DNA of 63,711 nucleotides, counting the filler, from an uncultured bacterium (GTDB lineage Bacteria; Hinthialibacterota; Hinthialibacteria; Hinthialibacterales; Hinthialibacteraceae), in the NCBI GenBank assembly GCA_964449065.1. It is 9 parts of 9 records of this genome, joined end to end, with 100 filler letters (N's around TTAATTAATTAA, not from the genome) between each part and the next. Parts side by side here need not be neighbours in the genome. Positions count along the whole stretch, not along the records: positions 42,828 to 49,731 come from CAYVAZ010000281.1; 8 more parts are not named here. One strand, written 5' to 3'. The notes below the pieces were generated by a model. It had not been told where the DNA came from. It saw only the letters and a list, made by a program, of their open reading frames with translations, and made no database searches. Positions 1-63,711 of the stretch are shown one piece after another (the first letter of the stretch is position 1; every line of letters begins with the position of its first letter). The position numbers and the translations under genes were made by a program.

Positions 1-277
1 ATGCGATGGCGGTAATCTCACAGAAGTCACTTTTTTGCATTGCCGGGATTACTTTCACCAAAGCAATTTTAGCCGTACTGATGATACCCCAACGAACTTT
101 GCTCATTGTATTACTCCTACTGGATTGATCTTAAACCACAATGTATATGGATGGAACCGAAAATGAAACAGGCACATGTCTATTTTCGCAAAACCCTTTT
201 ATTCAATCGATTTTCCCCTTTGTTTTTTGATTTCCAATCCTTATAATGAATACAACTACTATGGGGAGAAAGTACAA

Positions 278-886
278 ATGAAAAAAGCCTTTACATTGAT
301 CGAACTTCTAATTGTTGTGGCTATCATAGGCATACTTGCTGCAATTGCCGTTCCGAATTTTTTAAACGCGCAGGTGCGCGCCAAAGTATCGCGGGCGGTG
401 TCGGATATGAAGACGCTGGAAACCGCGATGGAAATGTATAAGTTGGATAATAATGAATACCCCCCGGCCGATCAGCCGAGAGTACCTGGAAGTGTCAACG
501 CGTGGCATCCGAACCAAGTTCGTGTATACCGGATGACCACACCGATTGCATACATTTCTTCTATTCCGCGCGATCCATTCGCCACCTTCGCGAATGCGGG
601 GGATTTTGCGCAATGGGGTGATGCCTATGACTATGTCAACAACTACCGCGGTCACAACGGGGATGTTACCGGTCACGCGTGGGGTCATGCTTGGCGCTAT
701 AACAGCTGGGGGCCGGATAATGAGAACGGATGGGGCGGTCAACGTGACGGCAATTGCCCCAACGGCCAGCCGGACTTTTTGTATCAAACAACCAATGGGT
801 TAAACAGCAAAGGAGATATCGTTTGGGTTGGGCCCAAGTCAGAAATTGCCACGTCGCAATTTTGCAATATACAAAATGGAATTTAA
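278..886 (+). CDS. Prepilin-type (type IV pilin / GspG-like) N-terminal cleavage/methylation protein, paralog 1
   Basis: MKKA|FTLIELLIVVAIIGILAAIAVP class III signal with E5. ATG at 278 follows GGAG and is preferred over the ORF-track start at 176. Confidence 0.9.
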   Translation: MKKAFTLIELLIVVAIIGILAAIAVPNFLNAQVRAKVSRAVSDMKTLETAMEMYKLDNNEYPPADQPRVPGSVNAWHPNQVRVYRMTTPIAYISSIPRDPFATFANAGDFAQWGDAYDYVNNYRGHNGDVTGHAWGHAWRYNSWGPDNENGWGGQRDGNCPNGQPDFLYQTTNGLNSKGDIVWVGPKSEIATSQFCNIQNGI

Positions 887-944
887 TATGGATTGAAACT
901 GTGTTGTTTGCAAGGACACATAAAAATTTTCTGGGGAGAAAGTT

Positions 945-1541
945 ATGAAGCGTTTTAAAGGATTTACCCTGATTGAGTTGCTCATTGTTGTCGCGATCAT
1001 TGGGATACTTGCTGCAATTGCCGTTCCGAATTTTTTGAACGCGCAGGTGCGGGCAAAAGTATCCCGCGCGGTGTCGGATATGAAGACGCTGGAAACCGCA
1101 ATCGAAATGTACCAGTTGGATAACAACAACTATCCGCCAGCCGCGCAACCGCGGGTCCCGGGTTCTGTAGACGCCTGGCATCCAAATGAAGTGCGGTATT
1201 ACCGGATGACCACACCGATTGCCTATATTTCGTCAGTGCCAAAAGATCCTTTTACGAATTTTTCCGCGGAAGATTTCGCGCGGTGGGGATCGGCTTATGA
1301 CTTTGTAAATGAGACCTGGGGTCATGCCTGGCGTTTTAACAGCTGGGGGCCGGATACCATTAATCATTGGGGCGGCATCCGCGCGCCCTATGGCGGGAAT
1401 TTAAGTTCGGGCTGCCCGGGCGGCAATAATCCATTGTTTTTGTATCAATCGTCCAACGGCCTCCACAGCCTTGGCGATATTGTTTGGGTGGGACGCAAAG
1501 TCAGCAACGATAATTTCTGCGACATCCAAAATGGTATTTAA
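945..1541 (+). CDS. Prepilin-type pilin/pseudopilin, paralog 2
   Basis: G|FTLIELLIVV motif; highly similar to paralogs 1 and 3. Confidence 0.9.
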   Translation: MKRFKGFTLIELLIVVAIIGILAAIAVPNFLNAQVRAKVSRAVSDMKTLETAIEMYQLDNNNYPPAAQPRVPGSVDAWHPNEVRYYRMTTPIAYISSVPKDPFTNFSAEDFARWGSAYDFVNETWGHAWRFNSWGPDTINHWGGIRAPYGGNLSSGCPGGNNPLFLYQSSNGLHSLGDIVWVGRKVSNDNFCDIQNGI

Positions 1542-1589
1542 AAGAATGCTTGGTATGGCATTCATCACGAATATTGTTTGGGGTACGCA

Positions 1590-2177
1590 ATGAAGCGTTT
1601 CAAAGGGTTTACCCTGATTGAGTTGCTCATTGTTGTCGCAATCATTGGTATTCTGGCGGCCATAGCGGTGCCGAATTTTTTGAACGCGCAGGTGCGGGCA
1701 AAAGTATCCCGCGCGGTGTCGGATATGAAGACGCTGGAAACCGCTTTGGAAATGTACCGCTTGGATACCAACGGATTTCCTCCCTGGCGTGATCCCATGT
1801 CCGGCGGCGACCAATGGCCGAACGAAAAACGCTATCAGTGGCTAACATCTCCTGTCGCTTATCTGAGTTCCATTCCCATTGATCCGTTTGCCACATTTGC
1901 CAATCCGGATGATTTTGAACGATGGGGAACCGGGTATGATTATGTGAACAGCTATGACGGCAACATTGCCGGTTGGGGGCACGAATGGCGTATTAATAGT
2001 TGGGGGCCGGACTCGATCAACCACTGGGGCGGTGCGAGAGAGGGCATTGGAAAATGTCCGAACGGCGTACCCAAGTTCCAATACCAGACGACGAACGGAT
2101 TGACAAGTTTAGGTGATATTGTTTGGGTTGGCGCGAAAGTCCCCGGCAACGAGTGCGATATACAAAATGGTGTGTGA
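1590..2177 (+). CDS. Prepilin-type pilin/pseudopilin, paralog 3
   Basis: MKRFKG|FTLIELL; same conserved blocks (NSWGPD, GDIVWVG, CDIQNG). Confidence 0.9.
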   Translation: MKRFKGFTLIELLIVVAIIGILAAIAVPNFLNAQVRAKVSRAVSDMKTLETALEMYRLDTNGFPPWRDPMSGGDQWPNEKRYQWLTSPVAYLSSIPIDPFATFANPDDFERWGTGYDYVNSYDGNIAGWGHEWRINSWGPDSINHWGGAREGIGKCPNGVPKFQYQTTNGLTSLGDIVWVGAKVPGNECDIQNGV

Positions 2178-2201
2178 TTCTTTGGACAACCGGTGAGAAC
2201 G

Positions 2202-2238
2202 AAATCCTCCGGCGGCGGCATCACCGGGGGATTTTTTT
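2202..2238. terminator. Putative (bidirectional) intrinsic terminator between the convergent pilin and rsmD genes
   Basis: AAATCCTCCGG...CCGGGGGATTTTTT hairpin with a T-run. Confidence 0.55.
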
Positions 2239-2818
2239 ATGCGTCATTCGCGTCGGCTTCGGCCAATTTTTTCATGAAGAACTCGACTTTGGTTTTGCCG
2301 TATTTTTTGGCGCGGACGTGTTCGAGTTCATCCCACTCAAGTTGGATATCATCTTTGTGAAAGTGCTGGACAAAAATCACGGTCTCTTCATGAACTAAGT
2401 GTATGCACGATTCCAGCAATGCGAGGGTTTTGTCTTCCAGCCCCTCATTATAGGGCGGGGTTACGGCTATCACATCAAAGGGTTCTTCTTGATGGCGCAG
2501 GGCGGGCAGCGAACGCAAGACATCCCCATGAATAAGACGGAACGGCTCGTCGGGACAAATGTTCTTTTGATTATGGCGAATGGCATCACAGGCTTTTTTG
2601 TCGGCTTCGATACACAAGGAAAATTTGGCGCCGCGGCTTAAACTTTCGATGGAAAACACACCCGTGCCAGAATACAAATCAAGGATGCGGGCGTCTTCCA
2701 GATGGGGCTGCAGGATATCCATGATGGATTTCCGAACGCGCGATAGGGCGGGGCGGGTTTGCAATCCCTTTGGAGCTTCAACTAATCGGTTTTTATACTT
2801 TCCTGCTATGATTCTCAT
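2237..2818 (-). CDS. rsmD: 16S rRNA (guanine966-N2)-methyltransferase
   Basis: MRIIAGKYK...TRP, LDLYSGTG SAM motif, (D/T)PPY, KKYGKT. Confidence 0.9.
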   Translation of the reverse strand: MRIIAGKYKNRLVEAPKGLQTRPALSRVRKSIMDILQPHLEDARILDLYSGTGVFSIESLSRGAKFSLCIEADKKACDAIRHNQKNICPDEPFRLIHGDVLRSLPALRHQEEPFDVIAVTPPYNEGLEDKTLALLESCIHLVHEETVIFVQHFHKDDIQLEWDELEHVRAKKYGKTKVEFFMKKLAEADANDA

Positions 2819-3069
2819 TCGTTATCCTTTATGGTTTGTTCAAATATCTATACCAATACCCTATCAAATTCATTTGGGTTAAGACGGATTGTTTAACGCA
2901 CCGGCTGGAAGCCGGTGCTACCCAAAACGACCGTTCATAATAACAAATTGAATTGTTACTACACTTAGTTTACCTGAGAATAAAATTTTAAAAGACAATG
3001 GACACTTTCTCAAATGGTATCCGTTTGTACAATATGCCGGTGTTCGCTTGAAACGGTAAGGAGAAATTC

Positions 3070-4350
3070 ATGGCTAAATCCAAAGTAGCAGTATTGCGCA
3101 CTTCACCCCGCACGGTGCTGGAAGACTATCATTCGTTATTGAACCATGCGGATTATCAGAATGTGCTGGATAAAACCGCCGATACGGCGTTGAAGATAAA
3201 CATCAGTTGGCACTTCTTTTTTCCGGGATGCTCAACCACGCCCTGGCAGCTGGAGGGTGTGATCCGCGCGATGAAGAAAGACGGCTTTGATCCGAATTTG
3301 ATTCACGGCTGCCACAACCGCACCGTAGTGATCGATGCCCATCTTGGCGAGCGCGAAAACAAGCAAATCGATGTGGTCGAAGCGCACAGTCTTCGAAATG
3401 TTCATCTCTACGAAGGCGAAGAATGGGTGAATGTCCGGGATGCGGTCGGAGATTTGGCCAACGATTTTCTTTGCCTGAATGAAGTGTATCCGCAAGGGTT
3501 TTCCATCCCCAAACGGTTTATCGGGGAAAACATCATTCATTTGCCGACGGTAAAAACGCATGTGTTTACGCACACCACCGGGGCAATGAAAAACGCGTTC
3601 GGCGGACTGCTGAACGAGCACCGCCATTGGACGCATCCAGTGATCCACGAAACACTGGTCGATTTGTTGATGATTCAAAAGAAGATTCACAGCGGCGTTT
3701 TTGCTGTTATGGACGGCACGTATGCCGGGGATGGGCCGGGGCCGCGCTGTATGACTCCCTACGTGAAAAATGTAATCTTGGCATCCGACGATCAAGTAGC
3801 TATCGATGCCATTGCCGCGAAGATGATGGGATTTGATCCCCTGAAAGACCTAAAGTATGTCCGGCTGGCGCATGAACGCGGGTTGGGATGCGGCGATCCC
3901 AACGAAATCGAAATCGTCGGTGATGTGGATGTAGGACAGGAAAACTGGGGCTTTGAAGGCCCAATGAAGAACATCACCTTTGCCGCCAGTATGCAGCATC
4001 AAATTTATTGGGGAAGATTGAAAACGTTTATTGAATGGTCGCTGAAAACCTGGATGGCGCCTTGGGCCTATATCGCCAGCGTGATTTACCATGACTGGTA
4101 TTGGTATTTGCGCTTTGGCAGAAGCCGGGTGCTGGAATGCCTAAACAGCGATTGGGGCAAACTCTTTAACAACTGGAATACCGTTCAGCCGGATGAAAAA
4201 GGCTGGGTGGATGTGGGCAGCGAGCCGCCCAGTATTGTAAGAAAAACCGGATCACACCTGTGGCAGGGCGTTAAAATTCTGTGGGAATGCATTAAAGAAG
4301 CGCCCGAATTCGCGGCGCGCAAACGAAAGAAAATTCAGGATAAAACCTAA
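3070..4350 (+). CDS. DUF362 domain (Fe-S binding-like) protein
   Basis: LKINISW, LPTVKTH, TGAMKN.FGG, GDGP, DxVAIDA motifs. Confidence 0.8.
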   Translation: MAKSKVAVLRTSPRTVLEDYHSLLNHADYQNVLDKTADTALKINISWHFFFPGCSTTPWQLEGVIRAMKKDGFDPNLIHGCHNRTVVIDAHLGERENKQIDVVEAHSLRNVHLYEGEEWVNVRDAVGDLANDFLCLNEVYPQGFSIPKRFIGENIIHLPTVKTHVFTHTTGAMKNAFGGLLNEHRHWTHPVIHETLVDLLMIQKKIHSGVFAVMDGTYAGDGPGPRCMTPYVKNVILASDDQVAIDAIAAKMMGFDPLKDLKYVRLAHERGLGCGDPNEIEIVGDVDVGQENWGFEGPMKNITFAASMQHQIYWGRLKTFIEWSLKTWMAPWAYIASVIYHDWYWYLRFGRSRVLECLNSDWGKLFNNWNTVQPDEKGWVDVGSEPPSIVRKTGSHLWQGVKILWECIKEAPEFAARKRKKIQDKT

Positions 4351-4681
4351 TTGTTGCGATCTATTTGTATTATGCAGTGATGTAACGCACAGAATCATTC
4401 ACTACTACATTGAAAATGAATTCTATTGATAGGCTGTTTAGTTAAAAAAATACGCAATGTCTATCGTCTTCTCCCTTTGGGAGAAGATAAGAGATGAGGG
4501 CGAATAGAGCGATTGCCCCTAATGGCGCTATTATGTACTAAGAGATTATTGCACCCTAAAACCCTCACCCCGACCCTCTCCCAGTGGGCGAGGGAGATAG
4601 ATATTGCGAATGATTCGTATATAGGGCATATCGTTTTGATAGTCTTACATCAGTTATTCATGGGTTTGAGGAGAGAACGAC

Positions 4682-5929
4682 ATGCAGTTGATCTTGTTTG
4701 AGGATGAGGGCTTTAAAAATCTATTTCCAATTGCGCACAACCGTCCTGTGTATGACCTGCGCTGCGGTGTGCGGACACTGGGTGAAAAGATAGCAAGCTT
4801 TTACCCCAAGGCCGAAACCGCCTTTCACTGCCGCGATTATCTCGCCAATTTGGTCAAACAACGAAAAGGCACAACCAAAGTTAATCAGCAATACCAAGAT
4901 GCCGCGCTATGGATCAACGGCCGGGTGGTTTGGAACCTGGAACTGGCTCAATCCATCCCTGTTGACGGCGAAGATGAGTTGGTTTTTTATCAAGACACCT
5001 TGGTTGCTATGCGGTTATCCGGCGAAAATATGGAGCGGATTGAACCGGGTGAAATTATAACGGCGGAATTGTTCCCATCACTTCCCCGCAAACAGGTTGA
5101 AGCCAGGGTTGTCAACTATTATTGGGATATTGTCTACGAAAACAAAAACCAACTGACTGTCGATTTTCATCACGTTGGATGCAACGGCGCCAAAGACGGA
5201 CAGATTTATGATGGAGCCTATCTGTTGGAGCCGGACCGGATTACCATCGCGGAAGGCGCGAAGATAAAACCCTGCACGGTCCTCGACGCGGAAGACGGCC
5301 CCATCTTTATCGATGAAGGCGCGCAGATTATGCCTCATGCTTATATCCAAGGGCCTTGCTATATCGGCAAAAAATCCATCATCAAAACCTCCGCCAAGAT
5401 TTACGAAGGCACCACCATAGGCGATGTGTGTAAGATCGGCGGGGAAGTGGAAGAAAGTATTTTTCATTCCTACAGCAACAAGCAGCATGATGGATTCATC
5501 GGGCACTCGTACATCGGCATGTGGGTCAACATCGGTGCCGATACCAACAACAGCGATTTGAAAAACAATTACGGGTCGGTGAAATGCTTTGTGAACGCGG
5601 AACCGGTGATAACCGGGCGTCAGTTCCTAGGATTATCTATGGGCGATCATTCCAAATCCGGCATCAACACGACCTTTAATACCGGCACCATTATCGGGAT
5701 CTGCTGTAATTTGTTTGGGCCGTTGTTTCTTCCGAAATACATCCCCAGCTTTTCATGGGGCGGGCAGCACCGGCTGGTGGAATACCGCTTCGACAAATGC
5801 ATGGAAGTCGCCAAACGCGTGATGCAGCGCCGCGACCAGGAACTGACGCCGGTGGAAGAAGAAGTGCTCTTCAAAATCTTTGAGATGGAAGCCCAACAGC
5901 GCATCAACTTCTATTTGCTTATGCAGTAA
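4682..5929 (+). CDS. GlmU-related putative sugar nucleotidyltransferase with left-handed beta-helix
   Basis: RPVYDLRCG N-terminus, hexapeptide repeats, KIGGEVEES, NKQHDGFIGHSY, NSDLKNNY. Confidence 0.85.
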   Translation: MQLILFEDEGFKNLFPIAHNRPVYDLRCGVRTLGEKIASFYPKAETAFHCRDYLANLVKQRKGTTKVNQQYQDAALWINGRVVWNLELAQSIPVDGEDELVFYQDTLVAMRLSGENMERIEPGEIITAELFPSLPRKQVEARVVNYYWDIVYENKNQLTVDFHHVGCNGAKDGQIYDGAYLLEPDRITIAEGAKIKPCTVLDAEDGPIFIDEGAQIMPHAYIQGPCYIGKKSIIKTSAKIYEGTTIGDVCKIGGEVEESIFHSYSNKQHDGFIGHSYIGMWVNIGADTNNSDLKNNYGSVKCFVNAEPVITGRQFLGLSMGDHSKSGINTTFNTGTIIGICCNLFGPLFLPKYIPSFSWGGQHRLVEYRFDKCMEVAKRVMQRRDQELTPVEEEVLFKIFEMEAQQRINFYLLMQ

Positions 5930-6019
5930 CGTTCAATGCTGTCTTCCGTTTCCGGTTCGATTATGGTATTTTGAATTCAGGGATGAATAAAAACGCAGGT
6001 GTTCACGCCGTTTTGGACT

Positions 6020-6169
6020 TAGATTAAGTTGCATTGAAAAAGTGAGGTATACTTTAGTTAAAATATAGGGTGACGCAAAATGTAGGATGGGCTCAAAGCG
6101 AAGCGTAGCCCATCATGATCATCTACGCTTATTTTAGTTTAACTAACATTTTTATTGCAACTTGGTATT
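6020..6169. mobile_element. MITE-like element, family C (TIR TACCAAGTTGCA-like) with an internal GTAG REP palindrome
   Basis: Ends TTAAGTTGCA...TGCAACTTGGTA; internal GTAGGATGGGCTCAAAGCGAAGCGTAGCCCATC. Related copies or fragments near 29394, 29747, 30243, 34510, 35790 and 62838. Confidence 0.7.
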
Positions 6170-6176
6170 AGATTCA

Positions 6177-6541
6177 ATGAGGAAATACGCAAAACTCAGG
6201 GATAAAATTCTGATTGGAAGTTCTGACAATAACATTGAGTTTTCACTATTGTGTCAGTTATTGGTGCGGCTTGGATTTAAAGCAATTCAAGGTTGGATAG
6301 ACAGGAAATTGGTATTGCATTTGCCGTAGGGGCACATTGCAATGTGCCCTTACACAACGTCTACGCAAACCTGAAATACTCTAAAGAAAGAATAAAGGGA
6401 AGTCATCACATTTTTTCAAGAAACAATGTTGAAGAGATCATCAATATCCAACCCAAAGGAACTCAAGCAAAATCGTATCAGGTAAAACAAATACGATTGA
6501 TTTTGATCAAGTATGGATTCGGAGATTCTGATGTCGATTAA
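6177..6541 (+). pseudogene. hicA: HicA-family toxin interrupted by a MITE
   Basis: MRKYAKLRDKILIGSSDNNIEFSLLCQLLVRLGF + [insert] + KERIKGSHHIFSR; removing the insert restores one ORF. Confidence 0.85.
6278..6383. mobile_element. MITE family A (102 bp plus TA duplication)
   Basis: TA-flanked, TIR (G/A)AGCAATTCA, internal palindrome GTAGGGGCACATTGCAATGTGCCC; same-length copies at 24784-24889 and 54149-54254. Confidence 0.85.
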
Positions 6542-6732
6542 ATATGAAATGATTATTTATTGGAGCAAAGAAGACCAGTCGTTTGTGGTTGAAGTGCCGG
6601 AGTTGCCCGGCTGTATGGCTATACGAGCAGGCTGTTACCAATGCTCAACAAGTGATTGAAGAGTGGATGGAGACCGCAAAAGAACTGGGACGCCCCATCC
6701 CTGCCCCCAAAGGCCGCCTGATGTATGCGTAG
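6531..6732 (+). pseudogene. hicB: HicB-family antitoxin, frameshifted
   Basis: MSIKYEMIIYWSKEDQSFVVEVPELPGCMA, then a frameshift (the usual DGxT is missing), then YEQAVTNAQQVIEEWMETAKELGRPIPAPKGRLMYA. Confidence 0.8.
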
Positions 6733-7082
6733 TTTTCCTGATTTAAAGTATCATGGTATATAGTTGCCTGCAAAGGCAAATAATACCTTGCCCTTACTAT
6801 GCTCCAGTTCATTCCAAACATGCTGTCCATCCTCAATCCTGTCTTCCGTTTCCAACCCGCTTATGTTAATTTAAACCCGATGGGTGAGTGAATCTATTCG
6901 CCATACAATTTCTCTTTCAAGATTTATAACAGGTCAGCGATATGAAGTGCATATTCAAAAATTCGAATCGATTTTCTTATTCCTCCCCCAATGCAATGGG
7001 GGAGGCTAGTACAGTGTCAGGCAAAACGTGTCGGGTAAGGTGAAAACCCTGTGGCTCGGCGGGAGCCTCGCCCTCCCAATTC

Positions 7083-7182
7083 NNNNNNNNNNNNNNNNNN
7101 NNNNNNNNNNNNNNNNNNNNNNNNNNTTAATTAATTAANNNNNNNNNNNNNNNNNNNNNNNNNNNNNNNNNNNNNNNNNNNN
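7083..7182. other. Assembly linker (N-TTAATTAATTAA-N)
   Basis: Identical 100-nt linkers also at 14255, 21416, 28553, 35690, 42728, 49732 and 56732. Confidence 0.98.
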
Positions 7183-7413
7183 GTCCGGTAGCCCACCAGA
7201 CATACCGAAAGCGGACATTCCATATTTCTTTTGGTATTATTTCATGAAATAGAAACTATCCCAGCTTATTCGCGTCCATGATAGACGATATAGTGGTTGA
7301 AATCCGATGGACTGAAATCGGCAAAGTCGTTATTCGCGTTTATTGGCGTGTATTCGCGGTTTAAATCATTCAGGGACATCTGTGACTCAAGATGATTTGT
7401 GTACGGAGAGTAG

Positions 7414-7596
7414 CCCTTTGGGAGAAGATAAGAGATGAGGGCGAAGAGAGCGATTGCTCCCCATGACGCAATAGCCTATTAAAGGTTTATTCCTCCCGAA
7501 CCCTCACCCCGTCCCTCTCCCGGTGGGCGAGGGCGATAGTTTCAGCGAAAGATGAGAAAAACGGGCATATCAAAATGTAGTGCGTAACATGAGTTA
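7414..7596. mobile_element. MITE family D (TIR TAACTCATGTTACGCA) with internal CCCTCACCCC..CCCTCTCCC..GGGCGAGGG repeat
   Basis: Related copies at ~4375-4656, 21323-21415, 28653-28741, 29299, 42671 and 63632-63711. Confidence 0.7.
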
Positions 7597-7886
7597 CTAA
7601 ACAAGTTCAAAAACATTTATCACAAGAGGAATATCATCAACTCCAAATTGATTTAGTATTGCATCCGGAAAGTGGTACAATTATAAATGGAAGTGGCGGG
7701 TTACGAAAAATTCGTTGGAGGCATAAAGGGCATGGTAAACGCGGTGGTGTAAGAGTAATTTATTATTGGAGGGTCTCCCAGAATCATCTCATCATGCTTT
7801 TTGTGTATCCAAAGAAGGTTCAAGACAATTTATCTCCGTCTCAATTGAAGTTGTTGAGACGGATTGTAGAGGATGAATACTCATGA
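7596..7886 (+). pseudogene. RelE/HigB-family toxin, 5'-truncated by a MITE
   Basis: TKQVQKHLSQEEYHQLQIDLVLHPESG...GGLRKIRW...GKRGGVRVIYY; no start codon, and it abuts a TIR. Confidence 0.75.
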
Positions 7887-8197
7887 GTGGCAATTATATG
7901 AACGAGGAACTGTTTTCAGAATTGGCGGAAAGTGTTCGGGAAGGTGGAGCGATCTGCCGTGGGGAAAAAGAGGCTTCGCGTACCTTTGTGATTTCCCCGC
8001 CTGATGTACTGCGAATTCGGGAACGGTATGGACTGACTCAAACCGAATTGGCTGCATTGCTTGGAGTTGGTGTTGATACGGTTGCTGGTTGGGAAGAGGG
8101 AAAAGAAAGCCCGCAGGGGGCGGTTCGGGTGTTATTGCAGGTTGCGGACAAACATCCCGAAGCGGTGTGGGATGTTGTTCAATGCGGGATTGAATAG
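7883..8197 (+). CDS. HTH (HigA/NadS-like) antitoxin
   Basis: IRERYGLTQTELAALLGV...WEEG..P.G HTH; downstream of the RelE-like gene. Confidence 0.8.
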   Translation: MSGNYMNEELFSELAESVREGGAICRGEKEASRTFVISPPDVLRIRERYGLTQTELAALLGVGVDTVAGWEEGKESPQGAVRVLLQVADKHPEAVWDVVQCGIE

Positions 8198-8216
8198 GTA
8201 TTGCAAAAAAAGCTTA

Positions 8217-8248
8217 AAAAAGGCGGGATGCTTGTCTCGCCTTTTTTT
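8217..8248. terminator. Bidirectional intrinsic terminator
   Basis: AAAAAAGGCGGGA-TGCTTG-TCTCGCCTTTTTTT between convergent genes. Confidence 0.65.
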
Positions 8249-8354
8249 GTGAAACCGCGAATGAACACGAAAAATAACGTTGTTTGATAATGAAAGTTTT
8301 GAAGTAAATCCGGTAGGCTGCTACGCTTCGCTTTGAGCCTTTCCATTGCTTTCA

Positions 8355-8924
8355 TTACTTTTTAACCCGTTCGATGTAGGAACTGTCGCGGGTATCGACT
8401 TTGATGACGTCGCCTTCGTTGATGAAAAGCGGAACCTGCACTTCCACACCGCATTCCAACACAGCTGGTTTGGTGGTGTTGGAAACGGTATCACCCTTTA
8501 AGCCCGGGTCGGTTTGAGTGACTTCAAATTCCATGTGCATCGGAATTTCAACATCGACCGGGGTTCCTTCGTAGTATTGAATCGTCAAGTTCATGTTCTC
8601 GATCAGCCATTTTTCCATGCCGAACATGCTCTCGACCGGTAAATCGATTTGTTCGTAGGTCTCGTTGTCCATAAAGTGGAGTTCGGTATCGGCATAGAGA
8701 AACTGGACCTCTTTGGATTCGAGCACCACCTTTTCCATCGCTTCTTCCGGTCGGGTGGTTTTATCGATGACGCGTCCGGATTGCAGGTGCTTGAGCTTTA
8801 GACGCACGATGGTGTTGCCTTTGCCCGGTTTATGGTGCTCGTATTTCACACAGGTATAAAGTTCGCCGTCGATATCCACCTTAACGCCCGCGCGCACGTC
8901 GTTTGCTTTTATTGGAATGCCCAT
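8355..8924 (-). CDS. efp: Elongation factor P
   Basis: KPGKG loop, PGLKGDT, VQVPLFINEGD.IKVDTR. Confidence 0.97.
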   Translation of the reverse strand: MGIPIKANDVRAGVKVDIDGELYTCVKYEHHKPGKGNTIVRLKLKHLQSGRVIDKTTRPEEAMEKVVLESKEVQFLYADTELHFMDNETYEQIDLPVESMFGMEKWLIENMNLTIQYYEGTPVDVEIPMHMEFEVTQTDPGLKGDTVSNTTKPAVLECGVEVQVPLFINEGDVIKVDTRDSSYIERVKK

Positions 8925-9067
8925 TGGTTTTTGCCTTTATTTAGAAATGATGAAAGCCACAAATTGAGGTAGCTTAGAAGCCGCCCCGTTTCATTCAAGC
9001 CCTTTAGGGTATTGAACATGTAAATTATGAGGTTCATCAATGGTTTCTTTCGTTTCGATAGTTTGCA

Positions 9068-9664
9068 TTAATTCGGGCTGCTCGTTTTGCGGGGGAGGGT
9101 TTTCTCGTTGGCTTTGGAACGGGGCAACATGCGGGAACCTTGGTGGCCGCGGATCATTTTGACGGTTTTTAAAACGCGGTCTCCCTCTTCGTTTCCGGTG
9201 AAAATAAGATGGATTTCTTCACCATCCGAGACAACCGGGATGCCGCTTTCGGTGATGTATTCATAACCCGCGGGACGATCCGGAAAGCCCTCCAACACCA
9301 TAACATTATCCGCCGAAGTGAATTCGATGCGTTTGGGACCATTGAGGATGGAACCGGCCTGTTCAATACGCGCACCGCCGGTTAAACGAAAGTTATCGAG
9401 ATTGGGTTGAAAATAGATTGTCCGCGCGTAGATCAGCGTTTCTTCGGTTCCGTCTTGAATGATGGCATGGGCCGGGTCGGAAGCGGTGCCTTGGATTTCA
9501 ACATAAACCGCTTCGGTGTGGGCGTTATCGATCACATAAGTCGGACCCGGGGGGATAATAAAGGTGCGGCCCTCTTTGCTGGGGATGGTGGTTTGCAGGT
9601 TTTGGCTGGCGGCGATTTGTATGCAGCTGAACGCGATAATAGGTAATAGAAGCAAGCGGTTCAT
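9068..9664 (-). CDS. Secreted LptA/OstA-like beta-jellyroll protein (putative)
   Basis: Signal peptide; beta-rich with FRLTGGARIEQ; similar to the 9764 ORF. Confidence 0.45.
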   Translation of the reverse strand: MNRLLLLPIIAFSCIQIAASQNLQTTIPSKEGRTFIIPPGPTYVIDNAHTEAVYVEIQGTASDPAHAIIQDGTEETLIYARTIYFQPNLDNFRLTGGARIEQAGSILNGPKRIEFTSADNVMVLEGFPDRPAGYEYITESGIPVVSDGEEIHLIFTGNEEGDRVLKTVKMIRGHQGSRMLPRSKANEKTLPRKTSSPN

Positions 9665-9763
9665 TTATATCCTCATTTCAAATATTTTGAAAAATGGATC
9701 CCCTTTATCCCTTTAATAAGGGAAAACAACGGCAATCGTTTATCTGCAAATCCCGGTTGTTGG

Positions 9764-10294
9764 TCATGATCGTTTTTCAATGCGTTTGAGCTCGCGTTTG
9801 CCGTCTATGGTTTCAAAGTAAAAGCGAAACTCTTTGCCGTATGAATGCATGACACGCCCGTCGGGAAACGTGTAGTGAAATTCCGCCCAATTATCCGGGG
9901 TGCCTTCGACCAGCATAAAGTTTTTCTCGGGATCAAACTGTATCTTGCTGGGACCTTTCAGAGTTTCGGATTCGGTTTCGATTGCGGCATTGCCTTCAAT
10001 TAAAAACCGTTCGTTTGCGGTGGTGTAGGTTATCGTTTTCCCGGAAAATTTCGAAATTTCATCGTCCCTATTGATTTGGGCACGCGCCAAATCGTTTTCT
10101 TCTTTTGGGGTGAAAATAAATGTGCGTGTTTCTTCGGTCGGATTTTCGACCGTGATGTTCACATCGGGCGGGATGGTGATCTCGTTGCCCTTTTCATCCG
10201 TCAAAACGGTATCGAGTTCATCCTGTGTAAAAGTGAATGGCGGGAAAAGTAAAGCAAGACTTAACAAAAGCAAAATGGAATAAGAATATCTCAT
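9764..10294 (-). CDS. Secreted LptA/OstA-like protein (putative)
   Basis: Signal peptide; FSGKTITY...IEGNAAI...LKG..KIQF pattern. Confidence 0.45.
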   Translation of the reverse strand: MRYSYSILLLLSLALLFPPFTFTQDELDTVLTDEKGNEITIPPDVNITVENPTEETRTFIFTPKEENDLARAQINRDDEISKFSGKTITYTTANERFLIEGNAAIETESETLKGPSKIQFDPEKNFMLVEGTPDNWAEFHYTFPDGRVMHSYGKEFRFYFETIDGKRELKRIEKRS

Positions 10295-10303
10295 TGCTTG
10301 TTC

Positions 10304-10978
10304 CTATCTCAGGTTTTGCATTTTTTTGGTATGGGGATCATACATCATATTTTCCCCGTTTATAAAGGCGCCGTTTAAATCAAACTCGTACCGCTGCGGG
10401 CAATAAAACAATTGGGAACTGCAATCGAAGATCATTTTGGACGTGGAAACGGATGTAGCGCCTGATTCCGCCCGCGCGTTGCCGGTAAGAATCAACTGTT
10501 CGAATGATGAAGGCAGAGCGGATTGATCCAACTTTAAATTTACGATACCGCTGTCTCCGGCTGCTTTATAGGTTTCATCCTCACCGAAGGTTTGGGTTAA
10601 GACGGGTTTGTCTAAGATTAAAATATCGGATTCTTCATCGATCTTGGCGAACGGCGCTTCTACAATCAACTGCATGCCGTCGGCATATTTTTGTTCAAAA
10701 CGCATGCCGGAGAACTCGATGTTCATCAGCTTTTGTTTGGTATCGGCGATTTTCAGTTGCTCGGCGGGGGCGGTATCAATCCAAAGCGAAGCAAGGATAA
10801 CCCACCCCCAAAAGATAACCGTCCATAGAGGGGTTTTTGCCCACAGCTGCTGCGCCTTGCGCATCCACACCGGGGAATGATCCCACAACTGGGAAATAAA
10901 TTGATTCCATACCGGTTGGGATTGCAGTGAATCTGAATGAGTAATATGAGACCGTTTCGCCTTGGGTTTCTTTTTCAT
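10304..10978 (-). CDS. LptC-like LPS export protein (putative)
   Basis: Single TM then LDKP, AxxG, LILTGNA and STSKMIFD beta pattern; near lpxB. Confidence 0.5.
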   Translation of the reverse strand: MKKKPKAKRSHITHSDSLQSQPVWNQFISQLWDHSPVWMRKAQQLWAKTPLWTVIFWGWVILASLWIDTAPAEQLKIADTKQKLMNIEFSGMRFEQKYADGMQLIVEAPFAKIDEESDILILDKPVLTQTFGEDETYKAAGDSGIVNLKLDQSALPSSFEQLILTGNARAESGATSVSTSKMIFDCSSQLFYCPQRYEFDLNGAFINGENMMYDPHTKKMQNLR

Positions 10979-11131
10979 CTTCCCAAATTCCCTTTCACGC
11001 CGTATTGTAATGCAATCAAACGGAAAGCCAACGTGTTTTGAATGGAATGATGAGTGATGAGTGATATGTGTTCTTGCATCGAAGGATATGAGGTCAGCGA
11101 CTAGACTGATTATAAATAAGGGTATTGATTC

Positions 11132-13060
11132 ATGCCGTCATATAAGATGATCCTGTTGTTATTGGCATTTGCGTTGTTTTTGCTGTTATGCGGACGGGTG
11201 CGGATCGCGCCGCCGGATTTGGCATTTTATTATGCCGTACCGCAATCCATTGTGAACGATTTGGATATCACGTTCCACAATGAATATCAGCATTTCACGT
11301 TTGCCATGCATGAACTCTACCGCACGCCGCGGGGGTACCCGGCGAACGATTGGCCGGTTGGTACCGGATTGTGTTGGCTGCCGTTTTTTATATTGGCGAA
11401 GTTGCTGTGCGGCATCACCGGCATTCCGTATGAGGAAGGCGGCAGTTGGTTTGCCAAATGGGTGGTGACGTATGGCGCGACGGTATTTTACGGCTTCGGC
11501 GCAATATGGCTGACGTGGAAGTGGTGTCTGCTGGAAGGGTTGCCCAAACAAGCCGTGAGATGGGCGCTGCTGCTGCATGTGATCGGCAGCACCTTTACCT
11601 ATCATTTGTATGTCAATTCAGCGGATTCTCATGCCCCCTCGGCGTTTTTTACCGCGCTTCTTCTTTATACATGGCGGCGGATGAAAGAGAATCCTGCCCA
11701 TCAAACCTATCTGCTGCTGGGATTGATTTGCGGGTTTGCGGCGATGGTTCGTCCGCATAACGTAATGTTTATCTTGATCCCCCTTTTGTGTGATGGTTGG
11801 AAGGCGCTGCAGCAGAAATCCATTAAGCGTTATGTCTTAAGTTTACTACTATTAATAGGCGCATTTTTCGCCGCGTTTTTTCCACAGTTGGTGGTTTGGA
11901 AAGCGCTGTATGGTTCATGGCTGGCAATGCCGCGGTCAGGCGATATGCTTTGGCTGGAGCCGAAGTGGTTTGACATGCTGTTTTCTCACTACCATGGAAT
12001 GCTTTCGTGGTCGCCCTTGTTTGCGTTCGCGGTTATTGGATTGTTCTTGTCGCGTAAAGGGCTGGTATTTTCCATTCCGGTGTTGATTCAGTTGTATTTG
12101 TTCTCTAGCCATATTGCCTGGTGGGCGGGGGGATCGTTCGGCAACCGGCGGGTGATCAGTTGTATTCCGCTGTTTGTATTTGGATTGGCGCTGCTGTTTC
12201 ATCAGTTGCCGAAAAAGTGGTTGAAAGCTACGGCGGTTTTGTGCGCGCTATGGACACTTGCCCTGATGATGGCTGAAATTGGCGGTGCGCTGCCGTTAAG
12301 CCAGCCGTTATATTGGACGCAGATCTTTCAAGCCATCCCGGAAGGAATCGGGCCGGGCATCTTGTTTCATGTTTCATTGCCGCAGTGGGAAGGACATGTT
12401 TATGCGCGGTTGCTTGGCTGGTTGGCGGTTACAGTTGTTTTGATGTTGATGGGATATCTTATCTCCCGGATAAAATGGAATGGGATGAACGTTTCTGTTG
12501 CCGCGTGTGCGGGTGTAATCTTGATGGGAGTGATGAGCGGATGGACGGCATGGCGTTCGGAACCCTTGCCGGAAGCTGCGCGGCAGGAGTATATCCCTTA
12601 TGACCGCTTTAATTGGGAGGTGTATTATGAGTCGGGATTTTATCACCTCAGCCAAGCGGATTTTGATTTGGCCACCCGGAAGTATCTGGCCTCCGTGGCG
12701 CTGGAGCCCCGGCATCCGCAGCCATGGCGCTATTTGTCGATTATATGGAAAACAAAAAATTGCGATGTAATGGCCTATCAATATGCCTATGCCGCAATGA
12801 TATCAGGATACCGCAGCCCCGAATTTTTAGAGTACTTTGAGGAATTGATTACCGAAATAATGATAGATGACCGGTTCCCGCGGCATTTGTTGTACAATCA
12901 ACGGGGAATAGTACGGACGGTTTTGAATGAGTATGTTTTGGCGGGTGACGATTTTAAACGCTCGTTGGAAATCAAACCGGATTATGAACGGGCACGGAAT
13001 AATTTGGACGATTTGGAAGAATGGAAACGCGGCAACATCGTACCGATGGATTGGGAATAA
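11132..13060 (+). CDS. Multi-TM GT-C (PMT-like) glycosyltransferase with C-terminal TPRs
   Basis: Many TMs, VRPHN, HGMLSWSP, WWAGGSFGNRR; TPR-like tail. Confidence 0.7.
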   Translation: MPSYKMILLLLAFALFLLLCGRVRIAPPDLAFYYAVPQSIVNDLDITFHNEYQHFTFAMHELYRTPRGYPANDWPVGTGLCWLPFFILAKLLCGITGIPYEEGGSWFAKWVVTYGATVFYGFGAIWLTWKWCLLEGLPKQAVRWALLLHVIGSTFTYHLYVNSADSHAPSAFFTALLLYTWRRMKENPAHQTYLLLGLICGFAAMVRPHNVMFILIPLLCDGWKALQQKSIKRYVLSLLLLIGAFFAAFFPQLVVWKALYGSWLAMPRSGDMLWLEPKWFDMLFSHYHGMLSWSPLFAFAVIGLFLSRKGLVFSIPVLIQLYLFSSHIAWWAGGSFGNRRVISCIPLFVFGLALLFHQLPKKWLKATAVLCALWTLALMMAEIGGALPLSQPLYWTQIFQAIPEGIGPGILFHVSLPQWEGHVYARLLGWLAVTVVLMLMGYLISRIKWNGMNVSVAACAGVILMGVMSGWTAWRSEPLPEAARQEYIPYDRFNWEVYYESGFYHLSQADFDLATRKYLASVALEPRHPQPWRYLSIIWKTKNCDVMAYQYAYAAMISGYRSPEFLEYFEELITEIMIDDRFPRHLLYNQRGIVRTVLNEYVLAGDDFKRSLEIKPDYERARNNLDDLEEWKRGNIVPMDWE

Positions 13061-13062
13061 GC

Positions 13063-14214
13063 GTGGATAGACCGGTCAAACTATTTATATCCGTGGGGGA
13101 AGAATCGGCGGATTATCATGCCTCCATATTGGTGCGCGAACTAAAAGAACGCCTGCCGAATGTTGAGTTCTTTGGCTTTGGCGGCGAAAAGATGAAGGCG
13201 GGAGGTGTACGGATTTTATATCCGCTGCCGGAATTGGCGCTTACCGGTTTTGTGGAAGTGATCAAGCAGCTGCCCGCGATCCGTCATGTGCGGAAACTTG
13301 CCCTTGAATCTTGGGATGCGGAAAAGCCGGACGCGATCCTGCTGGTGGATTACCCCGGCTTGCATTTGCGGTTGGCAAAGCAGGCGCATGAAATGGGCAT
13401 CCCTATCTTGTATTACATCGCCCCGCAGGCATGGGCTTGGAAGGAAAACCGCGTGCATTTGATGCGAAAGGTGTTGCAGCATTTGTTTGTGATCTTTCCG
13501 TTTGAAGAGGATTTTTTTCGGCGCTTTGATATCCCCACTACCTTTGTCGGCCACCCGATGACCAAGCATTTGCCGAACCGGACGCGGTATCCCAGCGATG
13601 AGCAATTGATGAAAGAGCCGCTGATCGGGCTTTTACCCGGAAGCCGGCGTACGGAGCTGAAGAACATGCTGCCCAAGATGATCGATGCCGCCAAGTTGGT
13701 GCGGGAAGAAATACCGAACGCACGGTTTGTGTTTCCATTGGCGTATTCATTAAAAGAACCGGTGCTGCGTGAGTTTGAGATTCCGGATTGGATTGAGGTG
13801 TGCCGTGACCCGGATTATGAACAGCGGCTGCGGATGACCTTCGCGTGGACTTCATCGGGCACGGCGACAGTAGAAAATGCCTTGTTGGGGCTGCCGATGG
13901 CGGTGGTGTACCGCAGCAGCTGGATCAACGTGATGATCGGACGGTGGCTGATCCGGGTGCCGTATATCGGTATGGTGAATTTAATCGCGCAAAAGGGCAT
14001 TTGCCCGGAGTTTATTCAAGAACAGTGCCAGCCGCTGCAATTGGCACGGTACGCCTTGACGCTGCTGCGGAACCCGGAACGATACCGCGAAATGGTGGAG
14101 GATTTGCGGATGCTGCGGGCAAAGTTGTCGCCGGCGAGCGCGAATGTCACCGCGGCAGAAGCGGTGGAACGGGAACTGAGAGTGATATTAATCCAAGTTG
14201 CACATAAACAATGA
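13063..14214 (+). CDS. lpxB: Lipid-A-disaccharide synthase
   Basis: GEESAD, VDYPG, YYIAPQAWAW, FPFE, FVGHP, LLPGSR, SGTATVE. Confidence 0.95.
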   Translation: MDRPVKLFISVGEESADYHASILVRELKERLPNVEFFGFGGEKMKAGGVRILYPLPELALTGFVEVIKQLPAIRHVRKLALESWDAEKPDAILLVDYPGLHLRLAKQAHEMGIPILYYIAPQAWAWKENRVHLMRKVLQHLFVIFPFEEDFFRRFDIPTTFVGHPMTKHLPNRTRYPSDEQLMKEPLIGLLPGSRRTELKNMLPKMIDAAKLVREEIPNARFVFPLAYSLKEPVLREFEIPDWIEVCRDPDYEQRLRMTFAWTSSGTATVENALLGLPMAVVYRSSWINVMIGRWLIRVPYIGMVNLIAQKGICPEFIQEQCQPLQLARYALTLLRNPERYREMVEDLRMLRAKLSPASANVTAAEAVERELRVILIQVAHKQ

Positions 14215-14354
14215 GTGACCTTTCACGCAACCCTACGGGATAATGAAACTGTAGNNNNNNNNNNNNNNNNNNNNNNNNNNNNNNNNNNNNNNNNNNNNTT
14301 AATTAATTAANNNNNNNNNNNNNNNNNNNNNNNNNNNNNNNNNNNNNNNNNNNN

Positions 14355-16013
14355 TTATTCTTCCATGATTGTGATTCGCTGATTGGCCTTTACATTCATC
14401 CATTTCGACTTCGTTCCAGTTGACCATAAGACTTCAACTTCTTCAACTGATTCTTTATCCCCTAATCCAACATGCATAACCATACTGCTTTGGGACAGAA
14501 ACCCTGAGCCGCTCCATACGCCTTTCATGGCAGTCCAACCTTTATCGCGAATATAGACTGTGCTGCCAATGGCGAAACGGTTTGATTTTGTTCCCTGTAA
14601 GTGGATTTGCAGCCAGTTGTTTTGGCTGCCGCCATCATTGCGCAACAATGCCGCTTTGCTATTCAGGTTGTTCATCACAATATCCAAATCACCATCGTTA
14701 TCGATGTCGCCGATGGCGCTTCCCCGCCCGACTCTGGGTTGATGAAATTCTTCACCAAGATTAAATGCTTCATCGAATTCACCGGTTCCATCATTCACGA
14801 ACATTTGCGGGGGCTGGGCGTAGGTGGTATCGACATCGGGGTGGTCGGCTTCGGGGTAGACGTGTCCGTTGCAATAGAGCAAATCATCATCGCCGTCGTT
14901 ATCAAAATCCATCCAGTGCGCTCCCCAGCCGAGTGAGGCATACGTTGAATGGCCGACCTTGCTGGTGTAAGAAACATCTTCAAACATGCCTTCTCCCAAC
15001 CCAAACAATACGGAATAGGGTTCTTCCGAGAAATTGGTGACGGTAAGGTCCCACTCGCCGTCATGGTTGCCATCGCCGAAATCGGCACCCATCGAGGCCA
15101 TTTCGGTGCCGTCTTCGCTATAGGCTACACCCGCGAGAAGACCGTTTTCTTCGAATGTTCCGTCTCCATTATTCATGTAAAAATAGCTGGGCATGGAATC
15201 ATTGGCGACATAAAGTTCGGGATAGAGGTCGTGATTCACATCCGCCCATAAGCAAGTGAAGCTGTAGGCGTTTGGTACATTCAATAAGCCGGAGCGTTTG
15301 GTAACATTTTCAAATGTTCCGTCACCCTTATTGCGAAACAAGGATATTCCCTGCGCTTGATAGGCACGGGGTCCGGGGAAGACCGGAAACCCACGCCATT
15401 CGGCGGATTTAGCGGGTTCGCCGGGTTTGCGGTCTAGAGAGTCTAAATCCAGATAATCCGCAACGACTAAATCCACCCAGCCGTCGAGGTCAAAATCACC
15501 GAAGGCAGCGCCCGTGCTCAGCAAGTTTGATTGGCAGCCGCTTTCATTGATGATATCCGTGAAGGTGCCGTCACCATTGTTGCGGTAAAAGCGGTTGGGA
15601 CCGTAATTGGTAACATAGAGGTCGGTATCGCCGTCGTTATCGTAATCGGCGGCCGCGCAGCCCATGCCCCAGCCGGTATCGCCTACCCCTGCTTTTTCTG
15701 AGATATTGGTAAAGGTTCCGTCTTGATTATTCCTATACAACATGTTGGATGGCTGCGGCTTATCAAGATGTTTGTCCTCAAAATGATTGCCGTTGACGAA
15801 GTAGATATCAAGCCAGCCGTCGGCGTCGGCGTCAAAGAGAGCCACTCCCCCGCCCTTGGCTTCGATGATACTTTTTTTGTCTTGGGGATTGCCGCTGGTT
15901 TGGATGAAGTCGATGCCGGCTTCTTGGGTTATATCGGTAAACGTGACAGAAGCGCTCAGTATATGGAACGACAAAACATTCACAATGAAAAAACAGAAAA
16001 AAGTCTTATACAT
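14355..16013 (-). CDS. CRTAC1/ASPIC-UnbV family FG-GAP repeat protein
   Basis: Repeated DxDxDGxxD motifs; C-terminal SNRFAIG...GSGFLSQ...HVGLG. Confidence 0.9.
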   Translation of the reverse strand: MYKTFFCFFIVNVLSFHILSASVTFTDITQEAGIDFIQTSGNPQDKKSIIEAKGGGVALFDADADGWLDIYFVNGNHFEDKHLDKPQPSNMLYRNNQDGTFTNISEKAGVGDTGWGMGCAAADYDNDGDTDLYVTNYGPNRFYRNNGDGTFTDIINESGCQSNLLSTGAAFGDFDLDGWVDLVVADYLDLDSLDRKPGEPAKSAEWRGFPVFPGPRAYQAQGISLFRNKGDGTFENVTKRSGLLNVPNAYSFTCLWADVNHDLYPELYVANDSMPSYFYMNNGDGTFEENGLLAGVAYSEDGTEMASMGADFGDGNHDGEWDLTVTNFSEEPYSVLFGLGEGMFEDVSYTSKVGHSTYASLGWGAHWMDFDNDGDDDLLYCNGHVYPEADHPDVDTTYAQPPQMFVNDGTGEFDEAFNLGEEFHQPRVGRGSAIGDIDNDGDLDIVMNNLNSKAALLRNDGGSQNNWLQIHLQGTKSNRFAIGSTVYIRDKGWTAMKGVWSGSGFLSQSSMVMHVGLGDKESVEEVEVLWSTGTKSKWMNVKANQRITIMEE

Positions 16014-16025
16014 TTTTCATATCTT

Positions 16026-16271
16026 TTAAATGGCTTTTCGTTCTTCGGGACTGACGCCAATCGATAAAGACGCTTTGCCCCCTTCATTGGGATTCAGTTT
16101 TTGACTTAATTCAGACCAAATCATATCATACTTTTCTTTTAAGCGGTGACCATCGAATTTTCGGCCTACAATAACTATGGGGATATCGCCAGCCGGTCCA
16201 TCGGATACATCCACCACATCATTGGTGGCTTTAAAGTATCCATTCTTTACAATATCTTCTCGACAGTGCAT
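16026..16271 (-). CDS. Hypothetical protein (possibly a remnant)
   Basis: Short ORF directly upstream of the CRTAC1 gene. Confidence 0.3.
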   Translation of the reverse strand: MHCREDIVKNGYFKATNDVVDVSDGPAGDIPIVIVGRKFDGHRLKEKYDMIWSELSQKLNPNEGGKASLSIGVSPEERKAI

Positions 16272-16829
16272 GCTGGACAGTGAAAGTTTGACGGTATTTT
16301 TCCGCGAGTCCAGGTTATGCAGCCTTGTTATAGTCTTGAAGTTTCTCCATCGCCATATTTTCCGAGATCATTTTCCTCAAATTATCCTAAAAACTGGAAA
16401 CACCCCCGCTGTTATTCGCATGAATTGGCGTGTATTCGCGGTAGAAAAAATGTGGTGCAGGATTCCAGCCTGCAATAGCCTTTGTCTCCCCCAAAGCATT
16501 TGGGGGAGATGTCCGACGCAAGAAGGGCAGAGGGGGTCGCTGCCGCCGATGATAGAAACCGGGTAGCACCGGCTTCCAAACGGCAAATGAATGCGCACTT
16601 CAGCCCGTAGGGATCAACACTCTAAAAACTATAGAAACGCTTCATGAAAAAACGGGAGCAAGTCTAAGCCCAATCGAACTGCTTTTGTACGGCAGCCAAC
16701 CATTTGTACCGAAAACGTACATTTTATTTTTCTGTTGGTATAAGATTGGTACAGGATCCATCCAGCTTGATCAACCCTATCTTTTTAGTTATTATTCAAA
16801 AATACAAAATCCTTGCAGATGATTGTAAA

Positions 16830-19800
16830 ATGTATGGCGCGTTTCAACAAAAAACATTTTTTCTTTATATAATCATAATTTTGTCGATCCCTAACATTGG
16901 TTTTCCCGGTACGTTCGATTTCGAAAGCGGCACATCAGGGAATGGCACCAACACGCTTCAGCAAACCACGGGCGACGGCACTCTCACTGTTACAGCAAAT
17001 ACGGGCACTTTCAGCCTTTCACCCGGCGGTGGATTGGGTGGAACCAGCGGGCTCCTGCTATCCCCTAACGCCGGCACAATAAACTCCATCACTTTTTCCT
17101 TCTCTCCCGCGGTGGATGTCACCTCTATGTTATTTGTGGAATTTATCGACAAAAGCAGCGGCACTTATATCTTCACCGACCTATCCAGTGGAAACACACA
17201 AACCACCTTTGACGCCGCGGACTCAACCATTACCCTCGGCGCGCACAGTTTCAGCGCCACACTCAACTGGACGAGCGTAAACCATCTGCAAATCACCTAT
17301 TCCGGCGGCGGATTCTCTCCCGTGTTCGACACCATCGCCGTGACAGAAGCATCTGGTGATTCTTCCCCGCCTACACTTCCAATCAATGAAGGCATGACCA
17401 TTCTGGAAGGGGCCGGCGGCGTTATCATCAAAAGCGCATCGCTCGATGCATCCGACGATACCGATTCCGGCGCCAACCTAACCTTTACCGTAACATCACT
17501 ACCGGCAAATGGGACACTGAAAAACAACGGCAGCACGATAAGCGTGAATGATACATTTACCGAAGATGACATCTCATCCAATCTCATCACCTACGATCAC
17601 GACGACAGCGAAACCGCATCCGATAGTTTCGGCTTTAGGGTGGCAGACTCCAGCGGCAACCAACTCAACGGCCAAACATTCAACATGACCGTCACGGCAG
17701 TGAACGATGACCCCAGCGCAACCGGTATTCCCACAAATATCTCCATGACAGAAGATACAACCGCTAACGTTGATCTATCCGCCATAACGCTAAGCGATGT
17801 GGATGCCGGTTCCAACGATATAACTCTCGCCCTCTCTGCATCTGCCGGATCTCTTACGGCAGCAGACAGCGGGGGCGTCACCGTTAGCGGCTCCGGCAGT
17901 ACAGCCATAACCCTCACAGGCACGGTTTCAGAAATTGATACCTATCTCAACGCCGCGACCAACATCCAATACACACCGCCATCCAATGCTTCAGGAGACA
18001 ACGCCGCTTCCTTTACTCTGACAGCGAATGACGGGGGACATTCCGGCAGCGGCGGCGGCACCGACATCAGCCTCGGCACAGTCAACATCGATATCACCGC
18101 TGTAAACGATAATCCCACAGCAACAGGCATCCCCTCCGATATCACCGTCACCGAAGATACTCAAAGTAATGTGGATCTATCCGCCATCACGCTCAGCGAC
18201 CCCGATTCCGGCTCAAGCGGCGTCACCCTTACCCTTTCCGTGTCCTCCGGCACCTTCTCAGCCAATGACAACGGCGGCGTCACGGTCAGCGGTTCCGGCA
18301 CGTCCAGCATCACGCTCACAGGCACGGCTTCAGAAATCGATACCTACCTCAATACCGCGGCCAACATCCAATACACTCCGCCATCCAATGCTTCAGGAGA
18401 CAACGCCGCTTCCTTTACTCTGACAGCGAATGACGGGGGACATTCCGGCAGCGGCGGCGGCACCGACATCAGCCTCGGCACAGTAAATATCGATATCACA
18501 GCGGTAAATGATGATCCCGTCATCACGTTTGGCAATACTTCCTTATTGAAATTTTTATCAGGCAATCCAATTCTGTTTGCCACCCAAGCGACTACAACGG
18601 ATGCCGACAGCGCTGACTTTAATGGAGGCGGTTTGGTGGTAGAACTCACCGCTCCCTCTTCCATCAACAATAACGATTTGCTGGGAATCAGCCCGCAAGG
18701 CGATGCCGGCGGTGAAATTGATCTGAACGGCAGCAGCATTGAATTTAGCGGAAATGAAATCGCTTCATTTTCCGGCGGGATAGGCGGCACACCGCTTACC
18801 ATTACATTCACCAGCGCCCATGCAAGCCCGGCCGCGGCACAAGCGCTCATTAGGCGGTTGACGTATGAAAACACAGACACCTCTTCGGGCAGCGAAACCC
18901 GTACAGTACGCATTACTCTAACAGACGGCGACGGCGGCACCGGCAATGCAATCACTAAAGATATTACTATCAATCAACCGCCAACCGCCGCGAACGATTC
19001 CCTCTCAACCGATGAAGATACAACACTTGCAATCAACGCTTCCACGCTGACCGCCAATGACACAGACCCGGATCATGATCCCCTTACCATCACGTGGGTT
19101 TCTTCGGTCACCAACGGCACCATCTCGCAAGCCAACAACACTATCACCTTTACACCCGCGCCAAACTTTCACGGCAACACATCCTTTACCTATACCGTTT
19201 CTGACGGCAATGGAAACACCGCCACCGCAACGGTAAGCATTGCAGTGGATCCCGTAAACGATCCGCCAACCGTCAGCGATCTAACCGTTGATGTATTGGA
19301 AGGCTCATCGATCTCCGTCTCCCTTACCGGCCAAGATACAGACGGAGATTCGCTCACCTATGCATTGATCACAACTCCTTCAAGCGGTTCGATTCAAACC
19401 TTTTCTTCCGGCGGTGGTTTTACCTATATCCCCTCCTCATCGATTGAAAATCAAACCGTCCTGGCAGCGGATGTATTCACATACACCGCATTCGATGGGC
19501 AGTCCAACTCAAACGTAGGAACAATCACCGTCAACGTTCTCAACCGCAACGATCCTCCTACCGCAATGCCCAAGTCGGTCTCCCTCGCAAGAGGGGCACA
19601 CAGTTTGATTGCAATGGAGGGGAACGACCGCGATGGCGACTCGCTCAGTTTTTCCATCGCAAGCCAGCCAAGCAACGGAACCCTATCCGCCCTAAGCATC
19701 AGCAACGGTACCGTCCACTATACGCCCAATGAAAATTATACCGGAACCGATAGTTTCACGTTTACCGTTTTCGATGGAGAATTTTCATCCTCCGCTTCCA

Positions 19801-21302
19801 TTACACTGAATGTGGAAGCGCCGCCAAGCCCAACCGCCACGTTTACGCCGTCCAATACACCCACTTTAACACCTACCCCTACAATCACTCCTACATTTTC
19901 ATTCACACCAACCCACTCCCCTACCCCAACGCAAACCAACACACCCGACCCCAATGCCACCGATACCCCAACGCCCACAGCAACGCATACACCAACATCG
20001 ACACCGACTCACACGTTCACCCCCACCCCCTCACCAACCGCAACCAACACCCGGCGTCCGGAAAACACCGCCCCGGTGATTCAAGCCAACTCCATACCGG
20101 CACAAGTGCCCCAGCACTCCACTTTCACCCTCCAGTTTTTTATCTCCGATGCCGAGGGAGACCCGATCGAATTATTTTTTTCAAAAGAGGCACCGCCGCG
20201 CCGGCAAGAATCCCTCACCCAAGCCGGGGGCTTCACCATCGCGGCCTACACGATGGATACGACCCTTCTAGGCGAAGTGCAATTCACCTTCACAGCCTAC
20301 GATGGCAGCGATACCGCGGTTGTACCCATCAACTACACCGTAATCGCGGAAGCCATCCCAACACCAACTTTCACACCAGCCAGCACACCCATACTTTCTA
20401 CACCAACAAATACTCTCATACCGCCAACAGCCACAAACACTCATACTGTTACGCCAACAAACACATTCATTCCAACGCCTTCGCCCACCATAACTCTTAC
20501 TCCAACACCAACCTTCGCACCCATGCTAATGGTTTATGATCACATATTCAGTTCAACAGATATAAACACTGCGACCGATTACGATGCCGCCAACAAGAAT
20601 GAACTTTATCTCCAATGGGACCTTGATCCTTCCGGCTCTCTTGGAATCCAAAACCACCATGTTTATGTATTGATCGGCCAAACCTTTGTCTTTTTAGGAA
20701 GCACGGAAACCGAAACTTCACTGCTTTGGGAAACAGGAAATCCAACCATCCACAGCACCTTTCGCGGAACCGGCCCCGAACCGGGCCGCCACTATTCATT
20801 TTTGGTTTATGGAGTGCGGGATGGGTTCCCTGTATTCGGGCCGGTTGGCATGAATGGAGAAGTCGAAGTTCCCGTAAACATGCCCTTAACGGATGAACAA
20901 CTCAACAGTGGTATTGGATTGATTTCGTATGAAGCGGCAATTAAAGTGGAAACCGATTTAGTCAATAGCGCCATCACCATTCAATGGACAATCGATGAAT
21001 TGCTGCTGGATGATCAAATTTATAGCGCGCAAGATATCCGCGATGTACACATTTATGCGGAAGTGAACGAAGCCCCATTGGCATACGTGGGCCGGACAGG
21101 TAACGGCTCTGCCACAGAATACGAATGGCGCGCAAACAACGGCAGCATCATCACCCCTGCTTTTGCGGACGGCCCACAACCCAACACCGGTTACCGCTTT
21201 GCGGTCTTCTTCATCCTAAACGAGCGGGATGAGAATTTTGCTTTCAAAACGATCGGGCCGTGCTATATGGAGCATGAAACACGGTTCGAACCAGAAAACT
21301 AA
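16830..21302 (+). CDS. Large secreted surface protein: cadherin/Ig-like repeats, Pro/Thr linkers, duplicated C-terminal module
   Basis: Signal peptide, AVNDxP / PVNDPP repeat junctions, 402-bp tandem repeat, TPTPT linkers. Confidence 0.85.
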   Translation: MYGAFQQKTFFLYIIIILSIPNIGFPGTFDFESGTSGNGTNTLQQTTGDGTLTVTANTGTFSLSPGGGLGGTSGLLLSPNAGTINSITFSFSPAVDVTSMLFVEFIDKSSGTYIFTDLSSGNTQTTFDAADSTITLGAHSFSATLNWTSVNHLQITYSGGGFSPVFDTIAVTEASGDSSPPTLPINEGMTILEGAGGVIIKSASLDASDDTDSGANLTFTVTSLPANGTLKNNGSTISVNDTFTEDDISSNLITYDHDDSETASDSFGFRVADSSGNQLNGQTFNMTVTAVNDDPSATGIPTNISMTEDTTANVDLSAITLSDVDAGSNDITLALSASAGSLTAADSGGVTVSGSGSTAITLTGTVSEIDTYLNAATNIQYTPPSNASGDNAASFTLTANDGGHSGSGGGTDISLGTVNIDITAVNDNPTATGIPSDITVTEDTQSNVDLSAITLSDPDSGSSGVTLTLSVSSGTFSANDNGGVTVSGSGTSSITLTGTASEIDTYLNTAANIQYTPPSNASGDNAASFTLTANDGGHSGSGGGTDISLGTVNIDITAVNDDPVITFGNTSLLKFLSGNPILFATQATTTDADSADFNGGGLVVELTAPSSINNNDLLGISPQGDAGGEIDLNGSSIEFSGNEIASFSGGIGGTPLTITFTSAHASPAAAQALIRRLTYENTDTSSGSETRTVRITLTDGDGGTGNAITKDITINQPPTAANDSLSTDEDTTLAINASTLTANDTDPDHDPLTITWVSSVTNGTISQANNTITFTPAPNFHGNTSFTYTVSDGNGNTATATVSIAVDPVNDPPTVSDLTVDVLEGSSISVSLTGQDTDGDSLTYALITTPSSGSIQTFSSGGGFTYIPSSSIENQTVLAADVFTYTAFDGQSNSNVGTITVNVLNRNDPPTAMPKSVSLARGAHSLIAMEGNDRDGDSLSFSIASQPSNGTLSALSISNGTVHYTPNENYTGTDSFTFTVFDGEFSSSASITLNVEAPPSPTATFTPSNTPTLTPTPTITPTFSFTPTHSPTPTQTNTPDPNATDTPTPTATHTPTSTPTHTFTPTPSPTATNTRRPENTAPVIQANSIPAQVPQHSTFTLQFFISDAEGDPIELFFSKEAPPRRQESLTQAGGFTIAAYTMDTTLLGEVQFTFTAYDGSDTAVVPINYTVIAEAIPTPTFTPASTPILSTPTNTLIPPTATNTHTVTPTNTFIPTPSPTITLTPTPTFAPMLMVYDHIFSSTDINTATDYDAANKNELYLQWDLDPSGSLGIQNHHVYVLIGQTFVFLGSTETETSLLWETGNPTIHSTFRGTGPEPGRHYSFLVYGVRDGFPVFGPVGMNGEVEVPVNMPLTDEQLNSGIGLISYEAAIKVETDLVNSAITIQWTIDELLLDDQIYSAQDIRDVHIYAEVNEAPLAYVGRTGNGSATEYEWRANNGSIITPAFADGPQPNTGYRFAVFFILNERDENFAFKTIGPCYMEHETRFEPEN

Positions 21303-21647
21303 ACTTAAACTAAAACATAAACTAACTCATGTTACGCATACGCTATGATATGCCTATTCATCTATATGTACGCTGAATCTATCGCCCTCGCCCACCGGGA
21401 GAGGGCCGGGGTGAGNNNNNNNNNNNNNNNNNNNNNNNNNNNNNNNNNNNNNNNNNNNNTTAATTAATTAANNNNNNNNNNNNNNNNNNNNNNNNNNNNN
21501 NNNNNNNNNNNNNNNGCATCCCCGATAACAAGGTAGGTTATCTGGTGGATACCATCTATATTTCTGATGAGGAATAACGGTTTCGGATTACTTTCAAATT
21601 TAAACGGGTAGCACCGGCTTCCAGCCGGTCTCTGAATGTTAAATACT

Positions 21648-22637
21648 TTATCTTCGCGGCACACACATCAACTCTTCCAGCATATTCTCTAACTCCTGCT
21701 TGGAATCCGTTTGCAATTGCAGCAACACATGATTTTCCGCTTCCCCATCCCGCCATTCATTGGTTCCATTGTCAAAGATATGATTCTTCCCTTCTTGATG
21801 CAGCTTCCAAAATTCCAATTCAGGGCGTACCGAATACAACACCGCTATCGGGTCCCAACTGGGACGCGCCGGTTTGTCACCAAGATACAGTTCATAAGCC
21901 ACCCGCGCCGGATTTTCTTCTTCCAATTCCCGCAAACATTCCCCTGTTAGGATATCGTTCCCCAAGCCTGTGAATACAATCTGTCCCGTCCACTGAGTTG
22001 CTGCAATGACCGAGGCTTCCGGATCCGGCTTAAAGTTTCCATACACTTTCGGATCAAGATGCTGGGGATACCGGCCACCCATACACACCCATACCTTCAC
22101 TTTTTGCTCAATCAGTTCCCTGCCGCTCATCGGACTGATTCCATCCGGCTCACTCTCCAACAAATACCGGAGATTCGTCAAATACCCCACCGAACAGATC
22201 ACCACACTCTTATCAGGACTCTCCGAAAGGATTCGGCGGTATACATCCACCGCGTCAGCCGCATCCTCGTTGGTTTGGAGCGTAGTCTCATACCGTTCCG
22301 CAATCTGCTTGGCATAACGCGAACCGCGGTTGGTACTCGCTCCCGGCAGCTTCGGCACACCAATCGGCAAGTCAGGACGCCCGTAATACCGGTTGACCGC
22401 CTCCACACACGGCGCCGAAAACGGATAATGCGCACTCACAACCGTGGCCAATATCTCACACTCACCCAAATCCGCTAAGTTGTGCAACATGGCAAGCGCC
22501 CCAGCATCATCGCAATCGGTATCCATATCGGTATCAAAAATAATTCTGACCGGTTCCGCTGTTATTGTGACTTTTGATTGACTGATACCAACAATTAAAA
22601 TCCATAAAACCATTGTACATTTCAAGATATTTTTCAT
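21648..22637 (-). CDS. Inosine-uridine preferring nucleoside hydrolase family, secreted
   Basis: IIFDTDMDTDCDDAGAL, GYLTNL, CMGG, SWDP. Confidence 0.85.
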   Translation of the reverse strand: MKNILKCTMVLWILIVGISQSKVTITAEPVRIIFDTDMDTDCDDAGALAMLHNLADLGECEILATVVSAHYPFSAPCVEAVNRYYGRPDLPIGVPKLPGASTNRGSRYAKQIAERYETTLQTNEDAADAVDVYRRILSESPDKSVVICSVGYLTNLRYLLESEPDGISPMSGRELIEQKVKVWVCMGGRYPQHLDPKVYGNFKPDPEASVIAATQWTGQIVFTGLGNDILTGECLRELEEENPARVAYELYLGDKPARPSWDPIAVLYSVRPELEFWKLHQEGKNHIFDNGTNEWRDGEAENHVLLQLQTDSKQELENMLEELMCVPRR

Positions 22638-22654
22638 AGCGGTTTCCTCAATTA

Positions 22655-23524
22655 TTACGTCCACTCAAACGGTTCAAACTGAATCGTGATATCCGTCAAT
22701 TGGCAGGGATAATCTTCCAAACAAGGATAATTGGGTTCCATATCGTTCAACGCTTCAATTCGGTCATACCATTCCGAATCGGTTAATCCTTCCAGCCACA
22801 GCTGCCAATTTTTCTGCGGCAGCGCGCTCACAATCGTGCCGCTTGGCAAATGGCGTGAAAGATACGCGTAAAACACTTCCCTGCCCTCCGCGAATACACC
22901 GGATTTCGTGGTAAACGGACACTTCAATGTCACTTCGATAAAACTCCCATCCATTTCCGGAATCGCTTCTTTGCTGTGCAGCAAAATGCCCCCCGCGGTA
23001 TGGTTTTCCGGCGATTTATACATATACGCTCTCGATTTGGGATACCGCTCGCGAAAATCCCGGATGAGTTTTGACATATAAACCGTATCCTGCGCTTTAC
23101 AGGTCTCCTCCATCGAGAACAATCGCGGCTTGGCGGCTTCCTCCACCGGCATTACCCGGTAAAGTAACAACGGCAAAAACAGCAATGGAATCATAAAACC
23201 AAATCCCACATAAACAGGAAGCCATAGCCAATTGAGAAGAGAAACCACAATCCCAGTGCATACCGCCACCGTCCAAGGCAGCCATTCCATTGGTTCCGCC
23301 TCGGAAGAACGGGCCGAAACCACATTCAAAACGTTCACAACGTTACCGGTAAAAAAGGTGAGGATGACAATGGAATTCGCATTAATTACATATTCAAACC
23401 AACGCTGATGGTCAGTTAAAGCGAGCCATTCCGCCAGGCCCAGCGTTAACACCAGATAAGCAATACCGGTTGATAAAAGCAAACAAACCATTATTTTGCG
23501 CTCGGAAGCAATATGCCTTTGCAC
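22655..23524 (-). CDS. Hypothetical membrane protein (about 4 TM plus soluble domain)
   Basis: Hydrophobic N-half; similar to the 38987 ORF. Confidence 0.6.
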   Translation of the reverse strand: MQRHIASERKIMVCLLLSTGIAYLVLTLGLAEWLALTDHQRWFEYVINANSIVILTFFTGNVVNVLNVVSARSSEAEPMEWLPWTVAVCTGIVVSLLNWLWLPVYVGFGFMIPLLFLPLLLYRVMPVEEAAKPRLFSMEETCKAQDTVYMSKLIRDFRERYPKSRAYMYKSPENHTAGGILLHSKEAIPEMDGSFIEVTLKCPFTTKSGVFAEGREVFYAYLSRHLPSGTIVSALPQKNWQLWLEGLTDSEWYDRIEALNDMEPNYPCLEDYPCQLTDITIQFEPFEWT

Positions 23525-24771
23525 CGTCTATGAGGGAGTAAAAACTTGTCAAACACATTGACCACATCATCCAAACGAATGGCCTCTAAGTATTGCAAAT
23601 AATTCACCGCTTCGTCAATGCTCGAAACCGTATGGCCATACCCGAATATATTCGCGATCGAAATTGCCTTCTCATTGCTGAACGAAAAATCGGCCCGCTC
23701 TATACTCTTCGCGCGATGCAGTTCGTCTTCACAGACACGGTCCCGCAGCTTCTTGAATTCGTTCTCAATTTCGTCTTCAACCTGCGGCAGTTTATCGCTG
23801 TTGGTCACCGCTTCAATGATAAACAATCCGGCGTGTTTCAGACGAACATAACTGCATCCGATGGATGAAACAATCCCAAGATCATCGTTCAACCGGCGGT
23901 ATAAGCGCGACGCCCTGCCATCCCCTAAGATGATAGACAAACAACTCAACGCCATCGTTTCTGAAACAATCGCGGGCGCTTCTGTCGGATATCCGATCAG
24001 CAAATAACTCTGGTTGACATCCCTTCGTATCGTAACCTCAGCAGAGGTATCCAGTACATTCCATTCTTGGGTATCCAAATGAATCGGTTCGTTTTTTTCT
24101 TGCTTTACACCATCTACCAACCGGTTGATTTCATCCCGTATTTCTTGCGCGGATACATCGCCCGCCGTGCTGATGGTGATATTGTCCAATGCGTATTGCC
24201 GTTTGTAATAATCAACAAACGTGTCTCTGGTGATCGTATGCAGCGATTCTTCTGTACCCAAAACCTTTCGCTGATAGCGGTTTTTCGAAAAGACAGTTTG
24301 TGTAAATTCATCGTAACTCTTTGACCACGGATTGTCTTCATGCCGTTTGATTTCTTCAACGATCACTGACCGCTCCCGTTCAATTTCGTCCGGCTCAAAC
24401 AATGGATTCAGCAGCGAATCCATCAACACATCCATCGCCTTCCGCCATCCGAAGGTAGGAAGAACAACGTAATAATGAGTATAATCCAAAGAGGTTGCAG
24501 CGTTGTTATATCCTCCCAATGAGGTGATCATGCGATCCATTTCCCCGGTTTGGTGCCGCTTTGTCCCCTTAAAAAACATGTGCTCATAAAAGTGAGACAA
24601 TCCATAATGCGGCGCCGGATCATGAATCGCGCCGGTACGAATCCAGATATCAATGGCAACAATCGGTGCCGTCCGAATTTCTTTATGGATCGACGTCAAT
24701 CCGCACGGCAGTGTTTCGATGGTATATGGAAGTAATGGGTTTCCGTTTTCTTGATTCAATGTCTCTCTCAA
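23491..24771 (-). CDS. M16 (pitrilysin) family metallopeptidase
   Basis: Inverted zinc motif HFYEH, FKGT, NAATS.DYT, SRLY. Confidence 0.92.
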   Translation of the reverse strand: MRETLNQENGNPLLPYTIETLPCGLTSIHKEIRTAPIVAIDIWIRTGAIHDPAPHYGLSHFYEHMFFKGTKRHQTGEMDRMITSLGGYNNAATSLDYTHYYVVLPTFGWRKAMDVLMDSLLNPLFEPDEIERERSVIVEEIKRHEDNPWSKSYDEFTQTVFSKNRYQRKVLGTEESLHTITRDTFVDYYKRQYALDNITISTAGDVSAQEIRDEINRLVDGVKQEKNEPIHLDTQEWNVLDTSAEVTIRRDVNQSYLLIGYPTEAPAIVSETMALSCLSIILGDGRASRLYRRLNDDLGIVSSIGCSYVRLKHAGLFIIEAVTNSDKLPQVEDEIENEFKKLRDRVCEDELHRAKSIERADFSFSNEKAISIANIFGYGHTVSSIDEAVNYLQYLEAIRLDDVVNVFDKFLLPHRRCKGILLPSAK

Positions 24772-24783
24772 TCCACATTCTAT

Positions 24784-24889
24784 TAGAACAATTCAGATTT
24801 GCGTGGACGTTTTGTAGGGGCACATTGCAATGTGCCCCTACGGTATGTGCAATACCAATTCTCTGTCTATCCAACCTTAAATTGCTCTA
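24784..24889. mobile_element. MITE family A copy
   Basis: 106 bp TA-to-TA; reverse orientation relative to the 6278 copy. Confidence 0.85.
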
Positions 24890-24996
24890 GTAGTCTGTCA
24901 ATCAAAAAATGACGGCTTGCTATCCGTTGTTTCCCCCCTTGTTAAGGGGGGCTAGGGGGGATCGATACCCGTCATTTAATCGTTGACACTGTACTA
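24888..24996. mobile_element. MITE family B (TIR TAGTAxxxTGTCAA) with CCCCCCTT..AAGGGGGG palindrome
   Basis: Shares its TA with the family A copy; other copies at 35877-35984 and 61784-61885, partial at 61742 and ~7008. Confidence 0.8.
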
Positions 24997-25039
24997 GTAA
25001 CTGATTTTATTCATTTAATAATATTATAACGTTATAATA

Positions 25040-25768
25040 TTATTTATTTGCTCCGGTTTTGGCAATCAAACTTCCCGCTTCATGCAGCGATTCTCTCGTC
25101 TCACCGCAATCCGCCCACCAGCCTTCTAATATATTAAAGGTTAGTGATTCTTCTTGTAAATAAAAGTTATTCACGTCGGTAATTTCCAACTCTCCACGCG
25201 AAGACGGCTTTAAATTGTGGATGATTTCAAATACCCGTTGATCATACATATATATCCCAACCACCGCATACTGAGATGCCGGTTCTTTGGGCTTTTCGGT
25301 TATCGTTACGATCTTGTCATTCTCAATGGTCGGCACACCATAAAATTCCGGATGATCCACTTCCTTCAAAAGGATCTTTGCCCCCTTCTCTTGCTTTCGA
25401 AATTCATCCACATAAGAGACAATACTTTTTTCGGTGATATTGTCTCCCAATATCACAACCACACGGTCTCCAGCTACAAAATCCTCGGTCAAAGCCAAGG
25501 CCTGCGCGATCCCACCCGGTTCACGCTGATAGGTATAATGCAGGCGTTTAATCCCGAATTCTTTGCCATCTCCCAGCAACGGCAAAAAATCCCCCGCGTG
25601 ATTCCCCCCGGTAATCACCATGATTTCATCGATGCCCGCCTGCGCCAATGTTTCTATCGGATAAAATATCATCGGACGGTCATACACGGGCAATAAATGC
25701 TTATTCGTCACCCTTGTCATGGGCTGCAAACGGGTTCCCAACCCGCCGGCCGTAATTACACCTTTCAT
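25040..25768 (-). CDS. rfbA: Glucose-1-phosphate thymidylyltransferase (short SpsI/RfbA-like)
   Basis: GGLGTRL, NKHLLPVYD, ILGDN, EKP, RGELEITD. Confidence 0.85.
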   Translation of the reverse strand: MKGVITAGGLGTRLQPMTRVTNKHLLPVYDRPMIFYPIETLAQAGIDEIMVITGGNHAGDFLPLLGDGKEFGIKRLHYTYQREPGGIAQALALTEDFVAGDRVVVILGDNITEKSIVSYVDEFRKQEKGAKILLKEVDHPEFYGVPTIENDKIVTITEKPKEPASQYAVVGIYMYDQRVFEIIHNLKPSSRGELEITDVNNFYLQEESLTFNILEGWWADCGETRESLHEAGSLIAKTGANK

Positions 25769-25800
25769 TCACTTCCCCTTCTCATGTCAACAACAAATAA

Positions 25801-26826
25801 TTAGGCATCGGCTTTTGACAGCCGCTCGCCGTATTGCTTTTGATAATAGTCTTTAAAGTTGCCGCGCTTCAATTTTTGCCACCATTTTTTGTTTTTCTTA
25901 TACCAAGCCACGGTTTTGGCCAACCCTTCTTCCAAATCCACTTCCGGCTGCCAACCCAAGTCGTTCAACTTGCTGCAATCCACCGCATAGCGGATATCAT
26001 GCCCCGGGCGGTCTTCCACAAACTTGATTAACTCTTCCGGCTTTTTCAGCTGCTTCACGATTTCTTTTGCGATGTCTATGTTATAGGCTTCGCGATACCC
26101 GCCCACGTTATAAATTTCTCCGGCCGTGCCCTTCCGTAAAACCGTATCGATTGCCCGGCAGTGGTCATCGACATACAGCCACTCCCGCACTTGCTTGCCG
26201 TCGCCATACAGGGGCAATGGCTGGTTCTCTATCGCGTTGGTGATAAAAAGCGGGATAAACTTTTCCGGGTATTGATACCGGCCGTAATTGTTGGCCGCGC
26301 GCGTAATCACAACATCCAACCCGTAGGTTGTAAAGTAGGCGAGTGTCAGCATATCCCCGCCGCTCTTGCTCGCCGAATAGGGAGAAGACGGCTTGAGCGG
26401 ATAACTTTCTTTGGCCTGGCCTTGTTTGATGGGACCGTATACCTCATCCGTACTGATTTGCACGAACCGCTTCACCCCATGATGGCGGGCGGCCTCCAAC
26501 AACGCGAACGGCCCGAAAATATCCGTCTTTAAGAAATCATCCGGCTTATTGATGGAACGGTCTACATGCGTTTCCGCGGCAAAATTGATAATGGCATCAA
26601 ATTTCTTCTCCGCGGCCAAACTCATCACCAATTGCCGGTCCGCGATATCTCCCTGAAAAAAACTGTAGCGTGAATCGCCTGCTACCGATTTGAGATTGTC
26701 TAAGTTTCCTGCATACGTTAGTTTATCTAAATTGACAATTTGAATGTCCGAATAGGTCTCTAGCATATAAAAAATATAGTTGGAGCCGATAAATCCCGCT
26801 CCACCGGTCACTAATAGGCGGTTCAT
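25801..26826 (-). CDS. rfbB: dTDP-glucose 4,6-dehydratase
   Basis: TGGAGFIG, DKLTYAGN, HVDRSI, STDEVYG, YSASK, DRPGHD. Confidence 0.95.
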   Translation of the reverse strand: MNRLLVTGGAGFIGSNYIFYMLETYSDIQIVNLDKLTYAGNLDNLKSVAGDSRYSFFQGDIADRQLVMSLAAEKKFDAIINFAAETHVDRSINKPDDFLKTDIFGPFALLEAARHHGVKRFVQISTDEVYGPIKQGQAKESYPLKPSSPYSASKSGGDMLTLAYFTTYGLDVVITRAANNYGRYQYPEKFIPLFITNAIENQPLPLYGDGKQVREWLYVDDHCRAIDTVLRKGTAGEIYNVGGYREAYNIDIAKEIVKQLKKPEELIKFVEDRPGHDIRYAVDCSKLNDLGWQPEVDLEEGLAKTVAWYKKNKKWWQKLKRGNFKDYYQKQYGERLSKADA

Positions 26827-26970
26827 TTACTCATTTTTCCTAACCGTAAAATGAGCCCGAAGCGCGAAAACACTGCGGGCTTTTGCAAATATGCAAGGAT
26901 TATACCATTCGAGTGGATGCTTGCAAACCGTAAGATGAATAGCCCTATGAAACCAAAATCCTATGAAACG

Positions 26971-26997
26971 AAAAAGCCGCCTCTTCGGCGGCTTTTT
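26971..26997. terminator. Intrinsic terminator hairpin
   Basis: AAAAGCCGCC-TCTTC-GGCGGCTTTTT. Confidence 0.6.
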
Positions 26998-27138
26998 CAA
27001 CAAATTTCTTTTGGGCGAGAAAACGTCTTTTCTCAGCACTAACAATTGCTCAAATTGTAGGCACGATTTGGACAAAAGTAAAGCGTTTTTTTCACTTTTT
27101 TCACTTTTTTTGTCCGTTTTTTTCACGAATTTCTCCTG

Positions 27139-27843
27139 TTAACGGCCTACCGGTTTTACGCCACTAATGACCCACCGGCCCCCTACCAATTCCAATTCAT
27201 AAGTATCTTTTTCTCTCCGCGGCTTCTGATTTCCGATAACGACGGATTTCTCAGCCGTGACATCCGCTTTCTCTTCGCGGATATCGGAAGACTCTATGCC
27301 GTCAAAATTTATCTTCATCCCGCCCAATGAGAGTTGGCTTTGATAAAAACGCTGCCGCGCGTCTTTATAGGTTTCCCGATCCGTTTTTAAAAAGTTCGGA
27401 TCGAAGCAATCGTATTCCGCGCCGAATTTTTGCTGGTTCCAACATTCAATGTAACGCTGTACCACTTCATCCGGTTTAAATCCAATCGTGTGTTTGTAGG
27501 TTGGAAGCGGTTCTAATTCATCCTCTGCCACTTCTCCTTCACCTTGCTCCGCTTTTTGTTGTTTTTTCTTATCTACTGATTCTGTATACAAATCGTCCAA
27601 TTTCTTGCTGCCGATTTTCACGTTTTGCAGCGATTTCACGCGGGCGGTTTCTTGATCCAACTTATCCTGCAACTTATAAATCAAATCCCGCTCTTCATCC
27701 GAAAGAATCGCCGTATTGGCTTTCAGCATTTTATGTAAAGCCTTAGCCTGCTCTTCAGATAAAATCTTTTTCTCTTTATGATTGCCTTGGTCAATTTCAT
27801 AACGGGGTTGTTCTTCTGTTGTTTGGGTCATAATAGCATCCAT
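27139..27843 (-). CDS. Hypothetical protein with a C-terminal NTF2-like domain
   Basis: PDEVVQRYIECWN...YELELVGGRWVI pattern. Confidence 0.55.
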   Translation of the reverse strand: MDAIMTQTTEEQPRYEIDQGNHKEKKILSEEQAKALHKMLKANTAILSDEERDLIYKLQDKLDQETARVKSLQNVKIGSKKLDDLYTESVDKKKQQKAEQGEGEVAEDELEPLPTYKHTIGFKPDEVVQRYIECWNQQKFGAEYDCFDPNFLKTDRETYKDARQRFYQSQLSLGGMKINFDGIESSDIREEKADVTAEKSVVIGNQKPRREKDTYELELVGGRWVISGVKPVGR

Positions 27844-27948
27844 TTCATTCCATGTTTTCCATTTGTATTATCCGTCATTATCTAAACAAATTCTATCAAT
27901 TCAACGGCTTCACATAATTATTTACACTTTGTGACATCCTTGCGATCT

Positions 27949-28552
27949 CTATTTTAAATATAGCCTATTCGCACCCAATTCGGCAACAATTTCCTTGGAA
28001 TTATAATCAAACATAGTAAGAGAATTGATTTCAACATGCGCCTGTTCATCTATGATATCATGTTGCCGCTTTTGAAATAACACCGTAACCAACGATCCCG
28101 GTTCGTCTCTACAGGCTCCCAGTGTTTTCGCGGTTAGTCGAATGTCTCGTAAATGTCCCGGCTGCCGCAAACGGGAAGGCAAAGGGAAATCGGCTTGTAC
28201 GTTCGAATTGGGATACCATACATTTCCTTTCGTCATTCCTAAATACCGCAATTGCCCGGGTGAATATTGCATATCAAAATGAAGCTGATGAATACGGCTC
28301 CCCTCATGCACGGCCAAATCGACACGGGCAACCTCTCCCGGGTGTAGTTTTTGTTTAGTCTGAAGAACAGGGGTGTTATCCCGCACCCAGGCCAAAGAGA
28401 TTTTCGGCTGGGAAGGATAAATCCGAATCGGCAACTCCCCGGTGATTTCAGCGCTCCCCCGTAAATTCAGCGGCGACGCTTCAATAAAATTAAACTCTTT
28501 TAGTTGCAATGTGGTTGTTGCGTTTTCAACCCCTTCATGTACGGCAATTTCG
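27949..28552 (-). CDS. Partial protein with a cohesin-like domain (5' end beyond the contig)
   Basis: FDMQYSPGQL...GSLVTVLF beta-sandwich pattern. Confidence 0.5.
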
Positions 28553-28806
28553 NNNNNNNNNNNNNNNNNNNNNNNNNNNNNNNNNNNNNNNNNNNNTTAA
28601 TTAATTAANNNNNNNNNNNNNNNNNNNNNNNNNNNNNNNNNNNNNNNNNNNNCCCGTCCCTCTCCCGGTGGGCGAGGGCGATAGTTTCAGCGAAAAATTA
28701 GAAAAACGGGCATATCAAAATGTAGTGCGTAACATAAGTTATTAAAAATTGTTCTTGCCGAAGTGTAAAAGCACCATATAATTTTTAACAACTCAGAGCG
28801 GAAGGT

Positions 28807-29031
28807 ATGGAAAACATGCAATCCTTTGCATTCGATTCAGAAATCAAAGATGGCGTAATCAAAGTGCCTAATGAATTGGTATCTCAAATACACAAACCTG
28901 TAAGAGTGGAAGTGCATATAAAAGAAATCAATGACAAGAATAAAACTCAGCGTTTCTCGGAATTTTTATCCCATCAGATTCATGTTGACACGTTGATTAT
29001 TCCTTCCAAAGATAAAATTCATGAGCGGTAA
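28807..29031 (+). CDS. Putative antitoxin
   Basis: IKDGVIKVP; overlaps the PIN gene start. Confidence 0.65.
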   Translation: MENMQSFAFDSEIKDGVIKVPNELVSQIHKPVRVEVHIKEINDKNKTQRFSEFLSHQIHVDTLIIPSKDKIHER

Positions 29032-29350
29032 TGTTTTCATTGATACAAATATTTTTGTTTATGCCAATCTAAAAGCTAATGGGAATTTAGCAAAGAACGA
29101 AAAAGCTAAAGAGTTTTTCAATGGAATATCTGCATCATCAAAGGTATTTATCAGTACACAAGTTCTCAATGAATTTTATAGTGTCTTGCTAAAGAACAGC
29201 ATACAGGATGATATCATTCAGAAGATTTGTAATGCTATAATAAAGGAATGTACGGTTTTACCGGTGACATTTGAAACTGTCCAAAAAGCATGGTTACTTA
29301 ACAGATGTTACGCAATTGATGACGCAAATAATGACGAAAAAAATGATTGA
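29021..29350 (+). pseudogene. PIN/VapC toxin, 3'-truncated
   Basis: FIDTNIFVYA, STQVLNEF; a family D TIR begins at TA 29299, before the conserved D..I/SED motifs. Confidence 0.8.
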
Positions 29351-29889
29351 CTATTGCTTGAAAATGATTTTTGTTATGGGCCAACTATTCCAATACCAAG
29401 TAGCAGTGAAAATGGTATTGATAAATTTCCATACGACTGTAGGGTTGCCCTGCTGTGGGGTAACCACTGGGGGTTACCCCTACAAAATAAAAAATAGAAT
29501 AGCTCATACCGCTTCAATGAAATAATATGCGGTGTGCGGTACCGGCTGGAAGCCGATGCTCCCCGGCTATTCAACTCTGAAACACTCTAGTAGTTCATCA
29601 AGGCTGACATGATGGGTAATAACTTAACCATTCACATGAAATGAGTGAGATCAGTCATTCACAAGCGAAGCGCAGTGCCACAACCCCCTTATGCAAGGGG
29701 GTTTTGGAACGGCGCTCTTGCTTGTGGTGAGGCAGGTTTCCCCTGTTATACCAAGTTGCAATAAGATTGTTGGTTAAAATCGAGGGATCAGAGATGGTCA
29801 TGGTGGGCTACGCTTCGCTTTGAGCACCCTACAGTTTCATTTTAGATCATTTTATAATGAAGGATACACCGTTCTTTGATGGGGAACAA

Positions 29890-30183
29890 ATGAACCAACC
29901 ATTGAATCTGAAAACAACCATTGAATTTTGGAAAGAAGGCGAAATGTGTATCGCCTACTCACCTGAACTGGATATGGTTTCTCAAGGCCATACCATCGAA
30001 GAAGCCCGGCAAAATTTGCTGGAAGTTGTAAGTATTCAATTTGAAGAAATGCAAAATATGGGAACTCTTAATCAATTTTTGAATGATATCGGAGTTCAAT
30101 TTGATAACGGTATCGGTATTTCCCAAAATGATAGAATAGGATTTGATAAGGTATTTCTTCCCCTGCCTGCTTCTTTTCAATAG
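29890..30183 (+). CDS. hicB: HicB-family antitoxin
   Basis: AYSPELDMVSQGHTIEEARQNL. Confidence 0.8.
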   Translation: MNQPLNLKTTIEFWKEGEMCIAYSPELDMVSQGHTIEEARQNLLEVVSIQFEEMQNMGTLNQFLNDIGVQFDNGIGISQNDRIGFDKVFLPLPASFQ

Positions 30184-30188
30184 CAATT

Positions 30189-30243
30189 ATGAAACCGACT
30201 CACTGGAAAACGCAAGTCAAAATCTTCGAAGCTTATGGATGCA
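30189..30243 (+). pseudogene. HicA 5' remnant cut off by a REP/MITE
   Basis: MKPTHWKTQVKIFEAYGC, then the repeat begins. Confidence 0.6.
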
Positions 30244-30591
30244 AGATGGTCATGGTGGGCTACGCTTCGCTTTGAGCCCACCCTACAGGGTTCATCACCC
30301 CGTATGGTTGTACAAAAGATAACTCACTTTTTATATGTAACTAGGTCTGAGGCCTATCGTGATTCCGAAACACAAAGAAGTGACTGTATCTGTAATACGC
30401 AATAATATGAAAACAGTGGGTATGAATGAAGACGAATACAGACATCTATTGAATGAAATTTAATCCGTCGAACCTGTCAATTCATCCAATCAAATATTTG
30501 ATTCCATTTTAACCCATCCATTTTAACCCATCTTGCCATCCCCCCTCTCTTTTCTGTATGATGGAGACATCTCAATTTTAAGGATTACATC

Positions 30592-31917
30592 ATGCAAGAC
30601 CGAAGAACGTTTCTATCCAAAACCGCAGCGGCGTCAGCCCTCAGCACCTTTGCCATTTCAAAAGCCCAGTCTGCCAATGAGACCTTTACGCTGGGTATTA
30701 TGGGGGTGGGAGGGCGCGGCACATGGCTTGCCCGCGCCTTTTCCCGGCTGGATCATGTGAACTTTGCTTATGTATGTGATGTCAATCTTGAACGCGCCGA
30801 GAAATCCGCCTATCAGATTGAAGAAATCACCGGAAAAGCGCCCAAAGCCGTGCAGGATTACCGCGCCATGCTGGATGATCCCCAAGTTGATGCTGTCATC
30901 AATGCGACTCCTGACCATTGGCACGCTCCCGGAACCATATTCGCCTGCCAGGCCGGTAAACACGTTTACACTGAAAAACCCGCATCCCACAATTTATGGG
31001 AAGGCCGTAAGATGGTGGAAGCCGCCCGTAAATACGTCCGTGTTGTCCAATTGGGAACCCAAACCCGCAGCGCTCCCTATGCCAAGCATGGGATTGAATT
31101 TATAGAATCCGGCGATTTGGGGGAGGTTCATCTGGTAAAAATATTCAATGTAAAAACCCGTGGGCAACTCAAACCCAAGCCGAATGAACCCGCTCCATCC
31201 AAACTTGACTACGACGCCTGGCTTGGCCCGGCTCCAAAGCGCCCCTACAACCCCAACCATTACTATGGCGGCACCTGGAACTGGAAGTGGAACTATTCCG
31301 GCGGGGATATCATCAACGACGGTATTCACCAGATTGATCTCGGCCGCTGGGCTTCCATGCGCAAGTCTCCCAAGACTGTTTATTCAACCGGGCATACTTA
31401 TGTTTTAATGGATGATCAAGATTCGCCCGATACCCAGAATGTCATTTTTGAATTCGATGATCTCACCATGACCATCGAAGTGGGTTTGTGGATGCCTTAT
31501 ATGAAGAAAACGCCGCAAGACATCCGCGCTAGTGATGTTTTTCCGGACTGGCGCTTTAATTCAACCCGCGTAGAAGTTTATGGAACCAAAGGCATTATGT
31601 ACTTTGGCAGGCACGGCGGGGGCTGGCAGGTCTTTTTTGAAGACTGGAAGGGCGAACCGTTTGAGTACGGCAAGGATCCCATCTACGATCATATCGACAA
31701 CTTTTTTGAATCGATTCGTTCCAACACGCGCCCCAATGCCGATATCGAAGAAGGCCATCTCTCGACCTCGCTCTGCCATCTTGCCAATATCTCTTACCGT
31801 ACCGGTAGCAAAAAGTTACACTTTGACGCAGTTACGGAAACATTCGACGATGAGGACGCGAATAAATTGTTAAAACGGGAATACCGTTCACCCTATGTGA
31901 TTCGGGAGGATATTTAA
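30592..31917 (+). CDS. Tat-exported Gfo/Idh/MocA oxidoreductase
   Basis: DRRTFL Tat signal, GVGGRG, ATPDHWH, EKP. Confidence 0.9.
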   Translation: MQDRRTFLSKTAAASALSTFAISKAQSANETFTLGIMGVGGRGTWLARAFSRLDHVNFAYVCDVNLERAEKSAYQIEEITGKAPKAVQDYRAMLDDPQVDAVINATPDHWHAPGTIFACQAGKHVYTEKPASHNLWEGRKMVEAARKYVRVVQLGTQTRSAPYAKHGIEFIESGDLGEVHLVKIFNVKTRGQLKPKPNEPAPSKLDYDAWLGPAPKRPYNPNHYYGGTWNWKWNYSGGDIINDGIHQIDLGRWASMRKSPKTVYSTGHTYVLMDDQDSPDTQNVIFEFDDLTMTIEVGLWMPYMKKTPQDIRASDVFPDWRFNSTRVEVYGTKGIMYFGRHGGGWQVFFEDWKGEPFEYGKDPIYDHIDNFFESIRSNTRPNADIEEGHLSTSLCHLANISYRTGSKKLHFDAVTETFDDEDANKLLKREYRSPYVIREDI

Positions 31918-33081
31918 ATGAACCTAATCATGGCAGTCTCAATCGGGTTTTTGATTCAGCAGCGGCCTACCATTGAATTGCAAGGCGTAAGCAGTGAAGA
32001 CGTGATCAAACCCATCCGGGTTGAAATTCCATGGGATGGGCCGTTTAAGCCATCCGTGCGGGAATATGAGCTGCGTACGGATGAGTTCCGCATCCCCATG
32101 CAGATTATCGATGAGGGACAAACTGCCGTTTTTGTTCTTCCGCCGGAAGCGGAGGGAGATTTTTCGCTGGGCATCTATAACGCGAAAGAAGATGAAGAAG
32201 GCTTTTCTTTTGATCGTTCAGAAAAGAGCCTGCACATTCTTGAAGCAGGCCGGCCTGTGATTGCCTACAATCATGGTGTGATGTCAAAAGAGGGGGTGCC
32301 TGCCGACCGCAACCGCAGCAACTACTTTCATCCCGTTTATGGATTGGAAGGTGAAGTGATTTCGGATGACTTTCCCAGCGACCATTATCATCACCGGGGG
32401 CTGTATTGGTCATGGCCGCGCGTGATTGTGGGTGAAAACGACTATGACCTGTGGCATTTACAGGGAATCAAACCAAAGTTTGAAGCGTGGAATTACCGGG
32501 AAGCGGGACCGGTTTGCGCGTTGCTTGGCTTTCAAGCCGGATGGTATACCGGCGAGCGCAAAGTGATCGAAGAGCGTGTTGATGTGACAATCTACCGCTC
32601 AGGCGGTATTGGACAAGCGATGGATTTTCGGATTGCGTTTCATGCGGTGGACCGCCCGGTTACGTTAAGCAAGAAGCTTTCCGATAACAAAGGCTATGGG
32701 GGATTTTTGTTCCGCCCTGCCCCGCGCCCGCGGGAGGAAACTTTTCTCGCATCCAGCGATGGAAAAGAGGAACGGGACAGTGATTTAAACGAGTATGTGT
32801 GGGCGGATTTTTCCGCCAACTGGGGCGGCAGCGATGTTGTATCCGGCCTGTCGATCTTCTCGAATCCCTCCAACCCCAAACACCCGCCGGGATGGATATT
32901 GCGGCACTACGGCTATCTTGGGGTTTCGTGGCCCGGGCTTGGTTCGTACACCATTGAGCCCGGCGAACCGCTGGTTCTTACCCACCGCGTTTGGATTCAT
33001 AAAGGCAAGGCGGATGAAGGGAAATCCGCGGAGGCGTATGGGGTATATGAGGGGGCGTTTGAGGCGGTGAGGTTTGAGTAA
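31918..33081 (+). CDS. PmoA-family/DUF6807 beta-sandwich protein (not methane monooxygenase)
   Basis: YFHPV, DHYHHRGLYW, KGYGGF, W..R.YG motifs. Confidence 0.75.
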   Translation: MNLIMAVSIGFLIQQRPTIELQGVSSEDVIKPIRVEIPWDGPFKPSVREYELRTDEFRIPMQIIDEGQTAVFVLPPEAEGDFSLGIYNAKEDEEGFSFDRSEKSLHILEAGRPVIAYNHGVMSKEGVPADRNRSNYFHPVYGLEGEVISDDFPSDHYHHRGLYWSWPRVIVGENDYDLWHLQGIKPKFEAWNYREAGPVCALLGFQAGWYTGERKVIEERVDVTIYRSGGIGQAMDFRIAFHAVDRPVTLSKKLSDNKGYGGFLFRPAPRPREETFLASSDGKEERDSDLNEYVWADFSANWGGSDVVSGLSIFSNPSNPKHPPGWILRHYGYLGVSWPGLGSYTIEPGEPLVLTHRVWIHKGKADEGKSAEAYGVYEGAFEAVRFE

Positions 33082-33227
33082 CCAGTGACATAATTAGAAC
33101 AGTTGAGTTACATTGGTATGAAGCAACAGGTATAGGCAAAAAAGAATTCAAGAGCAAACGGTATTTTGTTGCTGTAGATTTGCCTGAAAACGCCGGGAAA
33201 GCCGTCATCGAAAGCGCGTAACGAACC

Positions 33228-33419
33228 ATGTCCGCACTTGAACCGCAAGACATCCAATGCCCCTATTGCGGGGAGATCATCGAAGTTCTCATCGATCCGT
33301 CGGTCCCGCAGCAACAATATATTGAAGACTGCCAGGTTTGCTGCCGCCCTATTCAATTTGATGTAACTGTGGACTATAATGGGGAAATATTCGTATCCGC
33401 TTGTCATGAGAATGATTGA
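33228..33419 (+). CDS. CPXCG motif cysteine-rich protein
   Basis: CPYCGE...YIEDCQVCCRPI. Confidence 0.9.
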   Translation: MSALEPQDIQCPYCGEIIEVLIDPSVPQQQYIEDCQVCCRPIQFDVTVDYNGEIFVSACHEND

Positions 33420-33766
33420 TGAATGAGTGAGGATTATCATTTCGGATTGGCGAGAAAGAAAACCGCTGTGTCTTTCTTTCGCTGCGGGCATATTGCCGCG
33501 CTTCCTCTACAATCCAAAATGGAAATGGTAGTACAATATTGAATAGGCAGAAGTAAAGACGGATAGGCTTAAAGCGAAACGCGGCCCCTTGTGTTGTCTC
33601 CGGCACCGCTTGAGTTGAATTTCAAGAGCGCGTTTCGCAACGTTATTCATCGATTTTGCGCGGCACCACGATCGCGTTTGAAATTCACGATGATGCGGTA
33701 GTTGAAGAGAAGGCGTTATTTTGGTTACTATAGTACGTAAATCTATAGAGGATGTGTACCTAGAAC

Positions 33767-34171
33767 ATGGTTGACCGGAACAGAAAACCTAACCCGAAAA
33801 AACAGTCCGAGTCACACCCGGATGATTTCACGGATGTGCTTGTAGAATACGCGTTTGATTTTATTAACGAGGGTGTCAGTATTACCCAAAAACATAACCG
33901 TTTGGCTACAGCGGCGCTTGCGTGGAATCTTTCTTTGAATAAAAAAGAAGATCGAGAAAAAAAAATTGAAGAAACGATGGAGTTCTTGATTGAAGATATG
34001 CCGCACCGTGAAGCGCATGAATTTGTAGATGTTCGAAATACCATTGAAGACCTTATTGCCCGGAAGGATGCGCTTTTCCCTGATGTGAGGATTTATATTG
34101 TCTCCTTCGACATGCTGCAACTGGACACGAACGAATTTCGTATTATCGCCGAGACCTGCAAATTAACTTAA
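33767..34171 (+). CDS. Hypothetical protein
   Basis: AWNLSL...LIARK.ALFPD..R.I pattern. Confidence 0.6.
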   Translation: MVDRNRKPNPKKQSESHPDDFTDVLVEYAFDFINEGVSITQKHNRLATAALAWNLSLNKKEDREKKIEETMEFLIEDMPHREAHEFVDVRNTIEDLIARKDALFPDVRIYIVSFDMLQLDTNEFRIIAETCKLT

Positions 34172-34640
34172 CAGAGAACCCGCTCGATTGGCAAGACCAA
34201 CCCGGTGGAATGTTGCGATGAAGGTCAGGAGTTCACATCCATATACCGGCTGGAAGCCGATGCTCCCCGGTTTTTATCATACGTGGCCGCAGCCCCCTCT
34301 GTCCCGCGGGCATCTCCCTGAAACCGGGAGGGAGAAGATATCGCGTTTGTAAGTTTGATTCCTTACATCCATGACCTTGGGTGCAGGGCAGCCCCTACAA
34401 GAGTAAGGCAATTTATAAATAGTATTTTTACTGCAACTTGATATAATACCATTTTAAATAAATAATGACTGGTAAGCGCGGCGATAAGTCTCAGCGAAAG
34501 AAAGATATTAAGATGGTCATGGTGGGCTACGCTTCGCTTTGAGCCCACCCTACAGTTTCATTATCCCGTATGGTTGCGTGAAAGATAACTCACTTTTTAT
34601 ATGCAGCTTGGTATAAGATGCCGTTAGAAAGGAATGGATT

Positions 34641-34886
34641 GTGATTGTGTTAGCGTTTGATGTCTACGGTACACTGATTGATACCGCGGGAGTCACCGAA
34701 GAATTGCGCGACATCATAGGAGACCGAGCTCCCGGTTTCGCCCAACTATGGAGAGACAAGCAGTTGGAATATTCCTTCCGCCGCGCTCTCATGCAAAACT
34801 ATGCCGACTTCTCTGTTTGCACCCGCCAAGCTCTTGAATATACGGGCAAACAATTGGGTGTCGCACTCAGTGTAAGCCCAGCGTAA
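34641..34886 (+). pseudogene. Haloacid dehalogenase type II, N-terminal fragment
   Basis: FDVYGTLID, WRDKQLEY; only 81 aa. Confidence 0.75.
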
Positions 34887-34907
34887 GAAAGACATGAAAG
34901 TTTCCAG

Positions 34908-35498
34908 ATGAAAAAAGTGGTCGTGCATAAAAGAGAACGGGTATTTGATGACTATTTTGTGATCGATGAAGCCGAAGTCAGTTTTGAACAATCCGATGGA
35001 AGCATGTCCGCGCCGCATAAGCGGCAAGTATTTGTGCGGGGAGATTCCGTCGCGGCGGTATTGTACAAACGCGATACAAACAAAGCGGTGTTTGTAAAAC
35101 AGTTTCGCTTTGCCACGTTTGAAAAAGGTCCGGGCTGGATGGTTGAGATAGTCGCCGGTATGTGTGATAAAGATGATGAATCCCATGAGAATTCAATCAA
35201 GCGGGAGATAGCAGAAGAGACGGGGTATCAGGTTGAACAGGTCGAACCGGTATTGCATTACTTTGTTTCTCCCGGTGCCTCTCCTCAGATTTGTTATTTG
35301 TATTATGCGGAAATTTCAGATGCCATGAAAACAGAACAAGGCGGTGGACTGAATGAAGAACACGAAGACATCGAAATCGTTGAGTACCCAGCGAATGACC
35401 TGCACCACCTGCTAGAACCGGGAGCCATCCAAGACGCAAAAACACTCATCGGTATCCAATGGCTCATCCGCCGCCTCGAGAAGGAAACGATGGAATAA
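34908..35498 (+). CDS. NUDIX hydrolase (ADP-ribose/GDP-mannose pyrophosphatase type)
   Basis: Nudix box AGM...REIAEETGY, SPG, EDIE, DAKT. Confidence 0.9.
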   Translation: MKKVVVHKRERVFDDYFVIDEAEVSFEQSDGSMSAPHKRQVFVRGDSVAAVLYKRDTNKAVFVKQFRFATFEKGPGWMVEIVAGMCDKDDESHENSIKREIAEETGYQVEQVEPVLHYFVSPGASPQICYLYYAEISDAMKTEQGGGLNEEHEDIEIVEYPANDLHHLLEPGAIQDAKTLIGIQWLIRRLEKETME

Positions 35499-36064
35499 GT
35501 TGAAACACAGGGACACAAAGGGGGCTACGGCCGCGCATCAAATTAACCGGGTAACAGGTATTTCGTAGGGTGGGATCAACACTCTTAAAACGATGATTAC
35601 GCTTTATATCAAAGCGGGTGTATGCCTAAATCAACTCGTTCTGCTTCTGTCCGGTAGCCCACCAATCGTGAAGCGTATCCCTAAAAGCGNNNNNNNNNNN
35701 NNNNNNNNNNNNNNNNNNNNNNNNNNNNNNNNNTTAATTAATTAANNNNNNNNNNNNNNNNNNNNNNNNNNNNNNNNNNNNNNNNNNNNAGCCCACCATG
35801 ACCATCTCTAATCACTCAATTTTAACCAACATTCTTATTGCAACTTGGTATAAAAGCAATTGAATGATAGCGCCTCTAATAGTCTGTCAATCAAAAAATG
35901 ACGGCTGGCTATCCGTTGTTCCCCCCTTTGGTAAGGGGGGTAGGGGGGATCGGTACCCGTCATTTAATCGTTGACACTGTACTAGGCACGCGAAAGGAAT
36001 GCGGTTGCTATAACGTTTTCCGCGTTCAATATCGTGCAATGCGTGTATCCGGCAACCCGCCGGT

Positions 36065-37613
36065 CTATTGTTTCCGCAGGATCCAAATCGATAAAGGTTC
36101 ATTCAACCGGCTTAGCCCCATGCGGGGATGCTCATACACATTGCGGTGCAGGTTGCTGAACCGCTCAGAATCCAAGATTTCTTGCAGAGGCAGATTCACC
36201 GGCCGTTCGCTCCAGATCAGTAATATCTTTCCATTCCCATCCATTGCTTCTACTGCTTGGTTTAATACATTAGCAGCATCTTCCCGCAATTCGGCATTCT
36301 CGAAATACCATCGCGCATTTAAATGCGCCAGATGATCCTTCATGTCCGGTGGATATGAAAGAATATCCACATCCTCCCCCTCCATCTCATATTCCACAAT
36401 CGGCCGGGTCAAACCGGTAGTGATTACCACATCCCCATCATTCGCGTGATAGCGCAGTGTCTTGATCAATTCATCCTCACTCTTTTCCAATGGAGTCAAG
36501 TAATGAATCCCAATCACAACCAAAGACGCGCTAACAAGGATAAACAAAACTCCATATTGCATCGTGCGGTTCGGAAAAGAAGATATCCCATAGCCCGCCA
36601 ACACACACCACACCGGAAACACCATAAAATCGGTGCGTCCCGCCAAATAAGATGGTGTAAGAATGAAGGATAGCGTGTAGGGAATCAGTAAAGAGATCAA
36701 CATAAATAAAGCCAAAAAACCAACCGCGTTATTTCGTTTCAAAACAGCCGTGTAAATACCATAACGAATAATCACCGCAAACAGCACATACAGCATCCAC
36801 TGCAAACCCATCGGCAACTGCGGTATATCCATATACAGCGGCATATACCCGCCGGGCACAAACGCCGTAAAGGTATATCCAATCATCTTCCACGTCCAAA
36901 ACGCCTCGATCCAACCGATGATCCGCTCGGTATTCTCCATCTGCTGCAAGAGTACAGGCATCCAAGGGATATACGCTACAACAGCGGCCGCTGTCCCCGC
37001 TGCCAAAAATAAAACCGCTTTCCATTCACGGTAAAAAAGCAATGCGCTCAACATAAATGCGGGAACAAGAAAAAAGGCTGTATTGTGTATATAGAAAAGC
37101 AAGATAAGAATAACGGTTGGCAGGATAAGCCAATACTTATTTTTGAGACGGCAATACATATCACCGGAAATCAAATATCCCATCACCAGCATTGCCAGCA
37201 TGGTGTAATTCCGCGCTTCCGAAGCATAAAAAACTGACAACGGACTGATTGCCCAAATCAAGGTTGAGAATATCGCGGTTCGTTTATTAAACCGCCGCAA
37301 GCACCACCCATAAATCAAACAAGAAGTAACCAGCGAGCCTAACAGCGAAAACGACCGCAGCGCCGCCTCCGACTCTCCNNNNNNNNNNCATTCGCCACAC
37401 ATGCAGCACATCGTAATACAGCGGCGGCCCCGCATCGAACAGCATGGCATGATGAATATCCGCTACTGATTTGCGCGCCATAACAGCCGAGTAGGCTTCA
37501 TCCACCCACAGCGGATGCACAAACAAACCATACCCACAAACCGCACATTGAAGAATCAGAATACGAACAAACGCTTGGTGTTTATGGATAGCGGCAAGTA
37601 GAGAATTCATCCC
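36065..37613 (-). CDS. GT39/PMT-like membrane glycosyltransferase (spans a 10-N gap)
   Basis: LWVDEAYS, PPLYY, SEARNY. Confidence 0.8.
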
Positions 37614-37615
37614 AT

Positions 37616-38908
37616 TTATGAAGTGACAAGCCGGTCAACGACATTCGACACCGCCGTCATCAACCGCTTGCACCCTTCGCGCAGTTTTTCTTCGTTAATC
37701 ATCCCAAATGCGAGCCTCATGCTGGATGACCGCTTTGCTTCTTCACGGTCTGGAGAGTAACACAAATTACCCGGCACATACAGCACCTTCTGCTTCAACG
37801 CTTCTTGAAACAATTCGCTGTCCCCATTGGTGTTGATTTCGTCCGGCAGTTGCAGCCAGGTATAAAACCCGCCCTTCGGTTCAATCCATTTCGCTTCCGG
37901 CGGGGCATGTTCTTTCAATATTTCATCCACCAAATGCCACTTTTGCTTATAGACTTTACGCAGTGTATCCGTATGGAGGTCTAACTCTCCCGACATGATC
38001 AATGCCTTCACAATCTGTTGGCTGAGGTTCGAACTGCCGAAATCATGGCTGCCTTTCAGATCAATCATCTTTTGGATCAACGCCTGCGGCCCGATCCCAT
38101 AGCCCATGCGCAACCCCGGTGACAGCGATTTCGAAAACGATTCGATATATAGCACCAACTCATCATCCTGCTGCATCGAAAGCATGGCCGGTTTGGTATT
38201 GGGCTCAAAACTCAGGTGGCGGTATGCGGCATCTTCCAATAAAAGAATCGGATATCCTTTTTCTTTATACCGGCTCAGAATCTCCAATATTTGTTTGCGC
38301 CGCTCCAGCGAGAGTTGAATCCCCTGCGGATTGGTGGTGTAGGTCATCAAATACAGCATCTTCACGCGGTGCAGTTGATCTTCTTTCTGCAAGCGCTCCA
38401 ACGCTTCTGCCAACGCTTCCGGAATCAGGCCAAACTCATCGGTATCAATGCCCACCGTTTCCGCGCCGCGTGCCTGCATGATACCCAGCACCACAAAATA
38501 GGTAGGCGCTTCCATCAACACGATATCGCCTTCGTTCAGCAGGGTTTCAAACGCGAGATAGAGAATCTGCTGCGAGCCCGAGCCGATAATCACATTCGCA
38601 TCCTCATACGGAAGATGCAGGGGCAAACCGTCTTCACGTTTTAGGCGCTCTAGCAAAAGTCTTCGCAATTCCACATCACCCGCGGTGGTGCCGTATTGCA
38701 GAGGCGATTGCAGATCGTCAATTTTCTCTAATATGCCTGCAAGATTTTCCCCAACTTGCGAATGCGGCAGCGAGGATTGATCCACAAATCCCGCCGCCAG
38801 CGAAATGAGTCCCGGCACTTCCAGCGCCTGCGCCATCAGCCAGCTGATCTGGGGGGGATGAGTCCGTTGCGCGATGTTTGAAAAGCGGTTGGTCCAATTT
38901 GTGTTCAT
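37616..38908 (-). CDS. PLP-dependent aminotransferase class I (LysN/ARO8-like)
   Basis: ISLAAG, GSQQ, NPQG, EDAAY, SFSKSLSPGLRMG. Confidence 0.9.
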   Translation of the reverse strand: MNTNWTNRFSNIAQRTHPPQISWLMAQALEVPGLISLAAGFVDQSSLPHSQVGENLAGILEKIDDLQSPLQYGTTAGDVELRRLLLERLKREDGLPLHLPYEDANVIIGSGSQQILYLAFETLLNEGDIVLMEAPTYFVVLGIMQARGAETVGIDTDEFGLIPEALAEALERLQKEDQLHRVKMLYLMTYTTNPQGIQLSLERRKQILEILSRYKEKGYPILLLEDAAYRHLSFEPNTKPAMLSMQQDDELVLYIESFSKSLSPGLRMGYGIGPQALIQKMIDLKGSHDFGSSNLSQQIVKALIMSGELDLHTDTLRKVYKQKWHLVDEILKEHAPPEAKWIEPKGGFYTWLQLPDEINTNGDSELFQEALKQKVLYVPGNLCYSPDREEAKRSSSMRLAFGMINEEKLREGCKRLMTAVSNVVDRLVTS

Positions 38909-38986
38909 GGTATTTGATGAAATCTTCTTCCTGTTTTATAGTATAAAAGTATAACCACATCACTCAGAACGGAAAGCATTAACGGA

Positions 38987-39820
38987 ATGTTCGTGAACTC
39001 ACCCGCTCTCACATTGTACTTCCTGATTGCATCCATCCTGCTGTTTGCGTTCTTGTTTATTCTCAACTCGACCGGCCTGACCCCTATCCCGTTATGGGTG
39101 TTTCAAGTCTACGGCATCACACTCGCCCTCATCTTTTTTTGGTGGCCGATCGATCTTCTCATTCATTGGGATAAGCGCACCGAAGCCGAAGAAGGTAAGG
39201 ATCGCTTAATCGCCTGCCTTTCCATCGGGATCATCGTGTTTGTGGTGCCCCACTACATTTTATACACGCCATTTTATGCAACCTTGGCGGCGGCGGTTGT
39301 GACCGGAGCGGTTCTCCCCGGATTGTACGAGTTCATCATCGCCCTCAAAAACCGCCAAATCACCATCAGCCCCGGCTTGGTACTCAAAGAAGGACTGACT
39401 TCCAATAAAGCGCAAAAGTTTCAGGCCAAGTTTCCCAAATGCCGGCAGTATGTCATCGACTACACCGGCGGCGGCAGCCGGTACGCCAAACTGGTATTGC
39501 ACGAACGAATCCCGTATGAACGCTTTAAAGGCGCGCATATCGATTATGTTTTCAGCATCCCGGTAGCCCGCAAAACGGGCATCTTAGTGGAGGGGTTGGA
39601 AAAACTTGAATGCTATCTGTTCATTAACGATGAAGGCAAAGCGGGGGTGGCCTTTCTGCCCTCCGCCAACTTTGGCCGCGCGCTGGATTACGGCTTTGAT
39701 GACGAAGAAATCGACGGGGCGGTCGAAGAAGCCAAGCGCCACGAACAGGGCTGGGGAGCCATCGACTTCGATCCCATCACCATCCAGCACTACACCGGCC
39801 AATACGTCCGCATGAGATAA
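38987..39820 (+). CDS. Hypothetical membrane protein, paralog of the 22655 ORF
   Basis: About 4 TM; shared C-terminal blocks. Confidence 0.65.
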   Translation: MFVNSPALTLYFLIASILLFAFLFILNSTGLTPIPLWVFQVYGITLALIFFWWPIDLLIHWDKRTEAEEGKDRLIACLSIGIIVFVVPHYILYTPFYATLAAAVVTGAVLPGLYEFIIALKNRQITISPGLVLKEGLTSNKAQKFQAKFPKCRQYVIDYTGGGSRYAKLVLHERIPYERFKGAHIDYVFSIPVARKTGILVEGLEKLECYLFINDEGKAGVAFLPSANFGRALDYGFDDEEIDGAVEEAKRHEQGWGAIDFDPITIQHYTGQYVRMR

Positions 39821-39908
39821 CAGAAACCTCTCCAATTGCAGGCCATACATACTTGAAATTCGCAATCATGGATTTATCATGACTTATAACACCTCAACAA
39901 TATCTTGA

Positions 39909-40349
39909 ATGAATATCATGGATTTGGGTAGAATATACATTGCTATAGGTTTAATTTTTATCGTTTTGATGTTGAAGATTTTTTTTGTTTGGGTTTTCAA
40001 CTCTCCCTATACAAAGATAAAATTGATTAAATTAATTGGATGGGATTTATCGAGTTCATCAACCGGGCTATGTATTTCATCATTTTTTTCTGAATCATCA
40101 TTTTTGAAACTGATTCGAATCGAAATAGAAAGAGAATATGGGACGGATTATGGTCATTTTGCCAGCGGTGTTTTCCTAAGCGTTTTTGCGATATTACTTG
40201 TCATGGCTATCATTTTCCGATATTGTAAAATGGAAGCCGAACCGGATAAGAGAATATGGACCGTGTTCAGCTGGACGCTGGGTTTTGTGATGTTTACCGG
40301 TGCATCTCTAATGGCATTTGGAGAATTGAAAAATGCAGGAAGCATTTGA
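39909..40349 (+). CDS. Hypothetical membrane protein
   Basis: AT-rich, several TMs. Confidence 0.5.
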   Translation: MNIMDLGRIYIAIGLIFIVLMLKIFFVWVFNSPYTKIKLIKLIGWDLSSSSTGLCISSFFSESSFLKLIRIEIEREYGTDYGHFASGVFLSVFAILLVMAIIFRYCKMEAEPDKRIWTVFSWTLGFVMFTGASLMAFGELKNAGSI

Positions 40350-40635
40350 ATCTTTCATCATCATGCTGACTATTACATGGGAAATACTTTCTCATTCGTT
40401 TCTCCATCCATTTTCAATAACGATGGGATTATTCGCGTTTGGTTTTGGCATTTTTATTTTCCCGAAACTATCACAATATTTTGATAGCGAAGCACAAAAT
40501 GCGTATAAACAAGGATTGCATGATGCTTCCATGCGCAAAAACCCCGTCCATCCTTTAACGTTTCATTCAACCGTTGAAAAGGAATCTTACCTTGCCGGAT
40601 ACAACCAATCGTCAAAAAATATCAAAGAACTGTAA
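40333..40635 (+). CDS. Hypothetical protein
   Basis: One TM; AYKQG...SYLAGY. Confidence 0.45.
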   Translation: MQEAFESFIIMLTITWEILSHSFLHPFSITMGLFAFGFGIFIFPKLSQYFDSEAQNAYKQGLHDASMRKNPVHPLTFHSTVEKESYLAGYNQSSKNIKEL

Positions 40636-40647
40636 CAATATGGAAAG

Positions 40648-41337
40648 TTGACTTGGGAGAAGTACAAAGACAAGCAAATTATGCCTCTTAAAAGCACCCC
40701 TTCCTTTCTTGAAACACTCTTCGATGCAACGGGTTACAACAAACTCTTCCTTCGTGAAGGAAAACGGCCGCGCATCCGCACACCGGATAGCATCCTCCAA
40801 TCCCCCTGCGACAGCAAACTCATCCGCATCCAAACCTTACATCATGAATCCTCCATCGATGGCAAACAATACGGTTTGTTCAACACACACTATTCGTTTC
40901 AAGAAATTGTCCATCATCCCGGTCAACAGCAACTCTTTGAGGGAGGCACAGCCTTCTACTTCTATCTCTCTCCCACCAACCTGCATTACTGCCTGTTTCC
41001 CTGCGATTGCACCATCACAGACCGGCAATACCACCCGCATTTTTGCAAACCCATCCTCATTACCCAAAACGCATGGGTAGACAACGAACGCTTGGTATTG
41101 TACGCAGACACAAAGTTCGGCTTCCCCATGATTCTCGTCATGATCGGCAGTTTCTTAGTCAGCGGGATCGAATGCGTCGCGCGGGTGGAGCAATCCTACC
41201 GAAAAGGAGAACTGCTGGGCGGCTTTAAGCAAGGATCAATGGTCGTCATGCTCTTTCCGAAAGATAAAGTCAAACCACTCGGTGAAATACCAAGCCGGCT
41301 TTTAATCGGTGAGCCGTTCGCGAGTTTGCCAAATTAG
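40648..41337 (+). CDS. psd: Phosphatidylserine decarboxylase-like proenzyme
   Basis: SPCDS, YLSPTNLH, NER, GELLGGFKQGSMVV autocleavage-like motif. Confidence 0.8.
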   Translation: MTWEKYKDKQIMPLKSTPSFLETLFDATGYNKLFLREGKRPRIRTPDSILQSPCDSKLIRIQTLHHESSIDGKQYGLFNTHYSFQEIVHHPGQQQLFEGGTAFYFYLSPTNLHYCLFPCDCTITDRQYHPHFCKPILITQNAWVDNERLVLYADTKFGFPMILVMIGSFLVSGIECVARVEQSYRKGELLGGFKQGSMVVMLFPKDKVKPLGEIPSRLLIGEPFASLPN

Positions 41338-41374
41338 TGTATAATTTTCGGATCATGGAAGTAGGATAAAACCA

Positions 41375-41569
41375 ATGAATCAAATCATCATTCAAATTCC
41401 CAATGCTGTCGATACAACTATCCAGGCCAATGATATTGACGACGCCATTGTGAAATTGCAAAACCTCAAACCTTTACAGGCATCCAAACAATTTGCTGCT
41501 ATCCAAAAATTTAAAGGAATTACGCCTTCCAACTCAAATTCAAATGAATTGGATTGGTATAATCAATGA
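41375..41569 (+). CDS. Putative antitoxin
   Basis: Small ORF overlapping the PIN gene (ATGA). Confidence 0.6.
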   Translation: MNQIIIQIPNAVDTTIQANDIDDAIVKLQNLKPLQASKQFAAIQKFKGITPSNSNSNELDWYNQ

Positions 41570-42033
41570 AAGTATTTCTTGACAGTTCCGTTTTAATTGA
41601 ATACATCAAAGGAAATCAAACCGAACTGCTGGACGCCGTAACCCTACCGAATAAGCAGGTTGAATTATGTATGAATCACATCGTATTTAGCGAATTCATG
41701 TTCCACTATCTTGCATTAACTTCCAATAAATCCCCTCTTACATTAAAAAACTCATCCAACATCCAGGCACTCTTACAAAAACATAATCCAATTGATTTCA
41801 TCAATCAATTCACAATAATACCAATGGATGCCGGAATCATGCAAACCGGATATAATTTTATGGAACAATACAATTTATTGCCGAATGATGCACTCATTTT
41901 AGCGACTTGCAAACAGTCTAAGATCCATAATCTTCTAACCTATGATCAAGACTTCAAAGACGTGTGCGATCAAGAAAACATAAACTACATCCATCAATCC
42001 AGTCAAATTGAAGCACTTCACATTGGAGAATAA
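41566..42033 (+). CDS. PIN domain (VapC-like) toxin, intact
   Basis: VFLDSS, SE, LLPNDALI, TYDQDF. Confidence 0.88.
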   Translation: MKVFLDSSVLIEYIKGNQTELLDAVTLPNKQVELCMNHIVFSEFMFHYLALTSNKSPLTLKNSSNIQALLQKHNPIDFINQFTIIPMDAGIMQTGYNFMEQYNLLPNDALILATCKQSKIHNLLTYDQDFKDVCDQENINYIHQSSQIEALHIGE

Positions 42034-42036
42034 ATC

Positions 42037-42190
42037 ATGGTAAGAATCCCCACAAACTGAACCCCCGCACATCCTGGAGAAATGCCGTTGGAAGAATTTT
42101 TGATCCCCATGGAAATCACACAAAAGAAATCACACAAAAGCAGCTGGCAAACACGATCCAAGTTCCCTACCTACGCATCAATCAAACTTG
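42037..42190 (+). pseudogene. HigA-type antidote pseudogene
   Basis: MVRIPTN*TPAHPGEMPLEEFLIPMEITQ, with a stop and frameshift. Confidence 0.65.
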
Positions 42191-42439
42191 AAAACACAAT
42201 ATTTTCCTCCCCAGTTTGGGGGAGACACAGAGAGGGTTGTGAAGAACGCAATCACTTATTTTATTTCACAAATTTCCCGGAATTTTATTGAGTTAATGAC
42301 ATTGGGTGTGCATCAGCCAGTGTACTTTGTCTGAATCAGGATTTTCAGGATGAAACAGGTTGGACGATATAACAGCATTAATATTTTATGCTATAATTTA
42401 ATAACTATAATTTTTAAAACGTATTAGAAATGGTGTATC

Positions 42440-42673
42440 ATGAATTGGCAAGAGCGTATTGAAATCAATGAATCGGTTTTAGCAGGAAAACCCATCATAA
42501 AAGGGACACGTATATCGGTTGAATTGGTTATCGATATGCTAGCCAGAGGATGGACGATCACGCAAATTCTGGAAGAGTATGACCATATTGCTCAAGACGA
42601 TATTCAAGCTTGCCTCGCATACGCCAGCGAAACGTTAAAAAGTGAACGGGGTTATTCTTTACCCACCTTATAA
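42440..42673 (+). CDS. DUF433 antitoxin-like protein
   Basis: GKPIIKGTRISV...DIQACLAYA. Confidence 0.9.
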   Translation: MNWQERIEINESVLAGKPIIKGTRISVELVIDMLARGWTITQILEEYDHIAQDDIQACLAYASETLKSERGYSLPTL

Positions 42674-42916
42674 CTCATGTTACGCAAAATTCTATACGGT
42701 AGGTATTGTTGCGAGCTTCAAACCCGTNNNNNNNNNNNNNNNNNNNNNNNNNNNNNNNNNNNNNNNNNNNNTTAATTAATTAANNNNNNNNNNNNNNNNN
42801 NNNNNNNNNNNNNNNNNNNNNNNNNNNACCATAAAGATGCATGCTATCAGGGCTATTAAAGCGCCATTGAATAAGGTCAATTACCTTAAAAACTGAGTCA
42901 AGAGTCATGCGGTCCA

Positions 42917-43234
42917 TTACTGTCTCCAATACATTTCGTCTTCGAATCTGTCAATTTTTTCGCTGAGCGAACTAATAGATTCGTTTAAGTTTTTTACAGC
43001 TCTTTCATACTCATGTCTAAGATGATCAAGCGCATCTTGCATATCTTGCATAGAATCCTCGAAACCCTCAAACTTTTCTTCAAGCTCTTGAATATCAGAA
43101 TTGCTCATAGCAGCGTAAAGTTTCTCGGTAAGAGTATTTTCATCAACTAATACATTAAGAAACTTAAAATTAGCTAGCATTGCTTCTGCGCCAGCTAAAG
43201 CGGCAGACCAAATAAATTCATCTACATCAGACAT
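42917..43234 (-). CDS. Phage hypothetical coiled-coil protein
   Basis: ORF track; acidic and helical. Confidence 0.6.
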   Translation of the reverse strand: MSDVDEFIWSAALAGAEAMLANFKFLNVLVDENTLTEKLYAAMSNSDIQELEEKFEGFEDSMQDMQDALDHLRHEYERAVKNLNESISSLSEKIDRFEDEMYWRQ

Positions 43235-43236
43235 TG

Positions 43237-43413
43237 TTATACCTTTTTCTTGCCAACTTGCAGTTTGGATTCGGGTTTAATGTTTTTATCAAGATCAGTA
43301 ACTTTTTCACCATCTACCTTGATGGCTCCTTGTTTAATTAGTCGACGTGCTTGTGACTTGGACACAATTAACCCATCTTCAAATAATCGGTCAACCAATT
43401 TCTTTTCACTCAT
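43237..43413 (-). CDS. Stand-alone S4 RNA-binding domain protein (58 aa, like the TyrRS C-terminus)
   Basis: Manual translation: MSEKKLVDRLFEDGLIVSKSQARRLIKQGAIKVDGEKVTDLDKNIKPESKLQVGKKKV. Confidence 0.8.
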   Translation of the reverse strand: MSEKKLVDRLFEDGLIVSKSQARRLIKQGAIKVDGEKVTDLDKNIKPESKLQVGKKKV

Positions 43414-43452
43414 TATGAAGATCCTGAATTATACTTGCGGTGTCAAATAATT

Positions 43453-43608
43453 TTACTTAGCCTTTTTGCAAGCAGCAACACCTTTGGGTGTAAGTACATA
43501 GCGCACTTCAAGCAAACCCTCATTAATTAATTGCTGAATTTCCTTTTCACTCTCTTCTTTAGAAATGTTAGCTTCTTTTAGGATGTCAGACAATTTGTAT
43601 GTATTCAT
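43453..43608 (-). CDS. Small phage protein (winged-helix-like)
   Basis: Manual translation: MNTYKLSDIL...LINEGLLEVRYVLTPKG; GGGGG RBS. Confidence 0.5.
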   Translation of the reverse strand: MNTYKLSDILKEANISKEESEKEIQQLINEGLLEVRYVLTPKGVAACKKAK

Positions 43609-43617
43609 AATTACCCC

Positions 43618-43848
43618 CTAACCGTAATTAATTTCTTCCTGAATTCGTCCGCACTCTACAAGCCTAAAAAGTCGTTCTTTAAGCTCAGCAAGAAAGGGCT
43701 TCAAACCATCTCCCGTGTCTTCCATATCATCTTGAACAGAATCAACACAAGTAAGAATCCATTCAAGCTCATTATCGCTCAGCGGAAGTGTTTTGCTTTT
43801 ATATTTAATCGCAATTTCACCCATAACAAGCCTTTCTAAATTTACCAC
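43618..43848 (-). CDS. Phage hypothetical protein
   Basis: ORF track; in an operon-like array. Confidence 0.55.
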   Translation of the reverse strand: MVNLERLVMGEIAIKYKSKTLPLSDNELEWILTCVDSVQDDMEDTGDGLKPFLAELKERLFRLVECGRIQEEINYG

Positions 43849-44261
43849 TCAAACCTTCGAGCCATCTCAATAACCTTCTCAGCGGGAACACCATGAGTGT
43901 TGCGCTCAGCATATTTAAGAATACTTTTGTCGTCAAAGTCACCAACAACTTCAATGTGAACCTTGTAACCGTACTTATCAGCAAGTTCAAGGTAGGGTTT
44001 AAACTCCCACTCACGAGTATTAGTGTTGTCTACAATCACACAAGGAGTTTCGTTACACATAGCCTCATCAGTAAGCTCTCGACAATACTTGTGAGCTTCA
44101 CTAAGCAACTTGGGGTTGAAACTGTAGTTGCCCTTATCGTCTTCAAAAAAGTGATCGGCAGAGCAGATACAGAAAAGGCTATAACTCTTAGCAATTTCCC
44201 TGGCGCGAGTGCTCTTACCAGCACCAGGGATTCCGCGCATAATATAAAGGACCTTTGTCAT
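43842..44261 (-). CDS. AAA_33 / N4BP2-like P-loop kinase
   Basis: RGIPGAGKST, SADHFF, VIVDNTN, RNTHGVP. Confidence 0.85.
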   Translation of the reverse strand: MTKVLYIMRGIPGAGKSTRAREIAKSYSLFCICSADHFFEDDKGNYSFNPKLLSEAHKYCRELTDEAMCNETPCVIVDNTNTREWEFKPYLELADKYGYKVHIEVVGDFDDKSILKYAERNTHGVPAEKVIEMARRFEW

Positions 44262-44627
44262 TTAATCTTTCTTGTATTTTTCAATAAACTCATCAAAAGT
44301 ATATACTTTGTCCCTATAAAAAACTTCCTTGCTCTTTACCAATACTTCAGGAACACAATACGAATTGTCGCCCATTTGAGTATCGATACCAAAGCCGGTA
44401 ACATCCATCAACCTTTCATGAGTAGCTTCAATGTTATCAGGAATCTTAAGCATTTCGCTAAAAATAATTCGTGCTAGATAAGATGGATCATTCCAGCGAC
44501 CACGCCCACGGTCAAGAGCATTTGCCAAGTCGTGTTGGACATAATAACCAGTCCAGTGAGTGTAAAAATAAACTGAAGTATCATCTTCCATCGTTACCTT
44601 GATATTTCCTCGTTCACCCATTGTCAA
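44262..44627 (-). CDS. Phage hypothetical protein
   Basis: MGERGNI...VYFYTHW.G...RWNDPSYLARIIF. Confidence 0.65.
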   Translation of the reverse strand: MTMGERGNIKVTMEDDTSVYFYTHWTGYYVQHDLANALDRGRGRWNDPSYLARIIFSEMLKIPDNIEATHERLMDVTGFGIDTQMGDNSYCVPEVLVKSKEVFYRDKVYTFDEFIEKYKKD

Positions 44628-44878
44628 GTCCTTTGTATTGGTCTAAGCCACACATTTACATATTTCTTGTCTTTAAATTTTATATCTGTTACTTTCCACG
44701 TTTCTCCATCAATTTTAATCAAGAAATTTTTTCTTGGTAGATTATCATGTTTAATAACTTGCGTACCAAAAATACGTGTAAAGTAAGTTTCATCAATTTC
44801 GTTGAAAGCATAAGTCATAAAGGTAGTCTCGTACAACTTAGTTTCTTTGTAGGCTGCTAGGCTAATAATCTCACCCAT
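44624..44878 (-). CDS. Phage hypothetical protein
   Basis: ORF track. Confidence 0.55.
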   Translation of the reverse strand: MGEIISLAAYKETKLYETTFMTYAFNEIDETYFTRIFGTQVIKHDNLPRKNFLIKIDGETWKVTDIKFKDKKYVNVWLRPIQRT

Positions 44879-45013
44879 GAAGCTCTCCATCAGTCCAGCA
44901 AATTGGATCGGGCTCAGCGCCGCTATTTGTATAATCCTCTTAAAAATGTGCTCTCACGGTTTTGGCTCACCTTTATACAAGGCTGCTTACCGCCGTGAGA
45001 ACACTTATGACTT

Positions 45014-46054
45014 TTAAGCCGCTTGGGCAAGCTGCACACCGAATCGGTATGCGTTACTGTTTACCTTGGCACCACGACCGAAGATAACAGAGTCAAGCCG
45101 CTTCTCAGCACCGCCAGGAGCAAGTTTGGTTTTGTCCTTGTCGGCAAACTCACCATGGACAGTAATCTCATGGTTAGCGTAATTGGTCAAGGCATTAAAA
45201 GCGCCCCAGACCGTTCCCTGATTTTCAGCAGCAAGGTCATCACCGCTAGCATAAAGCTCCTGAATCCGATTCAGGTTGTTCTGAGTACGGGTTGGAAGCT
45301 CCTTAAGCTCAACCGTAGTGTCGGCATCAATTGCCTTGCGGAAGTAGTTATGGGCATCACCATCAGTGATTCGCGCCTTAGCCATCTTAAGGTAAACCTC
45401 ACCACGCTGACGAGTTTGACGCAATGCAGCAGCCATAATCTCTTCAGCACGCTCAAGGCGATTATTGTGGTTCTTCGTATGTCGGACACCAATACCATAC
45501 TTAGCAGTCTCAATCATCATAGTAGCCATCATGTTCGCACAAGCAAAACGGAAATCAGTAGGATTAACAACCGTCTTGAGCGAACCATCCAAGCCTTCCG
45601 CAAAAAACAGATAGGAGCGAATGGGGTCATTGCGAGTAACATCAAACTCGCTCAGCTTGACTTGTGCAAAAAGACGCGAGCCACCCTTCATGAAGCCGAT
45701 AGATTCCAAAAGCGGGTTAGACTCTCCAGTAACTCGCCGGATAGTTTCAGCAAGTCGCTGACCACCAGCAAGACCCTGAATCATTTGCTTGCCACCCGTA
45801 CCCAGCACCTTGTTATCAGTGTCGCGAATAATTGCGAAGGTATCGGGAACAGTAACTTCACTTACACCATCAGACAGCAAAGCCTTACAGGGTTGCGCAG
45901 AAAGCGATGAGAACCAATCAGGCATGTGCTCGGGAGCATCAGCAAGTCGGACACCACCAGGAATCGAGTAACCGCCCATGTGTGGAGTGTGTCGGTCACC
46001 ATTCATAATAGCAACGTTAAGGTCCTTGCTGTGAACTTCGTCAAAAGTTTGCAT
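45014..46054 (-). CDS. DUF932 phage/plasmid-like protein
   Basis: IIRDTDNKVLG, GGSRLF, DGS, RFACAN, RHT, GTVWGAFNALT. Confidence 0.85.
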   Translation of the reverse strand: MQTFDEVHSKDLNVAIMNGDRHTPHMGGYSIPGGVRLADAPEHMPDWFSSLSAQPCKALLSDGVSEVTVPDTFAIIRDTDNKVLGTGGKQMIQGLAGGQRLAETIRRVTGESNPLLESIGFMKGGSRLFAQVKLSEFDVTRNDPIRSYLFFAEGLDGSLKTVVNPTDFRFACANMMATMMIETAKYGIGVRHTKNHNNRLERAEEIMAAALRQTRQRGEVYLKMAKARITDGDAHNYFRKAIDADTTVELKELPTRTQNNLNRIQELYASGDDLAAENQGTVWGAFNALTNYANHEITVHGEFADKDKTKLAPGGAEKRLDSVIFGRGAKVNSNAYRFGVQLAQAA

Positions 46055-46093
46055 TTAGTTTTCTCTCCAAAAAATTGTTTACAAGTTTAACAG

Positions 46094-46438
46094 TTATCGA
46101 TTCTGTCGACGACTGTCATGATAATATTGAACTTTTTCTCGCCAACGCTGGGAGCTTTCATTTATCGGCTCATCCGCAGCATTCAACAAAGAAAGAGGGC
46201 AATCATAATAATAAGGATGCATAGTTTCATCCATGGGCTTATACATCCATTCGCTGTCTCGTTTTTCAATCAAATAAAGACTAATAAAGCTTTTATTTGT
46301 CGACCGCAATTTAGCTAGCACCCAAAGATGGCGACCGTAGCAGGTAGTTTTGTGATCTACAACAGAATCGCCAAGGTCACGCAACACATCAAGCACAATA
46401 TCTTTTGGTTTAGCTCCATAAATTCCATACCAACCCAT
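46094..46438 (-). CDS. Mobile-element hypothetical protein (MGW...YKPMDE.M.PYYYDCP family)
   Basis: Conserved-looking YKPMDETMHPYYYDCP and WRE motifs. Confidence 0.65.
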   Translation of the reverse strand: MGWYGIYGAKPKDIVLDVLRDLGDSVVDHKTTCYGRHLWVLAKLRSTNKSFISLYLIEKRDSEWMYKPMDETMHPYYYDCPLSLLNAADEPINESSQRWREKVQYYHDSRRQNR

Positions 46439-46545
46439 GTTTAATCTCCCTCCTTAGATTTTTGTTTTGCATTTGCCGTAGATCAGCTAACGCTATACTC
46501 GATTGGTACACCCGGTGGGAGTCGAACCCACACTGTGCAGATTTT

Positions 46546-47234
46546 CTTACCACTATAGTTTTCACTACCTACTTAAAAAGTAGTTTGTGGTCTGGACTTT
46601 CTCTTTACCATAGTCTAAATTAGACTTTAGGTATTGGCTGTCAAGTCTCTACACTTTCAATAGGAGTAACTTATGAAATTAAGAAAGTACAATGAAGACC
46701 AATTAAGAAAAGCTATAAAATCTTCATTCTCAATTCGTCAAACTCTTCAAAAACTCAACGTAGAAGCCTATGGTGGTAACTACGATATATTTAGAAAAGC
46801 TATTAAATACTTTCAAATTGACATAAGTCATTTTACTGGTCAAAGTTGGAGTAAAGGCAAGCAATTTCCTAGACGAAGAAAGAATATTGAAGAATATTTA
46901 TCTAACAAAATCCCTATTCAGTCTAATAAATTACGTAAATACCTTTTGGAAGATCAAGTTTTTGAACATACATGCAGTATGTGTTAAAAAGATACTTGGC
47001 TTGGAAAACCAATTCCTCTTGAACTTGATCATATTAACGGAAACAATAAAGACAACAATTTAGAAAATCTAAGATTGTTATGCCCTAATTGTCATGCGTT
47101 AACTCCCACCTATCGTGGTAAAAATAAATCTCCTAAAGCTTAGCTCGGGATTAGCATCAGCTCTACCTGTTAAGCCTTCCCCGAATTTAACCAACTTCAC
47201 CTACAAAATTTCTTAAGTAGGGCTCAAATTACTT
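46546..47234 (-). ncRNA. Group I self-splicing intron (trnL-UAA type), 689 nt
   Basis: Starts AAGTAATTTGAGCC after exon CTT; P AAATTCGGGGAA, Q AATCCCGAGC, R GTAGAGACTTGA, S AAGAGAAAGTCC; terminal omega-G. Confidence 0.9.
46673..47143 (+). pseudogene. Intron-encoded HNH homing endonuclease, antisense, with one in-frame TAA at 46985
   Basis: AGGAG RBS; ...CSMC*KDTWLGKPIPLELDHINGNNKDNNLENLRLLCPNCHALTPTYRGKN. Confidence 0.88.
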
Positions 47235-47330
47235 AAGTCTGCTGCCTCTGCCTGTTGGGCTACGGGTGCATTGTTTAGCCCCAGCCCTACGCTTCGCTAG
47301 GGCTTTTGGGCCACTTGATTAACTTACTTA

Positions 47331-47624
47331 CTACCGTACTTTATCTTCCAGCACAAACTCCGTCAAAATTTCTTCCATGTAGTGTAGCTTTTGCTCCATG
47401 GTAGATACCTTATCAGGAATGTCAACAAGACTTGTGGTGCCATCGCGAATATTATCCAATTCGCCTTTCAGGCTAGCCACAAAAGCAAGTAACTGCTTTC
47501 TAGGCGTATCTTGCTTAAAATCTTCGCGTTGTGATACAGTGCGTTGATTCCATTGCTTAGGAAAGCTATAGTTACTATTTACAGAATAGGAATCGTATTG
47601 TGTAGGTGTTTGTTTTAAACTCAT
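47331..47624 (-). CDS. Phage hypothetical protein
   Basis: ORF track. Confidence 0.55.
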   Translation of the reverse strand: MSLKQTPTQYDSYSVNSNYSFPKQWNQRTVSQREDFKQDTPRKQLLAFVASLKGELDNIRDGTTSLVDIPDKVSTMEQKLHYMEEILTEFVLEDKVR

Positions 47625-47839
47625 GGCTTTTGAATCTCAACTTTCTTTACATCACCTTCAAAAACATCGCACACCTTGTTTTTGTCAGTTTGGAGCCATT
47701 GCACCGTGTGACCAGTATGACCAGGCCCATAAAAGCCAGGCTCCGCAATGATAACGCCATACGTACCTTGAGATACATCAGCACCGGCGGGATCAAGGTC
47801 TCTCAGCGCAATAACAATGTCGCCAACTTTAAAAGTCAT
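47621..47839 (-). CDS. Phage SH3/KOW-like small protein
   Basis: FKVGDIV...G..GVI...VQW pattern. Confidence 0.55.
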   Translation of the reverse strand: MTFKVGDIVIALRDLDPAGADVSQGTYGVIIAEPGFYGPGHTGHTVQWLQTDKNKVCDVFEGDVKKVEIQKP

Positions 47840-47848
47840 GGTGTTATC

Positions 47849-48187
47849 CTACGCTTCATTAATCCAAGTAAGCTCATAAACGGAGTTTTGGGTTTTAATA
47901 ATAAGGCCGTTAGGATGGGCAGAAAAAGACTTTACAGCGCTTGTGGTCATTATTCCTCCACACTCAATACCATTTCTAGTATCTCTCATGATTACAAGCG
48001 GCTGGCCTGGCTCTATAGTGTGCCCAATGTAACCCGTTACAGTATACTCTACAGGCAAAGAGATTCTAGAATCAGGCTTTCTGCGATTATACTCTCCCCA
48101 ATCAGGAGTGGGGCAGCGTGCTTCTGGAACACTTGAGAGTTTTTTAATCATTATGTAGGAAAAACCAGTCTCTGAAAATCTAGTCAT
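47849..48187 (-). CDS. Phage hypothetical protein
   Basis: TSAV...IKTQNSVYEL. Confidence 0.55.
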   Translation of the reverse strand: MTRFSETGFSYIMIKKLSSVPEARCPTPDWGEYNRRKPDSRISLPVEYTVTGYIGHTIEPGQPLVIMRDTRNGIECGGIMTTSAVKSFSAHPNGLIIKTQNSVYELTWINEA

Positions 48188-48214
48188 GATACACCATTTC
48201 TATGTTTAATCGGT

Positions 48215-48291
48215 TGGCCCGCCAGGCAAGACTCGAACTTGCGACCCTCGGCTTAGAAGGCCGATGCTCTATCCAGCTGAGCTACTGGCGG
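48215..48291 (-). tRNA. tRNA-Arg(UCU)
   Basis: CCGCCAGTAGCTCAGCTGGATAGAGCATCGGCCTTCTAAGCCGAGGGTCGCAAGTTCGAGTCTTGCCTGGCGGGCCA. Confidence 0.95.
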
Positions 48292-48299
48292 AAATTAAA

Positions 48300-48581
48300 T
48301 TACCATTCATAAGTTGGAAGATTATCCGTAACAGGACCATCGCGGTCAAACTTAATGTAGGTACAACCAAGCTTTTGAGCCAGCTTATAAGATTCCAAAA
48401 AGCCTCCAGAAAGTTCCGAGAAATCCGGTTGGAAAGTCTTTACAGGTCCCACCCACACTAGCCATCCAGTATCCTCCAACTCATAATGCACAATATTATT
48501 TGAAATATTAAACTTGTCTCCGTCATCCTCTTTTAGATGCGCAGTAGATAGCACCAAAACGTTTAGTATTTCGGGTTTCAT
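48300..48581 (-). CDS. Phage hypothetical protein (LSTAH...FDRDG family)
   Basis: VLSTAHL and YIKFDRDGP motifs. Confidence 0.65.
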   Translation of the reverse strand: MKPEILNVLVLSTAHLKEDDGDKFNISNNIVHYELEDTGWLVWVGPVKTFQPDFSELSGGFLESYKLAQKLGCTYIKFDRDGPVTDNLPTYEW

Positions 48582-48678
48582 TTTAATTCCTTTTTTGCTT
48601 CAATTAGTAAGTCTTTACCACACTCATTTTAAGTTCCTTCTTAAGATGCAACAAATGCTTATTATCTCAAGGCTTATA

Positions 48679-48939
48679 TCAGTATCCGGTTTGAATTTGG
48701 CGTTCAGACCATGCGGTCATCTTATCTCGTGAACCCCAACACCGGCTATCCATGCAGTTGTAAACATATTTTACAATTTCGTGCAAGGCATTTAGGTTAC
48801 CGTTGTCGGCTTTTGCAAAGGCTCCCTGTAGGTCATTCTCCAGGACCGCACAAAGAAAGCCGCCCGGATAAATACCGTGTTGCTCCCAGCGCTCCAGTGA
48901 ATCTAAAGTCAGACCAGGAATAATGTCATACTCACTCAT
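48679..48939 (-). CDS. Phage hypothetical protein
   Basis: PGGFLCAVLENDL..A...AD...CWGS. Confidence 0.7.
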   Translation of the reverse strand: MSEYDIIPGLTLDSLERWEQHGIYPGGFLCAVLENDLQGAFAKADNGNLNALHEIVKYVYNCMDSRCWGSRDKMTAWSERQIQTGY

Positions 48940-48953
48940 TTTTATCTCTCTAC

Positions 48954-49334
48954 TTATACGCTATCCGTTAGGTTAGCACAAAAGTCTTGGAAAGCTTCAG
49001 GATGCAGGTAAATCGTGTAACCCATATCCTTACCGCGAAAGATTGAATGCTCTACCGCACACACATTAGGAGTCAAGGTAATCTCACCAATATCCTGATT
49101 GTATGGGTTATTTTGCATTTGCCTTTTAAAACTAGCTTGCTCAAGGTCAAGTTGTCGACCAGTAGCAAAGTCACGGACCGTAGTGGTATCCTTAGAACCA
49201 CCGTCCCAGAAGTTACTAACTCGGACAGTCTTACGAGCCATTACCTTAACCTTGCGACGTCCCTTGTAATTTGCGGGAATAAACCGCCTTACTTCAGAAG
49301 CTTTCTTAGAAAACTCTAATTTTTTAGGTAGCAT
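48954..49334 (-). CDS. Phage hypothetical protein
   Basis: FWDGGSKD...HSIFRGKDMG.TIYLHP. Confidence 0.65.
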   Translation of the reverse strand: MLPKKLEFSKKASEVRRFIPANYKGRRKVKVMARKTVRVSNFWDGGSKDTTTVRDFATGRQLDLEQASFKRQMQNNPYNQDIGEITLTPNVCAVEHSIFRGKDMGYTIYLHPEAFQDFCANLTDSV

Positions 49335-49339
49335 TGCAA

Positions 49340-49561
49340 TTATCCTTTTTGCTGTACGATTGAGTCAGGAGCGCCAGCAGTAAAGTTAGCCAGTATATGG
49401 CACAACGTAGCTTCCGACACTTCCCGCACAAAAGTTACGGGTTCACCGTTAGGATCCCTGCGAGTGTAAGCTAAACGATAATCAAAATCCGGATTGTCGT
49501 CAATCTTACTAATTTCAACATTAAGCTTACTTTCATAAATTGCTGTCGAAAAGTCAATCAT
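49340..49561 (-). CDS. Phage hypothetical protein
   Basis: ORF with GGAG RBS. Confidence 0.55.
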   Translation of the reverse strand: MIDFSTAIYESKLNVEISKIDDNPDFDYRLAYTRRDPNGEPVTFVREVSEATLCHILANFTAGAPDSIVQQKG

Positions 49562-49831
49562 AATAACTCCCTAGTGTTACTTATGAACCGCCGCTACCGC
49601 CGCGTTCACAAACTCAATATAACAATCACCCAAGTAACCACTCGCCTTGAATGAATGGTCCATGCCACGGCCCCAGTAGTCAAGCGGAACCATGCAATCT
49701 CCAGCTCCACCGTTAGGCTCCATGTAAATTGNNNNNNNNNNNNNNNNNNNNNNNNNNNNNNNNNNNNNNNNNNNNTTAATTAATTAANNNNNNNNNNNNN
49801 NNNNNNNNNNNNNNNNNNNNNNNNNNNNNNN

Positions 49832-50110
49832 GACGGGGAGGTATGGTCTCTCCGTGACGCACGTGAACGAATGGCGCAGCGCTTCCATCTCTCGGTACAA
49901 TAGCAGGAAAAATTGCTGCCCAGCGGGCGCCAGCGCCGCTTCGCGAATCGGGTTGCATGGGCAATAGTCTATATTGAGAGAGGCGACCTCGTGTCCTCTC
50001 CGGGCGTAGGCAGTTTCAAATTACCTAACGAGGACGGGAAATCCTTTCTGATCTCCCTTACAAGATCACGATACGATTTCTCGATCAATTCCCGAAATTC
50101 CGCGATTTGC
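49832..50110 (+). pseudogene. mrr: Degraded Mrr restriction protein, N-terminal fragment
   Basis: LLPSGRQRRFANRVAWAIVY...G.F resembles Mrr_N; frameshifted. Confidence 0.6.
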
Positions 50111-50379
50111 GGGTATGCCGTTGTCGCGCAGGCGGGTAAATCCAAGGCAGGGGAAACCTTTGTCCAGCCATACCATACAGGCGCCATTTGCCAGCCCTTG
50201 GGCGTTTTCACGTGCCCGCAGATGTTGCAAAGCAACGCTGATGCGGGCGCCCTTGCGGATATCGTCTTTGTTGGGTTCGATAATTTCTTTGGCGTTTTTG
50301 GTCCAACTGGCGATTTCTGCTTTGACAGCTGAATGTCAAGCGACAATTAAAATTCCCGCCGCGTACAATGTTCACCCAT
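50101..50379 (-). pseudogene. Fragment of a fucose/arabinose-isomerase-like protein
   Basis: Alternate frame: EIIEPNKDDIRKGARISVAL...PCLGFTRLRDNGIPA; Tat-like MGEHCTRREF start out of frame. Confidence 0.45.
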
Positions 50380-50680
50380 AGTTGTCTCCTCCAAGTGATG
50401 AAATGAATGCTATCGCTGCTTCCAAATTGCGTCCTGTATCTGTTTGGATTCTATCACTCAATAAAGGATAATACTAGCAATTTATCTTATATTATACACC
50501 TCGCATTCCACCGGGTGCATGTCATCTCTCATAGTGAAAAGAGATTGTTCCAGAAAAGCACGCTCATGAAAGAAATGATGTTAGAGATAAGATGTTAGAG
50601 ATATGTATTGAATTTGTCGAATATTTTTGTTACATTCAACATAGGCGTTCATACCTACCCCTCGATTGAAGGAAAGCCAA

Positions 50681-51568
50681 ATGAGTAAACCAGCCAGTAG
50701 ACGTAGTTTTATGAAAACCTCTCTCTTAACCAGTGCAGCACTATCCGCTTCATCATTAACCGCACCAAAGGTTCAGGCTGCAGAAACCAATGAAGAACCG
50801 CTCAAAATCGGCTTAATGACTTGGCTGCTGGGAAGCGAATGGGATATCGAGACCATCATTAAAAACTGCACGGAAGTGGGATGGAAACACGCGGAGCTGC
50901 GCACCACGCACGCACACGGCGTCGAGGTGTCTTTGACAAAACCGCAGCGGCAAGATGTTCGCAAACGGTTTGAAGATGCGGGAATGCAACTCAGTTTGGC
51001 CAGCGCGTTCGCCTATCATTGGAATGATAAAGCCAAGCTGAAAGAACATATTGAAGGCACTAAAAAATATACCAAACTCGCGCATGATATCGGAGCGCTC
51101 GGCATTCGGGTGTTCCCTAACGCTGTCTTAACGGATCAAGGGATTCCGGAAGAGCGGACGCTGGAACAAATCGGCAAGGCAGTGGCTGAAGTGGGCGAAT
51201 TCGCTCATGATTACGGGGTGGAAATCCGCTTGAGCAATCACGGCCGGGGGACAAACCGGGTATACCGCGTCAAGAAAATAATTGATTATGCCGATAGCCC
51301 GCATGTGTATATGAACTGGAATTGTGACGCGACGGATGTGGAAGACCCCGGTTTTGAAGCCAATTTCGCGATGGTAAAAGACCGCATCCGCAATTTGCAT
51401 ATTCATGATTTGTGGAACCCGAACTATCCATACCGGAAATTGTTCTCTATGCTGCGGAAAGAAGGGTATACCGGATACTGCGATGCCGAAGTCAAGCAAA
51501 GCAAGGAACCCATTACATTTATGAAATACTATACCGGACTGTTTTTGGCGCTGCAAAATGCCTTATAA
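50681..51568 (+). CDS. Tat-exported sugar phosphate isomerase/epimerase (TIM barrel)
   Basis: SRRSFMK, ELRTTHAHGVE, IRVFPN, HIHD. Confidence 0.85.
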   Translation: MSKPASRRSFMKTSLLTSAALSASSLTAPKVQAAETNEEPLKIGLMTWLLGSEWDIETIIKNCTEVGWKHAELRTTHAHGVEVSLTKPQRQDVRKRFEDAGMQLSLASAFAYHWNDKAKLKEHIEGTKKYTKLAHDIGALGIRVFPNAVLTDQGIPEERTLEQIGKAVAEVGEFAHDYGVEIRLSNHGRGTNRVYRVKKIIDYADSPHVYMNWNCDATDVEDPGFEANFAMVKDRIRNLHIHDLWNPNYPYRKLFSMLRKEGYTGYCDAEVKQSKEPITFMKYYTGLFLALQNAL

Positions 51569-51583
51569 GGGAAGGAAGAAATC

Positions 51584-53050
51584 ATGAAGAGAAGAACGCT
51601 GCTTTCAAAAACCCTGCAAGCGGGATGTATGTTATCCATCGGATCATCGCGAATATTGGGAGCGAACGATGCCATTCGCGTGGGGGTGATCGGGATGGGT
51701 TCGTTTGTGAAAATCGGCGGCCGGGGACGGCGGGACGCGCGCGAGTTTCAAGCCATCGACGGGGTACGGGTCGATGCGATCTGCGACTGCGACGGCGATC
51801 ATTTGGATTACGATATCGATAAATTCAAGAGTCAAAATATCCCCGTGAAAGCGTATAAAGATTTCCGCGATGTGTTGGATGATTCGGATATCGATGCCGT
51901 GAGTATTACCACACCAAACCACTGGCATTCGCTGATGACCATTCTGGCCTGCCAGGCGGGTAAGGATGTGTATGTACAAAAGCCATCTTCACACAATATA
52001 TATGAAGGCCGCAAGATGGTGGAGGCGATGAACAAATACGGCCGGATTGTGCAGGCGACGCACGGACCGCGAAACAGCGGCGAAACGGCGGAAGCGTATG
52101 AATATGTCTGGGAGGGAAATCTGGGCGCCATTCAATATGTGCATGGGTTAAACTACCGGCCGCGGATGAGCATCGGCAAGGTAAAAGAGCCTCAAACCAT
52201 TCCGGAATTGTGCGATTATGACTTGTGGTGCGGACCGGCACCGAAGAATCCCCTGACGCGGGAATTTCTTCACTACGACTGGCATTGGGATTGGGATACC
52301 GGTAACGGCGATTTGGGCAATATGGGGATCCACGCAATGGATGGCTGCCGTTGGGCGCTGAATAAAAACCACCTGCCCAAACGCGTGATGAGCATCGGGG
52401 GAAGACGGGGATATGATGATGATGGAGAAACGCCGAATACCCTCATCACCCTTTTTGATTACGAACCGGCCCCCATCATTTTTGAAGTGAGAGGATTACC
52501 CAAAGACGCGTCGTATTTGGATCAGACGTGGACGAAGAATTCAGGCCAAACCATGGATCACTACCGGGGGATGAGAATCGGCACGATTGTGGTTTGTGAA
52601 AACGGATACATTCAAGACAATGCCGCTTACGATAACAACGGCAAAAAAATCAAAGCATTTACGCGGCAGCGGGTAAGCACCAAGCAGAACTTTATCGATG
52701 CCATGCGCAGCGGCAAAAAAGACCATTTATTTACCGATGCGCTGCAAGGCCATTTATCCTGCGGATTGGTGCATTTGGCAAACATTTCTTACCGGGTGGG
52801 AAAACAAACGCCCAGCGGGGAGATTCGGGATGCGGTGCAGGGAAAAACTAAATTCGCGGATGCGTTTGAACGCTTAATGCGGCACATGGCTGCCAACAAG
52901 ATCGACCTGAAAGCCGAACCGTTGGTAATGGGGCCGATGCTTTCGTTTGACCCGGTATCCGAACGGTTTACCGGCGCGTTTAGTGAAAAGGCGAACCCGC
53001 ATCTTTCAAGAGAGTACCGGGAACCGTTTGTGCTGCCTTCATTGGTATAA
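51584..53050 (+). CDS. Gfo/Idh/MocA oxidoreductase
   Basis: Tat-like RR, TPNHWH, QKP, GNMGIH. Confidence 0.9.
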   Translation: MKRRTLLSKTLQAGCMLSIGSSRILGANDAIRVGVIGMGSFVKIGGRGRRDAREFQAIDGVRVDAICDCDGDHLDYDIDKFKSQNIPVKAYKDFRDVLDDSDIDAVSITTPNHWHSLMTILACQAGKDVYVQKPSSHNIYEGRKMVEAMNKYGRIVQATHGPRNSGETAEAYEYVWEGNLGAIQYVHGLNYRPRMSIGKVKEPQTIPELCDYDLWCGPAPKNPLTREFLHYDWHWDWDTGNGDLGNMGIHAMDGCRWALNKNHLPKRVMSIGGRRGYDDDGETPNTLITLFDYEPAPIIFEVRGLPKDASYLDQTWTKNSGQTMDHYRGMRIGTIVVCENGYIQDNAAYDNNGKKIKAFTRQRVSTKQNFIDAMRSGKKDHLFTDALQGHLSCGLVHLANISYRVGKQTPSGEIRDAVQGKTKFADAFERLMRHMAANKIDLKAEPLVMGPMLSFDPVSERFTGAFSEKANPHLSREYREPFVLPSLV

Positions 53051-53100
53051 GACAACAATAGTTTTCAATAGTGTTTGATTCCAAAGATTGGATACAGCAC

Positions 53101-54090
53101 ATGAAAAATCAAAATACAGATCCCATTGATGAAATCGCGGGTGGGTATCGCGGGGCGCAAATTCTATTTACCGCTTGCCGCATGGGGATATTTGAAGTCA
53201 TAGGAAAACAATCCATATCTTTAGAGGAATTGCATCAGCGATTGCAGGCGGATGCGCGGGGGCTGCGGATTCTTTGTGATGCCTTAGCGGCGCTTGGGTT
53301 GCTGGAAAAAGAGAACGGCCGATACCGCAACAGCGCGACCGCTTTAGAGTATCTCTTACCGGATTCGCCAAAATCAAAGACAGCGATACTTCGCCATGAT
53401 GCTTTGTTGTATGAGAAATGGGGGAAGTTGATCGACGCGGTAACGCAGGGTCAAAAGGTTTCTGATGAAGCCATTGATCAGCGGCTGCTGGAAACCGAGC
53501 GCGATTTTGCCAACGCGATGGCGGATATCGCGAAGATGAGCGCCAAACAAACCGCGGACATGGTTGATCTGAAATCCTCCAAACATCTCTTGGATGTTGG
53601 CGGAGGCCCCGGTTATTTTGCCATTGAGTTTGCCAAGCGGAATCCGGAATTGACCACGGTTATCCTTGATGATGAAAAAACATTGGAGGTGGCACGCGAA
53701 AACGCCGAAAAAGAAGGCGTGTTGGAACGAATGGAATTTAGGCCCGGTAATATGCATTGCGATGATTTGGGGCGGGATTATGACTTTATCTTCATTTCGA
53801 ATGTAATCCACATGTTTCATGAAAAACAAAACGCCGAATTAATTCAAAAATGCGCGGATACAATGGTTCCAGGAGGTCGAATCGCGCTGAAGGATTTCTT
53901 TTTGGAGCCGAACCGCACTCAACCAATGTTTAGCGCCTTGTTTGCCGTCAATATGTTGGTGGCAACGGAAACCGGTGATTGTTATACCGTAGAGCAAGTG
54001 AAGCAGTGGCTTCATGATGCGGGATTGGAATATCAGCAAACGGAAGACATCACCGCGCAATCGAAATTGATTATGGGACGAAAAGTGTAA
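53101..54090 (+). CDS. SAM-dependent O-methyltransferase (dimerisation + Methyltransf_2)
   Basis: LLDVGGGPG, SNVIH, PGGRI. Confidence 0.88.
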   Translation: MKNQNTDPIDEIAGGYRGAQILFTACRMGIFEVIGKQSISLEELHQRLQADARGLRILCDALAALGLLEKENGRYRNSATALEYLLPDSPKSKTAILRHDALLYEKWGKLIDAVTQGQKVSDEAIDQRLLETERDFANAMADIAKMSAKQTADMVDLKSSKHLLDVGGGPGYFAIEFAKRNPELTTVILDDEKTLEVARENAEKEGVLERMEFRPGNMHCDDLGRDYDFIFISNVIHMFHEKQNAELIQKCADTMVPGGRIALKDFFLEPNRTQPMFSALFAVNMLVATETGDCYTVEQVKQWLHDAGLEYQQTEDITAQSKLIMGRKV

Positions 54091-54148
54091 TACCATTGAA
54101 ATGAAATTGTCCGTTATCATTGTAGGGTGGGTTCAACACTAATTTAAC

Positions 54149-54254
54149 TAGAGCAATTCAAGGTTGGATAGATAGAGAATCGGTAATGTACGTGCCGTAG
54201 GGGCACATTGCAATGTGCCCCTACAAAACGTCTACGCAAATCTGAATTGCTCTA
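54149..54254. mobile_element. MITE family A copy
   Basis: Perfect TIR TAGAGCAATTCA...TGAATTGCTCTA. Confidence 0.85.
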
Positions 54255-54416
54255 GAATTATGCGTGATGTAAAAGCGGGAGCAAGTCTAAGTTGTATCAC
54301 ATTACGTATCTCCGGTAGCCCACCAGTCGTACCGAAAGCGGACATTTCATTTTTCTTTAGGTATAAAAGAGTGAATGAAATTCCACTTCATCCATTTTCG
54401 TTATGGCTAACAATTG

Positions 54417-56081
54417 TTAATCAGAAACCGCCTCTTGATGCGTCACAATCGGCACATAGCCAACTTCCATACCCTTTGGCTGAGAAACCAGCAGTGCGGG
54501 ATCCAATGCAGCCAACTCTCCACGGGTGGGTGGTTTCATGTAGTCTTTGTCGATTGTCCAGTGTTGGTGGATTTTTTCCACAAAGGCTTGCAATTTTTCT
54601 TTCTTTTGACGGCTCCAGTTGTATTGCTGAAACGAAGGCTGATCCACAAATTTGTACCAATAATAGGTAACCAAAGAACCATCAATCAGGTTTACTTTGT
54701 ATGGACCCTTTGCCGGGCCTGGATTCGTCCACGCTCCGCTTTTGGGAGAGGTATAAGCAGGGCCTGGCTTCGCTAGCGGGAACTCTTTCCCAACCAACTC
54801 TCGCGGTACGTCTTCCGAAGATACCGCAACCCGTTCATCTCCCACATGCTTGTAATATTGGGGGAAAACGCCTTGAGGGCTGATTTCGCTGTCCTGCCAT
54901 TGCAATCCCCACACGCCGCCGGCAAACACTTGGGTATCGAAAGCCGATTCGATTCCGTTCATGGTCTTTTGGTCTTGGCGGTAATGAGGAGTGCGGGTGG
55001 TGAGTTTTGAGCGGAAAGCACCGCTCTCATCAAAGCGGCCGTTGCATATATCCCCTCCATCTCTCCATGCTTTCAAGCCATCATACAACGCGGCTTTGGA
55101 GTAATAGGTTACATCCTGCACCAGCAAACTGCGCCCTTGATCGTCAACCGGGAAATGAAGTGCGGGGATTTTTGAATACATGCTGCCGTCTTCAGCAACT
55201 GCATCCAGGCGTGGGACGGTGTTGATTTCCATGGCGCCGCCTCGAATTTTTCCCGGACGGGCATCCAGACCGCGCCCGTAAATAAAAGGATAGTCAAATA
55301 ATTTGCCGATTTTGCTCCAGGTCTCAGGAATGTAGTAAGCAATCGGCCCCTTAAAATTTTTGGCGTGTAGAAAGCATGTCCAACTTTGATCGCCGGTTGG
55401 CGGGTCGCCTTCCACCGGATCGGTAAAGGGAAGGGCCATGTAGGTATACCCCAAAAATTTGCCGTTAGGATTCCCTTCAAACGGAAGCGCGTCCGGGGGG
55501 ATGAGAATGCGGTTGCTGAGTTGCGCGATGCCCAGCCGGTCATCCGGTAAGGCTTCGTCGTCATAGAAAAAAGACCATCCGGGCGAACCGACTTCATAAT
55601 CATAACATTGCGGGGTTGCGTTCATGCTGAACTTGGGCGGCCCGTAGCGGAAATGGTTCCGTGCCCAATACCCCAACCCGCCTTCAACGGTTTGGAAAAC
55701 GCTGCTCCATGTCGGTCCACGCTTGGGCCAGTTGTCGCGGGCCAAGGTTCCCACCGGGGCGAGTGGCTTGTCTTTGTTGTCGGAATTATCCGGTATGATC
55801 CATGTGCTGGGCAACCCGATTTGAAAGTTGGCGATGGGTTTGTCAATCAATGGCCAAACGGCGGAATAAAATCCCATCCCCATGTTGTATTCCGAGTTCT
55901 CCGCGGGCTGTGTCGCGGTATAACTGATATAGCCATGCAGCCCCCGCGAATGCAACGAGATTTCAACTGGGGATGTATCCTCTGCATTGCCATAATTTGA
56001 AAGAAAAATCTGAAGGGAAAAAAGAAGCAGAAAAAATGTATTGATCACGAAATAACGCAAATGTGAAAAAGGACTGGTCAT
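54417..56081 (-). CDS. Conserved secreted hypothetical protein
   Basis: Signal-like N-terminus; long ORF with FQTVEGGLG and YYWYKFVDQP. Confidence 0.7.
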   Translation of the reverse strand: MTSPFSHLRYFVINTFFLLLFSLQIFLSNYGNAEDTSPVEISLHSRGLHGYISYTATQPAENSEYNMGMGFYSAVWPLIDKPIANFQIGLPSTWIIPDNSDNKDKPLAPVGTLARDNWPKRGPTWSSVFQTVEGGLGYWARNHFRYGPPKFSMNATPQCYDYEVGSPGWSFFYDDEALPDDRLGIAQLSNRILIPPDALPFEGNPNGKFLGYTYMALPFTDPVEGDPPTGDQSWTCFLHAKNFKGPIAYYIPETWSKIGKLFDYPFIYGRGLDARPGKIRGGAMEINTVPRLDAVAEDGSMYSKIPALHFPVDDQGRSLLVQDVTYYSKAALYDGLKAWRDGGDICNGRFDESGAFRSKLTTRTPHYRQDQKTMNGIESAFDTQVFAGGVWGLQWQDSEISPQGVFPQYYKHVGDERVAVSSEDVPRELVGKEFPLAKPGPAYTSPKSGAWTNPGPAKGPYKVNLIDGSLVTYYWYKFVDQPSFQQYNWSRQKKEKLQAFVEKIHQHWTIDKDYMKPPTRGELAALDPALLVSQPKGMEVGYVPIVTHQEAVSD

Positions 56082-56256
56082 ATCAAAATCCGCCGGGTTG
56101 AGTAATGTTTTATTCACCTTACAGATAACCCGGCCAAAAAGCAAGAAGGTGTTTACCCCCATTCCATTTATACTAAACATATATTCAACAAAGAGTTGCT
56201 GTTTAACTATTTTTTGATATAATTACAATGAACATGGTTATGTCTATGGAGTATGG

Positions 56257-56731
56257 ATGATGGCAAATGCACTCACAATAGCAAATTACTTTATTCAAAG
56301 AGCAAGCGAACTCGGAGAGCAATTGACACCGATGCAGATTATTAAATTGGTGTATATTGCTCATGGATGGAGTCTAGGTCTTACTGATAAACCCTTAATA
56401 GACGAAACAGTCCAAGCCTGGAAATATGGTCCAGTCGTTAAGTCTGTATATGACGAATTCAAAAGTTATGGTAAAAGACCTATCCAGGATTATGCTCGCG
56501 ACATATACGGCAATATAATTCAAGAACCTTTAACGGATAACGATATTGCTGTATTAGATTTTACTCTTCAAAGATACGGCAAAAACGATGGTATTAAACT
56601 CTCTGGTATGACTCACAAAAAGGACACACCTTGGGACAAGGTTTGGAATGATGAAAATGGTAAATCTTTAATGTATGCTCCAATCGATAATGAAAAAATA
56701 AAAGAATATTACCAATGTCGAAGACAACAGA
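56257..56731 (+). CDS. Panacea/SocA (DUF4065) antitoxin-like protein, runs to the contig end
   Basis: IANYF, KLVYIAHG, QAWKYGPV, THK..TPW. Confidence 0.88.
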
Positions 56732-56831
56732 NNNNNNNNNNNNNNNNNNNNNNNNNNNNNNNNNNNNNNNNNNNNTTAATTAATTAANNNNNNNNNNNNN
56801 NNNNNNNNNNNNNNNNNNNNNNNNNNNNNNN

Positions 56832-57702
56832 AGCCGGGCTGCGGCTGCGGCATCTGCGCCAGCAGCAAAAAGTCTCCCGCTTTTTTAAGCGATTTCATAT
56901 AGCGCTCTTTCTCATACGTCTTAACGGCAAGCGCTAAGGTATCAATTACATCGCTTTGAAGATGATCGTTCAACGTGTAATGGTTCCAATATTCCTTGAT
57001 GCGCGTGTATTCGCCGTCTTCTTTATAATCCGCTTGTTGGATGGGATGTTTGGAGGGATCGGGTTTGCCGGTGAATCCATGCGGCCACGCGCCGTTGGGG
57101 AACTGCGCTTCGATCAGCTTATCCAGACCGTAAATCACCGCTTCATGGATTGTTTCATCTTCAAAGTTTGCGGTTTTATCGTAGCGCGTTAGAAACCGCA
57201 AAGCGGATTGGGTTTTGTCATCATCCAGTGTAGTACGGTTGCGTTTTCCATCCGGAGAAGGGCTATCGACCCGGTAGGCATAGCGCTTGCGGTCTTTGGG
57301 ATCAAATTGGATGTCTTTATCCCACCCACCGGAATGCAGTTGCCCTTTCACCAAGGCCATCGCGGTTTCTTTCGCGGCACCCAGATAATAGGCATTTCCT
57401 GTCAATTCATACAAATCGAGATAGGTTTCGCCGATGTAGGGCGTTCCGGGAGGCTGAAGCCAAGCGGTGGTATCGCCGACTTTTCCCTCGCCCTCTTTTT
57501 TCTGTAAATCCGCGCTGTATTTCCAAAGATACCCGCCGTGGCCGGAGACGTCATTGCGGTAAAACTCCACCGCTTTGCGCAGGGCGTGTTGGACTTCTTC
57601 TTTGGAAGGTTCCCGCGCGTTGCTGAAGGGAGGAGTTAATAAGACCATTGATAACACGAGTGATATTACCATTGTTCGCATCACGACAAGCCGGTTTTTC
57701 AT
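56832..57702 (-). CDS. Pectate lyase PL10-like protein, partial
   Basis: TLDDDKT, AQFPNGAWP, YTLND, FLLLAQMP. Confidence 0.75.
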
Positions 57703-57798
57703 TGGGTTCCCCTGATAGAAGAATTCATGTTGATAAATCTAACGTGTCTACATTAGCATACTGAGGGAAATGTTGTCAAACAGTGCCGCCAATTGCGG

Positions 57799-58821
57799 CT
57801 ACGCGACCATGTTGTCTTCGCCGCCGCGGTTGATCATGATTTCACCGGCTTCTTCAAGGCGGCGGATCACGGCGACGATTTTTTGTTGTTCTTCTTCTAC
57901 CTGCTTGACCCGCACCGGCCCCATGTATTCCATTTCTTCACGGATGGTGTCGGACGCGCGGCTGGAGAGATTGCTTAGCAGTTTTGTTTTGACGGTTTCA
58001 TCCGATGACTTTAACGCGATGGTTAATGCCCGGTGATCCACTTCTTTGAGTACCTGCTGAATGGCGCGGTCATCCAGCATGGCGATATCGTCAAAGGTAA
58101 ACATCAGTTTTTTGATCTCAACGGCAAGTTCTTGATTGTGTTCTTCCAGCGTTTCGAGGATGGATTTTTCCGTCACGCGGTCAACCCGGTTCAAGAGTTC
58201 GGCCAGCGAATCGATGCCGCCGGCTTGCGAGAAATCTTGTGTCGCAATCGTGGCGATGTGTTTTTCCAGCACCCGTTCCACTTCACTGATGATTTCCGGT
58301 GAGGTTTGGTCCATCGTGGCAATACGCAAAGCGACTTCCGCCTGAATTTCATGATCCAAAGCGGTCATGATGGCCGCGGCGGATTCATGCTCTAAATGCG
58401 CCATCACCAGGGCGATGGTTTGCGGGTGTTCGTTGTGCAGAAAGTTGATCAGCATATTGGGATCAACCCGTTTGGCGAAGTCAAACGGTTGGCCTTGCAG
58501 CATACCTTGCAGGCGTTCGACCACTTCCATCGCTTTGCCGGGGCCAAGCGCTTTTTCGAGGATATCGCGCGCGGTGTTGATCCCCCCGGCGGCAATGTAC
58601 TGCTGTGCCATGGCGGTATGGTAGAATTCTTCGATGACTTGAATCACCATTTCTTGCGAAACGGTACCCAGGTTGGCGACTTCAAGCGTGATTTGTTCGA
58701 TATGTTCGTCGTCCAAACAGCGGTAGATATCGGCGGATATATCAGGCCCAAGCGTCACCATTAATATAGCGGCTTTTTTGCGGCCGGTGAGTTGCGGTTT
58801 GTCCTGTCTTCCCCTTGCCAT
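57799..58821 (-). CDS. fliG: Flagellar motor switch protein
   Basis: KAAIL, EHPQTIAL, GGID, MFTF, MGPVR. Confidence 0.95.
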   Translation of the reverse strand: MARGRQDKPQLTGRKKAAILMVTLGPDISADIYRCLDDEHIEQITLEVANLGTVSQEMVIQVIEEFYHTAMAQQYIAAGGINTARDILEKALGPGKAMEVVERLQGMLQGQPFDFAKRVDPNMLINFLHNEHPQTIALVMAHLEHESAAAIMTALDHEIQAEVALRIATMDQTSPEIISEVERVLEKHIATIATQDFSQAGGIDSLAELLNRVDRVTEKSILETLEEHNQELAVEIKKLMFTFDDIAMLDDRAIQQVLKEVDHRALTIALKSSDETVKTKLLSNLSSRASDTIREEMEYMGPVRVKQVEEEQQKIVAVIRRLEEAGEIMINRGGEDNMVA

Positions 58822-59058
58822 ACCACGCTCCCAAATCATTGAACACGTCATTCCATACGCATGGATAGAGCATTGCCTAATGCTTCATCTTCTTATTTTC
58901 GGCATAAAAAAAGGATTGTTTACCGTTCCTCGAAGTTATTCAGTCAAATCCAGAGCAGGGAGTTCGCTCTTTTAACAGAATTGTAATAAATTGGGGCTAT
59001 TTTGTTGGACTGAAGAATTTCATATTTCAGTAAAATTATCTTTGAAGGCGAAGTAAAA

Positions 59059-60987
59059 ATGTGCAACCAACAAAGGAATGGATTGACTACGCGTGCTGTA
59101 TTTTTCCCGTTCGGTTTTATCAATATTTTATTATTCGGGATTTTACTACATCCATCCCCTTTTCAAAATATATCCAATGCCCAATATGCCGTACAAGAGC
59201 CCGAAACCATTGAACCGCTGGAAAACGATCTGCCGCATCTAACCCGTGAATCGGATTACGTGTCATCCGCCGAATGCAAAGCCTGCCATTTGGATGAATA
59301 CAACAGTTGGTATAGGACGTATCACCGCACCATGACCCAAGTCGCGCTGCCCGGCAATGTGGCCGGTGAGTTTAAAGGATCAACAATAACGGCCGCTGGA
59401 TTGAAATATACTGTGTATGAAGAGAACGGGCGCTATTGGGCGGAACTGCCTCATCCGGAAGAAATGATGTATATCGTGCAGGGCGGCAAACCGGGCCGCA
59501 TTCAAGAAGTGCCGCGTGTAAAGCGTCCGGTGACGATGACTACCGGCTCACACTACTACCAAACCTACTGGGTCGCGGGTTCGGACCGATACGGCCGCTT
59601 GCAGCAAACGCTTCCGTTGATCTGGCTGATCAAAGACAAACGCTGGATCCCCCGTGATGAAGCCTTTATGATGCCTCCCGACGGCGAACCGCTAACCACC
59701 CAATGGAACGATCACTGCATCAAATGCCACAGCACCGGGGGCAACCCCAACCTGCAAACCGACACCCGCGCGGGCTGGTTTGATACGCGCGTTGCCGAAC
59801 TGGGGATTGCCTGTGAGGCGTGCCACGGCCCTGGAGAGCAGCACGTGTTGGCGCGTTCAACCGCGACGCCAACAGAAGACAATCATATGGTGAATCCGGC
59901 AAGGTTGGATCCTGTTCGATCCAGCCAGGCATGCGGTCAATGCCACGGCGTGTTTATCCACGGGGAGAACGGAATGAAGTATGCCAAGGAAGGAGTCCAG
60001 TTCCGCCCCGGCAAAGATTTGCACGATTACCGCTTTTACATTTTTCATCCGCAAGAAGATTCGCCGCAAGAAGAATGGGATAATTACCACCGCAACCGCC
60101 AGTTCTACCGCGAACGCTGGTGGGATGACGGCACCATGCTGGCGGGTGGACGCGAGTATAACGCCATGGCGGTCACCGGATGCTACAAACGCGGGGAGAT
60201 TTCATGCGTGAGCTGCCACTCCATGCATCACAGCGATCCGAATGATCAACTCAAAGAAGGCATGGATACATCTCAAGCATGTACGCAATGCCATACCGAA
60301 ACGCAATACACGAAAGACATCACCAAACACACCCAACACCCAGCCGGCACCGAAGGCAGCAATTGTTTGAACTGCCACATGCCGCACACAACCTACGCAT
60401 TATTCAGCGCGATCCGTAACCATCAAATTCAATCGCCGGATATTTCCCGTTCGGTCAAACACGGCACTCCGAACGCCTGCAATTTATGCCATCTGGATAA
60501 AACGCTTGCATGGGCGCAGGAAACTATGCAAGAATGGTATGGACATAAGCCATTGCCATTAACCGAAGAGCAAACGGAAATTTCTGCCGCCGTTTTATGG
60601 ATGATCAAAGGCCATGCGGCCCAGCGTGTGATCGCCGCCTGGCACGCCGGGTGGGAGCCGGCGCAAGAGGCATCCGGCAGCGATTGGCTGGCTCCGCTGC
60701 AAGCACGGCTGCTGGAAGACCCATACGGTGTGGTGCGCTATGTTGCCGCAAAGAATCTAAAACGCTTGCCTGGAATGAACGCGTTTGAATATGACTATTT
60801 GGCTAGCAAAGCCGTGCTGCGGGAAAAGGTATTCAACGCCATTGCACTGTGGGACAATCAAAAGCCAGAGGCCGTAAGCCGAACGGGACAGCAGGTGTTA
60901 CTCGACAGCAACAACGAAATCATGGAGTCCTATGTCCAAAAACTCTTGTCCGAACGGGATAACCGTCCGGTCACGATTAAGGAATAG
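59059..60987 (+). CDS. Multiheme c-type cytochrome (8 CxxCH) with a C-terminal HEAT-like region
   Basis: CKACH, CIKCH, CEACH, CGQCH, CVSCH, CTQCH, CLNCH, CNLCH. Confidence 0.88.
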   Translation: MCNQQRNGLTTRAVFFPFGFINILLFGILLHPSPFQNISNAQYAVQEPETIEPLENDLPHLTRESDYVSSAECKACHLDEYNSWYRTYHRTMTQVALPGNVAGEFKGSTITAAGLKYTVYEENGRYWAELPHPEEMMYIVQGGKPGRIQEVPRVKRPVTMTTGSHYYQTYWVAGSDRYGRLQQTLPLIWLIKDKRWIPRDEAFMMPPDGEPLTTQWNDHCIKCHSTGGNPNLQTDTRAGWFDTRVAELGIACEACHGPGEQHVLARSTATPTEDNHMVNPARLDPVRSSQACGQCHGVFIHGENGMKYAKEGVQFRPGKDLHDYRFYIFHPQEDSPQEEWDNYHRNRQFYRERWWDDGTMLAGGREYNAMAVTGCYKRGEISCVSCHSMHHSDPNDQLKEGMDTSQACTQCHTETQYTKDITKHTQHPAGTEGSNCLNCHMPHTTYALFSAIRNHQIQSPDISRSVKHGTPNACNLCHLDKTLAWAQETMQEWYGHKPLPLTEEQTEISAAVLWMIKGHAAQRVIAAWHAGWEPAQEASGSDWLAPLQARLLEDPYGVVRYVAAKNLKRLPGMNAFEYDYLASKAVLREKVFNAIALWDNQKPEAVSRTGQQVLLDSNNEIMESYVQKLLSERDNRPVTIKE

Positions 60988-61147
60988 ATATTAAAACGCC
61001 ACAGCATTATAAATAAACCGGGGGAAAGGCCGTCGCGCATGACCGCCGTTCGGAGGGATGCAGCAAACACAAACCACCCTATCAACCCCCGAAAAAATAC
61101 AGTATTTTAAGGAAATTGTAGCGGTAAAGTGGGAGGGGGTTGATCTC

Positions 61148-61744
61148 ATGAAATCAGAAGGATTTACATTGATCGAACTGTTGATCGTGGTGGCAATCAT
61201 CGGCATATTGGCGGCCATTGCGGTGCCGAATTTTTTGAATGCCCAGGTAAAAGCCAAAGTTTCGCGCGTGTACGGCGACATCAAGGCTATCCAAAACGCA
61301 TTGGAAATGTACCGGGTGGATAATAACGACTACATCACCGGACCCGGTAGAATGCCCGATCCGTTGAAGGGTTTTAAAGTGTGGGCGCAGTTGACCACGC
61401 CGGTTGGCTATTTAAATGCCATCTTGCCCGACCCATTTAAACCCGATGGCGAACTGGGGGCAGCCGGCAATTTTGCGCCGTGGGGGCTGTATCACTTTCG
61501 CAACATCAAGCAGGATTTTATTGACGGGCAGCAAGGCGGCGATGCCGACCCGAATGGGGAGTGGCTGGCACGCAGCGGAGGCCCGACCCGCTGGTTTTAT
61601 TCCAGCCCGGCGCGGTTGTACAACGGGATGGCGTATAACATAACGAATGGTGTGGTCAGCAACGGTGATATTATTGTATCCAACTTGGGGATATTGGGTG
61701 TGACCCACATGGGCAGAACAGTAGATTTCAATGCTTCTCCTTAG
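61148..61744 (+). CDS. Prepilin-type pilin/pseudopilin, paralog 4
   Basis: MKSEG|FTLIELLIVV; LTTPV.Y, DPF, GP, Y..TNG.S.GDI. Confidence 0.9.
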   Translation: MKSEGFTLIELLIVVAIIGILAAIAVPNFLNAQVKAKVSRVYGDIKAIQNALEMYRVDNNDYITGPGRMPDPLKGFKVWAQLTTPVGYLNAILPDPFKPDGELGAAGNFAPWGLYHFRNIKQDFIDGQQGGDADPNGEWLARSGGPTRWFYSSPARLYNGMAYNITNGVVSNGDIIVSNLGILGVTHMGRTVDFNASP

Positions 61745-62014
61745 TGCTGTGTCAACGATTTATTGACGGGTATCAATCCCCCCTAGTACAGTGTCAACGA
61801 TTAAATGACGGGTGTCGATCCCCCCCCTTATCAAGGGGGGCAACAACGTATAACGAACCGTCAATAAAACGTTGACAGAGTACTAGAGCAGTTTTTAAAA
61901 GTATATTCGTATTGGGGAGTATCGGCTTCCAGCCGGTACAGGATAAAACGCTTTGTAATCCGAACGGATTTTTGGCGATCCCTATAACATCCCGTCAAAA
62001 AGGGTCATGGGAAA

Positions 62015-62740
62015 ATGAAGAATGGCTTTTCATTGGTGGAACTGCTGATCGTGGTAACGGTCATTGGCATCTTAGCAGCGATTGCCATGCCGCGGTTTCA
62101 AGATGCGCGCATTCGGGCAAAGGTGGCACAATCGCAAGCCAACTTAAAGGCATTGGATTCGGCTATTCAACAAATGCAGTTTGACCGTGATGCGATGTTG
62201 GTCGATATGAACGATGGGGCGAATGAATGGGGACAAAATCGAATTGACACGATATTTTTTGGCGTGGGGAAAGGAAATTTTCCAGAGCGGAATTTTCTTT
62301 CAGTCCTGGCTCCATTGACGACCCCCGTTTCCTATATTTCCAATATTCCAAACGACCCTTTTTTGTATCGGTTTATCAAAGCCCATTTTATCGAGGAAGA
62401 TGAGAGGAAAGGCAATATTTTAAGCATCCTCCATTATGTATATGAAGATAATGACCCTCAAGGGCCTTCAGCGGATTATTTCTCCTGGCAAGTTTTTCGA
62501 AGAATGGACTCTCATAGTTTCAATCCAGATCTGATACCGGAACTGAACCCGGACATTCTTATTCATTTAAACGAGAATGAATATATGGTATGGGGATACG
62601 GGCCGAAACAGCGGTACATATCCAATGTGCAGGGCGATATTCCGGTATATGGATATGTCCCGGTCGTATACAACGTAACCAATGGGGCGTTTAGTGATGG
62701 GATTTTGATTCTTGTTTCCGGTGAGGGAGTGTTGCAATAA
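62015..62740 (+). CDS. Prepilin-type pilin/pseudopilin, paralog 5
   Basis: MKNG|FSLVELL; LTTPVSYI..IP.DPF; YNVTNG. Confidence 0.88.
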   Translation: MKNGFSLVELLIVVTVIGILAAIAMPRFQDARIRAKVAQSQANLKALDSAIQQMQFDRDAMLVDMNDGANEWGQNRIDTIFFGVGKGNFPERNFLSVLAPLTTPVSYISNIPNDPFLYRFIKAHFIEEDERKGNILSILHYVYEDNDPQGPSADYFSWQVFRRMDSHSFNPDLIPELNPDILIHLNENEYMVWGYGPKQRYISNVQGDIPVYGYVPVVYNVTNGAFSDGILILVSGEGVLQ

Positions 62741-63102
62741 CGAAAAAAGTTGTCCAAACAATATTTTTTGGGAGGGCGAGGCTCCCGCCGAGCCGGAAGA
62801 ACAGTATTGGAGAGATTGAAAGCGATTTGATTTATTTGTAGGGTGAAAAGCGAAGCGTATCCCACCATGATCATCTCTGCTCACTCGATTTTAACCAACA
62901 TTCTTATTGCAACTTGGAATAACCCGCTTTCTTTTTGTAATTTGGTATCGCTCCCTAAAATCCGCATTTTTCCCCTGTTTCTAAATTCAGTTCCTTCAGT
63001 GGATTGCCAACTGTTTTTATGCTGCCGCCTGCAAATATCTCCTTGGTTTTGACCAACTTTTTCTACCAGTAGAGGGAAACATATTTTTTCAGGAGAAAAA
63101 TT

Positions 63103-63591
63103 ATGCCATCATCCAAACACAAAAAATCCCGTACCGCCAGAGGTTCCATTAACCATCCAACACCGTCACATGCAGATGTTCCCACGCTTCAAAAACTCAC
63201 AATCTCGTTTGAAGAATCCCAATTCCTCTGTCTGCAAAACATGATCGATAAGTTGGCAGCCAAAATTCTTGACTCGCTCAACGGTGATGAGAATCAGGAC
63301 CCATCCGCCATCCTGCCGCAATTGCGAATCTACACCCAATACATGAACCTGTATATGAAGTTCAAAGAGAAATGCATAACTTCAGAAACCTTAAGTCCGC
63401 AGCAGCCGATGCCAAAAAAAGATTCGGCTCAATCCGTTCACCAACAACATCCAAGCAATACAGCCGGAAAATCCAGTCCGTCAGCCCATTTCGGCAGCCC
63501 GAACCGTTCCAATCCCAAACCCGAAGCAAACCGGATGCCTCACGTTAACTCGACCACAGCCCTCTTGATGCAGCCGGCGAGCGGAACCTGA
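63103..63591 (+). CDS. Hypothetical protein
   Basis: AGGAG RBS; low-complexity tail. Confidence 0.45.
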   Translation: MPSSKHKKSRTARGSINHPTPSHADVPTLQKLTISFEESQFLCLQNMIDKLAAKILDSLNGDENQDPSAILPQLRIYTQYMNLYMKFKEKCITSETLSPQQPMPKKDSAQSVHQQHPSNTAGKSSPSAHFGSPNRSNPKPEANRMPHVNSTTALLMQPASGT

Positions 63592-63711
63592 CAGAAACAG
63601 AGTTCAACGGAATCTTTTGCAATTTTTGTTAATACCTGATGTTATGCATTCGTTATGATATGCTTGTTATTTTAGTCAATCGCTGAAACGATCGCCCTCG
63701 CCCACTGGGAG

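Follow-up and report, generated by a model that had tools for sequence, protein, structure and literature searches.

The locus studied here lies in a window of 63,711 nucleotides, the window being the whole stretch of DNA that was analysed. It comprises about nine contigs, each of approximately 7 kb, joined by runs of N, and is not itself a single contig. A tRNA gene, an intron and an endonuclease gene were found together on one of these contigs, C281 (CAYVAZ010000281.1; window positions 42828–49731, 6.9 kb), which belongs to a bin of 5.2 Mb in 515 contigs. The features identified, with the basis of each in parentheses, were as follows.

46504–47269, minus strand: split gene of tRNA-Leu(UAA) type (run on the genome, ARAGORN -i called tRNA-Leu(taa) at C281 c[3677,4442] with a 689-nt intron)
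47235–47269, minus strand: 5' exon, 35 nt, ending ...GACUU (sequence reading and pairing table)
46504–46545, minus strand: 3' exon, 42 nt, starting AAAAUC (sequence reading and ARAGORN)
46546–47234, minus strand: IC3-like group I intron of 689 nt with the 'Leu.3Ug' type of insertion (RF00028, helices and relatives)
47223–47237, minus strand: P1 of the intron, made up of CUUAAG (47237–47232), the loop UAA and UUUGAG (47228–47223) (sequence reading)
47130–47135, minus strand: 5' strand of P6, UAGGAG, within the terminal codons of the HNH gene (...S P K A stop)
46661–46666, minus strand: 3' strand of P6, CUCCUA (six standard pairs with 47135–47130)
46673–47143, plus strand: HNH endonuclease gene, 156 codons and a stop if read through (ORF, Pfam and PHROGs)
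46662–46666, plus strand: ribosome-binding site AGGAG, 6 bases before the ATG (sequence)
46985–46987, plus strand: in-frame TAA at codon 105 of the HNH gene (reading frame, table 11)
47425–47398, minus strand: promoter-like site upstream of the tRNA gene, TTGACA-16-TACCAT (consensus scan only)
47366–47338, minus strand: promoter-like site upstream of the tRNA gene, TTGACG-17-TAAAGT (consensus scan only)
46593–46621, plus strand: weak promoter-like site, TGGACT-17-TAAATT (8 of 12 consensus positions)

The intron splits the anticodon between U34 and A35. When the two exons were joined by script, ARAGORN returned a 77-nt cloverleaf tRNA-Leu(taa), in which the D stem has 3 bp and the variable loop 5 nt, position 73 is A and the CCA is encoded; for a bacterial tRNA-Leu, so short a variable arm is unusual.

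The intron junctions read CUU/a...g/AAAA, with the intron ending in ...AAG and the omega-G at position 46546. The 5' splice site follows the U at 47235 (U34), which forms a U-G wobble with its partner in P1. Helices P1, P2, P3, P4, P5, P6, P7, P8, P9.0 and P9 are all formed by the sequence in the window, including six of six pairs in P3, seven of seven in P4 and complete P7, P8 and P9; P7 contains a bulged A, and the P2 and P9 hairpins are capped by GAAA loops. Conservation was assessed in an alignment of 31 sequences, namely the intron flanks of the window (joined by script), 16 ORF-less relatives and 14 other ORF-bearing relatives. The C-G, U-A and U-G pairs of P1 were invariant in all 31, and standard pairs accounted for 98 % of P3, 97 % of P4, 100 % of P7, 100 % of the P8 closing stem, 97 % of P9.0 and 97 % of the P9 GAAA hairpin. 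Several pair types each were present in P3, P8 and P9; P7 never varied, and therefore neither gains nor loses support from covariation. RNAalifold, run unguided on 15 ORF-less relatives, recovered the cloverleaf together with P1–P6, P8 and P9, with compensatory change in 38 of the 66 pairs.

The Rfam model RF00028 matched the intron with 31.9 bits (E 4.4e-6), which is under the gathering cut-off of 50 bits because of the 471-nt ORF insert: the alignment was a good fit in the 5' half of the intron, after which the second half of the model was forced into the ORF. Ten ORF-less relatives were compared with the same model, of which eight scored 57.5–66.4 bits and one 47.4 bits, the remaining one giving no match. 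At the gathering threshold, the tRNA-Arg was the sole Rfam match in the whole window. A search of the whole bin with RF00028 yielded nothing at E ≤ 0.001 despite the presence of this intron, and is thus uninformative on other introns. ARAGORN -i listed about 10 further 'intron' tRNA candidates in the bin, calls of a kind that is often spurious.

On the basis of these comparisons the intron is an intact, well-preserved group I intron, predicted to be competent for splicing. The opposite reading, that the tRNA gene is dead, disrupted by an HNH cassette with intron remnants and giving no functional tRNA, was considered in view of the RF00028 score below the cut-off, the short variable arm and the fact that the endonuclease gene is already broken (see below). 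We regard it as highly improbable, since every core helix of the ribozyme pairs in the window's own sequence, the exons give a clean cloverleaf and short-arm tRNA(UAA) genes recur elsewhere: among the 160 best-scoring related loci (defined below), 64 tRNA(taa) genes are uninterrupted and 22 of these do not exceed 80 nt.

The HNH ORF starts with ATG at 46673, ends with TAG at 47141–47143 and lies wholly within the intron, in the P6 loop. Reading of the ORF together with ARAGORN -i thereby confirmed the first-pass proposal of a plus-strand HNH ORF nested in a tRNA intron, and its stop touches the conserved P4'/'Q' stretch, in agreement with the description of a TAG abutting the Q element. The motifs named at that stage are all present in the sequence: a CxxC (CSMC), the HNH motif LELDHINGNNKDNNLENL and CPNCH. 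The ribosome-binding site had been given as AGGAG-N7-ATG, of which the AGGAG is correct and the spacing is one base too long. An HMM search of the read-through protein, proposed earlier as a check, passed PF01844 with 21.7 bits and left PF13392 at 24.5 bits, just under its cut-off of 24.8; with the C-terminal piece, PF13392 scored 27.5 bits (cut-off 24.8) and PF01844 21.6 bits (cut-off 21.4). In PHROGs, phrog_10822 ('HNH endonuclease') matched residues 2–155 with an E value of 1.1e-49. Residues C101, C104, D119, H120, N128, N132, C137, C140 and H141 were invariant in an alignment of 21 rows, and we take them to be the catalytic D-H...N...N/H residues and two zinc-binding Cys pairs.

Looked at for a beta-beta-alpha-metal fold, an AlphaFold2 model of the HNH protein (pLDDT 84.2) gave only weak matches to the ZRANB3 HNH domain (Z 4.5), McrA (Z 3.8) and I-HmuI (PDB 1u3e; Z 3.0). 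Searches with this model returned no Foldseek match at E ≤ 0.001 and no VIA-align match at Z ≥ 5, and a profile search of solved structures returned McrA alone (E 0.63). The N-terminal 60 residues bear a weak resemblance to small helix-turn-helix DNA-binding domains (Z 3.7–4.1).

The gene and the ribozyme share sequence at both ends of the ORF. The ribosome site of the HNH gene is the complement of the 3' strand of P6 and, because this site and the 3' end of the gene are the two strands of P6, gene and ribozyme would constrain each other in what amounts to a compact form of two-strand dual coding. The HNH mRNA could also form a mirror image of P6, which would mask its own ribosome site.

Expression of the HNH gene would, as a matter of logic, need antisense transcription. 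A sigma-70 scan requiring 9 of 12 positions listed nothing on the plus strand over the approximately 460 nt from 46212 to the ATG. In the weaker site at 46593–46621, TGGACT is complementary to the invariant strand of P7 and TAAATT falls in the P8 hairpin. When a −10-like hexamer was defined by at least four of six matches, with A2 and T6, one was found at this spot of P8 in eight of 40 distinct sequences with the gene nested antisense, two of these being a perfect TATAAT, and in none of the 21 and none of the four sequences of other intron classes. The site is proposed as a lead only in the search for an HNH promoter.

Under table 11, the TAA at codon 105 gives a product of 104 aa and leaves a tail of 51 codons. 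The stop falls after the first Cys pair and ahead of the HNH motif. At this position 20 aligned relatives have K (five), N (seven), R (four), G (two), E (one) or L (one), with K in the two nearest relatives listed. Across the 21 aligned sequences, including that of the window, 44 columns were invariant, of which 20 lie after the stop, and this alignment revealed neither a frameshift nor a deletion in the window's gene. The region of the TAA was also present in contigs from two sequencing runs, X1 (covering 46589–47341) and X2 (46760–47107), with 0 differences in each; having the same letters in contigs of two runs, the TAA is not an assembly slip, whilst at contig depths of 5.3 and 3.7, within one study, minority intact copies could be hidden. 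An internal stop was found at one other locus in the set of 160 (L141).

The HNH gene in the window is therefore, most likely, a homing endonuclease gene that was inactivated recently, within a still-intact intron, and the copy as it stands probably yields no active enzyme. The usual homing cycle includes a stage of degeneration, and the combination of an intact intron with a broken HNH gene would place the element at that stage. The first-pass proposal of a 'homing system' has to be qualified for the window's own copy, given its premature TAA in the contigs of two runs.

The retention of all 20 family-invariant residues past the stop, free of frameshift and deletion, is what would be seen if the endonuclease were still made, by low-rate readthrough or suppression of the TAA or from hidden intact copies, and if the element were still homing; in addition, contigs of such low depth drop rare variants, and a preprint on recoded phages argues that the production of an intron endonuclease could be postponed by in-frame stops. 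Against this, TAA is the commonest stop in the window (49 of 80 ORFs), neither of the tRNAs of the contig, Arg(UCU) and Leu(UAA), is a suppressor, the other ORFs of contig C281 are open under table 11, and the base following the TAA is A. TAA-A is an efficient terminator context. Continued production of the enzyme is consequently judged unlikely, and the preferred reading is that of a recently inactivated gene. Recoding of the stop codon was likewise considered and rejected, TAA being the commonest stop, with no suppressor tRNA found on the contig and the other ORFs open.

Contig C281 differs from the rest of the bin in GC content (41.2 % compared with 47.4 % for the whole bin). PHROG matches were obtained for five of the 15 ORFs tested on it, and besides many small ORFs it carries a DUF932 gene and tRNA-Arg(UCU), the latter and the split Leu(UAA) being the only tRNAs found. 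Of the bin's family, 19 other genomes were searched; none had a true homologue of the HNH gene, and two weak HNH-domain matches were all that they gave. From the GC gap, the PHROG matches and the absence of the gene from the family genomes, a foreign origin is indicated, and the contig is read as DNA of a phage, or phage-like DNA, placed in one bin with a bacterium, whose uninterrupted tRNA-Leu(UAA) gene is on contig C390. A close relative of contig C281 was sought and none was found; a megablast comparison of a 24-kb portion of the window with 50,697 phage records hit a tRNA-Arg only and gave no close cultured relative. The sequencing runs that contain this stretch are microbial-mat metagenomes from a single study, with no RNA run among those listed. 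The statement that the HNH gene is the only plus-strand gene on its contig is not strictly borne out, as a second plus-strand ORF (194 aa, 43893–44477), which has no PHROG match, cannot be dismissed.

Relatives of the HNH protein were numerous, with 5017 at E ≤ 0.001, mostly of approximately 154 aa and the best of them 70 % identical. The surroundings of 160 loci, a non-random set made up of the 80 best-scoring loci from genomes and the 80 best viral loci obtained via two peptide patterns, were classified using nhmmer profiles of the two intron flanks, tblastn and ARAGORN. The gene was nested antisense, in the layout of the window, at 40 of the 160 loci (29 genomic, 11 viral) and nested in P6 in the sense orientation at nine; at 36 it adjoined, or at a few of these lay inside, a tRNA-Leu(UAA) gene split by a short intron devoid of an ORF, and at 60 it was no more than 250 nt from an uninterrupted tRNA-Leu(taa) gene. 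Five loci, at contig ends, had a single intron flank only, and at 10 no link to tRNA-Leu(UAA) was found, with the proviso that diverged introns may count as 'none' because the nhmmer profiles were seeded from the window's own flanks.

An association with tRNA-Leu(UAA) was thus found at 145 of these 160 best-scoring loci, which fits the earlier suggestion that the homing target is the tRNA-Leu gene. Many of the homologues are free-standing, yet lie within 250 nt of tRNA-Leu(UAA), so that they do not correspond to the unlinked genes by which that suggestion would have been undermined. The same intron position and orientation, proposed earlier as a check on homologues, were found at the 40 nested-antisense loci, the others being sense, adjacent, represented by a single flank or unlinked. 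The generalization that ORFs are normally absent from trnL(UAA) introns is true of the classical introns of cyanobacteria and plastids and not of the 49 ORF-bearing relatives found here. Taken together, these comparisons fit a family of HNH homing endonucleases aimed at tRNA-Leu(UAA) genes, with cleavage of those genes predicted.

Among the 36 loci with an intron-split neighbour, 14 were convergent, 18 had the gene downstream on the same strand and four were scored as upstream; in at least one of these four (L053), ARAGORN puts the HNH gene within the intron, in its 5' part. At another locus (L001), ARAGORN -i called a split tRNA-Leu(taa) gene with a 205-nt intron, whilst Rfam and plain ARAGORN both gave no match. 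The 29 genomic nested-antisense loci belong to Gammaproteobacteria and Acidobacteriota. The nested-antisense form occurred with different exon types across Gammaproteobacteria, Acidobacteriota and viral contigs, and several Gammaproteobacteria have a Gly(GCC)-Cys(GCA)-Leu(UAA) cluster of which the Leu gene is the split one. In the phylogenetic tree of the HNH sequences, which was built with FastTree only and in which many forks have support under 80, all the nested-antisense genes fell on one side, 31 of them making up most of a group of 35 rows, and the window paired with L022 and L086 (support 90). Layout labels were clustered on the tree and at least 30 changes were needed to account for them, indicating that gene and intron met more than once.

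Repeated association of this kind could also arise if the main target of the enzyme were ORF-less copies of the intron, so that the gene moves alone into P6 loops and the intron is mere shelter. Nesting in P6 in both orientations (40 antisense and nine sense among the 160 best-scoring loci), the position of the L053 gene near the 5' end of its intron, the location of at least 32 of these loci just outside an ORF-less intron-split tRNA gene and the repeated independent gene-intron associations indicated by at least 30 layout changes are all in line with such a history. The 60 relatives that adjoin an uninterrupted tRNA-Leu(UAA) gene have no intron at all, however, and what the family has in common is therefore the tRNA gene and not the intron; moreover, at the Salinisphaera locus described below, relatives lack intron and gene together. 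The ORF-less intron as main target is for these reasons considered rather doubtful, and the uninterrupted tRNA-Leu(UAA) gene is preferred as target. All stages of the partnership may coexist, with the endonuclease gene free-standing by an uninterrupted target, free-standing by an ORF-less intron, or nested in P6 in either orientation.

Evidence of mobility came from relatives and not from the window itself. The cultured Salinisphaera sp. PC39 (L005) carries the element, the gene being present in one of 31 genomes of its family. Plain ARAGORN at its tRNA cluster called Gly and Cys only, and two genomes of the same family (G029 and G035) have an uninterrupted 87-nt tRNA-Leu(UAA) gene in the same Gly-Cys-Leu cluster according to ARAGORN, with BLAST pieces that join both exons directly. 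The element is thus optional among close relatives at the Salinisphaera locus, a demonstration that does not extend to the locus in the window. Endonuclease gene and spacer are almost the same at two viral loci (L133 and L139); on the upstream side of a break at the tRNA 3' end, their tRNA-Leu(UAA) genes differ greatly, one being long-armed and intron-bearing and the other short-armed and intron-less.

Overall, it is probable that the locus is a mobile group I intron in a tRNA-Leu(UAA) gene on a phage-like contig, with an antisense HNH homing gene in P6 that was recently inactivated. Transcription of the minus strand would give a pre-tRNA from which the intron folds and splices itself out, self-splicing being expected from the presence of the U-G wobble in P1, the P3–P8 core, the bulged A in P7, the GAAA loops of P2 and P9 and the omega-G. 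The product would be the 77-nt short-arm tRNA with the anticodon UAA. Judging from the intact relatives, the HNH gene would be read from the opposite strand with its own ribosome site and a promoter, and its product would cleave or nick tRNA-Leu(UAA) genes that lack the intron, close to the GACUU/AAAAUC anticodon region. With the intron-bearing copy as template, repair would then spread intron and HNH gene together.

Several known systems resemble parts of this arrangement. The tRNA-fMet intron of Synechocystis is said to encode the endonuclease I-Ssp6803I, a report attributed to Bonocora and Shub in 2001, and it is similar in being a bacterial tRNA group I intron with an endonuclease aimed at the anticodon region. 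It differs in the tRNA concerned and in the enzyme, I-Ssp6803I having, by report, a PD-(D/E)XK fold in place of the HNH of the window, and to our knowledge no opposite-strand layout is on record for it. Collaborative homing, in which a free-standing endonuclease acts together with an ORF-less intron, is known from cyanophage psbA. The closest parallels to it here, and to SegB (presumably a GIY-YIG enzyme), are the 96 relatives among the 160 best-scoring loci that adjoin a tRNA-Leu(UAA) gene or intron without being inside it, whereas the window's copy is nested and not free-standing. SegB of the T-even phages is described as a free-standing homing endonuclease in a tRNA region (PMC13096335).

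The classical tRNA-Leu(UAA) introns share with this one the insertion point CUU/intron/AAAA, the U-1, the omega-G, the core sequence and the helices, and the relatives of the window's intron pass RF00028. The classical introns are chromosomal and have no ORF, in contrast to the present intron with its phage-like contig, short-arm tRNA and 471-nt opposite-strand HNH gene in P6. ORF-less tRNA-Leu-TAA introns have also been described in Beggiatoaceae (PMC4853749). A survey that mapped 5292 split bacterial tRNA genes remarked, without analysis, that introns above approximately 400 bp may hold protein-coding genes (Williams, 2020).

An antisense homing endonuclease gene has been reported in the nuclear rDNA intron Dir.S956-2 of Didymium iridis (PMC3679873). 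The two systems are alike in having an endonuclease gene opposite a group I ribozyme, with P6 among the known host loops, and unlike in that Dir.S956-2 is a nucleolar intron in eukaryotic rDNA, belongs to another subgroup and has an endonuclease of another family and another route of expression. I-PfoP3I (PMC3428280) and I-HmuI resemble the present case in that a phage group I intron contains an HNH nuclease; their introns split protein-coding genes and carry the endonuclease gene in sense. A literature search, mostly outside subscription journals, found no description of a tRNA-Leu intron bearing an HNH gene or an antisense ORF, and no report of an opposite-strand endonuclease gene in bacterial or phage introns.

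More broadly, and tentatively, the HNH family and the tRNA-Leu(UAA) intron might constitute a mobile system that extends across phages and several bacterial phyla and possibly serves as a phage weapon, a wider proposal that we hold to be possible though short of probable. As such a weapon, the nuclease may cut the uninterrupted tRNA-Leu(UAA) gene of competing phages or of the host, with the copy in the phage itself protected by the intron. If the proposal is true, these loci would make up the first published set of phage tRNA genes with group I introns and would include the first published opposite-strand endonuclease genes in bacterial-type group I introns. A 2014 review stated that the phage introns known to that date were all in protein-coding genes despite the many tRNA genes of phages (PMC3984707); against that statement, the HNH family puts classical tRNA-Leu introns in many phage contigs.

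The culture of Salinisphaera sp. PC39, together with the intact relatives, offers a route to the site of a nuclease specific for a tRNA gene. The copy in the window provides a dated snapshot, in which the ribozyme is intact and its passenger gene freshly broken, and the family as a whole provides a natural series on how free-standing homing endonucleases turn into intron passengers.

The window (1–63711) is made up of about nine contigs of one genome bin, each roughly 7 kb long, and the joins between them appear as pairs of 44-base runs of N; statements about ‘the contig’ hold solely inside 42828–49731. In addition to the endonuclease gene, the following ORF was found there in a gap between minus-strand ORFs:

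43893–44477, + strand, ORF of 194 aa

No PHROG match to this ORF was found, and it may represent a second plus-strand gene of the focal contig.

The interrupted tRNA gene of the window (46504–47269) has a variable loop of 5 nt, a feature that recurred among the tRNA(UAA) genes of loci bearing relatives of the endonuclease (L052, L097, L099 and L139, among others). The related loci include 64 tRNA(taa) genes without an interruption, and 22 of these have a length of 80 nt or less. Identity features of tRNA-Leu in E. coli include A73 and A15 with U48, all of which are present in the window's tRNA.

Elsewhere in the bin (G000), an ordinary, uninterrupted tRNA-Leu(UAA) gene of 83 nt with a long variable arm was located on contig C390 (2166–2248); should the bin represent the host, an intact endonuclease of the focal family could conceivably have this gene as a target. 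The intron mode of ARAGORN, many of whose calls of this kind are spurious, also called about 10 more candidate tRNAs with long ‘introns’ in G000 (on C334, C385, C35 and other contigs), among them candidate tRNA-Arg(cct) genes with ‘introns’ of 544 and 112 nt.

In all three mat metagenome runs, the 35-base intron core (46583–46617) was matched with five differences by a contig far more abundant than the focal one (depths of 65.7, 34.6 and 13.3 in the three runs, compared with about 5), and the match between the two contigs was confined to that core. Related tRNA introns are carried by other mat organisms.

A relative with 38 % identity to the endonuclease, annotated as ‘hypothetical protein’, is encoded by Escherichia phage SP22 (L163; LC519489.1, 27223–30102). 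It ends 2 bases short of a 77-nt tRNA-Leu within the tRNA array of the phage, where two further genes annotated as ‘putative phage endonuclease’ lie between other tRNAs.

Two viral contigs (L133, 1–1000, and L139, 2650–3464) shared about 95 % identity across their endonuclease genes and upstream spacers. The similarity broke at the 3′ end of the tRNA, beyond which the tRNA-Leu(UAA) genes of the two contigs were unrelated: one had a long arm and an intron, the other a short arm and no intron. This switch looks like a cassette exchange at the tRNA border. In a Bacteroidota MAG (L053), and also at L059, L144 and L148, the endonuclease gene was in sense orientation close to the intron's 5′ end, outside P6; ARAGORN placed the L053 gene within an intron of 742 nt. 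With this 5′-end location, the number of nesting positions used by the one HNH family would rise to three.
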